A stretch of 64,000 nucleotides of DNA from Eledone cirrhosa (taxonomy: Eukaryota), in the NCBI GenBank assembly GCA_964016885.1, contig OZ024741.1:90334001-90398000 (forward strand), in the 5' to 3' direction. The translations under genes were made by a program, and so were the position numbers. The notes beneath the pieces are model-generated. The model had not been told where the DNA came from and searched no databases. It worked only from the letters and a program-made list of their open reading frames with translations. Below, one piece after another: positions 1 through 64,000 of this stretch (position 1 is the first letter of the stretch; every line of letters starts with the position of its first letter).

Positions 1-200
1 TTCTGAGCTGGCTAGCTGCAGGTGTGAACCTTGCGAGATTGAATGGCTCTTCCAGCGCATCTCCTTTACCATCCTCCGGGGAAATGCCTTCTCTGTTCTG
101 TCTGCTGGGGCCATGGGACAGCCAGCGTGTGGGACCCCATTTGCTCATAATAGTGAAGAGATGGAGGTGATGACAATGGGAGTTTGGCTCCTCTGTGTTC
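1..200 (+). mobile_element. 3' fragment of a CRE-like (RLE-endonuclease) non-LTR retrotransposon, lying upstream of the SDR exon (probably intronic)
   Basis: Frame from nt 2 reads SELASCRCEPCEIEWLFQRISFTILRGNAFSVL, resembling the C-terminal 'QR(I/L)S.AIQRGNA' motif of CRE-clade ORFs; the right boundary is approximate. Confidence 0.55.
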
Positions 201-415
201 GGACCTGGTGTACATGTATGTTTACATCTATTCTTATGTGTGGAATATTGTTCAACAACAACGCTATATCTATAAAACCTGATCTGTGGATCTCAACATT
301 CTCTCCCTAATACAATTTTTATTTTATTTATTGTATATTTCACAGCCTGTATAAAGGCTCTACAACAAAATAAATTTGAGAACGACTTATCAATATTTTT
401 GGTTTGTCATTCCAG

Positions 416-639
416 GAACCGAAAATGCTGTTTCCAAATTAAAGGAGTTTCAAAGAGGAAATGTTTTGGATTTAATCAAACCTGCCCGACCAGAGGATGC
501 TGCAATGGCTATTATCAAAGGGGGAGCTATGCGCAAACGAGAAATATACTTCCCTTACTGGTCTGCCAAGTTCTACACAATGTGTAGGGATTTGTTTCGA
601 GGCATTCTAGAACATTCCATAAAATTTATGTATAAGTGA
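416..639 (+). CDS. Last coding exon of an 11-beta-hydroxysteroid dehydrogenase-like short-chain dehydrogenase/reductase (HSD11B1/HSD11B1L-like)
   Basis: Acceptor ttgtcattccAG at 414-415, phase 1. Peptide (G)TENAV...PEDAAMAIIKGGAMRKREIYFPY...ILE resembles the HSD11B1 C-terminus (DTETA...KEECALEIIKGGALRQEEVYY). Stop TGA at 637-639. Upstream exons are outside the window. Confidence 0.75.
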
Positions 640-710
640 AGTAGCTTATTTGTTGTATAGCTTGAGTGACAAGCTTTGATTACTGCTATTGTCTGTAAGT
701 TGTGTTTTCT

Positions 711-749
<39 letters not shown>

Positions 750-1925
750 TGCCTGCATGTATCTATATGTCTGTCTGCATGTGTCTATGGGTCTGACTGC
801 CTGTGTGTGTGTGTGTGGAAACATATTGATTGGAGAATTCTACTTTGTTGCTAAAATGTCATTTTCTTTAAATGGAATGTAAATCACATACATTTATAAG
901 CACACACACATACATATAGATGGTAAATATAAATCATTATCTGTACCTACATAAATACATACATACAAACACCCCACACATACACACATTTATATAAAAA
1001 TATACTCACAAGCATTGATATACAAAAGTATATACATTGATATACAAATACGTACATATATACATATATACACACATACACGTGAACACACATACGTCCA
1101 CACACACACACAGTCATACATATGTGCGATTCATGTGGCGAATTTATAATTTCACTTCCAGAAAAAATATTTTTTGTTTAAACAAAAGTAGACATACCAT
1201 ATATATGAAATTTAAGAGAATGTTTTGCCTCTTGCAAAGGCCAGTATAATGCATATTAACTATATTAGTATAGTTACACATCTTGTATTTATTTACTAGA
1301 TAGGGAAGTTTAAATTACTCCATGAAGATTTAACTTTTTCGTTACCAACATTGTCAATTGTTACAGACATGGCCAAAATGGGCTCTAATTCTATTGTACA
1401 AAACCACCCATTTTGTAAGGGTTCCCATTTAAGTTAAAATCTACCAACGTAATTTTGTATACAAAACCTCCCATTTCCAAAGGATTTTCATTTAAATTAT
1501 AATTTTCCAACAAAATTTTATTTAAAAACGATATGTTAAGTTACAATCATAGTAATGAAAGAATTAATCATAGTAATGAAAGAATTAATCATTTTATTAA
1601 ATCCTTCAAAATTCTTCAATACATCAGCATCCACAATGCTGATAAAATATCAATACAATTTATATAATGAATAAGAGAATACCAATATATGCAGCACTAA
1701 AAACGAACAAAAAAGGTGGAGAGGGAAAAAAGGTGGAGATAGAAAAAAAGGGGGAATAATAAAGAAGAAAAAAGGGCAGAGGACTTGCACACTTAACCAT
1801 ACACTACAACAAGGGGTACAAGAGTATCCCTTTAATATTTAGAAATATGGCTATGAAAGGGCTAAAACATAAGTTTGTGTAATTTTACAATACAATATCA
1901 AGTCTACTGTAGATGCAATATATCA

Positions 1926-2148
1926 GGATTGGTAGTATCAGTAGAGAGTCGGACACCATGCTTTGCAGCATTGAGTTACGGTCCTTTATGGACTGAGTTC
2001 AAATCCCGCTGGGGTTAACTTTGCCTTTCATCCTTACGGGGTCGATAAAATAAAGCACCAGTAACGTATTGGGGTCGATTTAATCGACTTCCCCCCCCCC
2101 CCCCCCCCCAAAATGTTTGGCCTTGTGCCTATACTAGAAATCATTATT
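1926..2148 (+). mobile_element. tRNA-derived SINE with a Meta-domain-like core
   Basis: A-box-like TGGTAGTATCAG, B-box GAGTTCAAATCC, core GCCTTTCATCCTTACGGGGTCGATAAAAT..ACCAG, and tail ending GAAATCATTATT; more than 12 related copies in the window. Confidence 0.85.
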
Positions 2149-2330
2149 TCACCATATATAATTGTGTCAAAATTCATTTCTAGACTGTTAATTCCTTTTT
2201 GTGGAATATTCTACTAAATATCTATATTGTAAAGCCTCTTCTCATTGGCTATATACTGCAGGCAAGAGAATATCAGTAGGATTACTGTCTTATAATTTTT
2301 TGTAAATGTGTATATATATATATATATATA

Positions 2331-2720
2331 AAAACAACTAACTAACGAAACGAAATTAAATTTCGTTTCGCTTCTAACTCACTTTTGTATGACTGACGCT
2401 TAAACAATTAAGTTAAAGTGTACATCTACATATGTATACGGAAGTACTAGTATGCATATAAATACACACATGTATACATATGTACATGTACCGAGTACAT
2501 ATGTATACATTTGCCTTTCATCCTTATGGGGTCGAGTATCCCTTTAATATTTAGAAATATGGCTATGAAAGGGCTAAAACATAAGTTTGTGTAATTTTAC
2601 AATACAATATCAAGTCTACTGTAGATATCGGTACATGTACATATGTATACATGTGTGTATTTATATGCATACTAGTACTTCCGTATACATATGTAGATGT
2701 ACACTTTAACTTAATTGTAT
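2331..2720. mobile_element. Mosaic insertion: inverted and direct pieces of the hammerhead-repeat family (see 32142-32840) enclosing copied local DNA
   Basis: 2331-2496 is the reverse complement of about 32277-32440. 2628-2718 is a direct copy of about 32280-32369. 2510-2535 copies the SINE core near 2020-2045, and 2534-2625 copies host sequence 1822-1914. Confidence 0.85.
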
Positions 2721-2777
2721 ATATATATATATATGTAGAAACACACATAGTGAAATTCCATTCTGACGAAATTTTAC

Positions 2778-2839
2778 TTGTATATTTATATAAATATATA
2801 CATATATGTATTTATACATGTGTATATATATATACACAA

Positions 2840-2903
<64 letters not shown>

Positions 2904-2956
2904 TCAAGTATACATACATATACATACACATGTATAAATAAATATATATACACATG

Positions 2957-2993
<37 letters not shown>

Positions 2994-3940
2994 TCAAGTA
3001 TTACATACACAAGTATACATACATATACATACATGTATAAATAAATATATATACACATGTATAAATACATATATATATATATATATATACATATATATAT
3101 ACACAAGTATACATACACAAGTATACATACATATACATACACATGTATAAATACATATATATACACATGTATAAATACATATATATACACATGTATAAAT
3201 ACATAATCTATGCACATGTATAAATACATATATACATGTGTATAAATACATATATAGATATATGTATTTATACATGGCAATATTACGCAAATATGACCCT
3301 CCCCAAATATAACAATATCTGTTTCGACACACGATTTCATATAAAAAACCTCGCAAAACTAATTCATCGCCGCTATTTATACATGTATATATATATATAT
3401 GTATTTATACATGTGTATATATATATATGTATTTATACATGTGTGTATATATATGTAATTATACATGTGTGTATATATATGTAATTATACATGTGTATAT
3501 ATATATATGTATTTATACATGTGTATATATATATGTATTTATACATGTGTATATATATATGTATTTATGTATGTGTGTATATATATATATATTTATACAT
3601 GTGTATATATATATTTATACATGTGTATATATATATATTTATACATGTGTATATATATATATTTATACATGTGTATATATATATATATATTTATACATGT
3701 GTATATATATATATGTATTTATACATGTGTGTATATATATTTATACATGCGTATATATATGTATTTATACATGTGTATATATATGTATTTATACATGTGT
3801 ATGTATATATATATGTATTTATACATGTGTATATATATATGTATTTATACATGTGTGTATATATATTTATACATGCGTATATATATGTATTTATACATGT
3901 GTATATATATGTATTTATACATGTGTATGTATATGTATGT
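2778..3940. repeat. Compound (TA)n / ATTTATACATGTGT-type micro/minisatellite with an inversion centre near 3240-3380
   Basis: Direct reading: the left half repeats ACACATGTATAAAT and the right half repeats its complement ATTTATACATGTGT. Confidence 0.85.
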
Positions 3941-4230
3941 AACCTTGGCGGGATTTGAACTCGGACCATAAAGGGACGTAAATCTTTGCTGCAAAGCATG
4001 GCTTCCAACCCTCTACCGATACTGCCGATCCATACATAATTTAAATAATTGTTTCTACTTTTGGCACAAGGCCAGCAATTACGCAGTGCATTACTGGTAC
4101 TTTATTTTATCGACCCCGTAAGGATGAAAGGCAAAGTTAACCTCGACAGGATTTGAACTCATACCGTAAAGGGACGTAACTATGCTGGAAAGCATGGCGT
4201 CCGACCCTCTACCGATACTGCCAATTCACC
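3941..4230 (-). mobile_element. Two tandem Meta-domain-like SINE copies (one head-only, one full)
   Basis: Reverse complements of the SINE consensus at 3941-4031 and 4045-4230. Confidence 0.85.
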
Positions 4231-4309
4231 AAATGCATATAAAACAGAATTTATGTTAATGAATATTTTTTTTGCTGTTGAACTGTACATACATTTTTGG
4301 GGGATACCC

Positions 4310-4366
<57 letters not shown>

Positions 4367-4367
4367 G

Positions 4368-4485
4368 AGTCCTGGGTTCAATCAGCAGTAACGACAGTAA
4401 GTAAGGTACTCAATACATAAGTAAAGATGATTTGCTTTGAATGAAACAGTTCTAGTCCTGTAGAAGCCACTTCTATATTAAATTT
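4368..4485. mobile_element. PLE-type terminal fragment with an internal inversion and a partial hammerhead
   Basis: Shares GTAAGTAAGGTACTCAATACATA with about 51866-51889. The following GAATGAAACAGTTCTAGTCCTGTAGAAGC block is in the opposite orientation at about 51905-51946. Embedded in (TA)n. Confidence 0.55.
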
Positions 4486-5200
4486 TGTTTTTATATATAT
4501 ATATATATATATATATAATAGGGGTGTATATGAAAGCATAAACCATATGTTTATATACCATATAAGAGCCTTGCTTTCAATGACAAAATAACTGTTGGTT
4601 AATCAATGATAAACATTGATTGCCAGCTAAAATATTTATAAAAATATACTGAAGCAATAACCAAACCAAACAGTGAGTGTGTTTTACTATTTTTGCCAAT
4701 ATTAGGACATGTCCTTCCCAAAAAATATTTTCAATATGAAAATTATTTTCTTCTCTTTTGCTCTGTCAACATAACGATATCTTAGTGACATGTTAACAGA
4801 GCAAAAGAGAGATAAATGTTTTGGGTATGAAAAAATATATTTTCTTTGATATCGAGGCTCTCATATGTTTATTGTCTACAAACATATAGTATATCCTTTC
4901 ATATACATCCCTATTATGCTATTATGCTTAGTGTTAATGCCGATATATATATATATATATATATATGTCTTATATATATATATATATATATATATGTCTT
5001 ATATATATATATATATAAGACAAAAGGCTTTATAGAATTTGGTTACAACTTTGTATGTTCTGAGTTCAAATTTTACCCCGAGGTCAACTCTGCCTTTCAT
5101 CCTTCTAGGGTTGATAAAATAAAGCACCAGTTATGTACTGGGGTTGCAGAATCGATCTTTTCCTTTCCCCAAATTGTTGGCCTTGTGCCAATGTTAGGAA

Positions 5201-5235
<35 letters not shown>

Positions 5236-5239
<4 letters not shown>

Positions 5240-5350
5240 AACGAGTAGGACCCCGACGGCTGAGCTCAAGCTGTTTCGACGGCTAATTCGAGTCCAGAAT
5301 TAGCCGTCAAAACGGCTTGAGCTCAGCCGTCGGGGTCCTACTCGTTCCTA
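5236..5350. repeat. Near-perfect GC-rich palindrome (54-bp arms, 7-nt loop)
   Basis: 5236-5289 versus 5297-5350 are reverse complements with 2 mismatches. Confidence 0.95.
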
Positions 5351-5635
5351 TTACCCACTCTACTACCCTAAGTATTGAGTACGTTGGTGCGTTATGGTCC
5401 ACCTGGTTTCTTACCACGTTTCCTTCGTTATATATATCTATCTATATATATATATATATATCAAGATAAGCAGAACAAGTAAAATTCAACCAATTTTTCA
5501 AAATAAATCAAAATTAATTTAGAATTAAAATTAATCAAAATTAAAAAATATAATATAAATATTTACCTATTTAAATGGCCCTTACTGTACAGTTTCATGT
5601 TGCAAAACATTAGATATCACATGGATATTAATGGA

Positions 5636-5751
5636 AATATATATATATACATATATATATATATGTGTTTGTGTGTGTGTATATATGTGTTTGTGTGTGT
5701 ATATGTGTTTGTGTGTATATATGTGTGTGTGTGTATATGTGTGTGTATATA

Positions 5752-5800
<49 letters not shown>

Positions 5801-6025
5801 ATATATGTGTGTGTGTGTATATATGTGTGTGTGTGTATATATATGTGTGTGTGTGTATATATATGTGTGTGTGTGTATATATATATGTGTGTGTGTGTAT
5901 ATATGTGTGTATATGTGTGGTGTGTGTATATGTATATGTGTGTGTATATATGTGTGTGTGTATGTATATATGTATTAATATATATATGTGTTTATATATA
6001 TATATGTGTGTGTATATATATATAT
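5636..6025. repeat. (TG)n/(TA)n compound microsatellite
   Basis: Direct reading. Confidence 0.9.
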
Positions 6026-6407
6026 TAGTTTTTATTAAAGTTCATACACTTAACAGGTATGCCTGAGCTTAATTTTTGGAATCCAGTTTTGGCTACCACC
6101 ATATAGTGGAGTAGTGGTTCTAAAACCAGCCTCACATGTCAGGTGAAAGGAGAGGTTTAAAAATAGCCAGTTAGTTTACCTATGGACATTAGATGATGAT
6201 GACGACGACATGCCCAACTTATGCAAGCATGGAAAATCACACGTAAAATAATTATATATATGTGTGTATATCATCATCCTCCTCACCGATTAATGTCCAT
6301 ATATATATATATATATATATACATACAAACACACATTCTGCAGAGGTCAATTATGTACTGGTCCAGTTTATTATTTGTCTCCATCTATCTCTATATACAT
6401 GTGTGTG

Positions 6408-7614
6408 TGTGTTTGTCCCAAAAGTAAGGGTACTGTTTTTCCTATGTACGACATGGTGACGCAGGACCCCGTTGATGTATATAGGGTATGACCTTAGCTG
6501 CCCGTGCATACTTGTTTCCACATGAACGATTTAGTCAGTCGTGAGTTATTACTGTTTATATGCAGACGTGTTTATAATCTCTATTACGTTTGCAGTGCAG
6601 GAAAATATCGAACAGTACGCAATCAAATTTTGTGTGAAACTCAACAAATCTGCAGTCGAAACATTTTAAGTGTCACAAAGCTTTCAATGAGGGCTGAAAA
6701 AATGCTGAAGAGGAATCTCGTTCAGGAAAGCTATCTCATCAACAAATGAAAAACATGTGGAAGTAGTGCGAACGGTGATGGCAAATGATCGCCGAGTAAG
6801 TGTTGGGATGAATGCAATTCATAAAATTTTAACAGATCATTTGCCCATGCGAAAAAATCGGGCAAAACTAGTGCCAAACACTTTGGTTATTTAGTACAGT
6901 TGGAAATTTGTCAGAATTTACTAGAAAAATTCAAAATTGAGTCAAATTTCTTGGATTAAGTAATAATAGGCGATGGATCATGGGTGGTCGAGGACTATCC
7001 AGAGTCAAAATGGTAAAGTGAAGAGTGGCACATGAAAAATTCTCCTGTCCGAAGAAAGAACGCATGAGCAGATCCAGAGTGAAAACGATGGTTGTCATTT
7101 TTTAAGCAGCCATGGTATTGTTCACAAAGAATGTTTACCTCCAGGACAGACAGTTAATCGCACCTTTTACAAAGATGTCTTGGAACGACTTCAAAAACGG
7201 GTCCAGTGAGTCCGAAAGGACATTGCAGGAGTTTGGGTACTGTACTACAATAACGCACCTGCTCACACAGCACTTTACATTTAGAGAATTTCTGGCTAAG
7301 AAAAACATTCCCACTCTTCCACACTCAGCCTACAACTCAGATTGGCTTCAAGTGATTTCTACCTCTTCCTTAAGTTGAAATCGAATTTGAAGGGTCATCA
7401 TTATAGGACTGTGGAAAACATCAAAAAAAGAAAAAAAATTGTAATCAATGAGCTAAGGACACTCACAGAAAATGACTTCCGGTACTGCTACATTCAATGG
7501 AAGAAAGGTTGGAACCACTGTGTGACTTCCCAAATGTTGTATTTTGGAGGAGATAACTTGTAATTTCATGTACGTCTAATATACATTAGAACCTTCATTT
7601 TTGGGACAAACCTT
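6408..7614 (+). mobile_element. Decayed mariner (Tc1/mariner, DD34D-like) DNA transposon
   Basis: TIRs GTTTGTCCCAAAA near 6411-6424 and TTTTGGGACAAAC near 7599-7611. Broken transposase motifs GDGSWV, GIVHKECLPPGQTVN, NNAPAH, HSAYNSD-LASSDFYLF, W..CV....YF. Confidence 0.85.
6535..6570 (+). promoter_or_regulatory. Inr + DPE core-promoter pair of the mariner element
   Basis: TCAGTC with A(+1) at 6537 and AGACG at 6564, exactly +28, the canonical Inr-DPE spacing. Confidence 0.55.
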
Positions 7615-8159
7615 ATATATATATATCTGTAGTGGTGCAGTGTTCTTTCCTTTCAGCTGTCACATCCTCGATGTTTTACTGGACCAATATCCTTATATAG
7701 TGACAAAACATGTTTGTTTGTATTGTATTATATTATAATATATTTTGTAATATATTTCACTATTTTTTCATAGAATGTTTTCTTTTTACCTATTTTTTTT
7801 CTTTTCTCGTATTTGTGTGTAGTATCCCTATCAAAAATTGGAATTTTCAGTTGTAGCTTGGTTTTGGCTCACGGGTATAATGTTTGACCGCCAACCACAA
7901 GAATTTTGTTTGAGATCTTCATCTCTCATTCTTAAGTGTATGTGTACGTCTGCGTACATCTGAATGTGTTTGAGAGGAAGAGAGAGAGAGAGAGAAGCAG
8001 AACTCGGATGAGAGACATAGACAAATGCTTGATGTGCAATGTCATACAATATATTTGAAAACAATGATGATAATAATAATATTATATTAAAGAAACTGTG
8101 TAAAGAATATGTACATTTGTGTATTCATAGAGAAATATGTCTCTCAGCATGTATATACG

Positions 8160-8484
8160 TACTCTCAGGTCTCAAATAATAGGGGGTTGGGGTGGAATAA
8201 GGGGGAGGGTTTGGAAAATCGGTTATTTTTTTAGGTTGATTTTTTTTTTTAAACACAGAATTAGTCGCTTAGTTACATATTGAGTTTAAATATTTATTTT
8301 ATAACGTATATCATTTCTTGTAATGTACATTTTTTGACATGTATAATGTTTTTTTAATGTGTAAAGAAAATTAAATGTCGTAGGAATGTGCTACCACTTA
8401 AAATAAACAATTCCCTTGAGATAGATTAACAAAATTTAATAAGCAGTGTTGGAGGACGGGACGATTATTCGAGACCCGGGTGTA
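8160..8484. mobile_element. Old TA-flanked MITE (Tc1/pogo-like)
   Basis: Imperfect TIRs TACTCTCAGGTCTCAAATAAT and ATTATTCGAGACCCGGGTGTA, with TA at both ends. Confidence 0.55.
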
Positions 8485-8566
8485 AATGTACATATATTTA
8501 CAAATATATTATATACCTATAAATGCATTAAAACATTATTTATCCCGTTACACACACACACACACA

Positions 8567-8612
<46 letters not shown>

Positions 8613-8898
8613 CACATATATACACATATATACGTACATATATAACTAATAACCCTCACTGGGTTTCATATTTCGATAAAAAATATACAAAAATAAAATA
8701 AAAAATAAAAGAATTATGAAAATATATATTTACAGGAGTGAAAGAATAACAAAAATAATAATTGTTAATATCGATTTTGTCAGTTTATTTTGTAAATAAA
8801 TATGTTTAAAAAATAAACGAAGGTAAAACGAATTGCTTTAATAACTTGAAATGGTGTTTTTGTTTGAGAAACCTTAAAGAAGATACTGTATACGGAGA

Positions 8899-9615
8899 GC
8901 CACCACAAACACCTTCACTGCCCCCACCAACCCCAGCACCACCACAAACACCTTCACTGCCCCCACCAACCCCAGCACCACCACCTACACCTTCACTGCT
9001 CCCACCAACCCCAGCACCACCACCTACACCTTCACTGCCCCCACCAACCCCAGCACCACCACCCACACCTTCACTGCCCTCACCAACCCCAGCACCACCA
9101 CCTACACCTTCACTGCCCCCACCAACCCCAGCACCACCACCTACACCTTCACTGCCCTCACCAACCCCAGCACCACCACCTACACCTTCACTGCCCCCAC
9201 CAACCCCCAGCACCACCACCTACACCTTCACTGCCCCCACCAACCCCCAGCACCACCACCTACACCTTTACTGCCCCCACCAACCCCAGCACCACCACCT
9301 ACACCTTCACTGCCCTCACCAACCCCAGCACCACCACAAACACCTTCACTGCCCCCACCAACCCCAGCACCACCACCTACACCTTCACTGCCCCCACCAA
9401 CCCCAGCACCACCACCTACACCTTCACTGCCCTCACCAACCCCAGCACCACCACAAACACCTTCACTTCCTCCACCAAGCCAAGCAGCACCACAAACACC
9501 TTCACTGCCCTCACCAAGCCAAGCAGCACCACAAACACGACCACTGCCCTCACCAAGCCAAGCAGCACCACAAACACCTCCACTGCCCTCACCAAGCCAA
9601 GCAGCACCACAAACA
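8899..9615. repeat. 39-bp C-rich minisatellite (about 18 units)
   Basis: Unit CACCACCACCTACACCTTCACTGCCCCCACCAACCCCAG; variants drift towards the 3' end. Confidence 0.95.
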
Positions 9616-10082
9616 TCATTCCTCTAACCACCTTGCAACATTACTTTAGTTGCTCATTCAACCAGAAAGCTTGAGCAGGTTCACTAGATAGCACGGGCCT
9701 ACGATTTTGATGGGACTTACTCTCTTCAAGTTTTAGTTTTTCATTATGTTCTGATACTTGTACTTGACATATACATGTATATAACATGTATATATCCCAT
9801 GCATAAACCGTATGTAATGATGACTAATTATTAAAGTACTTAATGAGTAAATAGAAATGGAGTTTACATTTTACATCTGACCTCCACATATTAGATGAGT
9901 GAGGAGGGGGCTTTTCACATATAGCCTGGATATTACTTGCTTTGCACTGGCTTACATTCAGCACACATGTTTACATGCTTACATATTAGACATGTGTATA
10001 TATTTATACACTTTGGTGCAGTCTCGGTTACAGATTCTGTATTTATATAGATACAAATTTATCATATATATATATATATATG

Positions 10083-10119
<37 letters not shown>

Positions 10120-10124
<5 letters not shown>

Positions 10125-10580
10125 CACAGGCGGAAATGCTATATATATATTTTCGCATGTTTTCAAGTTCCACATGAGAGCCAGTAGCTCGAAATGCACA
10201 CAGATAGTTGTCTCTCGCTGCTTCTGCTGGAATCCACTCGATGGTGCTGGTCGTCAGCCTTTCAATATTCATAGCTGGGCTTTCAAAATGTTTATTTATT
10301 AAACATACCCTATATCTTTAGACATACGAAATTCACATACATATATGTATACAGCTATGCCGAAGCTAAATTTTAATTCTACTTTTAAGTTGAGCCAACT
10401 TATACAGCTTCATATATATATGAGGCTAATCAGCCCACCTACACAGGCGAAAATACTATATATTTTTGCCTGTTTTCAGGTTCCAACAGAGAGCAGGGAA
10501 GCACTGACCCGATGAGGCCCAGTATCTCGAAATGCGCATAGACAGTTGTCCCTCGTTGCTTATGCTGGAATCTGCTAGAC
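10120..10580 (+). repeat. Two diverged direct copies of a decayed hammerhead-containing repeat; the second copy is interrupted by the hAT element
   Basis: About 10123-10290 aligns to 10441-10580 joined to 33507-33545. Cores: ATGA-GAGC-cagta-GCTC-GAAA-TGCACA (10174-10200) and CCGATGA...GAAA-TGCGCA-TA-GACAG (10509-10545). Confidence 0.65.
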
Positions 10581-11229
10581 CAAAGGTTCTCAACCCATTT
10601 CGGCCAAACGCCCTCTTTTTCCCTTCGAAATCACGAAACGCTCCCCTACCCTTTTTTTCCATTTTTCAATATACTACTGATTTTGATATCAGTAGAGTAC
10701 TAAAAAAATGATTAACGATATTCCAAAGATACCATTGCAGGCAGTTGAAAGTATAAATACATTCCTTGAAAGGAAGTATATAGATTTCAAAAAAAGGAAC
10801 ATAAATGTTCTTTTTTATGAATTAGGACCAGTTGAATTTGTTATATTCCCACCAGACGATAGCAACTATTTTGAACATTTATACAAGAGCAATTCTGTCT
10901 ATCCAAAGAGTGCTCTTATCTGGAAGAAAGTGGCAATTGTATTATTTCAAAGCTTTCCAATTTTCCCTTTAATGAAACGGACAGAATAAATGTTGATATC
11001 TAACTTGATGTCCCCCTCCGCTTTGTGACCACGCATGAGGGTTTTCATGACCTCGTAAGAGGGTATATTCATTAGTAAACGGTAAAATATATACAACAAA
11101 TGAGTAAGTGAATTGTGGTAGATGGTTTCCAGTCCAGTCAGACTGCAACTACAAATAAAAAATCGACTTACTTTGACCTCGTATCAATGGGACCCTTGAG
11201 CTTCATGGAGATTAGCTAACTCTTTGACG

Positions 11230-12914
11230 TCAGGCTGGATTTTCGTGAGCCTTACTATGCAGTCTGGAAACAACGCCAAACCCCCTCTCGACTAAGTATG
11301 AGCTAGGAAAAGGCAAAGCAAATCTCTTAGCCTCTGCATGTAGGAGTGGAAATCGACGCTGAATTTCCTCTTGCATCCAAAAAAGGGGTTCACCTATTTT
11401 GGAAAATTTCATTTTGATAATGTCATCTGTCTGAAGTTCAATTAATTCTTCCTGAAATTTAACGTCGAAATCGTCGACGTTAGTTATGAAGGGATCTGCT
11501 ATCCACATTGGGATGTCCATCTGCAAAAGGTCGACAAACCGTTCTCTCATATTGTCTTGTAGTGCACGGAGGTGTGCGGTATAAATTTGGAGTTGGTCAT
11601 CGCTCACAATGTTTTGAACATTGGCGACACTAGGAAAATTATAGAATTCCCGTCGACAAAGATTCCTTTCGATGACTTTCAATTTGGCCAGGAATATTTT
11701 CACAGCATTCCTTTCTTTAAACAAAGTGATCTTCTTCCCCTGCAAAGCCATAATGAGACTATTGCATTTGTCAAAGATGTCGGCGAGGTAGGCACAGTCT
11801 TGCCTCACATCGAGGTTTTTTTTTAATATAGTTCTGTGTTGCGTCCTCGAAGAAACTCAATGATAGAGTCGAACAGTTTAAAGAAGCGAGTAAGGCACTT
11901 TCCCTTTGAAAGCCACCTCACTTCAGTATGAAGGAGCAGCTCGACGAATTCTTCGTCATTATCTTCGCACAGTTGCCGGAAAATTCGTTCATTGAGGGCA
12001 TGGCGTTTGATATAATTGATGACATCAATGGCTACCTGCAAAGACTTGTTCAGCGGCTCGCTGAGTTTCTTCGCAGCCAAGTGTTGTCGATGAATGACAC
12101 AATGAACAGCAAATACAGATGGATTTTCCCTCTTCAGAAGAGAGACGAAACCCTTATGTTGGCCGACCATTGCTCTTGCGCCGTCCGTAGCACATGATAC
12201 AATATTGTTAAAAGGTATCTCTTTTTCTTCGAGGTATCCCTTGACAGATTCAAAGATCATGGCACCTTTAGTATCTGTGGCTAGATTCAGAGTGAAGAGA
12301 ATCTCCTCGTGCATTTCGTTTTGGTGGAAAAATCGCACGTATCCCAGTAGTAAGGACTGATTCCTAGAAAGTGTGCTTTCATCAAGTTGCAAAGCAAATT
12401 GTGTCGATTTCAAGATGTATAATTGTTGTTCAACATTTTCCGCCATTTCGTCGATGCGTCTCCTTATTGAGTCGTTACTCAACGGAATACATTTCAAGGT
12501 CTTTAACGGGTTCTGATATAGTACTGTTGAAAGAACTTCTGAGATGACAGGGGCTACCAATGTTTCACCCAAGGAATGGGGCTTGCCACACTTTGCGATT
12601 ATGTTGGCAATATTTAAGATGCAACAAGTCCATCAACATTTGAAGCTTCAACTTTTGAAAAGGCAGAAGAAATTAGTGTTGTTTTCTGGAATTGGTCCCT
12701 AAGAGACTGAAAGTATGCTAAATCTTTATATCTCTTATCGGGGTGCCTCACCTCCAGGTGTCTACTCAAACGCGATGGCTTCATCGCTTCATTTGAAAAT
12801 GACTCCTTGCAAATTAAACACATGGGCGACAGGTGGTTCGACGGCGATGGGATGAATCCGAACCGTAAGTTCAACGCTGTACTGCCTGCATTTTTTCTTC
12901 ATTGCTGAGGCCAT
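11230..12914 (-). pseudogene. Buster-type hAT transposase (SCAND3/ZBED5-like family), frameshifted
   Basis: ATG at 12914 (MASAMKKKCRQYSVE), BED finger (PMCLIC..SNEAMKPSRL..HL...HP), FALQLDES, ATDGA, HCVIHRQHL, VRWLSKG, FPSSYLVERGF; split over ORFs 12614-12874, 11823-12572 and 11230-11808. Confidence 0.9.
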
Positions 12915-13652
12915 TTTCTGTTTATCGAATGTGTTTGGTAAAGTTACGCAAAGATTTGCCTATATAAGCCTATACAATTATGTATAAGGAACTTACTATA
13001 ATGAGTGCTGTTCCAGTATGATAAAGTTTCAAGTAATGTTCTGGAATAACACTTTGTAATAAACAAAACTGCAATGAAAAAGACAAATACTGTCATTAAT
13101 TAACCAAGTCGAGACAAGTTATATATGAAGATTAACCAGTCTTTCATGTAGGAATAGTAATAACTTAGCTTGAGGGAATTAAGGTGGCAGACTCAATAAA
13201 GGATCAACGAGGCAACGAGTTCAAGAGAACTTAATGCACGAATGACTAGTAATGTGCTATTTTGAAATGGAATTCATCAATTAAGCACGTAGTGATAAGA
13301 CGCAATAATACTAAGTTAAGACATTACTTATTAGTCAGAGTTACTCAAATTATCGCCCTTAACTTAATGCATCACTGTGATATTCTTGTAATGGTGCTGC
13401 AATTATAATGGATGACTGTTCAAGACTACAAAGGCATTTCTTTAAACCCAAGGCTATAACAAGACTTGATCGTAGTATAAACAGTCAGTTTATATAGGAA
13501 TAGCAACAACCTAGTTATAGAATAAATGATGTGGAAATGCAATGAAGATAAGATGGGGTCAAGCAAACCGAATGTTAGTAAGAATGAGCTGAAGTATCGA
13601 GGTCAAGCCGATCACGGTGATGAACGGGTCAGTGAATAATGTTGCTCTTTTC

Positions 13653-15438
13653 CAGGGGCCTCGTTTGCCTTAAAAATGTGAGGGGGACAAAGCAACATTT
13701 GTTGGAGCATTTTAGTATTACTTATGGTGTCTTTCCTGAACCCTATCACATAAGTAAAAATTTCTTTACGCTAATTAAATTTTATATATTCAAATGAAGT
13801 TCAGATATAAAAAAAATAAGCTTAAAAAGTATTTATTATATCAAATAAACAAAAAATAAAACAGACGTTTGAATAAAAATCATATAAAGTAAATTTATTA
13901 TCTTTTAGAACTTTCCAAATGTATCATATCTCGCATCATTGCTGTCAATAAATAATTTAGTAACTTCTTCACAACTAATATTTTTCAAAACATCTTTATG
14001 AACGTGGCATATTAGAATATGATTCAACCTTTGCTAAGTCATGGTCGATCGCAACCAAGTTTTGAGTCTCTGCAGAGCGCTAAAAGATCTTTCAGCTTCA
14101 CAAGAACTGGTTGGAAACATTAAAAGTAGCCTGAACAATCGCACATCATTTAGAAACACGCGACGGACTTCTGGTTGCATTTCACCGAATATTTTACGAT
14201 GCTGCTCGAGAGATGATCCATTATGATGATTTCTATAAAAAAGTATTTCGTTCCTTAAAGAAAATTCATCAAGCTCTGGATACTGTATGATCACTTCAGC
14301 ACAAACATTTCCATTCCTAGTATCTTTTAGGAACTTTTCATTGCCTGGGTAGCTCCAAAGGAGAAATATTGAGTTGATAAATCATTTTTTCTGCTGTATT
14401 GAACAGCTCCGGAAATTTTTCTTCACTGCGTAGATTTTTTTTAGCTCCTCCTGCACCAGTTTGACACTATGCAACATGCTACCTAGATTGAAGGTGGTAC
14501 TTTGAAAATATTTGTTCAATCCTTCAAGGAATTGAAGTAATGGAACTACAACGTGCAATCCAAGGACACATTGTCCCGGAGAGTGACACGTAAGAATAAC
14601 ATTAGCTCTGGATGCAATGTTGGTGCCAAACTCATTTGTTGGCTCTTGTAAATAAATAGGGACATCTGAATAATTATCAAGAAGGGCTTTGACTGCAGAA
14701 AGTCGTGTTAGCCATCGAGTAGGGCACACAGGTGTTAAGGAGCGTGGTGACGATACTTCATTTTCTTCATCATGTTGTGATAAATACGCTTGCTTAAATT
14801 TTCCTGATGTACTATATAGTTTCCGCAATTCATTCGCGCAACCTAGAACAGTTTTGATAAGTGAAGCTTGTTGTACAGACTTAGTTATAATAAGTTGAGA
14901 AATATGAATGCCGCAGTGCACGTAATGGGCCAAATCAAGTTATGTTAGAATGATCTTTAAAAAATACCCGTACGAATTAAATACAAAAAAAGTTTCAATC
15001 CAAAACAAAAGCAAACTATTTCAAATTATATATTTTTGAAAAATAGACGTGAATGTTCTCAAAGACTTGATTTCAGTCGAAAAAGCCTCTTTTTTTTTTA
15101 AAGTCTATATTTCACTGTTAGCTGTTGTAATATTTTGATTGGATAAACAATTCTACAATTCAAACTGTAAAGTCAAAATACAAAAGATATAAAATATGAA
15201 GAATTTCTTACCTTTCTCTGAAATCACAAACCCAGGGGAAAAATAGTACCTTGCAAAATAAAATACCTCATAGCAAAATAAAATACTTAGCAACGAATGA
15301 TGCTTGGGGACAGTGAGAAAGTAGTATTTGTATCCCTTATATATATATATACATAGATAGATACACACACAAAACACACATAGACACGCACGCACGCACG
15401 CACACACGCAAACACACACACACACACACACACATAGA

Positions 15439-15469
<31 letters not shown>

Positions 15470-15470
15470 A

Positions 15471-15536
<66 letters not shown>

Positions 15537-15546
15537 CACACACACA

Positions 15547-15583
<37 letters not shown>

Positions 15584-15702
15584 GTGCGTGTCTATGTGTG
15601 TTTGTGTGTGTCTGTTGTGTATCTATCTATGTATATATATATTGGTTTGCGTACAGAAAGGATTTTGTCTACAGTTTTTTATTGCCAGGTCAAAGGCCAC
15701 TG
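13653..15702 (-). mobile_element. Internally deleted hAT element (ZMYM1-like/Tip100-type transposase) nested in the Buster element
   Basis: Termini CAGGGGCCT (13653) and AGGCCACTG (15702); 8-bp TSD CTCTTTTC at 13645-13652 and 15703-15710. Confidence 0.75.
13900..14933 (-). pseudogene. C-terminal half of a hAT transposase (dimerisation domain), degraded
   Basis: YVHCGIH, CPTRWLTR, and PTSSCEAERSFSALQRLKTWLRSTMT*QRLNHILICHVHK. Confidence 0.85.
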
Positions 15703-15733
15703 CTCTTTTCAACAACACCAAATAACAACGCTC

Positions 15734-15771
<38 letters not shown>

Positions 15772-15831
15772 AATGAAGAGAGAAAGAGGGAGGGACAGAG
15801 AGAGTAAGAAATGTGTGTGTGTTTGGTACAC

Positions 15832-15904
<73 letters not shown>
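15832..15904. repeat. (TATC)n tract at the 5' junction of Tx1-like copy 1
   Basis: Direct reading. Confidence 0.95.
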
Positions 15905-16129
15905 GCTGTCGTCTGTTCGACAGCGTAGACGTAATTCACTTCGCGCAAAAGTTTTGTTCCAATTTATTGCGGAAATTTTGTAAGTTTAATTTTAATTTTG
16001 ATACTATTGTGTAGCTTGACCCCCCGTCTGAACTGTCAGGCGGTGGGTCAGCTCATCTTGGCCCCTCCCAGGGGTGAAAAACCTGCTTTTAAAAATTTTG
16101 TGGCATAAAATTTCAATCGTCTGGCAGAA

Positions 16130-18042
16130 ATGTTAAACGAAGCTAACGAAAATAGTGGTGGGGGGGACAGCGGTAAGAGTTGTAAGCTCGCACGCTTTAG
16201 TCCCTCCCCCTTCCTTCCCAACTAACGTCATAGAGAAGGAAAGGAAAAATAAAATAAAAACAGACGAATGTGCGGAGAAAAATGACGAAAACACAAATCT
16301 GGAGATTGATTCCAACAACAAAAAAAATTTGAAAGAATTGCATGACAATATTAATACCACAAACAAAGAAACAACAAACACAAAAATAACATTTGAAAAC
16401 AACATCATAACAGAAAGCAAAGCAGACGACAAAGTCAACACCAATAATATTTCATTTGCACAAACAACAAAGAAATCTTTAACATATATACCTGAAAATA
16501 TTTCAGATGTGGCACAAAGAATAAAAAACGCCAAACAATACATAACTCAAGGGGAAAATGGAACCTTATCGGTAAAAATGCCCCAAGAACTCACCAAAGA
16601 TATTGAAAGTCGGACGGTCGTTTTCCGCACCATCAACAACATCTCAAAAAAACCTCAACAACCAACACAAGCAGAAATTAAAGCAGTACTTACAGAAGTA
16701 CTTAATGAAGCCACTTTCATAAGAAGAGACAGGCTGTATGGAAGCCTAGCGATTATTATGAAGAACGAATCAGCGGCAAAAAAATATGCTTTGTCGCCGA
16801 TTCGTTCGACAAATTTTACCTTTTATCCATCTTATATGGGTAAAAGAACTCAGCGCATATGGCTGGATGCGATGATGCCAGATGTGGACTACTGCCGGCT
16901 CATAGCTGGCTTCATCGATCCAGCGAATGACAACGTGATTTCCATTGGGAAAACCACAGGCAATGCGTTCAGTGGAACAGGTATAGAACTTGTAGTGCAA
17001 ATGAAGCCTGAATGCATTGCCCAAATACCCGACAGAATCCTATTAGAGGGCCACGGGTATATAAACATTAGCGTGGAGGGGAGAAGGCCGTCCTGTCATA
17101 TCTGTGCAGGCAGAGGGCACCTGAAGGCGGCTTGTCCCCAACTCAACAAGAAGAAAACCCTGCTACCAAAACCAGCTCCACCACCACCACCACAACAGAT
17201 AAACAAACAACAAAACTCAGTCCCACCCAACCCGTCCCTCAGTAAAACTACACCACCACCACAACACAAACAGACACAACACATTACCCAAAAACAAAAC
17301 ACAGTCCCACCCAACCCCTCACTCAATAAAACAACACAACCACCGCAGCCACAACACACAACACAGTCAAACATAGTGACATCCATCTCCCCCACAAAGA
17401 AAACCAACACGGAAACATTACCAGCAAACATACCTCTTCCCTCCAACACTGAAGATAACCCAACGAATTCGGAGGAAGAAACGGAGTCCTTCAGACAGAT
17501 TAAAAGGAAAAAAAGAAAACATGTGCAAAACACACAAGGTCAAACAACCCCTACCCAAATGTCAACACAATCCAACAAAACACAAAACACACCTCCAGCA
17601 ACAAACAAAACCAAACCTGCCCCTCCCCTCTTCGAAACACTCACACCATCCGAAAAAAAGACATTACACTATACTTACATCAACAGAAACAATAATAAAT
17701 TAAATGAACTCATAAACAATAACCCTTCGGTACAAACCGAAGGGGTAAACTTTGTTTCTTCAGAAAACTACCCACATTTAAAATTAATAAAGATCCCAAT
17801 GAACCTCTACCAAAAACTAAAAAAAGGATTTTAAGGAGGACGTAGGACCACCCTCTATCAAACCCATAAACCGCGTCCTCCTAAAAAGCTTTCCCATTCC
17901 CCTTCCCCTCCCCAACACAACTCCAAACACCCCAACCCCACCTAACACTGACGACCCCACACCACCACAAGACACCCCTTCACCCAACACCCCTGACCCC
18001 ATGGAAGTCGTGCGACCCGAACCCCGGAAAGCAGAAAGGTAG
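16130..18042 (+). pseudogene. Tx1-like ORF1 (gag-like, zinc knuckle), with two homopolymer frameshifts
   Basis: ATG 16130 (MLNEANENSGG, compare MNAASNDNGGG in copy 2), CHICAGRGHLKAAC knuckle, shifts in the G-run near 16160 and the A-run near 17820, ending PMEVVRPEPRKAER* at 18042. The homopolymer shifts could be sequencing errors. Confidence 0.8.
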
Positions 18043-18075
18043 GTCTCTACACTCTCCTTTGGCTTTGCCGCCCAC

Positions 18076-21000
18076 ATGGATGTGTTAAGAGTAGGATGTT
18101 TGAATGCACGTGGCCTGGGCTCAACTTGGAAGCAAGCAAAGCTTCTAAATGACCTCAGGTCACGTGGTATAAATGTAATGGTTATCTGTGAGACTCGGAT
18201 CAGCGTCGTGCGGCAGCTGGCCCCTACCTTCGATGACTTTGAGGTGCATGCATCTCTCTGTCAACCTGGAGGTGGAGGTGGGGTTGTCGTACTGCTGGAA
18301 AAACACCTGGGTCTCGCCGTACAGGTTGTTCACTCGGACCGGAAGGTCGTTTGTTGGTGCTAGACGTTGGTAGTAGTGAAGGTGCGGCCTTGAAACTGGT
18401 CGCCGTCTACTCCCCTTTCGGAGCTGAACAACCCGACTTCTTCCAGCGTCTGGAGACTTTTCTGGGAACGTCGCGTTCCCTGCTTCTAGCGGGGGATTGG
18501 AATGACATCCTAGATGCACGTTGGGACTATGCAGGAGCATGTCCTAATAGAGGGGGGTGTAACAGCCTCAAGGGGTTACTCGACCGTTTTAACTTAAATA
18601 GATATCGACTAGATTTTCCAACTGTGCCAACCTGGACTTGGACGAACCATAGTAGTCAATCTAGATCGTACTTAGATAGATTCTTAGTTAGAAGTAAGGA
18701 TAGGGACATATTAAGCTGTCCAGAAATGCTCACGGTTGGCTACACAGATCACAAATTAGTGACCTGCGTAGTCAATCTCGAGAAAACACATAGAAAACAC
18801 ATAGACAGGGTCCCGGTTACTGGAAACTTAATTTGTCTTTACCGGCAAAAGAGACTGACAGAAACCGGATTAGCAGATTAGTTAAGGAGAGGTTGACGGG
18901 TGCAATCGTCAACAACCGATGGTGGGCATCTCTCAAAAGAGAGATTAGAACAGAATCAATAAGTTATAGCAAGATATTAGCTGCCGATAGGAATAGGAAC
19001 GAGAAAGAATTAACATGTAAATTAGAAGAGGCAATCAAGAGCGAAGATGTGGCCAGAGTGCTGGCATCGAGGACGGCCTTGAGCCAGTTTTTCGATGCAA
19101 AGCACGAAGGCTGCGTCATTCGAAGTAAAATACGTGCTCTAGGTAATGAGGGGGCCAAAGCCGTTGGCTGGGCCCGCGTGACAGAAGCTAAGAGTGGAAA
19201 TCGATCCACCATCCGGTCTTTGCAAGACGAGGATGGACGGGTGATCCGTGAGCCTAAGCAGATGTGCGAGGCCTTTCAAAGGCACTTTGCCCGATTGTTC
19301 GGGGGAGGCGAGGGTCCGGGCGGGGACGTGGATTTCGGTCCATACCTCGACGGCCTGCCGCGTCTCTCGAGCGAAGAGGCAGAGTCCTGGAAGGGACCAA
19401 TCTCGGCTGATGAGATCGGGGATGCGCTGAGCCAATGCAGCAGATGCAAATCTCCAGGTCTCGATGGTATACCTTACGAACTTTATTTAGCAATGCCGGT
19501 CTTCTTCTCCGAACTCCTCGAAGCAGTCTACTGCAATTGGCAGCAGAACGGGAGAATTCCTTGTTCTGTAGCCAAGGGCGTAGTCTCGCTGGTGAGGAAG
19601 GACGAGAACAAGGGGGATAGTATAAATAATTTTCGGCCCATAACCCTGCTAAACACAGAGTTAAAGATTTTGGCCAAGGTGTTAGCAAAGAGGTTGGCGC
19701 TTGTCGTGGGAGGCCTGGTGGGAGATGCGCAGACATGTGCTATCCCATCCAGGTCCATTCACGACAACCTCCACCTCATGCGATACATCATAGAGAGGGT
19801 TGGAAACAAACCCGGCTTCGGTGGAGCCCTGATCAACTTGGATCAGTCTAAGGCGTTCGATAGGGTCGACCCTGGTTACCTGGATGCGGTGCTAGCGGCG
19901 GCTGGGTTCGGTCCTGTTTTCAGAGGCTGGATCACTGCCTTACATAGCAACCACATCTGTTCTAGGATCAAGGTGAACGGCTACCTTTCGAAGCCGTTCG
20001 AAATCACACGATCCATTCCACAGGGGTGCCCTCTCTCCTCCCTTCTGTACGTATTGACTCTTGAGCCTTTACTGAGGAAGTTGGAGTTGTTGCAGGGTAT
20101 CTCCCTGGAACCAGGATTGAGCAAAGCGGTGTCGGCCTACGCCGATGACGTAACAGTAATGGTATCGACCGACTCGGAGATCGAGGCGTTCGGTACCTTA
20201 CTGGAGGAATACGAAAGGTTGTCAGGAGCGAAACTGAACCGGGAAAAGTCCATCGGGCTGCAACTCGGAACTTGGAGAGGCAGACCGATGCCTCCCGACG
20301 GTGTCGTCGGACACTGGACGGAGGGCCCGGTGAAGTTGCTTGGGGTCTGGTTTGAACCGGACCTCCAGGTGGAAAAGAACTGGGGCGAGGTTACGAACAA
20401 GGTGTTTGCACTAACCCAGAAATGGGCCAAGTGTAAGCTGTCCCTAAAAGGTCGGGCGGAGGTGGCGAACATTTACATAGCGTCCGTCACTTACTACCGC
20501 CTGACTGTCGTGCCTTGCCCTAAGGAAACACTCACCACCATGGAACGCATGCTCTTTCAATTTCTTTGGAAGAAGCGCCCTCCTACGGTGAGAAGATCCA
20601 TCTGCTGCCAACAACCTTCGAAAGGAGGGCTGGGGATGCCGTGGTTGATGATGCGTAGGCACGCATTAAGGCTACGGCACCTTCAGGTATTCCTCACTGG
20701 TCAACCGGTGTGGGCTCCGTTCGTGAAACGAGCCTTTCCAAGACTCGTCTCACTCACCGAGCTGCAGTCCTGGGTCAAGCAAAGATCCGGAAAACTGGGA
20801 GACTGGCACACTGAGTGTGCCCAGGCGCCCAGGGCTCTCTGGCAAGCGGGCCCGGCCATCGGTGGAGAATCCACCTCGTCATTCTATAGAGGGCTGGTGG
20901 CTAGCAGGGGCGATGACATCCTTGGAGAGTCGCTGGACATGGAAAAGGACGAGCTGGCCAGCCTGTTCGGTAGGACTTTCGGCCCGGGACCAATGGACAA

Positions 21001-21520
21001 CTTCCAGAAGTCACTAACCTGGCAGTGCTACCGGGGGGCTCTACCCGTTCGAGAAAAGCTCTACAGACACGGGCGCCCGGGCAGGGATCCCTCGAAAAAG
21101 ATTTGCCCTAGATGCGTGCGTCACGAAGAAACCGTTGCGCACGCATTGGTGCACTGTCCGGGCGTGGCTGATCTGTGGGGCTACGCCGAACGACTGCTGT
21201 CGCGGGTGGCACCGATTCGATTGACCGCCGAGTCCGCGATGACAATCAAGCCGCCTCCCCTCTTCACAAAGGAAGCAAAGGCGGTTTTTCTGTGCGTAAT
21301 AGCCATGTTGAAAGAGGTTGTTTGGTGGACACAATTGAAAGGTCTGAAGTCAGGCAACTTCCTCTCTGGTTATAATCTGGTCTACTTCTTCCGATATCAC
21401 TTCAGAAGAAGGATAAGAATGGAGAGAGAGGTGCTTGGCCACAGGCAGTTTTATGAAAGGTGGGTGATAGTGGCGAGAATGGCTCGTGTAAATAGGCCTT
21501 CTCTGTATACCATCCTGTAG
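18076..21520 (+). pseudogene. Tx1-like ORF2: apurinic endonuclease + reverse transcriptase + C-terminal zinc motif
   Basis: GCLNARGL, GDWN, TDHK (APE); KSPGLDG, FRPITLLN, DQSKAFDRV, QGCPLS, YADD (RT); CPRC..E...HALVHC. Frameshifts near 18340 and 18790; an 895-aa stretch is open. Confidence 0.92.
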
Positions 21521-21747
21521 GTAAAGAAGTGAAGGAGAGGGGAGCACCTTCTCCATGTGCTCCCCGGGAAAAGGATTGCACACTTTTTCGGGTGGGGGTG
21601 GGGGGTGGGGGTGCAACCCCCATCACGTTCCCTCCCTTTTGAGGTTGTTTTCGATTATTTTCATTTTATACCCTTTTTACTCGGTTTTATGTAAACTCCC
21701 CCTTTGTATTTGTCCCTTCTTTTTATGCCTTTATGGTAAATAAAGAA

Positions 21748-21748
<1 letters not shown>

Positions 21749-21814
<66 letters not shown>
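21749..21814. repeat. (TATC)n tract separating Tx1-like copies 1 and 2
   Basis: Direct reading. Confidence 0.95.
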
Positions 21815-22030
21815 AGACGTGTGTAACTTCGCGGAGAAGTTTCCGTTAAATTATGTAAGAAAAAAACGTGACTTTTTAGTTAAATTTTATATCATTGTGT
21901 AACTTGACCCCCCGCCTGGACCTTCAGGTGGTGGGTCAACTCATTTTTGCCCCTACAGGGGCGGAATATCCATTTAAAAATTTTTTCTCTATCGAATCTG
22001 GGAAAAATATTGTAAAATTTTGATTACGTT

Positions 22031-23811
22031 ATGAACGCTGCGTCCAACGATAATGGTGGTGGAGAGGCGGTAAGACTACAAAGCTCGCAGTCAACAACGT
22101 CTTCTTCACTAGATACTATAGAGATGGAAAGACGAAATGAAAATGTAAAAACGAATTCATATCCAAACAACACAAATGACACCAAACAATTCAATGACAA
22201 CAAAAATAACAGCAACACCAATAATGATGATAAAAGCAACAATGATAACAACAACAAAGAAAAAAATAAAGACAACACCAATAACACCAGCATCAAAGAC
22301 AACAACAACACCAAGGAAAATACGAATAATACCAACATCGGTGACAACAAGAATAACAACAAGAATAACAACAATAATGGCAACACCAACAACACGGATT
22401 CCACAAAGAAACCAAAATCTCCTTTGCAGAGAAAGTTCAAAAAAAGGAAGAATTGATATATCTCGACATAACAAATGCTGAACAACTTTTAAAGGACGCT
22501 AGGAGATATGTCACTTTCTAAAAAAATGGTGCTTTCAGCATCAATTCTCCGGTAGAAATTCGTAAGGAAACTGCTCTCAAAACGATAGCTTTTAGGACAG
22601 TTTCCAATTCTACCCGAAAACCAGTCCAATTGTCACAGAAAGAAATTGCACTGTGTCGCCAATTGTATCCAACCTGTACACCCTTTTCCCTACATACATG
22701 GGAAAAAGGACACAAAAGATCAGAATCACGAGTGTCACACCAAAGGTGAACATATGGTGGATACTGTGCGGCTTCATCAATTTTGATGAAGACAGAATAC
22801 TGTCAGTAGGAAAGTCTCCCAGAGATGTATTCAATGGGACTAGCATTGAAGTTCTGGTGCAAATGAGCCCAGAGCGAATAGCTATGATCCCACAACGTGT
22901 ACTCCTGGACGGACTCACCTACATAAACTTTTCGGTTGAGGGTAGGCGGCCTTCATGTTACCATTGCTTTAGCAGGGGTCACCTGAGGGCTTCCTGTCCT
23001 AAATGAATGAATCAAAAAAAGGCTCTTCTGCCGACACCCATCAAAACAACACAACCACCAACACCACCACCACAACAACAACACCAACACACAAAAATAA
23101 CCACAACAAACACAGTCCCACCCAACCCCACTCCACCTAAAACCACTGCAAAATCACATACAGGCACAACAGCTCCCCAAGACATACCCCTCCCCAATCA
23201 CACAGACGATACAACAGATGAGGCTCTCTCGCCATCACACAGTGAAGACGAGGGAGAACCCCATCGCTCGAAAAGAAAGAAAAGACATCACAAAAGCAAA
23301 ATACCAGCAAACACTACCACAAACATACAACCACCAACACAAACAACAAAAACATCACAAACAAAACCCCCACCTCCTGAAAACAAAATACCTACAACAA
23401 AACGAAAGCACACACAAGAACTACAGACAAAAACAAACACAACACAAGAAAATTACACTTACAATTACATAAACACTGAAAACAAAACACTAATGGAGAC
23501 CATCACGAACTTTCGCACACTCTATTAAAAATAGCAAAAAACTGAACCTAAAACTGATTAGGGTCCCTATACAAACTTATAGGTCCCTAAAAGAAACATT
23601 TGAGAAGGATGTGGGGAATTCCTGCGTGAAACCACTCAACCGCGTCCTTCTCAAATGTCTCCCCACCCCAGACACCCCCATCCCACCAGACCCCACCCCA
23701 CCAAACATCTCCGTCCCCACCCCGCCGGAAACCACCACCCATCCAGACAACCCCTCCAACACGCCCATGGAAATCGTGCGGCCTGGTCCCCAGGAGACGA
23801 AGGGTGAATGA
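22031..23811 (+). pseudogene. Tx1-like ORF1 of copy 2, disrupted
   Basis: N-rich N-terminus, YMGKRTQKI, CYHCFSRGHLRASC knuckle, ending PMEIVRPGPQETKGE*; several stops and frameshifts. Confidence 0.8.
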
Positions 23812-23844
23812 TCTCTTTTCCTCTTTTGACTTTTCAGCACCAAC

Positions 23845-26800
23845 ATGGCCAATATAAGAGTTGGATGTGTGAACGTACGCGGCCTCGGGATGCCCTGGAA
23901 ACAGGGCAAACTCTTAAACGACCTCAGGTCGCACAGTATGGATGTGGTAGCCATTTGCGAGTCCAGGATCCACAGCGAGCGACAGCTGGCCCCCATCTTC
24001 GATGACTTTGAGAGCTACGCATCTCTCTGTCAACCGGGGGTGGGGGCGGAGTTGCCGTTTTGCTGCGGAAACACCTGGGCGTCGTAACACAGACGGTACA
24101 TCTGGACCCGGAGGGTCGACTGGTGGTCCTAGACGTTGACGGTAGTAAAGGTGGAGCCTTCAGGCTGGTGGCCGCATATGCCCCATCCGGGACACCGCGG
24201 CCAGACTTCTTCAAACGTCTAGAGACTTTTCTGGGAACATCTCGCTCCTTGCTTTTAGTGGGGGACTGGAATGGAATCCTAGATGCACGTTGGGACTATG
24301 TGGGAGCATGTCCCGATAAAGGGGGGTGTAACAGCCTCAAACAGTTAATCGACCGATTTGACCTGGCCGATAGATATCGACTAGATTTTCCGACTGCGTC
24401 ACTGTGGACGTGGAGTAATCGTAGCGGAACATCTAGATCGTACCTAGATAGGGTTCTAGTTAGAAATAAGGATAGGGACATGTTAAGCTGTCCACAAATG
24501 TTCATGGTTGCCTATTCAGATCACAAACTAGTGACCTGCATGGCCAACCTTGATAGAACCCATAGACAAGGACCCGGCTACTGGAAGCTGAACTTGTCGT
24601 TACCGACAAGAAAAGCCTACAGTAGACGGATTAGCACTTTAGTTAAACAGCACTTGACAGGGGCCATTGTCAACAACAGATGGTGGTACTCTCTCAAGAG
24701 GGCAGTTAGATTAGACTCGATAGTTTTTAGTAAAGAATTAGCGTTAGATAGAAATAGAACCGAGAAGGAACTGGTAGATAAAGTAGAAGAGGCAATTAGA
24801 AGTGGCAACGTAGCCAGCGTGCTAGCAACGAGAACGGCCTTGGACCAGTTCTTCGACGCAAAGCACGAGGGCTGCGTTGTCAGAAGCAAAATACGTGCTC
24901 TGGGAAACGAGGGAGCCAAAGCTGTTAGCTGGGCCCGAGTGACGGAGGCAAAAAGTGGCAACAAGTCCACGATTCGGTCTTTGAAGGACCAAAACGGACG
25001 CGTGACACGTGAGCCGAAGCAGATTTGTGCGGCTTTTCAGCGGCACTTTGCTCAACTGTTCGGGGGGGGGGGGGGGCGCCGTGAGAGGCTATGGATTTCG
25101 GTCCATACCTCGACGGCCTACCGCGACTCTCGGACAGCGAGGCAAAGTTCTGGGAAAAACCGATTTCAGCCACTGAGATAGGGGACGCGCTGAGCCAATG
25201 CGGCAAACGAAAATCTCCAGGTCTCGACGGTCTACCCTACGAATTTTACGTACCAATGCCGGACTTATTCTCCGGTCTCCTGGGAGCGGTCTACTGCAAC
25301 TGGCAACAGAACGGGAGAATTCCCAGTTCTGTAACCGGGGGCGTGGTCACACTAATCAGGAAGGACGAGAATAAGGGGGATGACGTAGGAAACTTCCGGC
25401 CCATAACTCTGCTAAACACAGAGTTACAGATTTTGGCCAAGGTGTTGGCAAAGAGGCTGGCGCTTGTTGTTGAGAACCTGGTGGGAGAAGCGCAGACATG
25501 CGGAATCCCGACCAGGTCCATACACGACAACCTCCACCTCATGCGATACATCATAGAGAGGGTAGGGTGTAAACCCGGCTTCGGTGGGGCCCTGATCAAC
25601 TTGGATCAGTCTAAGGCTTTCGATAGGGTTGACCATCGTTACCTGGATGCGGTGTTCGAGGCGGCAGGCTTCGGACCCCTGTTCAGGGGCTGGATTGCTG
25701 CAATGCACAACAGCAACATCTGCTCAAGGGTCAAGGTGAACGGCTACCTCTCGGAGCCGTTCCATATTACGCGATCCATTCGACAGGGATGCCCTCTCTC
25801 CTCCCTTCTGTACGTACTGACTCTCGAGCCACTACTGCGGAAGCTGGAGCTATTGCAGGGCATCCCTCTGGAACCGGGATTGCGGAAAGCGGCGTCGGCC
25901 TACGCCGACGACGTGACAGTAATGGTGTCGAGCGCCTCGCAAATCGAGGAAGTCGGCACCTTACTGAAGGAATACGAAAGTCTCACAGGAGCGAAGCTGA
26001 ACCAGGACAAGTCCATCGGTTTGCAACTCGGATCGTGGAGAGGCAAACCGATGCCTTCCGATGGCGTCGTCGGACGCTGGACGGAAGGACCGGTAAAGCT
26101 GCTCGGGGTCTGGTTTGGTCCGGACCTCCAGGTGGAGAAGAACTGGAACGAAGTGACGGCCAAGGTGTTTGCACTCACCCAGAAGTGGGCCGAGTGAAAA
26201 CTATCCTTGAAAGGTCGAGCAGACCCGGCGATCAGTGGAGACTCCACTTCGTCATTCTATAGAGGGTTGGTCCGCAGCAAGTGCGACGACGCGCTCGGTG
26301 AAACTCTAGGCGTAGAGGAAGATGAACTGGCCAGTCTGTTCGGTAGGACCTTCCGCCCGGGACCGATGGACAACTTCCAAAAGTCCCTGGCCTGGCAGTG
26401 CTACCGAAGAGCTCTACCAGTTCGAGACAAGCTCTACAGACATGGGCGCCCGGGCAGGGACCCTACAAAAAAGATCTGTCCGAGGTGTGTGCGAGACGAA
26501 GAAACCGTCGCGCACGCATTCATACAGTGCCCGGGCGTCACTGACCTGTGGGGCTATGTAGAACGACTATTGTCGCGGGTGGGACCAATCCGGTTGACCA
26601 CCGAGTCCATTGTCATGATCAAACCGCCACCCTCCTTCAAAAACGAAGGAGAGGCGGTTTTCCTTTGTGTGATAGCTATGGCGAAAGAGGTTGTATGGTG
26701 GACAAGGTTGAAAGGGCTGAGGTCAGACACCTTTCTCTCCGGCCAACAACTGATTCTTTTTTTTAAATACCACTTTGGAAGAAGAATCAGCAAGTTTTAT

Positions 26801-26866
26801 GAAAGGTGGGTGAAAGTGGCGAGAATGGCCCGAGTGAATGGGCCTTCTCTCTATATCAGCCTGTAG
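23845..26866 (+). pseudogene. Tx1-like ORF2 of copy 2 (APE-RT-zinc), frameshifted, with a deletion of about 390 bp after the RT
   Basis: GCVNVRGL, GDWN, SDHK, GPGYWKLN, YADD, CPRC...HAFIQC; fusion KGRA/DPAI near 26220 relative to copy 1. Confidence 0.9.
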
Positions 26867-27579
26867 GTTGAGGAAAAGGAGGAGGAGAGGAAGGGAGTAC
26901 AAACTCTTCGTACTCCTGGAGATGAGGGTTGCACATTTTTTCGGTGGTATGTGTTACCCATATAAACTGTCTCCCTCTATTGGGGAAAATCGACTAACTT
27001 TTTAAATTCCATTTGTGATAACATTTTACACGTGTTTATTGTATGTAAACTTCCCCCTTTGTATTTGTCCCCTTCTTTTGTGCCCCCTGTGGCTCATAAA
27101 GAAATATATCTATCTATCTATCTCCAACAGGGGGGCTCACACATGCGGCCCGCGAACTAATTATCTGTGGCCCGTGGTAGAACCAATATTTCATATCGCA
27201 TTATAACTGGTGACCCACCACCACGTTTGGCCCCCTGTGCCTCTCCTCCAGGACGTAATAGCCCTTTTGTGTCCTTGAGTTTGAGAGCCCCCTTCTACAC
27301 ACACACATACGGACATATTTTACTTTTTTTTCTTCTGTCTCTGGACTACGCCATGCTGGAGCATCACCTTGGTATGTTATGGGGACGTCAACAAACCAAC
27401 AAGCATTGGTGTGAGGGCAAACACAAACGCAAAGACACACACAGACATATATACATATATACGACGGGCTTCTTTTAATTTCGATTTATCAAATCCACTC
27501 GCAGGGCTTTGGTCGGCTCGGGTAGTAGGACTGAACCCGGAAATATGTGGTTGGGAAACAAGCTTCTTGTCACACTGCA

Positions 27580-27727
<148 letters not shown>

Positions 27728-28060
27728 ACCTTACACACTTAAATATAAATGCATGTATATATAAAATGTATAAATGCATAGCTATATACATACGTAAATG
27801 TATGTATGTATATATGTATGTATGTAGATTTATATATATGTATGTATGTAGATTTATATATATATGTATGTATGTATATTTATATATATATGTAGGTATG
27901 GATATTTATATATATATGTATGTATGTATATTTATTTATGTATGTATGTATATTTATATATATATGTATGTATATTTATATATATGTATGTATCTTTATA
28001 TATATACATACATATATATATATATATATGTATATTTATATATATATATATATGTATGTA

Positions 28061-28132
<72 letters not shown>

Positions 28133-28134
28133 AT

Positions 28135-28742
28135 GTCAGGTCACCAGTTGGTGCTACTGGTAACATGTATCCCAGTACAACCTGTCCCATGGTCGGGTCG
28201 TTGGCGACTAAACTGGCAACCCCACCAAGGTTTCTTGGTGAGGAGGGTGACTTTGGACATCCTGCAGGACTAAAAACAAAACCTGTCAAAGGGCAAAGGA
28301 GCTCTTAAGAGTCAATGGCCATCCAAAATCACCGGGAGAGATGACCCCTTAGCCTTTGTCAAGGCAGAATTCTAGGAGAAGGAAAACTCTGATATAACAC
28401 CTGCAACCCTGATGGTATCCAATGATGTTGACTTGTTCTTCTTTTTGGTAAATATCATCTTGGTTAAGAGAGTGGGACTGGCTTTGTGCAGTGCCTTTGC
28501 TCACTATAAAAGCTTCACGGCACAGGCATTGCTTTATATCTGGAGATCTCTCTGCACTTGTCCTCACATGGTACCATGGGCCCAGCACTATGTGTCAATA
28601 ATTGTCACAAGTGTAGTGTTTGTACCAGAGGTTTCAAGTCGCTGGCTGGACAAAAAGTCACACTCGTTCAGCGCTTCGGTAGGGGTTCTCCTACATGGAT
28701 ATAAAGTAGTGGCCGTACTCGAAAACGAGTTGGCAGCCACCA
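28135..28742 (+). mobile_element. Non-autonomous retroelement of about 600 bp (possibly RTE-related) in TA/TATG repeats
   Basis: Homologous to 49417-49893 (+) and about 42565-42710 (-); shared head GCTACTGG.AACATGTA; 3' terminal hairpin. Confidence 0.65.
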
Positions 28743-28752
28743 TATATATATG

Positions 28753-28864
<112 letters not shown>

Positions 28865-29052
28865 TATATAAATCTACACACATATATATATATATATATA
28901 TAAAGATACATACATATATATAAATATACATACATATTTATATAAATATACATACATACATATATAAACTTTAATCTGTTATTTTAATAAATATATATAT
29001 ATATATATATACGATATTAAACAAATGGAAACTACATTTATAAAACCATATT

Positions 29053-29118
29053 TATTTCATTATATATATTTCAGGGATATCATATTAAAAATATGGTATG
29101 CCCTCTTCAGACAAAATA
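29053..29118 (-). ncRNA. Type I hammerhead ribozyme motif in the 3' pseudo-LTR of the Penelope-like element
   Basis: Minus strand reads UAUUUUGU-CUGAAGA-GGG..CAUAUU uuu AAUAUG..CCC(U)-GAAA-UAUAUA-UA|AUGAAAUA: 8-bp stem I with 2 G-U pairs, palindromic stem III, one extra U before GAAA. Confidence 0.65.
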
Positions 29119-29731
29119 CAATATATAAACAGTTTTATAAATAAATAAATTTGACATACCTTAAAATTTTACAACTTCCATTTAAAAAGTTGTTATGGTA
29201 GTGAAAATGTTAAGGACAGTTAGAGACGGAGAAAAAAAAAGAAAGAAAGTGTATAGTGCTAAGGACAGTTAGAGAGGAAGCTGAAGAGGATGAAGAAATG
29301 TATGTAAAGAAAAAAACCACAGAGCGAGATAGAGAGAGAGAGATATGGGAGAGAGAAATATTGAGGAGGTGAAAATTTATTTATTTATTTATTTATTTAG
29401 TTATAGTGTTAAGGATAAATAAATAAATAAATAAATAAATTTTCACCTCAATATTTCTCTCTCCCATATCTCTCTCTCTCTATCTCGCTCATACTTCTTT
29501 CGTCACACACTCTGTGACCTCTTCAGTGACTGGGGATTCCTTTCTTTGTTTCTGTGCCTCTCCTTTGTTCTGTCCTACGCCATTTTGTTTCTGTGTGTGT
29601 GTTGTGTGCTCAGTCTGCGCATGCGCCACATCCGGGTGTCTGTGTGTGTTTATGTTCATTTATTTATTTGTTTATTTACATGTTACTGGTTGGTTGTTTG
29701 TTCTATGTGTGTGTGTGTTTTCATTTTGTCC

Positions 29732-31690
29732 TTAATTGTAAGTTGTGATGTTGCTGTTCCACTCATATTTTCTATTTAATTTTGGTTGTAATTCTTTTAT
29801 GTTTATTGCCTCTGTGATTTGTCTAAACATTGCGTCTTTTCTGTGTGTAGATTCTATTTTTATTTCTATGTTCTCTAATTTACCCTTGTGTTCTATTTTA
29901 GAATGTTGGTAGAGTACAGATGATTCTTTACTGTCTTGAAGGTCTCGCCAGTGTTCATTTATCCGTTCCCCTACACTACGAGCTGTCTCACCTATGTACA
30001 TTATATTTTTGTCTCTACATTGTCCTTCAGTACATCTTATGCTATACACTACATTTCTAGTTTTACAGTTAATATGGGGGCTTATTTTACAGGTTATACA
30101 TTTCTTATCTATACATGAGGGTCTTTGAAAAGGGTATGTCTCGCTAATAAGTGTTTTTACGGAAGTACCTGGTCTTTCTACTATCTTAATATTGAGTTTA
30201 TGTTTATTTAGGGCCCTTCTAAATTTGTAAGCTAATTCACCTCTAGGGGTTGTATCGATGAACATTACACTCTGGTATTTATTGCTATCATACCATGAGT
30301 TTATTCTATTAGCCTTCTTCCAAGTTCTTTCTATTCTATTCCAAAATTTGCTCCTATACAAGGGGCAGGTCCCATTTATGTCATTATTTACCATTTTTTC
30401 CCATTTGGTTCTGGCTCCTCTATACACTCTGATTCTATCTCTCTGATTGTAGCCAGAGAACTGCATACGGTGGATGAAGTGTTGTATGTGTCTCTCTAGT
30501 TCTTCGGGGTTGCACATGCGGGACACGTTTCTCATCACCCGTACCAAATCCGCAATCAGTATGTTGATTTTGGTATGGTCCGAAACGGCCGAGTTTCGGT
30601 GGATCAGATGTTTGGAAGTCATGGGTTTGGCATGGGTTTGTTTTTTGTTATTAATGGTATCTAACCAGAGCTCTGTGTCTAGTACAGGTAATCGATGGTT
30701 GGGGTGTTTACTTGGGTAGTCTATAGTAACTATAATGCTCTGGTGGATGGAGTTAGCTATTTGCTGGATGCTTTCCATTGTGCTTTACTCTAATTCCTGA
30801 CTGTTCTCTAGTGGGGGTGTCTTAACTACGATGTTTATATCATCAACGTAGCGGGAGTACATTATCAGGGTTAAGGGGTCTTCTAATTGTTCTTTAAGTT
30901 TAAGTTTAAGTCTACTGTCCCACCATACCATGAATAAGTTAGCTATGTCGCCTGCAATGCTAACACCAATGGCTGCTCCTTCCTCTTGGGCATATGTTTT
31001 TCCATTAAATTTGAACATATGATCCTTAACGGTTAGTTTTATGCTGGCCCCTACCGCATGTGCAATCATTTTCTTCAGTTCATCGTGGTTTTCGGGTGTC
31101 CGTATGGCTCTGGTCCACCCGTTCCATCTATCTGTGTGGGTTTTCTTGGCCATTGAGGTAATGGTAGGTGGTCTGCCTCTTGCTGGTCTTGTAGGGCACA
31201 GGTTGCTAAGGTCATATGTGTCTAGGTAATTATTACTATAGGTAAGTTTAAGTAGGAGTCCCAGCTCACTGGTATCAATCCCACGGAACTCAACATTGCT
31301 CTCACTGATCATTTCTACGCATTTCTCCACAGCAAAATCCACGTCAATAGATGGATACAGGGACACAACATCCATACTACCTATTATGCAGTTTGTTAGG
31401 TCCCTAGATCGGTTACTCACGCCGATTCTGCTGAGGAGGTCCTCCGTGCTGTCACGTACATCTGGGGACATTTCAATGATGGGGCGTATGATCAGGGAGA
31501 GAAAGTAGGACAGTCTGTAGTTACTAGCAATGTTAGCTCCACAGACTGGCCGTGTTGGTGGTCCCGCGACAGGGTCACTGCCCGTTTTATGGTCTTTTCG
31601 AAGCCCATACAACGCCGGCACATCATTGTTCCAGGCCTGGAAGTTGTTGGCAGTCCTTTTGTTGGGCTTCATTATATTCGTCCACATCAC
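29732..31690 (-). pseudogene. PLE RT-GIY-YIG ORF with a single in-frame TAA at 30785-30787
   Basis: ORFs 30785-31753 and 29732-30778 are in the same frame, separated by a stop and two codons; the N-terminus is lost at the inversion junction near 31691. Confidence 0.88.
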
Positions 31691-32046
31691 CATAAAACTC
31701 AATATTAAGATAGTAGAAAGACCAGGTACCTCCGTAAAAACACTTATTAGCAAGACATACCCTTTTCAAAGACCCTCATGTATATATAGGAAATGTATAA
31801 CCTGTAAAATAAGCCCCCATATTAACTGTAAAACTAGAAATGTAGTGTATAGCATAAGATGTACTGAAGGACAATGTAGAGACAAAAATATAATGTACAT
31901 AGGTGAGACAGCTCGTAGTGTAGGGGAACGGATAAATGAACACTGGCGAGACCTTCAAGATAGTAAAGAATCATCTGTACTCTACCAACATGCTAAAATA
32001 GAACACAAGGGTAAATTAGAGAACATAGAAATAAAAATAGAATCTA
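31691..32046 (+). mobile_element. Inverted duplicate of the PLE GIY-YIG segment
   Basis: Nearly identical reverse complement of about 29848-30203, with a CATAAA microhomology at the junction. Confidence 0.92.
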
Positions 32047-32837
32047 AACAATTAAGTTAAAGTGTACATCTACATATGTATACGGAAGTACTAGTATGCA
32101 TATAAATACACACATGTATACATATGTACATGTACCGAGTCCAATATTCCTGTCTGGCTCTCTGGAGAATAGAGGAAGTGTGTTTCCTTGAAAACTCGTA
32201 TGACTTTAAAACCCGGTTCGTCTGTTTGTTTACATACAGACTAGCTGGACACTCACTGTAAAGTGTCTAGTGAAAAACTCGGTACATGTACATATGTATA
32301 CATGTGTGTATTTATATGCATACTAGTACTTCCGTATACATATGTAGATGTACACTTTAACTTAATTGTTTAAGCGTCAGTCATACAAAAATGAGTTAGA
32401 AGCGAAACGAAATTTAATTTCGTTTCGTTATTTGTTTTTATCGTTTCCGCTGAACCGGCGCGTATAATGACTCACGTTCTATGCAAATTAGTCTGCCCAC
32501 TACTGATTTTCATAGAAAAAGCATATAACGATATGTGCTTTTACAATTCTCCAGAGAAGCCGGAAGATAGGTATATATTGCTGATGAGATGTAATAACAT
32601 CGAAACTAGTCCAATATTCCTGTCTGGCTCTCTGGAGAATAGAGGAAGTGTGTTTCCTTGAAAACTCGTATGACTTTAAAACCCGGTTCGTCTGTTTGTT
32701 TACATACAGACTAGCTGGACACTCACTGTAAAGTGTCTAGTGAAAAACTCGGTACATGTACATATGTATACATGTGTGTATTTATATGCATACTAGTACT
32801 TCCGTATACATATGTAGATGTACACTTTAACTTAATT

Positions 32838-32840
<3 letters not shown>
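32047..32840 (+). mobile_element. Non-coding hammerhead tandem unit (470-bp period; candidate retrozyme or mini-PLE) preceded by a short inverted piece
   Basis: 32138-32370 equals 32608-32840 (period 470); 32047-32140 is the reverse complement of about 32277-32370; ends in (TA)n. Confidence 0.85.
32548..32639 (+). ncRNA. Type I hammerhead ribozyme with an intact core and extended stem I
   Basis: AUAUUG-CUGAUGA(32581-87)-GAUGU aaua ACAUC-GAAAC UA GUC|CAAUAU. Stem I extends to UUCUCCAGAGA/UCUCUGGAGAA. Predicted cleavage after C32611. Confidence 0.88.
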
Positions 32841-32914
<74 letters not shown>

Positions 32915-34692
32915 CATACATACATATATACATACATATATACATACATTTATATTTAAGTGTGTAAGGATGTTGATATGATCTATGTCTTCTTTTTTTG
33001 GTAAGGAGAAAATTTTTGTCGCCAGATTTTATTACCTAGGGAGGTTAAATACCACACTTCTGGCTGAAAACTGACCAGGTTCTCAACTTCATCAAACACT
33101 AACGCCGGCCTCTGTGTGTATATATGTGTGTGTGTGTATGTATGTGTATATATGTGTGTGTGTATGTTCACCACCATTGCTCCTTCTTGTCATTTCTGTT
33201 GAAGGAGTCCTTACTTTCATTACCTTTGATTTCTTTTGATTTTCTTTTATCTCCCTAGGGAATTCGTTGACAAGCTTCTTTTATTTATTTTCTTCGTTTT
33301 CTTCATTCAAATCACTGACTGTCTAAGAGACGTACAAATATGACTTATCAAACTTACCAAACTAAAGGGGCTTCTAGCGCCCTCAAAGTTTCAAACGCCC
33401 CCTTACTGCATAACAACGCCACCTCACAGCATAACGCCCCCCCCCCCAGCAACCCCCCAGCGGGGGGGGGGGTGTATGCCCCCCGTTGAGAACCTTTATG
33501 CTAGACGGTGCTAGCCGTCAGCCTTTCATGGCTGGGCTTTCAGAATTAAACACACCTTTTGTCATCTCTCTCTCTCTCTCACACACACACATGTCTAGGG
33601 AAAAGAAAAACAAGTTGCAAGGGAGACAACTGTGATGAAGGAATGAGACATATCTTTGGCTAGAGACGAGAGAGAGCAAATAGTTTCTTGCCACCCCAAT
33701 CTAAAAATTAGAATGATCTGTTACTTGAACAGGTCTACGGTACTTTAAGAGATATGCTAATGATTAAAGCGGTTCATCTGTTGTCAATGTTATGTGCATT
33801 GACAAGTAACACATAAAAACGACCGAAAAAAATATAAGATCGAAATATGATCGAAAGAACGATAGATAATTAAAATATTCAATAGTACCATAGTCTTGAG
33901 GTGGCAAATTGGCAGAGCTGTTAGAACTTTGGATAGAATGTTATGTGGTATTCGTTCCAGCTCTCTGTGTTCTGAGATCTACACCAAGGACCACTTTTCC
34001 TTTCATTCTTTCGAAGTCGATGAAAAAATGTACCAGTCCAGTACTGGAGTGGATTCTTTATTTATATATCTTTCTCACTTTTCGATAACAGCCAGGTAGA
34101 AATCGGCTGTGTTTAGACCAGGTAAGGCGATGAACTCCACCAGGTTTAAAGGGCCCAAGAATGGTGCTACTACGACTCCACCAGAAGTTACGGGTCCATA
34201 CATACATTGGTATTTACCACTGTATTAACTGCCAATATTGTTTAACCCTAGGTCAACTCTGATAAAATTATATATCAAGGACTACATTATTTAATATGTA
34301 TTTCGTTTCGCGAAGAAGATAGGGCGTGATATAAGGGATAAATGGCTCTGATTTCTGTACGGTATGTGAATCGTGAGGTTTTTTTCGTTGGTTTGTTTAC
34401 TATGACCTATCTGAATATTTATGATCCAACCCAAATTATCAGGGTCACATTTCTGCAAAGAATAAATGTGATGAAATCAACACCAGTATTTCACGAGGCT
34501 CTAATATACTCAGTTGAAAACAAGTACCAGCAGCAGCACATGGGAGTTTAACACTTCAATGGATAGGTGTCCTGTCTAGAGAGGAGTCATGTACTCAGTC
34601 GCTTAACGCCAAGGGGACCGGGATAAGCACAGGCTTAATGAACTTCCGGGTTTGAAACGGACTCTAGAGTATTTCATTGACATTATCTTATC

Positions 34693-35166
34693 CTGTAAAT
34701 TGGCAAGGGGTGGTGGATTGGCAGTATCGGTAGAGGGTCGGACGCCATGCTGTCCAGCATAGTTACGTCCCTTTACGATCTGAGTTCAAATCCCGCCGAG
34801 GTTGACTTTGCCTTTCATCCTTACGGGGTCGATAAAATAAAGTACCAGTAATGCACTGGGTAATTGCTGGCCTTGTGCCTAAAGTAGAAACAATTATCTT
34901 ATCCTGTAAATTGAAGCTGGAAAACTGGGAGAGGGCACTTGCCCTGGTGGTCAGGGTCACCGTGGCTTTTTTAATGGGCTTTCTCCACGATGGCCCTCGG
35001 AAGTCTCCCCCCTATTGGGGAATTGTTCATTGTTCTTTTTTTGTTACAGCCTCTGTTTTTTTTGGGTTTTTTTACACGCAGAAATACCCATTTATACCGT
35101 CCTGTATTGTTCTGTATTGTACTTAATGTCTCACTTTGTCTAAACCCTTGTGGTTAATAAAGAAAG
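34693..35166 (+). mobile_element. 3'-UTR-only insertion of a Tx1-like LINE, interrupted by a SINE
   Basis: Homology to Tx1 3' UTRs (CCCCCTATTGGGGA, TTTTACACG, TGTGGTTAATAAAGAAA); TSD CATTATCTTATC at 34681-34692 and 35167-35178. Confidence 0.65.
34703..34892 (+). mobile_element. Young Meta-domain-like SINE with a 21-bp TSD
   Basis: ATTATCTTATCCTGTAAATTG at 34682-34702 and 34893-34913. Confidence 0.92.
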
Positions 35167-35181
35167 CATTATCTTATCGAT

Positions 35182-35365
35182 CCGGGGATTGGCTGTATCG
35201 GTAGAGGGTCGGACACCATGCTTTGCAGCAAAGAGTTACGGCCCTTTATGGTTTGAGTTCAAATCCCGCCGAGGTTAACTTTGCCTTTCATCCTCACGGT
35301 GTCGATAAAATAAAGTACCAGTAATGTACTGGATAATTGCTGGCCTTGTGCCAAAAGTAGAAACA
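35182..35365 (+). mobile_element. Meta-domain-like SINE with a 14-bp TSD
   Basis: ATTATCTTATCGAT at 35168-35181 and 35366-35379. Confidence 0.9.
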
Positions 35366-37779
35366 ATTATCTTATCGATTCCGCAGAAAGATGAAAGAAA
35401 TAGTTGATCTCAGTGGTGAACTCAGAATTTAAAGTTACGTATTAATCTGCTATCCAACACCTCTTACTAATAATATTCAATGTAGGAGGATAACTTTGTC
35501 CTTTTTGGGGATATCTTTCTTTGTTGAAGTAATGACTGTTAGTGGTGAAAATGATGGCTACTCTTGTGAATACACGTTTGCTACTGTGGATAATATCAAC
35601 TAATGATACAGCCATAATTAATTAAAAGTTAAGTAGTAGTAAATGTTTTTGTTTTAATAATTTGTATGGATTTTATTATATTCCGCAAGCTAGGGGGTGG
35701 GGATGCCTGCCAGGCAAAATGTTTTGTGTTATTCCTTCCAGTTCTTTAAATTCTGTGTTCAAATGTCGCCAGGAATCGATTTAGCTGACTTTCCCTTTCT
35801 TCAAAATTGTTCGCCGTGTGTCTGTGCTAGAAACCATTATATTGTATAAACAATGAAATTTAAGCATTTAAACATTTTATCTATTAAACATTACCTAATG
35901 TTACCAACCGTGGCAAAAGTATATTCCAAACATTACTTGTCGTAAAGCGAGTAACTCTGCCGTCTATAATATTACCTATCTCATTTTTTTTCAGAAACTT
36001 ATGGGCGGATTTGTGTTCAACACAGTAAACCTCGTGAAAAAACACGTATGAGCTAGTCAACACCTTTGTTGTTGTTTAAGCCAAAGTTATCTTTGATAGA
36101 GCAAATTCATGATTAACCGTCACCATCCCATCTTATTCACATAGGATTACATTATCCCATATCTTTCTTTTTTAAGATGGTAGGCATGGTTTGAGTGAGA
36201 TCTAACTTCAAACGAGCATGTTTGCATGCAGAACGCCAAAATACATAAAATGGCACGAGATATTTTGTCTGACGCTCTACCGATTCTACCATCAGATTGA
36301 ACCTAAAACTAAAAACAATGACAATAATAATCTTTCTTTCATTTGCCACCAGATAAGTAAATTGCCTACATTTCCTGGTTATGGAAGGTGGTTGTGAGAT
36401 TTTCTCGATTGACTCAGTCAGCTGTTCGTCTAAACTTCGTAGGTCAGCATTGCTCAAAGACTGATTGAGTGCATGCAGAATAATCCGAAATCCTAACCCC
36501 TGTTTTCAAAATATGGTATTAGCTTATTTCTGAGCAAATCTCTATATAAAAAGTAAAAATTATATTTAAACCTAACTCTAGAAAGGCCATGATTATAAGG
36601 GAGAGAACTATTATTAACTTAATTTATATCCCACCCCAGCAATTATTGTTATTGCCCTTGTGATTAAAATTTTATACAACCAAATGAAAATACATCCCAG
36701 TTTAGGTGGTATGTCAGCAGCAATCCGCAGACAAGATAACGAAGGCATTGCCGCGGAAGACACCCTCGGCATCAGTCACTTTAGCTCTCGTGGCCCCTTT
36801 CTTAGGCAGGATGCACTGCTTCCACTTGTGCCATGAATTACCACAAGCTTTAGCTTCCCAAAACGTCATTCTACCGTCATCACATTTATAGGTATTGTAA
36901 GCTTTATTTTTTATGCCAACCACGGATTCTGCATTGTATCCTGTAACTTATTACTATTGTTGAATCTAACGGCTTTTAATCGGAAACTTTATATCCCCAG
37001 GAAATATTTATTTTGCAATATTTACTTCAGATCGTGCTTCCAGTTATTAATCTGAGATTTTCCAAAAATTTGAGACGCCAAAAACTTTGCCACGAAATCA
37101 ATACTTATCTCTATACACAAATCACCTTCACAGAAAATGTTCATTGTTGTTAATTTTACTATACATCGTTGCCACAGATAAACTACGCTTGTGTTCATCT
37201 TTTGGAAAACTGCGCTATTTATTAATAGAATGTAGCTTTTCATGTGATCAGTTTCTACCACAAATCAATCATTCAGCCAGCATACTGAATCACAGTAGTC
37301 GAGTTAATGACATCACATACATTGTTAAGATTATGTTTTCTAATGTGTGTCTAAAGAGTAAAAAGGTGCTCATTTTTAAGATCTTTTGAGTTTTGAGAGG
37401 GTAGAAGGTATCCTCAAAGCGGAGATATTAACAGGAAATTTGCAACAGAATGGATTATGATAAACGCAGCCAAAGTTGTAGTTCACAGGAGAAAAAAATA
37501 CTACCTACATTTTAACGACTCTGCCAATTTGTCACCTAGGTAAGTAATAATTATTATGGGCAGTGGAATGTGAAAATCGGTAGATAGACAACATATACCC
37601 GGATATAGTGAAGTCGCTTTATGTTTTGAGTTCAAATATCAACGAGGTCCATCTTCATCTTTCAAGATTCCAGCTAAGTATTGCTGTTGATTAAATCGGC
37701 AACAAACATCTTTCAAAATTTCTAGATTTGATCTTACCTTGCAAGCGCCAAACGAAATGATTTGCGGAATATATTCTAG

Positions 37780-40575
37780 ATCTAGCCCTAGCCCTAACAC
37801 TAATCTTAAACCTAATCCTAAACCCTAACCTAACCCTAACCCTAACCTTAACCCTAACTCTGAACCTAAACCTAACCATAAACATCAGCTTACCCACAAA
37901 CATAAACCTAACTCTAGCCTCCAACACTAAAGCTAACCACAACCATAAACTAAACTTAACCCCAAAACAAAACCTAATCCGAACCCGAACCTTAGCCCTA
38001 ACCTAACCCCACCACTAATACTAACCCTAAGATTAACTTCAAGCCTAAAACAAAGACCAACCCCAACCCTAACAATACATGTAAACGTAATCATAAGCCT
38101 AACCCCAATGCTAACACTAACCCTATCCCAAAACGTAGCCCTAGATTTAGCCGTAATCCTAAACCTAGCACTAGATTTAACCATAGCCCTAAACCTAACA
38201 CTAAGCCTAAAACTAATACTAACCCTAACCTTAAACCTAACCCAAGTCCTAGCCTTGGACTTAGCCATAGCCCCAACTCTAGCACTGGCCCTAAACCTAA
38301 CCCTAAGCCTTAGCTTAAGTCAAACTCTAACCATAAACATAATACTAATCCTAATCAAAGCCTAACACTAATCCTAAACCTAATCCTAACCCTGACACTA
38401 GACCTAAACTAAACTCATACTAACCCTATTTCTAACCTTAAGGGTAAACCCTAACCATAAACCTATCTCTAATCATAACCCTAACCTTATCCCTAACCCT
38501 AATCCAAACCTACACGTCATCTTAACACGAAATTTAACTCTAACCTTGACCGCTAACGCTAACACTAACCGTAACCCTAATCCTATTTTTAACCCTCCCC
38601 TAACCCTATGCTGAACAATAACTTTAACCCTCACCCTAACTCTAACACTAACACAATCTCACCCTAACTCTCACCTTAACACTAATTCTAACCAAATCAT
38701 AACTCTAACCCTAACACTAACCCTAAACCTAATCCTAACCCTGACCATAAACCTAACACTAAACTCACCTTACCCCTAATCTTAACTGTAAACCTATCTC
38801 TAACCCTAATCTTATCCCTAATCCTAACCTACACGTAATCTTAACACTAATTCTTACCCTTACCTTATCACTAACCCTACCGGTCAAACCTAAACCCTAA
38901 AACATTATCGTAACCCTAAACTTAATCCTAACTCTATCCCTAACCCTAACTCTACTTCCAACCCTAACAGTAAGACTAACCTTAACATTAGACACAACCC
39001 TAAGTCTCACTCTAACCGACAGCCTATCTCTAACCCTAACCCTAAACTTATCCTTAACCGTAATCCTAACCTACACGTAATCTTAATACCAAATCTAACA
39101 CTAACACTAACATTAACCCTACTCTCAAACCTAAACCCTAAACCATTACCGTAACCCTAACTCTAGTATTAAACCTAACCCTAACAGTAAGCCTTAACCC
39201 TAGACATAATCCTAACTCTCACTCTAACCGTAAACCTAACCATAATCTTAACCCTAACCTTAGCCCTAACGCTAACCTAACCCTAACACTATTCCTAACT
39301 ATGACTCATAACGCTAACCTTAACGCTAACCATAACGCTAACCACAAACACATACCCCTACCCATAAATCCTAAACTCTAAACCTTTACTGTAACCCTAA
39401 TCCAAACCACAACTTTAGTCCTAAACATAATCATAACCGGACCTCTAACCCTAAACCTAACTCTAAACCTAACCGTAAATCTAACTTCAACCCTAACCGT
39501 AGCCTTAACCATAACTATAACCATAAAACTATCTTTAATCCTAACCCTTACTTTATACATAAACATAACTTAGCCGTAACATTAACACTAAATCTAATCC
39601 TAATCCTAATCCTATCATTAATACTAACGGTAACCTAATGCTTAACCATAATTTCAACCCCACCCAAACTGTAACACTGACATAATCTCGACCTAACCCT
39701 AACCCTAATTTTAACCCTAACTTTAACCATTTCCCTAACACTAACCCTAACTCTAAACATAAAACTAACCCTAACCGTAAATCTTACGCTAACCCTACAC
39801 TTAAACCTAACTCTAACCCCGAACGTTATACCGAAACCTAACCTTAAAATTATCCCCAACGCTAACCCTAAACCTAATCCCAATTCTAAACCCAACCCTA
39901 AACCTTACCCAACCCCTCAACCTAACCCTCACTCTCAACATAAGCCTCACCCCAACGCTAACCCTAACCTTAGCCCGAACTCTAACTCTAAACTTATCCT
40001 TATTCCTAACCTCAACCCTAATCCAAACCCTAACTCTAAATCTAACCCTAAACTTAACCCCCCACGCTAACCTTAACCCTAACTCTAAGCCCCAAACTTT
40101 AAACTCTAAATTTAACCCTAACCCTAACACTAACCCTAACCCCAATCCTAACCCTAACCCTATCCGTAACCATATTCCTAATCTTAATCGTAAAACTATT
40201 TCTAATCATAACCCCTAACCTTAAAACTAACCCTAACCCTAATCTAACCCTAACCTTAACACTAACTCAAACCTTAATCCTCAACCCTAACACTAACCCT
40301 AACCCTAATTCTAACTCTAACCCTAACACTAACCCTAACCCTAACCCCAATCCTAACATTAACACTAACCCTAAATCTAACCCTAAATAATAAACCCTAA
40401 AACCTATACCCTAACCCTAAGCCTAACATAACCCTAACCTAACCCTAACCTCAACTCAAAACACTAAACCCTAAAAAATATACCCTAACCCTAAATACTA
40501 AACTCTAAAAACTATACCCTAACTTAGCCCTAACCCTAAGCCGAAGCTAACTCTAACCTTAACCCTACCCCTAAA
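37780..40575. repeat. Degenerate interstitial telomere-like array, (CCCTAA)n on the + strand
   Basis: Hexamer periodicity with CCCTAA and variants CTCTAA, CACTAA, CCTTAA, CCGTAA, CCATAA and TCCTAA over about 2.8 kb. Confidence 0.9.
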
Positions 40576-40894
40576 GTTAGAAATAATCGAATTCTCCCTC
40601 CTTAAATTGCTTGTCTTGTGCTTTAATTAGAACATTATTTGGTTTGTCTCTATAGCATCTCTGAGGATAGTCTAGTAAGGCGAGATATAGCAGCTTAAGG
40701 AGAAACGGAAAATTCTTCTTCAAAATTGAAAATCTGGACAATGGGTATGTGTGTTTGTGTTTGTCATAGTGTGTGTTTGTGTTTGTCATAGTGTGTGTTT
40801 GTGTTTGTCATGGTGTGTGTTTGTCATGGTGTGTGTTTGTCATGGTGTGTGTTTGACCTGGTGTGTGTTTGTGTTTGTCATGGTGTGTGTTTGG

Positions 40895-42190
40895 TATTCT
40901 TGGTAATGTTGCGATTAGCACACCCTCTATTTTCCAATTTCCGAAAGCAACAGAGGCCTTCTGGATGTGCACATGTATTTCAGCATCCAAGGAGCCATCA
41001 TTTGACAGTGTGCTATCCAAGTAGATAAATTTTGTATCTACTACTCCCAATCTGGTTCCAGCAATCATGATATTGGGTTCAGTATATATGGTTCTCCAGA
41101 AGCAGGAGTAAACATTACTTTGGTCTTTTTAAGGCTGCTTGTAAGCCCAAATGGTGTACACGAGGATGAGAAACGGTCCATAATGTGTTGCACGTCAGCT
41201 TCTGTGTGTGCTTAAAAGTCAGCATCATCGGCGTAAAGAAGGTCTCTAATCAAAGCTTGAAAAGATTTTGTTTTTGTTTTGGTATTAAACCTTAAGTTGA
41301 ACTGGAACAGAATGCCCTTGTCACAATGATGGAAAGCATGTGAGAAGAAGGCAGCAAAGAAGATGGAGAAAAGCGTTGGGACAGGAACATCACCTTACTT
41401 TACCCCATTGTCAATTAGGATTTCCCCAGATAGTTGAGCATTGAAGGTAACTTGAGTTTTCATATTTCTGAGCAGCTGCTTTATCATACTCACAAACGTG
41501 GGTGAGCATCCTACTTTTCCCAATATTATCCCGAGTGCATCTCTGTTAACCCTGTCAAAAGCTTTTGTTAGGTCTACAAAGTCTTGATATAGAGGGGAAC
41601 GCTGCTCAATACATTTTTCTTGTATTTGTCTTACAGAGAAAATCACGACAACTGTCCCCTTTCCTCCTCTAAAACCACTCTGTGATTCTGGGATAGCTAT
41701 AGGACAGATATCATCCCCCAGTCTGTTGAACAAAAGTCTTGCGATAACCTTGCAATAGCTTCCAACAAAGTGATACCACGGTAGTTGCCACATATCGATT
41801 TTTCACATTTGTCTTTGTATAATGACAACAAAATACCTTTGAATCAATCCTATGGAACCGAGATCCCATTCCAGCAGTCAGTGACGAAGACTACCGACTT
41901 TCAGCAGTTCGACTGGTATACCAGCTTGATGGTGGAACAGACAATGTTTGGGTCACCTTTTCTAGAACCCTCCCAACATTTGGGTGAGCAGTGTTCTCTT
42001 TGGAAAGGGCTGCACAGTCACAAGCCAGTTCTTATTCCGAAAACTGGCAACGACGTTAGATAAGTCTTAAGCCGCCTGCGTGCAGATTAGCAACTGCATA
42101 CCTCCAACTTGTTAGGTCTGTACATGTCGCTGCTCCCCCATCGCCACAGGACTTTGAAGAGATATCTGCACAAAGAGATCAAAGCAGCAT
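40895..42190 (-). mobile_element. Decayed RTE-clade (BovB-like) LINE
   Basis: PESQSGFRGGKGT, RQIQEKCIEQ..LY..FVDLTKAFDRV, LLYADDA, FGL..SLKKTKVM. Confidence 0.8.
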
Positions 42191-42301
42191 GTTCTTGTGT
42201 TACACACATGCAGCTCTCTAAGTATCAACAGCCAAAATCCGATGACAAGCAGATCAACCGCAGGTATTTCAGAGTGTAATTCTCTCTTTCACTCTCTGAA
42301 A

Positions 42302-42344
<43 letters not shown>

Positions 42345-42554
42345 ATTTAAAAAAAAACAAAAAAAAACTCTTAGATTTTCCCAGATAATTAATATCTAGG
42401 TAAAAATATTTTAGATAAAAGTCGTTAAAAAGTTAAAAGTTTAAAAGTTTAAAAGTTTTAAATACAAAAAAAAACAAAAAAAAACAAAAAACAAAACAAA
42501 AACACATGCACACGCAAATAATCCCCCCCAACACCCACACAACCACACAGTATA

Positions 42555-43280
42555 TACATATACGCCCACTGTTGGATGGCTGTTGACTCTCGTGAGTTAC
42601 TCCGCCCTTTGTTAGGTCTTGTTTTTCATCCTGCAGGGTGTCTAATCAGTTTAGTGGCCGACGACCCGACCACGTGACAGGTTGTACTGGAATACATGTT
42701 TCCAGTAGCATACATACATACATACATGCATACATACTCTTCTTCTTCTTCTTGCTTGGTCTCCAACATCGTCTGCATATATCTGGTTTCCAGAATTCTG
42801 CCAGAGAGCTCATTTCAACGTGTCACATATCCAGCAAATGCAAGCCTCCGTTGCTTTATGATGTCGACATCCTGTTATGTGTTCGTGTAACTGCCTTCGT
42901 ATGAGAATCATCTACTTTTTTAATCACCAAACCAGCACATGCATTTCGTCATTTGATGTTGCATTGAAATGCATGAACTTTGTTTTCTCAGTATTCAGGA
43001 AAAGTCCGATGGACTGTGCTACAACCACATATCTATGTAATAGCTCCTCAGCTTCTTTGATGATGTTTTCCAAGAGAGCTATGTCATGTGCATTGGCTAT
43101 TTTAGGTAGAACTTCCTCCGGGTGTCTGGTACTCTGCCGACTTTTCAGCGTTATCCTAACTGATGGCGTAGTGGTATTAAGCAATGCATAATCACGGCAG
43201 ATTACAAAACTTAATGGAGCAAAAGGACCTCCCTGGAGGATTCCGGCATCGATGAAGGTGCTGGTTTGACAGTACAAACA
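42555..43280 (-). mobile_element. Decayed RTE-like RT fragment plus a copy of the 28135-family head
   Basis: GILQGGPFAPLSFVIC.DY, HDIALL, IGLFLNTEKTKFM; about 42565-42710 matches 28150-28325 in reverse. Confidence 0.65.
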
Positions 43281-43567
43281 CACCTCTATTTACAGAAGTA
43301 ACGAAGGTCAATGACCAGATTGTCACAACAATATTCAAAGGAAATCTAAAAACAGTATATTTTAGTATTGGATAAGCTAACTTAAAATTGTCTATTGTTT
43401 TCTCTCTACGCTCACAGTTTGATACAATAGATCTTATTGTTAATTATCATGATGTTGTGTTGTGGTGCTTTCTTCTCTCACCTTTCCCCACCTCAATTAG
43501 CGTTTTTACCGCCGTCATAACATATCTTATATTTATCTTTTGTATTTTTTGTCATTATTATTATTTT

Positions 43568-43945
43568 GATTGGCAGTGTCGGTAGAGAGTCGGACGTCAT
43601 GCTTTCCAGCATAGTTACGTCCCTTTACGATCTGAGTTCAAATCCCGCCGAGGTTGACTTAGCCTTTCATCCTTACGGGGTCGATAAAATAAAGTACCAG
43701 TAATGCACTGGGTAATTGCTGGCCTTGTGCCTAAAGTAGAAACAATTATTATTATTTTGATTGGCAGTATCGGTAGAGAGTCGGACGCCATGCTTTGACG
43801 CATTGAGTTACGGCCCTTGCCATTCTGAGTTCAAATCCCGCTGAGGTTAACTTTGTCTTTCATCCTTACGGGGTCGATAAAATAAAGTACCAGTAATGCA
43901 CTGGGTAATTGCTGGCCTTGTGCCAAAAAGTAGAAACAATTATTA
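43568..43945 (+). mobile_element. Head-to-tail pair of Meta-domain-like SINEs
   Basis: Copies at about 43568-43745 and 43758-43940, each flanked by ATTATTATTATTTT; a third decayed copy follows at about 43975-44120. Confidence 0.88.
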
Positions 43946-45351
43946 TTATTTTAAAACATTAATAGGTAAAGCAGCATAGTGGCAGATGCATGAGGGTGTC
44001 GTATTAAAAGTATTTCGTTATTTGCTCCGGCTCACTGCGCTCTGAGTTCAAATCACACCGACGTGAATTTTGTCTTCCAGTCTTTCGAGGTTGGTAAATA
44101 GAGTTTCGGTACTGACGTTGGTCTTTATATATTTTTTTTTTTTATTACAGACACCTCTCTGTGCATTAAATCGGCTGTGTTTCGACATGAAGATAAAGAC
44201 GCTGCTAGATTCAAAATTCCCAAGACAGCGATGTCAGGACGGCGTCCCTATATATCCATCTTTAACTTTCCCATCAGACACTGAGCTAATCTCAACTTTA
44301 AAGAAGCGAGGTACTGGATTTGTTCTTGTCGTTTTGCACCAGGTTTTCTTTGATCTAACAGATCAAGGATCAAAGACATTCCACTCCTGGCCATTCAGTT
44401 TTATTTTTATAGATATAATGCATCTTTTTAGAATTCCTTTACTGCATATGTATTTTTTTGTTTGTTCCCTGCCATCGTCGACTTGCAAATTGTTCAAGAG
44501 GAATGTTCACTGCGTCCATCTCCCTTTTGTGTTTATTCTTAAGTGTGTATTTTTCTTATTAAGGGTTTTGTCTGTGAGTTTGGGGTTGGCGTGGTTTTCA
44601 CGTTTTAATTTTTGGATGTCATGTTTATGCTGGATGGTCATTATAGAATGTCCATCGTATAAAGGGAGGTTCTTACTTATCGAAGTTAGACCAACCCATG
44701 CGACCTTTTACAAAGTGTTGTCTTGATATTGTGTTAACTTTACACAGTGCACTCACACTGTATAACACGTAGCTGCGGTGCTTCTAACTACCCATCGACT
44801 TCACTTGTATGATTATACCCCTCTTCTGCGTTTTTTTGCAAACCTACGATTACATGCGTTCCATCCGTGACTATTGCATCTTCTTTACCTGAGATTACGT
44901 TATCCATTGTGCCCATCTTTAGGTAGTACAGGGTTATTTAAAATAAATTTAGCTACTATAATCAATAAGTTGTGGGACTATGTATTGGCCCCGCCCTTGG
45001 CGGAATCGTGGATAACATTCAGTTACTAGTATTTTGCGTGAAATTGTCCTAACAGAGTATACTCTTTCTTATACAGTTGAGTGTATAGATGAGGTAGCCC
45101 TATCACAGTGTATTCTTCCTTATACAGTGGAATATATACATGAGGTATCCATAACATAGTGTATTATTCTTTATACAATGCTGTAGATACACCCTAAAAT
45201 AAATGTACTCTTACACAGTTTGATATAAGAACTTACCAGCAACACACCTAAATTCTGTTTCTTGTATCATTTTTACACATATGGACCACTTATTGACAGA
45301 CCCTTGACCTTCCCTATTGGACTCAGTCGTAGTGTTACACACACACACGCA

Positions 45352-45416
<65 letters not shown>

Positions 45417-45719
45417 TATTTTAAATACACCATACATCTATTCTTCTTCTTCTCTGTTTGGCATCGGATTTTTTTCCGTTTGACGCAGTGTGTCCGATGT
45501 TCTTATAAATTTGGGGACACACACACACACACACACACAGATACACTCACATACCCACACTCACAAATACACACACAAACAGACACACACACACATATAT
45601 ATATGTACATTTTTTCTTAAAGGATTGGATATATCTTACATCCGGGCAAAAAAGTGCCAATCCCTAGAATTTTATTCTCCCCAAAACATACTTCCATATT
45701 TTCAACAACAATCACTATT

Positions 45720-45935
45720 GTAATCACCAACCACCATCACCACCACCACTACCACCACTACTACCACCACTACTACCACCACCATCACCACCACAACTAC
45801 TACCACCACCACCACCACCACTACTATCACCACTACCACCACCATCACCACCACCACCACCACTACTACTATTACCACCACCACCACTACTACTATTACC
45901 ACCACCACCACTACCACCACCACCACTACTACTAT

Positions 45936-45979
<44 letters not shown>

Positions 45980-46097
45980 TTACTACTACTACTACTACTA
46001 CTACTCTACTACTACTACTAATACCATCACTACCACACCACCACTACCACTACTACCACGTCGACCACGACCACGACCACAACCATCACCACTACCA

Positions 46098-46160
<63 letters not shown>

Positions 46161-46185
46161 CACTACTACTACTACTACTACTCGT
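45720..46185. repeat. (CAC)n/(TAC)n trinucleotide microsatellite
   Basis: Direct reading. Confidence 0.95.
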
Positions 46186-46444
46186 GAAGTTAATTTTCAT
46201 GTCCCTTTCATTATTTGATTTCAATTAATGTTTAATTGAAACGTTGATGTTCGATTGACTTTTTGTGTACAAGAAGAAGAAGACGAATAATAATAATAAT
46301 AATAATAATTGTCTCTACTTTTGGCACAAGGCCAGCAATTACGCCAGCGCATTACTGGTGTTTTATTTTATCGATCTCTAGTAATATTTCTCACTTGGAA
46401 ATAGCCGTTTTGAAAGAGAGAGCCAAGTTCCTTTTTGATTCAGG

Positions 46445-46499
<55 letters not shown>

Positions 46500-46579
46500 T
46501 TCTTGTCCTGCTATTTCAAGCGTTAAACTAATATATTTCTTCAATCTTCAATGTCGTTTGCTTTGTTACTTTTGTTTAC

Positions 46580-46671
<92 letters not shown>

Positions 46672-46683
46672 TCTATATATATA

Positions 46684-46940
46684 TGTTAGTTAGGTGTGTA
46701 GCAACAGTTACAGGCGGCGCGCTGTTTGAAGCACTCAATGTTGTTACGAGGTCTGTTTCGTTTGGGTTTTATTCCAATGTTACGGCTTTAGTGTGCAGAG
46801 TGTAAATAGAAATAGATTAGACGTGTCTCTCGCATATCTGTCGAAAAAGAGTCGGGCCCCATCACCTTGATTGTACGCTGAGCTGATCAATATCGAAACA
46901 ATTGTAAGATGCAAATAAAGTTTGTACATCTGCTGTAACA
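46684..46940 (+). mobile_element. Possible solo LTR
   Basis: TGTTA...TAACA inverted termini, about 257 bp long, AATAAA about 20 nt from the end; no clean TSD. Confidence 0.35.
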
Positions 46941-46984
46941 ATGACTTAGACTCTTTTAAATCCATCTATCTATCTATCTAGAAA

Positions 46985-47839
46985 TAAATGGAGACTCCAC
47001 TTCTACATTTTCTAGAGGGTTAGTACTTTATAAGTGCGACGACGTGCTCGGGGAAACTCTAGGCGTCGAAGACGACGAGCTCACCAGTCTGTTCGGTAGG
47101 ACTTTCCGCCTAGGACCTATGGATAACTTCCAGAGGTGCTACCCGTTCGAGATAAGATCTACTGCCACGGACGCCCCGGCAGGGATCCTTCCAAGATGCG
47201 AGCAGGACATTGAAACCGTCTTGCACGCAATTGTACACTGCCTTGGCGTAACCGACCTGTGGAACTATGCAGAACAACTGCTGTCGCGTATGGGACAAAT
47301 CCAGTTGACTGCCGAGTCCATAGTAAGGATCAAACCGCCAACCTCTTTCAAAAACGAAAGAGAGGCGGTTTTCCTCTGTACGGTGGCTATGGTGAAAGAG
47401 GTTATATGGTGGACGAGATTGAGAGGACTGAGGACAGATGCCTTTCTCTCCGGACAACAATTGATTCCCTTCTTTAAGTATCACTTTAGAAGGAGAATCA
47501 GAGTGGAGAGAGAGGCACTGCACTCCAGTAAATTTACTGAAAGGTGGGTGAATGAATCGAAAATGGCCCGAGTGATTGGGCATTCTCTGTTTATAAGCCT
47601 GTAGGTTAAAGAAGAGAGCAAAAGGAAGAAGAGAGCACTTACACAACACGCTTCTGAAGTTGAGGGTTGTTCTATCAACGGGGTATTAAACAACCCATTT
47701 GTGGCGCTTCCCCCCTATTGGGGATTTCGGTTGTTATAATTGTTTGTTTCAATATTTTTACACGACTGTATGTAAAATCCCCGGCATGTGTCTTTGTATT
47801 GTCCCCTTTTCTTGTGCGCTCTTGTGGCAAAAGAAGAAA
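46985..47839 (+). mobile_element. 5'-truncated Tx1-like LINE, copy 3
   Basis: LGETLGVEDDELTSLFGRTF...HAIVHC...ISL* plus 3' UTR; (TATC)n at 46961-46980 and 47840-47865. Confidence 0.9.
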
Positions 47840-48729
47840 TATATCTATCTATCTATTTATCTATCACACACACACACACACACACACAGAGACACAGACA
47901 CAGACACACATACATATATCTATATTCTGTTGTCTTGCGAAACCATGAATCTGCAACTGGGAATTAGGTCTCGGTTTATGTTGCCAGAGTAGTATCTGAT
48001 GAGGCTCATATCGGAATGGCAGTTCTAGTTGCAGTGATTGCGTTTCAATGAGCTTGTCACCCAATTATGTCTTGGTAGTGTTTTTGTATTTTATCATAGT
48101 AAATTATGTTTTTTTTTTTTTGGCATTAGAAAGCCTCATTTTCTCTCACATTTATGAGAATTTCTTACCTTTCAGTGAAAGTGATTGCTTGTAATGTTGT
48201 CGCAACTCTTGACGTTTCTGTTCAGCTATTTTTATGACCCTATTGCAGACGCCTTTGAAATGAAGATGCTCTGATTAAGCCCCCCCCCCCCCCCCCCCCC
48301 ACACACACACACCTCAGAATTACATTCTCCTAGCTTTTACGTTGTCATGTTTTTCACGAAAGACGCTGCCTGTGTTTCAAATAATTTTGAAAATAATCAA
48401 TAATTTGAAGGGATTTAGAAATATAACCAAACTAACTTTCTCATTATTAAGTTGGTGTTTGGAACACAACTTACATGAAATTATGATGGAAGTTTTTTTA
48501 AAAGTTAAACAGTTTAAAATGAATACTTATTGTATCACGGAAACGGGGCAGTTTGGTATCAAAAGAATAATAAAAACATTGAGTATAAGGGAGTAGTTTA
48601 AAATAACATAAAATATGGATTAAAAAATTAAAATGCAATAAATCAGAAAAAAATAGCTAATATTTTCGATGTCGCTACATCTAAAATCAACTTATAGACA
48701 ACTCTGTTACTTGTCATTATTAAGTTTGG

Positions 48730-49345
48730 GCGGTGGTGGATTGGCAGTATCGGTAGAGGGTCGGACGCCATGCTTTCCAGCGTAGTTACGTCCCTTTACG
48801 ATCTGAGTTCAAATCCCGCCGAGGTTGACTTTGCCTTTCATCCTTACGGGGTCGAGAAAATAAAGTACCAGTAATGCACTGGGTAATTGCTGGCCTTGTG
48901 CCTAAAGTAGAAACAATTATTAAGTTTGGAAGAGGGTGGTGGATAGGCAGGTAGAATCGGTAGAGGGCCGGACGCCATGTTTTGCAGCATAGAGTTACGG
49001 CCCATTATGGTCTGAGTTCAAATGCAACTGAGGTTAGCTTTACCTTTCATCCTTGCGGGATCGATAAAATAAAACACCAGTAACGCACTGGGATAAATTT
49101 AATCGACTTTCCTTTCAACCAAAATTGATGGCTTTGTGCCTAAATCAGAAACTATTATTATTAGGACGGTGGATTGGCAGTTCCGGTAGAGCGTCGGACA
49201 ACATGCTTTGCGGCATAGAGTTGCGGCCCTTTGCGTTCTGGGATCGATAAAATAAAATACCAGTAATGCACTGGAGTCAATTTAATCAACTTTCCCCTCC
49301 CCCCAAATTTTTGGTGTTGTGTCTAAATCAGAAACCATTATTAAG
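48730..49345 (+). mobile_element. Three tandem Meta-domain-like SINEs
   Basis: Copies at about 48730-48915, 48935-49158 and 49165-49338; ATTATTAAGTTTGG recurs near 48716, 48916 and 49338. Confidence 0.88.
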
Positions 49346-49416
49346 TTTGGAAGATGATGTCCAGGAAACCTACGTTGGTTAAATTAGTGGTAACAACGAT
49401 GTTAAATGTATGTATA

Positions 49417-49893
49417 TCAGGTCGCTCTTCGGTGCTACTGGTAACATGTAACCCTGTGCATGATCTGGTCGTCGGCGACTAAACCGGCAACCCCACCAAG
49501 CTTCCTTTTGACACCTTGCATGATGAAAAACAAAACCCGTCAAAGGGAAGAAGAATCAACGGTCATACAATAAAGAATTTTTTTTTCTTTCTTTTTCTGT
49601 GAAGCGAGATACTCCTAGACATCTCTCTAGGAGAAGGTCACTCTGATATAAAACCTGTAAATTCGTTTGCATGCAATGATGTAGACCAGTTCTACTTTTT
49701 GGGTAAATGCATTCGATGTTGCGAGAGTGGGATTGACCCGTGCAAAGCCTTTCCTCACTTAAAATAGTTTCAAGTATAGGCATCACTTGATATGTGACAT
49801 GTTTTTGCGATGCATGGTATTACTGGCCATAGGAAGCCACGCCATGCTTAAGTATCAAGCGATGGCATTACTCGAAATCGAGTTGCAGCCATC
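49417..49893 (+). mobile_element. Second, shorter copy of the 28135-family non-autonomous retroelement
   Basis: Same head and 3' hairpin; TATG repeats on both sides. Confidence 0.65.
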
Positions 49894-50279
49894 GTGTATG
49901 TATGTTTGTTTGCGTGTATTTACTAAACTAAAAACTGTGAAACAAGAAATATCAAATTGTTATTATTTTGGCTAACTTCAATAATTACTGCTTCGTTACA
50001 GGAGTTGAAAGTAAGTTGTTAACCATGTGGTTAAAATTGGTTGTCGTTGGTGTGGTGGCCTTCATTATTTACCAGATGAATGACGTATTTGATCTCAGTA
50101 AGTGATATTTTAATTTAATAATTGTTTCTACTTTTGGCACAAGGCCATCAATTACCCAGTACATTACTGGTACTTTATATATTCTTTTGAATTTTGGTCT
50201 TGTTTAAAAAAATATGTGTACACTTAGGCGATGACATGTGTACATGTACATTATATTCATATATATTATACATACTCCA

Positions 50280-50432
<153 letters not shown>

Positions 50433-50521
50433 TTAAGGAACGCTTGACTTTCGTCAAATCGGACCGACGAAACAATGTTTCCGTTGGTCTTTCCAATTGC
50501 TAATACTATCTATCGGTCGCA

Positions 50522-50646
50522 ACTCCAGATAGAAGGAGCAACGTGAAATAAAATGTCTTGCTCAAGGACATAATGCATCGCCCGGTCGAATAATCGAACT
50601 TACAACCTCACGATTGCGAATCCAATTCTCTAACCACTCAGCCACA
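50522..50646 (-). mobile_element. tRNA-derived SINE of a different family (V/CORE-like core)
   Basis: GTGGCTGAGTGG A-box, AGTTCGATT B-box-like motif, core TGTCCTTGAGCAAGACA...TTGCTCC. Confidence 0.65.
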
Positions 50647-50676
50647 CGTATATGTGTGCGTGCGTGTGTGTGTGTG

Positions 50677-50742
<66 letters not shown>

Positions 50743-50744
<2 letters not shown>

Positions 50745-51626
50745 GTTAAAAAAAGAAGAGTAACATGGTTGGCTGTACAATAAGGGCTTTATTTAAAGTA
50801 CTGACAATTGTTTCGTTTATCAGGTGTGTATAGAGTTCGCTAATCACTTGAGGTTGCGTCAATCGATCTCCAATACATTGTTTACCACTGGTCAACACAT
50901 CAGAGTATGTAGATATGAAAATAATTCACTCGAGGCAAGACTTATATATAAAAACAGCGTAAAACCAAAACAATAACATCAATAATAAAATAGCGTATAA
51001 TTAAAACAATAACATCAATAATAAAACATGTATGGTAAATCGATTTAGAAGTTACAGATGTAAAAAGTAAAAAGTAAAATATAAGATAGGGTACATTTTC
51101 TTTTAGCGGACCCGCTACACGTATATATCTACATCTCAAATCTGGTTTCTCATGTTAGCACCAACGAATCCTTATAAGAACACTTACTAAAAAACTATTA
51201 ATATCTACTTGCACTCTCTCACTTATTTCTTTCTTTATATATTCCATTTCCTCATTTTCTTATTATTTTTTAATGTACCCTATCTTATATTTTACTTTTT
51301 ACTTTTTACATCTGTAACTTCTAAATCGATTTACCATACATGTTTTATTATTGATGTTATTGTTTTAATTATACGCTATTTTATTATTGATGTTATTGTT
51401 TTGGTTTTACGCTGTTTTTCTATATAAGTCTTGCCTCGAGTGAATTATTTTCATATCTACATACTCTGATGTGTTGACCAGTGGTAAACAATGTATTGGA
51501 GATCGATTGAAGCAACCTCAAGCGATTAGCAAACTCTAGACACACCAGATCAACGAAACAATTGTCAGTACTTTAAATAAAGCCCTTATTGTACAGCCAA
51601 ACATGTTACTCTCCTTTCTTTAACTA
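50743..51626. repeat. Inverted repeat with arms of about 355 bp and a spacer of about 170 bp (inverted PLE pseudo-LTR-like pair)
   Basis: 50743-51097 is the reverse complement of about 51270-51626 with few mismatches; each arm contains a hammerhead-like motif. Confidence 0.9.
51462..51570 (+). ncRNA. Hammerhead-like motif with a large loop-2 insertion and a variant core
   Basis: UACU-CUGAUGU-GUUGA[about 72 nt]UCAAC-GAAAC AAUU GUC|AGUA; A9 is replaced by U in both arms of the inverted repeat. Confidence 0.55.
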
Positions 51627-51784
51627 TTATTACTCCAAGTATAACCTGCATAGAAATTACCGCAATCTTGCTGCATAACTATGGAAACATCTTGTTGAGT
51701 CAAACAAAGCCGTACGTTAAAACTATCCACGTCGCGGAGTACTCATAACCTCTAACTGGATTACCTATAACGATAACTTGTTAT

Positions 51785-51836
<52 letters not shown>

Positions 51837-51964
51837 TTATTCCGGGTTGAATCGGATGTAACCACAGTAAGTAAGGTACTCAATACATAGCAGAGTAGAA
51901 ATGTTTTAATATAGAAGAGCTTCTACAGGACTAGAACTGTTTCATTCGTGAGAAATTATCAGGA

Positions 51965-52098
<134 letters not shown>

Positions 52099-52431
52099 AA
52101 AGATGAAGTTGGAAATAGCACGGGGGATGTTTTTCTTTTTTGTTTCGTCAAAGTGACATTATTGAAAAGATAATATTATTAAAAAATGAGAGGGACAATT
52201 CTTCTTTGTTTAATTTTTTTATGTTGTATATAAAGTATATGAAGAATTACCGGTTTCGATGTGTTATTAAAATCCATCTTATCAAATGTTGAGTGTAAAA
52301 AATTAAAAAGAGTTGATAGGAGTTAAAAACGAAGGGTTTAAAATTAAAATCAAAATCAAATGTTTGAATAAATTTTCTCCCATCCTGCTGAAAGGTTGGG
52401 TGGAATGAGAACTTTACTTGTTTATCCTCCC

Positions 52432-52482
<51 letters not shown>

Positions 52483-52915
52483 AACATGGGGAGAAGAATA
52501 CTGCATGGTTGAACATGGATTACATATTATAATTTATAATATTATAAAATTAGTCCCTCATCAGTGATTTGCCAACGATCATTGGTATTTCATCGCATTA
52601 AAAGTCATATACCTCAGGTTGGTGCGAGCAATAACTAAAATAAGCTATTGGGACAAGTGAAACGCGTAAAGCGAGTGAGACAAGTAAACAACATAGAAGG
52701 AAAAGCTAACCGAAGATGGGAAGAAAAACAAGCAACATGGTTATCCGATCAGCATAAGCTGGGTGAATTTCATGAGCGCTCAGCAAACAGACCTTTCACT
52801 GTGAATGGGATGTGAGAAAGAAAGAATCCGACTCCTAGGAAGTGAGAAGGGGAGAAACAGAGAGTGAGTGAGTGGAAGTGCGAGGAAGAGGTCAGTCGAG
52901 AGAAAGTGTTAACTG

Positions 52916-54178
<1,263 letters not shown>

Positions 54179-54180
<2 letters not shown>

Positions 54181-55042
54181 TGAAAGACGTAAATAAGAAA
54201 GTTATGAAAATTGACTTACTTACTAAAATTTCACTCCAACTAATTAGTTTCTGTAAGGGGATAAATACAGTTATGTAATACCTGTAGAGAAGCCTTACGT
54301 CATCAGAGAGTTTATTCTCATTTAAGCCACTAGGCAATGCGGGGACACTGGAAGCTTATATAACAATAATTCAGTGGATGGAAAAAAGCGAAAAAATCGA
54401 GCGGGGCTAGATTCTAAGCACTGAAAAATTCGCTGCCTTCTTGGTCAAGTGGCAAATTCAAAAGAATTAATCACGTGACACTGAGGTTAACCAGCTTGGA
54501 GTGGGGGTGCTATTAAGACAGAGCCTAGCCACTACTATCAGTCACAGTAGTAATTTGGCAAATTTTGCTCAACAAATAATTTGGAGAAGAATATAAACAA
54601 TTAATATATCTACCGACATATGTATACAGATGCATACCTACGCTAGCAGATATATATGTTTTGTCTTAGTAACTTTGTAGTTCTATGCAGGGGAATGCAG
54701 AACAATTATATGAAAGACGTAAATAAGAAAGTTATGAAAATTGACTTACTAAAATTGTCCAGTGTCCCCGCATTGCCTGGTGGCTTAGCTGAGAATAGAA
54801 TCCCTGATGACGTAAGGCTTCTCTACAGGTATTACAAAACTGTATTTATCCCCTTACAGAAACTAATTAGTTGGAGTGAAATTTTAGTAAGTAAGTCAAT
54901 TTTCATAACTTTCTTATTTACGTCTTTCATATAATTGTTCTGCATTCCCCTGCATAGAACTACAAAGTTACTAAGACAAAACATATATATCTGCTAGCGT
55001 AGGTATGCATCTGTATACATATGTCGGTAGATATATTAATTC
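54179..55042. repeat. Complex double inverted duplication inside (TA)n
   Basis: 54179-54352 is the reverse complement of about 54759-54930; about 54596-54752 is the reverse complement of about 54888-55040. Confidence 0.85.
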
Positions 55043-55111
55043 TTTATATATATATATATACATATATATATACATATATATATACATATATATATACATA
55101 TATATATATAC

Positions 55112-55212
<101 letters not shown>

Positions 55213-55275
55213 CATATATATATACATATATATATACATATATATATATACATATATATATACATATATATATAC

Positions 55276-55388
<113 letters not shown>

Positions 55389-55765
55389 TATGTATATATA
55401 TATATATATATATATATGCGTATGTATATATATATATATATGTGTGTATGTATATATATATGTATATATATACAAATTTTAGTACAGCATTAATGAAGCT
55501 TTAGTTTGCGGCCAAGCTAACGAATGCAAATTCGGTCTGTAGCTTTAGCACTCGGATGGGGATAGTACCCCAGAGTAATAACAATACGTTTAGACAGCTT
55601 AGCAAATCAAATATAGCGATCGGCAGTCCAGCCGCATTACCACAGCAACGAAAATACAGGACTTAGGAAAAGATTGTAATATATATATGTGTGCGAGTGT
55701 GTATACATTCATATATATATATATATATATAAATAGACAAAGAAACCTTCAATACATCAAAAGTC

Positions 55766-55820
55766 TTTATTAGCCTACAATGTTTCGTCCCATTAATCAG
55801 GACTCATCAGGGCAAGTAAA
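55766..55820 (-). ncRNA. Minimal type I hammerhead ribozyme with a perfect core
   Basis: Minus strand reads UUUACUUGCC-CUGAUGA-GUCC ugauuaaug GGAC-GAAAC AUU GUA|GGCUAAUAAA. Confidence 0.8.
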
Positions 55821-56812
55821 CAGATAAGAAGCATTAACGGCCAGAAACTAGCCCAAACTCAGAAGAATAGGGAATACATATTCATGAAAGCTTATGAGAG
55901 ATATGAAGGAAAGAGTATGCAGTTACAAATATAGACTATAGGGCAATAAAGTGAGTAAAATGTCAAACCAACGTTGATATTACAGTATGAGACAAATACA
56001 TTACATACAACATGGTAATACAATGTGGGAATTACAATATGATATAGAATACAATAAAATGGGTAATAAGAAATATAAAGCTTAATATATGTATATATAT
56101 ATATATCCATATATATTCACACTTACACAAACACATACTAACACTTAATAAGTATAAATATACTCTCTACAATATAAAAACACCCTGACGGTGCGCATAA
56201 ACTATACAAAAAATAATAAACTATACAAAAAAATATAAATTAAACAAAAAATAATAGAATAATCTACTGACATCAAAAAATATATACAAAACTACATCAT
56301 ACATATCACTTAATGACAACAAATTGTACATAAAGGTTTTCACAGGGTAAGAAAAAATATCATAAAGCTGAAGTATGTTGAAAAAAAAAAATATATATAT
56401 ATATATACATAGAGTAATGATAATAAATATACAGATGTGTATGGAGTTTACATTCATAAAATATTACAAAATATTACAAAACAGTAATTTAAATATAACA
56501 AAATAGTACCTTAAATATCTGACTTATATCAATACGTATAATACAATTACATAGAAATAATATGATATATAAATGTTAATACTATAATAATAAATAATAT
56601 AATAATATAAAAGTATATAAATGCAGACAGACAGAGCCAATGGAAAATGTTTAAGAGATATTTACGCGATTGATATATTAATATAGGGAGGCATGTTATG
56701 ATGCAAAGCATAATTTTTCGGCTCTGTTGTATTACATTGAGCTATACCCTATACTGTCATTTCTATAATACGACGAGTGTGTTTTACTCAAAAGCACTCT
56801 AGTATTTTAACT

Positions 56813-56847
<35 letters not shown>

Positions 56848-57490
56848 ACACACTCGCACACATATACAGGTGTAGCCCCAAATACCTAAACTATTCTTCG
56901 ATAACATACAGAAAAAAATCCTCGCGCCACTTAGGTACTATAGAATAATAATAAACAAAAATACAGTTAAGCTTTCTTGTTCAACACTATTTAGTAACCA
57001 TAGGAAAATAAAACGATATATCAGTAACTGTAATACCGGTAAAGAAAGTGGTGAATTGGTACAGTCATTAGAACGTCGGATGAAATGCTTTGCGCTATTC
57101 GTTCCAGCTCTCTGAGCGCAATGAGTTCAAATAGATAATGTATCAGTCCAGTATTAGGGTCGCTATCACTTTCTCACTACCTCTCCATCCCTCTCTTTTT
57201 CTTTGGAAAGAAATCAGCTGTGTTCAGAACTGGAGAGAGATTAATCCAGGTTTAAAATTCTCAATATAGGCCATGTATCATTACAGTGCCTCTAAAGGCA
57301 CATCATATTTACGGGTCCATACATAATATCGGTAAAATAACACAGCTCAGCTAAAGTAGAAAAAATTGCGAAATAAAGAGGTGTGAACACAAACAAGGTA
57401 ATTGATGAAGCGCATAGCATTCCCACCAGATCATGCCAGCAAGATAGCCTGTACCACAAAATAGAACAACATGTCATCATAGGAATCTAT

Positions 57491-59538
57491 GGATGGCAGC
57501 TAAATATACCACAGTACAGCCACTAGATGACAGCTAAATATACCACAGTACAGTCACTAGATGACAGCTAAATATACCACAGTACAGTCACTAGATGACA
57601 GCTAAATATACCACAGTGACCAGTACAGTCACTAGATGACAGCTAAATACACCACAGTGACCAGTACAGTCACTAGATAACAGCTAAATATACCACAGTA
57701 GAGTCACTAGATGACAGCTAAATACACCACAGTGACCAGTACAGTCACTAGATAACAGCTAAATATACCACAGGAGAGTCACTAGATGACAGCTAAATAT
57801 ACCACAGTACAGCCACTAGATGACAGCTAAATATACCACAGTACAGCCACTAGATGACAGCTAAATATACCACAGTACAGCCACTAGATGACAGCTAAAT
57901 ATACCACAGTACAGCCACTAGATGACAGCTAAATATACCACAGTGCAGTCACTAGATAACAGCTAAATATACCGCAGTACAGTCACTAGATGACAGCTAA
58001 ATATACCACAGTACAGTCAGTAGATGACAGCTAAATATACCACAGTACAGCCACTAGATGACAGCTAAATATACCACAGTACAGTCACTAGATGACAGCT
58101 AAATATACCACAGTACAGTCACTAGATGACAGCTAAATATACCACAGTACAGTCACTAGATAACAGCTAAATATAGCACAGGACAGTAACTAGATAACAG
58201 CTAAATATACCACAGTACAGTCACTAGATAACAGCTAAATATACCACAGTACAGTCACTAGATGACAGCTAAATATACCACAGTACAGTCACCAGATAAC
58301 AGCTAAATATACCACAGTACAGTCACTAGATGACAGCTAAATATACCACAGTACAGTCACTAGATAACAGCTAAATATACCACAGTACAGTCACCAGATA
58401 ACAGCTAAATATACCACAGTACAGTCACTAGATGACAGCTAAATATACCACAGTACAGTCACTAGATAACAGCTAAATATACCACAGTACAGTCACTAGA
58501 TGACAGCTAAATATACCACAGTACAGTCACTAGATGACAGCTAAATATACCACGGTACAGTCACTAGATGACAGCTAAATATAGCACAGGACAGTAACTA
58601 GATAACAGCTAAATATACCACAGTACAGTCACCAGATAACAGCTAAATATACCACAGTACAGTCACTAGATGACAGCTAAATATACCACAGTACAGTCAC
58701 TAGATAACAGCTAAATATAGCACAGGACAGTAACTAGATAACAGCTAAATATACCACAGTACAGTCACTAGATGACAGCTAAATATACCACAGTACAGTC
58801 ACTAGATGACAGCTAAATATACCACAGTACAGCCACTAGATGACAAGTAAACATACCACAGTACAGCCACTAGATGACAGCTAAATATACCACAGTACAG
58901 TCACTAGATAACAGATAAATATACCACAGTACAGCCACTAGATGACAGCTAAATATACCACAGTACAGCCACTAGATGACAGCTAAATATACCACAGTAC
59001 AGTCACTAGATGACAGCTAAATATACCACGGTACAGTCAGTAGATAACAGCTAAATATACCACAGTACAGTCAGTAGATAACAGCTAAATATACCACAGT
59101 ACAGTCACTAGATGACAGCTAAATATAGCACAGGACAGTAACTAGATAACAGCTAAATATACCACAGTACAGTCACCAGATAACAGCTAAATATACCACA
59201 GTACAGTCACTAGATGACAGCTAAATATACCACGGTACAGTCACTAGATGACAGCTAAATATAGCACAGGACAGTAACTAGATAACAGCTAAATATACCA
59301 CAGTACAGTCACCAGATAACAGCTAAATATACCACAGTACAGTCACTAGATGACAGCTAAATATACCACGGCACAGTCAGTAGATAACAGCTAAATATAC
59401 CACAGTACAGTCAGTAGATAACAGCTAAATATACCACAGTACAGTCAGTAGATAACAGCTAAATATACCACAGTACAGTCACTAGATGACAGCTAAATAT
59501 ACCACAGTACAGTCACTAGATGACAGCTAAATATACCA
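57491..59538. repeat. 34-bp minisatellite (about 60 units)
   Basis: Unit GATGACAGCTAAATATACCACAGTACAGTCACTA; three early units carry a 7-bp duplication. Confidence 0.97.
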
Positions 59539-60344
59539 TGGGATGCATTTCGTCATATGTCCGCCAAATCTGTTAATGTACCGATCTTTGAGAAAAGTGT
59601 ATAGTCAGTTGATGTCAAAAGCATAGATCATAGACTACGGACCACTATTGGCACTTAATTCAAGTTTGTTGATCCAATATATAAATAGAAAGAACCACTA
59701 AACAATGAAGTTAAGTGTATTCATTCCACTTAATAAAACCACATTGAAAACAATGTGGTTTTCAATGCAGTTATGACATAGACAGACAAACAAACAGACA
59801 CCGAATGGCAAGGATGGGTGGACTGTAATATTCATTTCATATAATGGTTTATAATTTTGGAATAAAGCCAGCAATTTGTGATGGAGGTGAGTTGGTGTTA
59901 AGGTATGGAAGTCGATGAAATTGAGCCCATTACTTGACTATTAATTTATTTTAAATATCTCGGCATAATTAAAGCAAAGTTGATCTCGGTGGGATTTGAA
60001 CACAAAATGCAAAGAACTAAGATAATCAACTAACTAGATTTTGTGTGAGTATGTGTGTGTATGTGTGCGTGTTTGTTTGTGTGTGTGTGCTTGTGTGCGT
60101 GTATGTATGTGTGTATGTGTGTGTGTGTGTGTGAGTTTGTGTGTGTGTGTGCGTGCGTGTGTTTGCGTGTATGCGTTTTTGTGTGTGTGTATAATTGTTG
60201 TTACTACTTTTGGAACAAGGCCAACCATTTTTGGGGAGGGGAAGCCAATCAAATCGACCCCAGTGTGTTGCAGGTGCTCTCTTTTAACGACCTTGTTCGG
60301 ATGAAAGGCAAAATTTACTTCGGTGGAATTCAGAACGTAAGTTT

Positions 60345-63300
60345 ATGAGGGTTTGGCCAACGAGTAAAGTGTCTGTCCGGTCTTTTCAGCTGCGTCCACT
60401 ACACAGAATATTTCGCTATAGCCACCAGACAGAGGAACACTACCTACCTTTCCTAGCCAAAAAAGTCGATCTTCATGATGGAGTCGGTTGATAGTCGGAC
60501 TCGTCCCGCACGCGATGATAGCTGTTTGAAAAAAACTCCTCAAGTCCGTATGACAGTATTTCTGTGCCCGAAGATTCCCCGCTAGTACTACCAGGCCAGA
60601 GATTTCTAGAAATTGTTGAACATTCTGCAGAGCAGACCGGTTAGTTTTTCCAAAAACGTCTCGCACTTGCCGACCTTTATAAAACGCTAGACTGGAATTT
60701 CCACTACCCGACTGGTAGAGGGCTGTTAGCGCCTGACAACACACTAGAAGCCAGGCGCCGAGTCTCAGCCATCGCTTGATCCACGACTGCAGCTCAGTCA
60801 AAGAGAAAAACGGCAATCACACATGTTCGCCGTTTAGGAATATCTGGAGATTCTGTAACCTCAGCTCATATTTGCGCATCATCACCCATGACATATCTAG
60901 CCCTCCGCATACACGGTGTTGCCGGCAAATGGACCACCTCACCAGTGGAGCCAGTCCATTCCACAACATTTTGAAGTGCAGGCGCTCCAATTTGCTAAGT
61001 GGTGTTACACTTTTGCTAAAAGCTACTGAGACTACTCTATTTTCTCTATGGAGAGTACCACACCACCTGTTGTTGATGACTGCCCCCTCAACCGATGCTT
61101 AAGTAATGTGCTAATCCAGTCACTCTAGGCATTACATACCGGGAATGACACGTTAAGCTTCCAGCAACCGGGTCCTTGTCTGAGTTCTATCAAGGTGGAG
61201 CATGCAGATCACGAATTTGACGTCTGAATAGATGAACGTTTAAAATTGTGGACCCCTATATTATCCTTATCTGCTAAACTAATCGAAACCTACCTAAATA
61301 CGATTTAGAAGACCTTTTGCGATTGGTCCATGTTCACACTGGTGCATTCGTGAAATTAGGTGGTACCTGCCAGACAGTTGGAACCTCCAGATCAGGTTTT
61401 CTTTTAGCCATTTGCACCCCTACTTCTATCAGGTACACCCACACAATCCCAGCGTGCATCTAAGATGTCGTTTCAGTCCCTCGCTAACAATAAAGGGCGA
61501 GACGTTTCTAAACGCTTCTAAAGAAGTCCGGCCGTCCATCCCCAGTCGGGTCTTAGGCGGCCACCAGTTTAAAAACACCACCTTCACTATTCGTCCGTAA
61601 CTCGACATCCAAGTGTTTCATAAACAGCACTGCCACATTCAAGACAGACTAAGAGATGCGTAGATCTCAAAGTCGTCAAAAAGGGGAGCTAGAACACGCG
61701 TGTCGGAAATCCTTATGAAGCTGACAGCTGTTACATCCTAAGGTCATTGAGCAAACGAATTGCTTCCACGACAACTCCAGGCAACCTACATTTATATACC
61801 TTACTCTTAGAATTGCCATGTTGACTGGTTAGAGTTCAGAGAAAAAAAAGAGCGGTCTGCTTACCCTTCAATTGCTGTTGGTGATCGTGGGGGTTTGACA
61901 TCCATAACTGGTGAGATTTCCTTTGGGAACCCCTTTAAAAGCCTACACATGACTTTTACATCTATAGTTCTCACGTCGTTGGGGAAGCTTTCCCTAATGA
62001 TTTTGTGGGTCCCTAGCTACATTTGCATCACTATTAGTGTTTCTGGCACCTTAAAAGTGCTGGAGCCGAAAATCTTCCCCTCTCTCTCAATATGTTTACT
62101 TCGTATTATGAAGGCCATGAGTTCTTCATTGGTCCTTCTCACTAGCGCGAAGTTTGGTTGTTGTATGTATTTTCATTTTGTGGGTAGTATTGGTGGTTGT
62201 GTTGGCGGTTGTGGCGTTGGTGAGGTTGGTGTTGTGGTAGCTGTGTTTGTATATGTTGTAGGAAGTGGTTTCGGTGTTTTTGGAGTGTGTTGGAATGGGG
62301 CAAGGTGTTTTTTATGTTTCATTTTTTAATTCTTGGGCTTTTGGAGTCATCCCTCTTCGTTGCGAGATGAGGAGCTTTCTGTATCTGAGTCTGTGGTGTG
62401 AGTGTATGAGTGAGTATGTGTGTGTTTGCAAGAGGATGAGAGGAGAGCTATACTGGGAGTCCCCCAGGATGATTTTTATGATTATTGCTGCTGCTGCTGT
62501 TGTAGTTGGTAGTGATTCTTTCACTGCTTAGGTAGTGTTGTTGGATTTGCTGGTGCTGCTGTTGCTGCAGATGGTGATGTTCTTGGTCTTGCTGATGCTG
62601 GTGCTGATGTAGCTAGTGCTACCGGTGTTGGTGGAGTTGTTGGGCTCCTGGTGTAGTCAGCAATGGGGCTCGGTTGTTCGTTCCCGTCTTTCGTTGAAGG
62701 CAAAAAGCTCTCATGTGGTCATTTCGACTTATGGATGGCAACGAGGCTTTTGGCCCTCAACCACAACATACAATCCATCCCTCCTGGAAGGTGAATGAAG
62801 TGTGGGATCTTGTCTATTTTGTCCAGTTTTATAGAGAGAAGCACCTCCAAACTGATCCCAGAACTGATCTCTACGTCTTTACTTCTAGGACTACGCTTGC
62901 CAAAATCCACCAGATATTCACCTCTAGTGGGATTCCAGAAATTCCCACCCTTACTGTTCTTCACCCTAAATATGAATGAAAAAGAACATAGCTGTCACTT
63001 TTATAAGGAACCACCGAGTGTTTTATGGTCATAGCTTCACTCTTAAAGAGAACTAAAACACCCACATAACGTCTGGCCTTTGAGATGTGTTCTATGTCGA
63101 ACATTGTCTTTCAGTGCCCTTTCGGTCTGTGTGGCTGGCTTCAGGTGCCTTGTCCTTGTGGAAATGGATTTAAACATTAAGGTTTTTCTTCCGTTGCTGC
63201 CAACACCCCTGGCAGTATGGCTATATCGGCCCATTCATTTTGTATTTTGATTAGTTTGGCTGGTTGGGTCGAATAAGTGTCTTCCTCAGAAATGTTCATG

Positions 63301-63770
63301 GCAAAACGTCCTGTTGCTTTTGCAGCTGTTGCTACAAATGTATTATTGTCAGTTTATTAATTTATAGTTTTTTTTTGTGCTGCTTTCGGTATTAAATTCG
63401 GGAATTCTGTCATATATTTTTCTCTTGCTAAGTTATTTTGGTACTGTAGTTACTTTTGTTATTGTTATTGCTGTTGCTGTCGTTCATTTTTGAACTTTGG
63501 CTATTCCATTTCGTTGACAATTTGCTGTTCAGTTTAGCGGAGGAAATTTTATCACCCACCATGTTTATTTGTGTTAAATGAGGGGCGTATTTGTAAAAAG
63601 AAAAACAAAACAGTTAGTTACGAAGGGCTACAGATATAAGGAAACCAGTCCCCTCTCCAAGAAGATGGTTGCTTTACTCACAAAATAATATACAATGTTT
63701 AGACAAAAATGCTTTAGAAAAGCGTTAACAAATAATGGACTTACTCAGCCGATGTGTAACACATCTCGAG
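60345..63770 (-). mobile_element. Old, internally deleted Tx1-like LINE (copy 4; RT core missing)
   Basis: Remnants SLTELQSWIK, QGPGCWKLN, ORF2 start MAILRV (ATG at 61819) and ORF1 fragments; the 5' end abuts (AAT/AAC)n. Confidence 0.75.
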
Positions 63771-64000
63771 AGACTCAATAACAACACAATAGCAACAACC
63801 ACAGCAATAACAATAATAATAATAATGATTTCATTTATTGGCCACAATGGCCGAACAATAATAATAATAATAATAACAACAAAAATACCTAATTACGAAT
63901 GATGGAGAGTTAATACAAATAGCTACAAAGTATGAACAAAGCAAAACAATATTTTCTGTCTTAAAAAATGCCAACAAGCAGAAAACAGAAGCTAAATTAA

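Follow-up and report, generated by a model that had tools for sequence, protein, structure and literature searches.

Within a 64,000-nt stretch of the Eledone cirrhosa genome (hereafter, the window), one (TA)n tract was found to hold a patchwork which, in the assembly, consists of six segments and five junctions and fuses three families: PLE-B, a Hydra-type PLE; PLE-A, a Neptune/Nematis-type PLE; and a hammerhead retrozyme with a unit of 470 nt. The reading that we prefer, with middling confidence, is that this patchwork was built in steps, with later insertions replacing both ends of a PLE-A copy. The initial annotation had described four templates, one PLE among them, stitched together in one insertion; two of the three families are PLEs, and a single event was not demonstrated, changes being more numerous in the PLE-A core than in the adjoining pieces.

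Table 1. Segments, flanks and ribozyme motifs of the patchwork, in window positions.
Feature	Position	Strand	Basis or remark
Left flank, (TA)n target tract	28996..29011	.	sequence
X: PLE-B 3' end (pLTR part), ending at PLE-B short terminus	29010..29419	-	copy comparison
PLE-B hammerhead-like motif	29053..29118	-	CUGAAGA core; putative
X': fold-back copy of X, loop ~16-20 nt	29418..29490 (73 nt)	+	
A: 5'-truncated PLE-A, order RT -> EN -> pLTR	29489..31694	-	
PLE-A's own minimal type I hammerhead	29489..29530	-	predicted cleavage between 29492 and 29491
B: PLE-A endonuclease segment, inverted	31691..32046	+	31695-32050 matches 29844-30199
C: inverted retrozyme arm, unit positions 140-235	32045..32140 (96 nt)	-	begins at retrozyme short terminus
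D: 1.5 units of 470-nt retrozyme	32138..32842	+	
Retrozyme type I hammerhead, predicted	32574..32617	+	CUGAUGA, GAAA, GUC cleavage triplet ending at 32611
Right flank, (TA)n target tract	32841..32910	.	sequence

Orientation flipped at all five segment junctions, and the segments abutted through microhomologies of 2-4 nt with no (TA)n between them, in contrast to insertions stacked in the usual manner. In order, the microhomologies were TA, TC, CATA plus one extra A, TA, and AGT; short ones had been annotated, AGT correctly, but CATA with its extra A had been read as CATAAA and TA as TAA. The (TA)n described on both sides was present and masks any target duplication. An end of family Y lay 15 nt to the left of X and, judging by it, the tract has been targeted repeatedly. 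The junction between PLE-A and the retrozyme (B/C) was tail-to-tail and located at the normal start site of the retrozyme, while segment D ran from 1-4 nt before a predicted ribozyme cleavage site to the retrozyme short terminus.

The minus strand carried, as annotated, a PLE with an RT followed by a C-terminal GIY-YIG endonuclease, which is the order of EN+ PLEs; its frames matched RVT_1 (E 2e-4) and GIY-YIG (E 2.3e-4), both below the Pfam cut-off but with visible motifs. In PLE-A translations, CX4CxxC preceded the EN, which itself contained two Cys, in agreement with the CCHH and CX2-5CxxC features that define Neptune/Nematis (PMC8557442), and its copies formed partial tandems with a pLTR, a hammerhead, an inverted arm and a tail of ~60 nt. 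Almost all two-armed copies (28 out of 29) combined a short and a long end. Segment A contained a stop codon (30782-30784) and, near 30634, a deletion that kept the frame, and was devoid of the last ~150-210 nt of the family: other copies ran past 29489 into different sequence, ending ~150 or 210 nt further. Positions 29010-29490 are therefore not the 3' UTR/pLTR of PLE-A, as had been assumed, and the motif at 29053-29118, taken for its pLTR hammerhead, belongs to PLE-B. The X'/A junction was located 1-3 nt from the predicted PLE-A cleavage site. Intact copies showed a short (TA) run 1-2 nt further on, and the left break lay 1-2 nt from this internal run of the pLTR, which is a plausible cut site for it.

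Segment B, the inverted GIY-YIG copy recognised initially, was 98% identical to A, with 6 internal differences, and fell ~500 nt short of the PLE-A family terminus. Both segments carried common sub-lineage alleles, and neither allele set was found in any copy compared; no donor with the alleles of A was present among the best 40 of 567 candidates. A distinct donor haplotype for B was considered and found unsupported, its two rare alleles occurring in other copies, although never together.

Segment X came from a further autonomous PLE family (1346 first-look candidates), whose 3' end it represents, and differed from the nearest PLE-B copy at 1 of 401 sites. The PLE-B coding frame (749 aa, in locus L091) contained a DKT motif, a CxCX5C linker, and CxxC and CxH around the EN end, with no CCHH. 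Taken together with the (TA)n flanks of PLE-B copies, these motifs agree with the definition of the Hydra clade (PMC8557442), from whose description the family departs by RWR in place of RWK and by a unit of ~3.9 kb instead of <3 kb. Its tail was ~87 nt. The core of the putative hammerhead was present, with an irregular stem II closure and a U preceding GAAA in most copies. X' exhibited no substitutions relative to X and one 3-nt deletion. The resulting hairpin (29322-29490; z -16 for 146 nt folded) is the small inversion that had been placed in the 3' UTR of PLE-A; it is real, but is a private fold-back of the PLE-B piece. That it might be a native PLE-B feature was rejected, the fold-back being absent from 29 out of 29 other copies.

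The retrozyme part was composed, as first described, of an inverted piece, here measured at 96 nt, and 1.5 direct units, with repeats of period 470 that were 100% identical. By sequence, the family consists of non-coding units in tandem, each with a predicted type I hammerhead, as in animal non-LTR retrozymes. The predicted type I core at 32581 was recovered, with a 4-5 bp stem II, a palindromic CUAG and an extended stem I; this core was common to 193 out of 200 motif matches, and an Rfam scan of the window gave no match at the gathering score. The tail measured 69-74 nt. Among the two-ended copies, 30 out of the 32 exhibited one short and one long end; the family inserts with Penelope architecture, leaving footprints of PLE machinery. 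C and D both started at the short site, a pairing found in 2 of these 32 copies (the 60 rows behind this count include one split array, and two rows are a duplicated pair), and C was one of 3 out of 87 termini that were not adjoined by TA. In positions read by hand, 5' junctions lay ≤10 nt from the cleavage site in 9 out of 91 cases, versus 4.1 expected (p 0.02), and ≤5 nt from it in 4 out of 91 (p 0.17). Apart from low-complexity matches rich in AT, the unit showed no significant likeness to PLE-A, PLE-B, part of PLE-C or family Z, and no homology to the pLTRs of this set. The retrozyme and PLE-A tails had one 10-mer in common (E 0.46), and a search for a start-site hairpin common to the retrozyme and PLE-A or PLE-B gave no match. 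We infer that the retrozyme was moved by some PLE of this genome.

Joins between families were surveyed in a junction census that omitted segments <28 nt, low-complexity matches and gaps >40 nt, and hence missed the short family Z arm of locus L006. Tail-to-tail joins with a spacer numbered 14, versus 3 without, two of which were at this locus. In 4 loci (this one and three others), PLE-A was fused with the autonomous PLE-B, and retrozyme joins also involved sequences of PLE-B type, of PLE-C and of family Z. PLE-A was the commonest recognised PLE partner in spacer-less retrozyme joins (3 out of 5: this locus, L092 and L093), and 11 PLE-A/PLE-A joins were co-directional. Overall, spacer-less cross-family joins recur and are promiscuous, PLE-A being joined with PLE-B as often as with the retrozyme. 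Besides this locus, no PLE-A outer end replaced tail-to-tail was found in the sample. An exact search located the C/D junction pattern once in the assembly; the X'/A join was seen only here among the best 40 of 522 candidates, and the B/C join only here among the best 40 of 1301.

At L092 (PLE-A and retrozyme) and L328 (PLE-B and PLE-A), both arms were young, with one short and one long end. At L093, a young retrozyme arm (0.12% private) was joined without a spacer to a PLE-A piece (3.3% private) whose nearest relative, among the best 40 of 2938 candidates, was 94% identical; a jump from retrozyme RNA to PLE-A RNA, considered for this locus, was dropped once dating showed the PLE-A to be older. 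A PLE-C piece was likewise the clearly older partner of the retrozyme at L112. Spacer-less joins can thus form with older DNA and, since joins are promiscuous and two retrozyme chimeras have older partners, one chimera cannot name the autonomous partner, as had been hoped of this one. Locus L114, on another contig, exhibited the same zig-zag, with its junction ~50 nt from the ribozyme site and not at the site.

The relative age of the pieces was estimated after loci overlapping the patchwork had been removed from the allele counts. A and B differed at 6 out of 355 sites, while X/X' and C/D/D showed no substitution (6/710 versus 0/716, Fisher p 0.015). Private and rare alleles were more frequent in A+B than in X+C+D (21/2552 and 3/1193, respectively; p 0.047); for private alleles alone, the difference was not significant (9/2552 versus 1/1193, p 0.18). 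Divergence from the nearest sampled relative was 0.25% for X, 0% for C, 0.32% for D, 0.58% for B and 1.0-1.5% for A, the relatives being sampled by similarity to the query and the samples differing between families. All pieces were young (under ~1%), and the two arms of a PLE-A element ordinarily diverge as much as A and B do (1.7%; range 0.55-4.2% among PLE-A rows). The PLE-A core looks slightly older than its neighbours (p 0.015-0.18).

In the stepwise reading, a two-armed PLE-A copy would have come first in the (TA)n tract. PLE endonucleases would have cut (TA)n beside the existing copy, a PLE-B insertion then replacing its left end and a retrozyme insertion its right end. The outer DNA end would prime reverse transcription at the short start site of the newcomer (X for the left end, D for the right), after which X' would be added by fold-back, and C either as a copy of the first 96 nt of D or after the short site had been primed once more. 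Joining of the free end via microhomology inside the PLE-A arm would have removed ~150-210 nt from the left side of the copy and at least 500 nt from its right side. We counted in favour of this reading the age tests, the precedent of L093 and L112, the zig-zag of L114, the left break beside an internal (TA) run and the repeatedly hit tract. Against it, we counted the need for two separate insertions, each trimming one end of one copy, and the end of A at 1-3 nt from a ribozyme site, as expected for a jump onto cleaved RNA, as well as the youth of all pieces, the p of 0.18 for private alleles only, the uneven sampling of relatives, the ordinary A/B divergence, the lack of any other PLE-A outer end replaced in this manner in the sample, the absence of TA beside C, and the short-site start of both C and D.

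It is possible, although we find it doubtful, that four RNAs from three families were instead copied in one event at one break, the strands meeting at CATA. The left DNA end would copy PLE-B RNA from the short site, fold back and jump onto ribozyme-cleaved PLE-A RNA; on the right, the retrozyme would be copied to its cleaved 5' end and 96 nt recopied before the strand jumped into the interior of a second PLE-A RNA. The layout is indeed mirror-like on both sides (normal start, inverted piece, PLE-A), with A ending 1-3 nt past its own cleavage site and D beginning 1-4 nt before its own, and the 5' junctions of retrozymes show a mild excess close to the cleavage site. Within-family jumps are common (the 11 co-directional PLE-A joins), young two-family insertions with a short and a long end exist (L092, L328), and the C/D junction is unique in the assembly, with no second X'/A or B/C join among the best 40 candidates of each. 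However, the PLE-A core has ~three times more changes, with no donor for A among the best 40 of 567, and both outer ends are short-type, as opposed to the pairing seen in 30/32 retrozyme and 28/29 PLE-A two-armed copies. Two fold-backs and two jumps would be required, whereas the older partners at L093 and L112 give the same junction type without co-packaged RNAs. The joined templates were co-directional, as in a template jump, at none of the five junctions, and Frangieh et al. found no reads that ended at the ribozyme site in vivo (PMC11167929). The RT jump onto a ribozyme-bearing RNA proposed by the initial annotation thus survives in part: the spacer-less microhomology joins and PLE footprints agree with it, but the alternating orientation contradicts a co-directional jump.

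A direct jump of the PLE-A RT from its own RNA onto retrozyme RNA, with PLE-A as the specific autonomous partner, appears improbable: PLE-A takes part in 3 out of 5 spacer-less retrozyme joins, its tail is closer in length to that of the retrozyme (~60 and 69-74 nt, versus ~87 nt for PLE-B) and shares the 10-mer (E 0.46), but the B/C join is tail-to-tail with C beginning where retrozyme copies normally start, the PLE-A is the older partner in one of those three joins (L093), PLE-A joins PLE-B too (4 loci), and neither significant sequence likeness nor a common start-site hairpin was found. We consider it very unlikely that RNAs were ligated before copying, ribozyme-cleaved PLE-A RNA with its 2',3'-cyclic phosphate being joined to another RNA by an RtcB-type ligase and the chimera then reverse transcribed. 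The X'/A junction lies 1-3 nt from the predicted cleavage site, and RtcB joins such ends (PMC6789731; retrozyme circularisation, PMC7229834). Ligation would nevertheless require an RNA with antisense then sense PLE-B, and no donor with the hairpin was seen (29 copies; best 40 of 522); the joint holds at least 1 extra base, and ligation explains only one of the five junctions. An assembly error, caused by chimeric or fold-back reads where repeats abound, has a similarly slight probability. Four contig sets compared with 29012-32090 gave pieces of ~85-270 nt, none of which bridged a junction among the 32 listed of ~30,000, and X/X' and C/D are identical bar one deletion; several private alleles of A were not supported in these sets, so those samples may lack this copy. 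Against an artefact, the locus sits inside a 416-Mb contig, A and B differ at 6 sites, L114 repeats the zig-zag on another contig, and junction microhomologies and start sites match those across families.

Beyond this locus, we tentatively propose that PLE insertion loads two RNAs, one per cut DNA end, at a short and a long start site, and accepts RNAs from retrozymes or from PLEs of another clade. The simple two-RNA cases would then be L092 and L328, and the present locus an extreme product, combining four RNAs of three families at a single break with a jump to an end left by ribozyme cleavage. If true, two-RNA loading would provide direct genomic evidence of retrozymes riding PLE machinery and of PLE clades exchanging sequence at insertion. 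The short-plus-long rule and two-family insertions offer a countable genomic readout. The patchwork itself is a poor witness for the retrozyme partner, L092 being cleaner, and L093 and L112, with their older partners, show that fused copies can be misleading when taken by themselves.

Inverted pieces and loss of target, joined by microhomology as here, are known from L1 twin priming and target deletions. U6/L1 chimeras also unite two RNAs per insertion (PMC6789731), and synchronous L1 insertions cooperate in pairs at one rearrangement (bioRxiv 10.1101/2024.08.27.596794). As described, U6/L1 chimeras are co-directional and may involve ligation before copying (PMC6789731), whereas orientation alternates here, with no poly(A) tail and no visible target duplication.

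Animal non-LTR retrozymes are similarly non-coding tandem units with type I hammerheads, and PLEs have been proposed as their movers from co-occurrence and, in Xenopus, from pLTR homology (PMC7229834; bioRxiv 10.64898/2026.07.22.740005). In comparison with these sources, the 470-nt unit slightly exceeds the quoted 150-450 bp and resembles none of the pLTRs tested; the support here comes from insertion architecture and fused copies, which their available text does not describe.

Described EN+ PLEs resemble the present families in combining a 5'-truncated copy with an adjacent inverted copy and a tail at one end, and in their (TA)n targets, microhomology at 5' joins, palindromes at inverted junctions and proposed template jumps (PMC8557442, PMC3846280). 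Unlike in those elements, the arms here come from three families, i.e., two clades and a retrozyme, and the tails are longer (60-87 nt versus 30-40 nt). Arkhipova et al. 2013 saw no sign that the two PLE types in their host mobilised each other (PMC3846280), and a literature search, with supplements and most subscription journals outside its scope, yielded no account of fusions between PLE families or between a PLE and a retrozyme. The origin of inverted, tailed PLE insertions has been stated to be unresolved (PMC8557442, PMC11167929). The available text on Poseidon of Anolis carolinensis mentions no second RNA, retrozyme or two-family product and does not quantify short/long pairing (PMC11167929). 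In vitro, this element nevertheless provides the closest parallel, as two internal start sites define its tail, both strands are cut and extended, targets are AT-rich and a dimer is predicted (Frangieh et al. 2024, PMC11167929); two such start sites account for the short and the long termini found in every family here.

The flagged feature is a composite of three families (table). The window lies on contig C2 of a 3.0-Gb animal assembly; every count reported here is from an ascertained sample, with about 40 candidates scored per genome search. Self-comparison of the window bore out the inverted copy of the endonuclease (EN) region (356 nt, 98%), as well as the inverted 96-nt retrozyme piece and the 1.5 direct units (period 470) that follow it. 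A hairpin at 29322-29490 was also found; the initial annotation had seen this small inversion correctly but placed it in the 3' UTR of the flagged PLE, whereas its sequence is that of PLE-B, and no such hairpin occurred in the other PLE-B copies (0/29). When PLE-A copies were aligned, their match to the window ended at 29489, beyond which their own sequence continued to either of two fixed termini, roughly 150 or 210 nt past that point and each followed by (TA)n. Comparison with other copies assigned 29010-29419 to the 3' end of a separate family, PLE-B. At another locus, L091, the PLE-B copy carries its pLTRs in tandem, together with a frame of 749 aa in which DKT and CxCX5C are present and CCHH is absent; these are Hydra features (PMC8557442). 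By these motifs PLE-B would be Hydra-type, and PLE-A, by CX4CxxC and CCHH, would be of the Neptune/Nematis type. In the L091 copy, two similar small hairpins lie directly beyond the short and long start sites. Junction microhomologies were, in order, TA, TC, CATA plus one A, TA and AGT; of those given in the initial annotation, AGT agreed, while CATAAA and about TAA had been read for the third and fourth.

Segments of the composite and predicted hammerheads, in window coordinates
Feature	Position	Strand	Points	Identity
X	29010-29419	-	left	3' end of PLE-B
X'	29418-29490	+	right	fold-back copy of the PLE-B 3' end
A	29489-31694	-	left	PLE-A core
B	31691-32046	+	right	inverted EN arm of PLE-A
C	32045-32140	-	left	inverted retrozyme arm
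D	32138-32842	+	right	1.5 retrozyme units
Predicted hammerhead	29053-29118			PLE-B (earlier taken as the flagged PLE's own)
Predicted hammerhead	29489-29530			PLE-A's own

Three hammerhead motifs were predicted from the composite's sequence; an Rfam search of the window returned no hammerhead at gathering score. The core of the third hammerhead, that of the retrozyme, was common to 193 of 200 motif matches. Segment A terminates 1-3 nt beyond PLE-A's predicted cleavage site, an endpoint that is also 1-2 nt ahead of a short (TA) run in intact PLE-A copies, and D starts 1-4 nt before the predicted cleavage site of the retrozyme. About 100 nt before the ribozyme, the retrozyme unit carries an octamer-like ATGCAAAT (window 32481-32490), presumably resembling snRNA-type promoters.

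The 470-nt retrozyme yielded 969 first-look candidates, the best copies being 99-100% identical. Complete insertions filled 60 rows, and in 32 of these both ends could be classed: 30 short+long, 2 short+short (the flagged locus and L105, whose right end adjoins another repeat) and none long+long. Termini adjoined (TA)n in 84/87 cases. Two-armed PLE-A copies were likewise short+long (28/29), the sole exception resembling a long end interrupted by a small insertion. This PLE tail pattern has been accounted for by two internal start sites (PMC11167929; PMC8557442). Since the retrozyme shares it, we strongly infer that some PLE enzyme mobilises the family.

Further retrozyme copies were observed. 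A second copy in the window (2328-2721) has long+short ends and unrelated filler between its arms, one of which halts at unit position 140, as segment C does. Positions 135-150, between two hairpins, took 7 of 91 retrozyme junctions (p 0.04). An older relative (84-88%; L216:8244-9343) sits outside any TA tract with an apparent 9-11 nt target duplication, and the arm at L137:1200-1282 faces a fold-back copy of flanking target DNA. At L283:1760-2600 the retrozyme is joined co-directionally to an apparent sister hammerhead repeat; recombinant retrozymes might arise through joins of this type.

Recognisable segments lying next to each other in sampled loci were then counted. Head-to-head joins lacking TA numbered 133 within a family and 3 between families (one retrozyme/PLE-A, two PLE-A/PLE-B). 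There were 4 co-directional cross-family joins; of the tail-to-tail joins, 14 had a TA spacer and 3 did not (two at the flagged locus, one in L114). In L092:2590-3865 (G000:C3:310817591-310818864), a PLE-A short-end arm meets a retrozyme long-end arm head-to-head, both young and with TA on either side; this is the cleanest two-family insertion and a better partner test than the flagged locus. Head-to-head PLE-B/PLE-A fusions, of two autonomous PLEs from different clades, occur at L328:308-4130 (PLE-B short, PLE-A long, both arms young) and L329:294-3340 (short+short). Other retrozyme joins involve family Z and a sister retrozyme. L114:45-6655 is a zig-zag with 6-nt microhomology and no TA spacer, in which a PLE-B-type tandem with a long end is followed by an inverted internal piece and short-ended retrozyme arms. 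Smaller pieces were also noted: 34 nt of PLE-B end capping the short site of a PLE-A arm (L207:4235-4561), a 30-nt end of the two-ended, TA-targeting family Y directly left of the composite (28965-28995), and one member of family Z, which is short and palindromic (window 5244-5422). No reading frame could be tied to the window copies of families Y or Z.

The composite may well have been assembled stepwise, through several insertions. A and B differ at 6/355 sites, whereas the other internal pairs carry no substitution (p 0.015); private and rare alleles number 21/2552 in A+B versus 3/1193 in X+C+D (p 0.047); and the nearest sampled relatives of A are 1.0-1.5% away, versus 0-0.32% for X, C and D. 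The private stop codon and the deletion of A count the same way, as does the lack of a donor for A among 40 scored of 567 candidates. Stepwise assembly also has precedents in L093:2631-5797 and L112:2950-4460 (the latter with a family Z end), where a young retrozyme arm lies without spacer on a clearly older PLE piece. These older partners, the A/B excess and the missing donor weigh against one multi-template event, which we hold to be possible but somewhat doubtful. In its favour are the mirror-like layout, the start of C at the retrozyme short site with no TA there, and the end of A at its predicted ribozyme site; moreover, A/B divergence is usual for PLE-A arms, the test on private alleles alone gave p 0.18, and stepwise assembly requires trimming at both ends of a single PLE-A copy. 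Under both readings, the short inverted pieces X' and C would require fold-back or second priming, as already proposed for PLE palindromes (PMC3846280). They diverge on the last joins, which are to PLE-A DNA if assembly was stepwise and to PLE-A RNA if there was one event. An assembly artefact is unlikely, given that the A and B arms differ, that the start sites are typical of their families and that L114 holds a twin zig-zag. Of about 30,000 contig pieces matching 29012-32090, the 32 listed (about 85-270 nt) bridged no junction; several of A's private alleles had no support among them, so the samples behind them may lack this copy. The C/D junction pattern had no second copy in the assembly, nor did X'/A and B/C among 40 scored of 522 and of 1301 candidates, respectively.

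The initial annotation proposed a simple PLE RT jump that identifies the retrozyme's autonomous partner, which now appears very improbable: the retrozyme and PLE-A each join several families. PLE-A/PLE-B fusions are about as frequent as PLE-A/retrozyme fusions, and fusion is therefore not proof of dependence. The retrozyme unit showed no significant likeness to the pLTRs tested, in a comparison that covered PLE-A, PLE-B, part of PLE-C and family Z. Tail length and the one 10-mer common to both tails point weakly towards PLE-A.

The locus adds to the case for PLE machinery being able to copy different RNAs into a single break, without settling it. The kinds of element involved are already known; what the present analysis contributes is the join census, the dating of the pieces and the demonstrated promiscuity.
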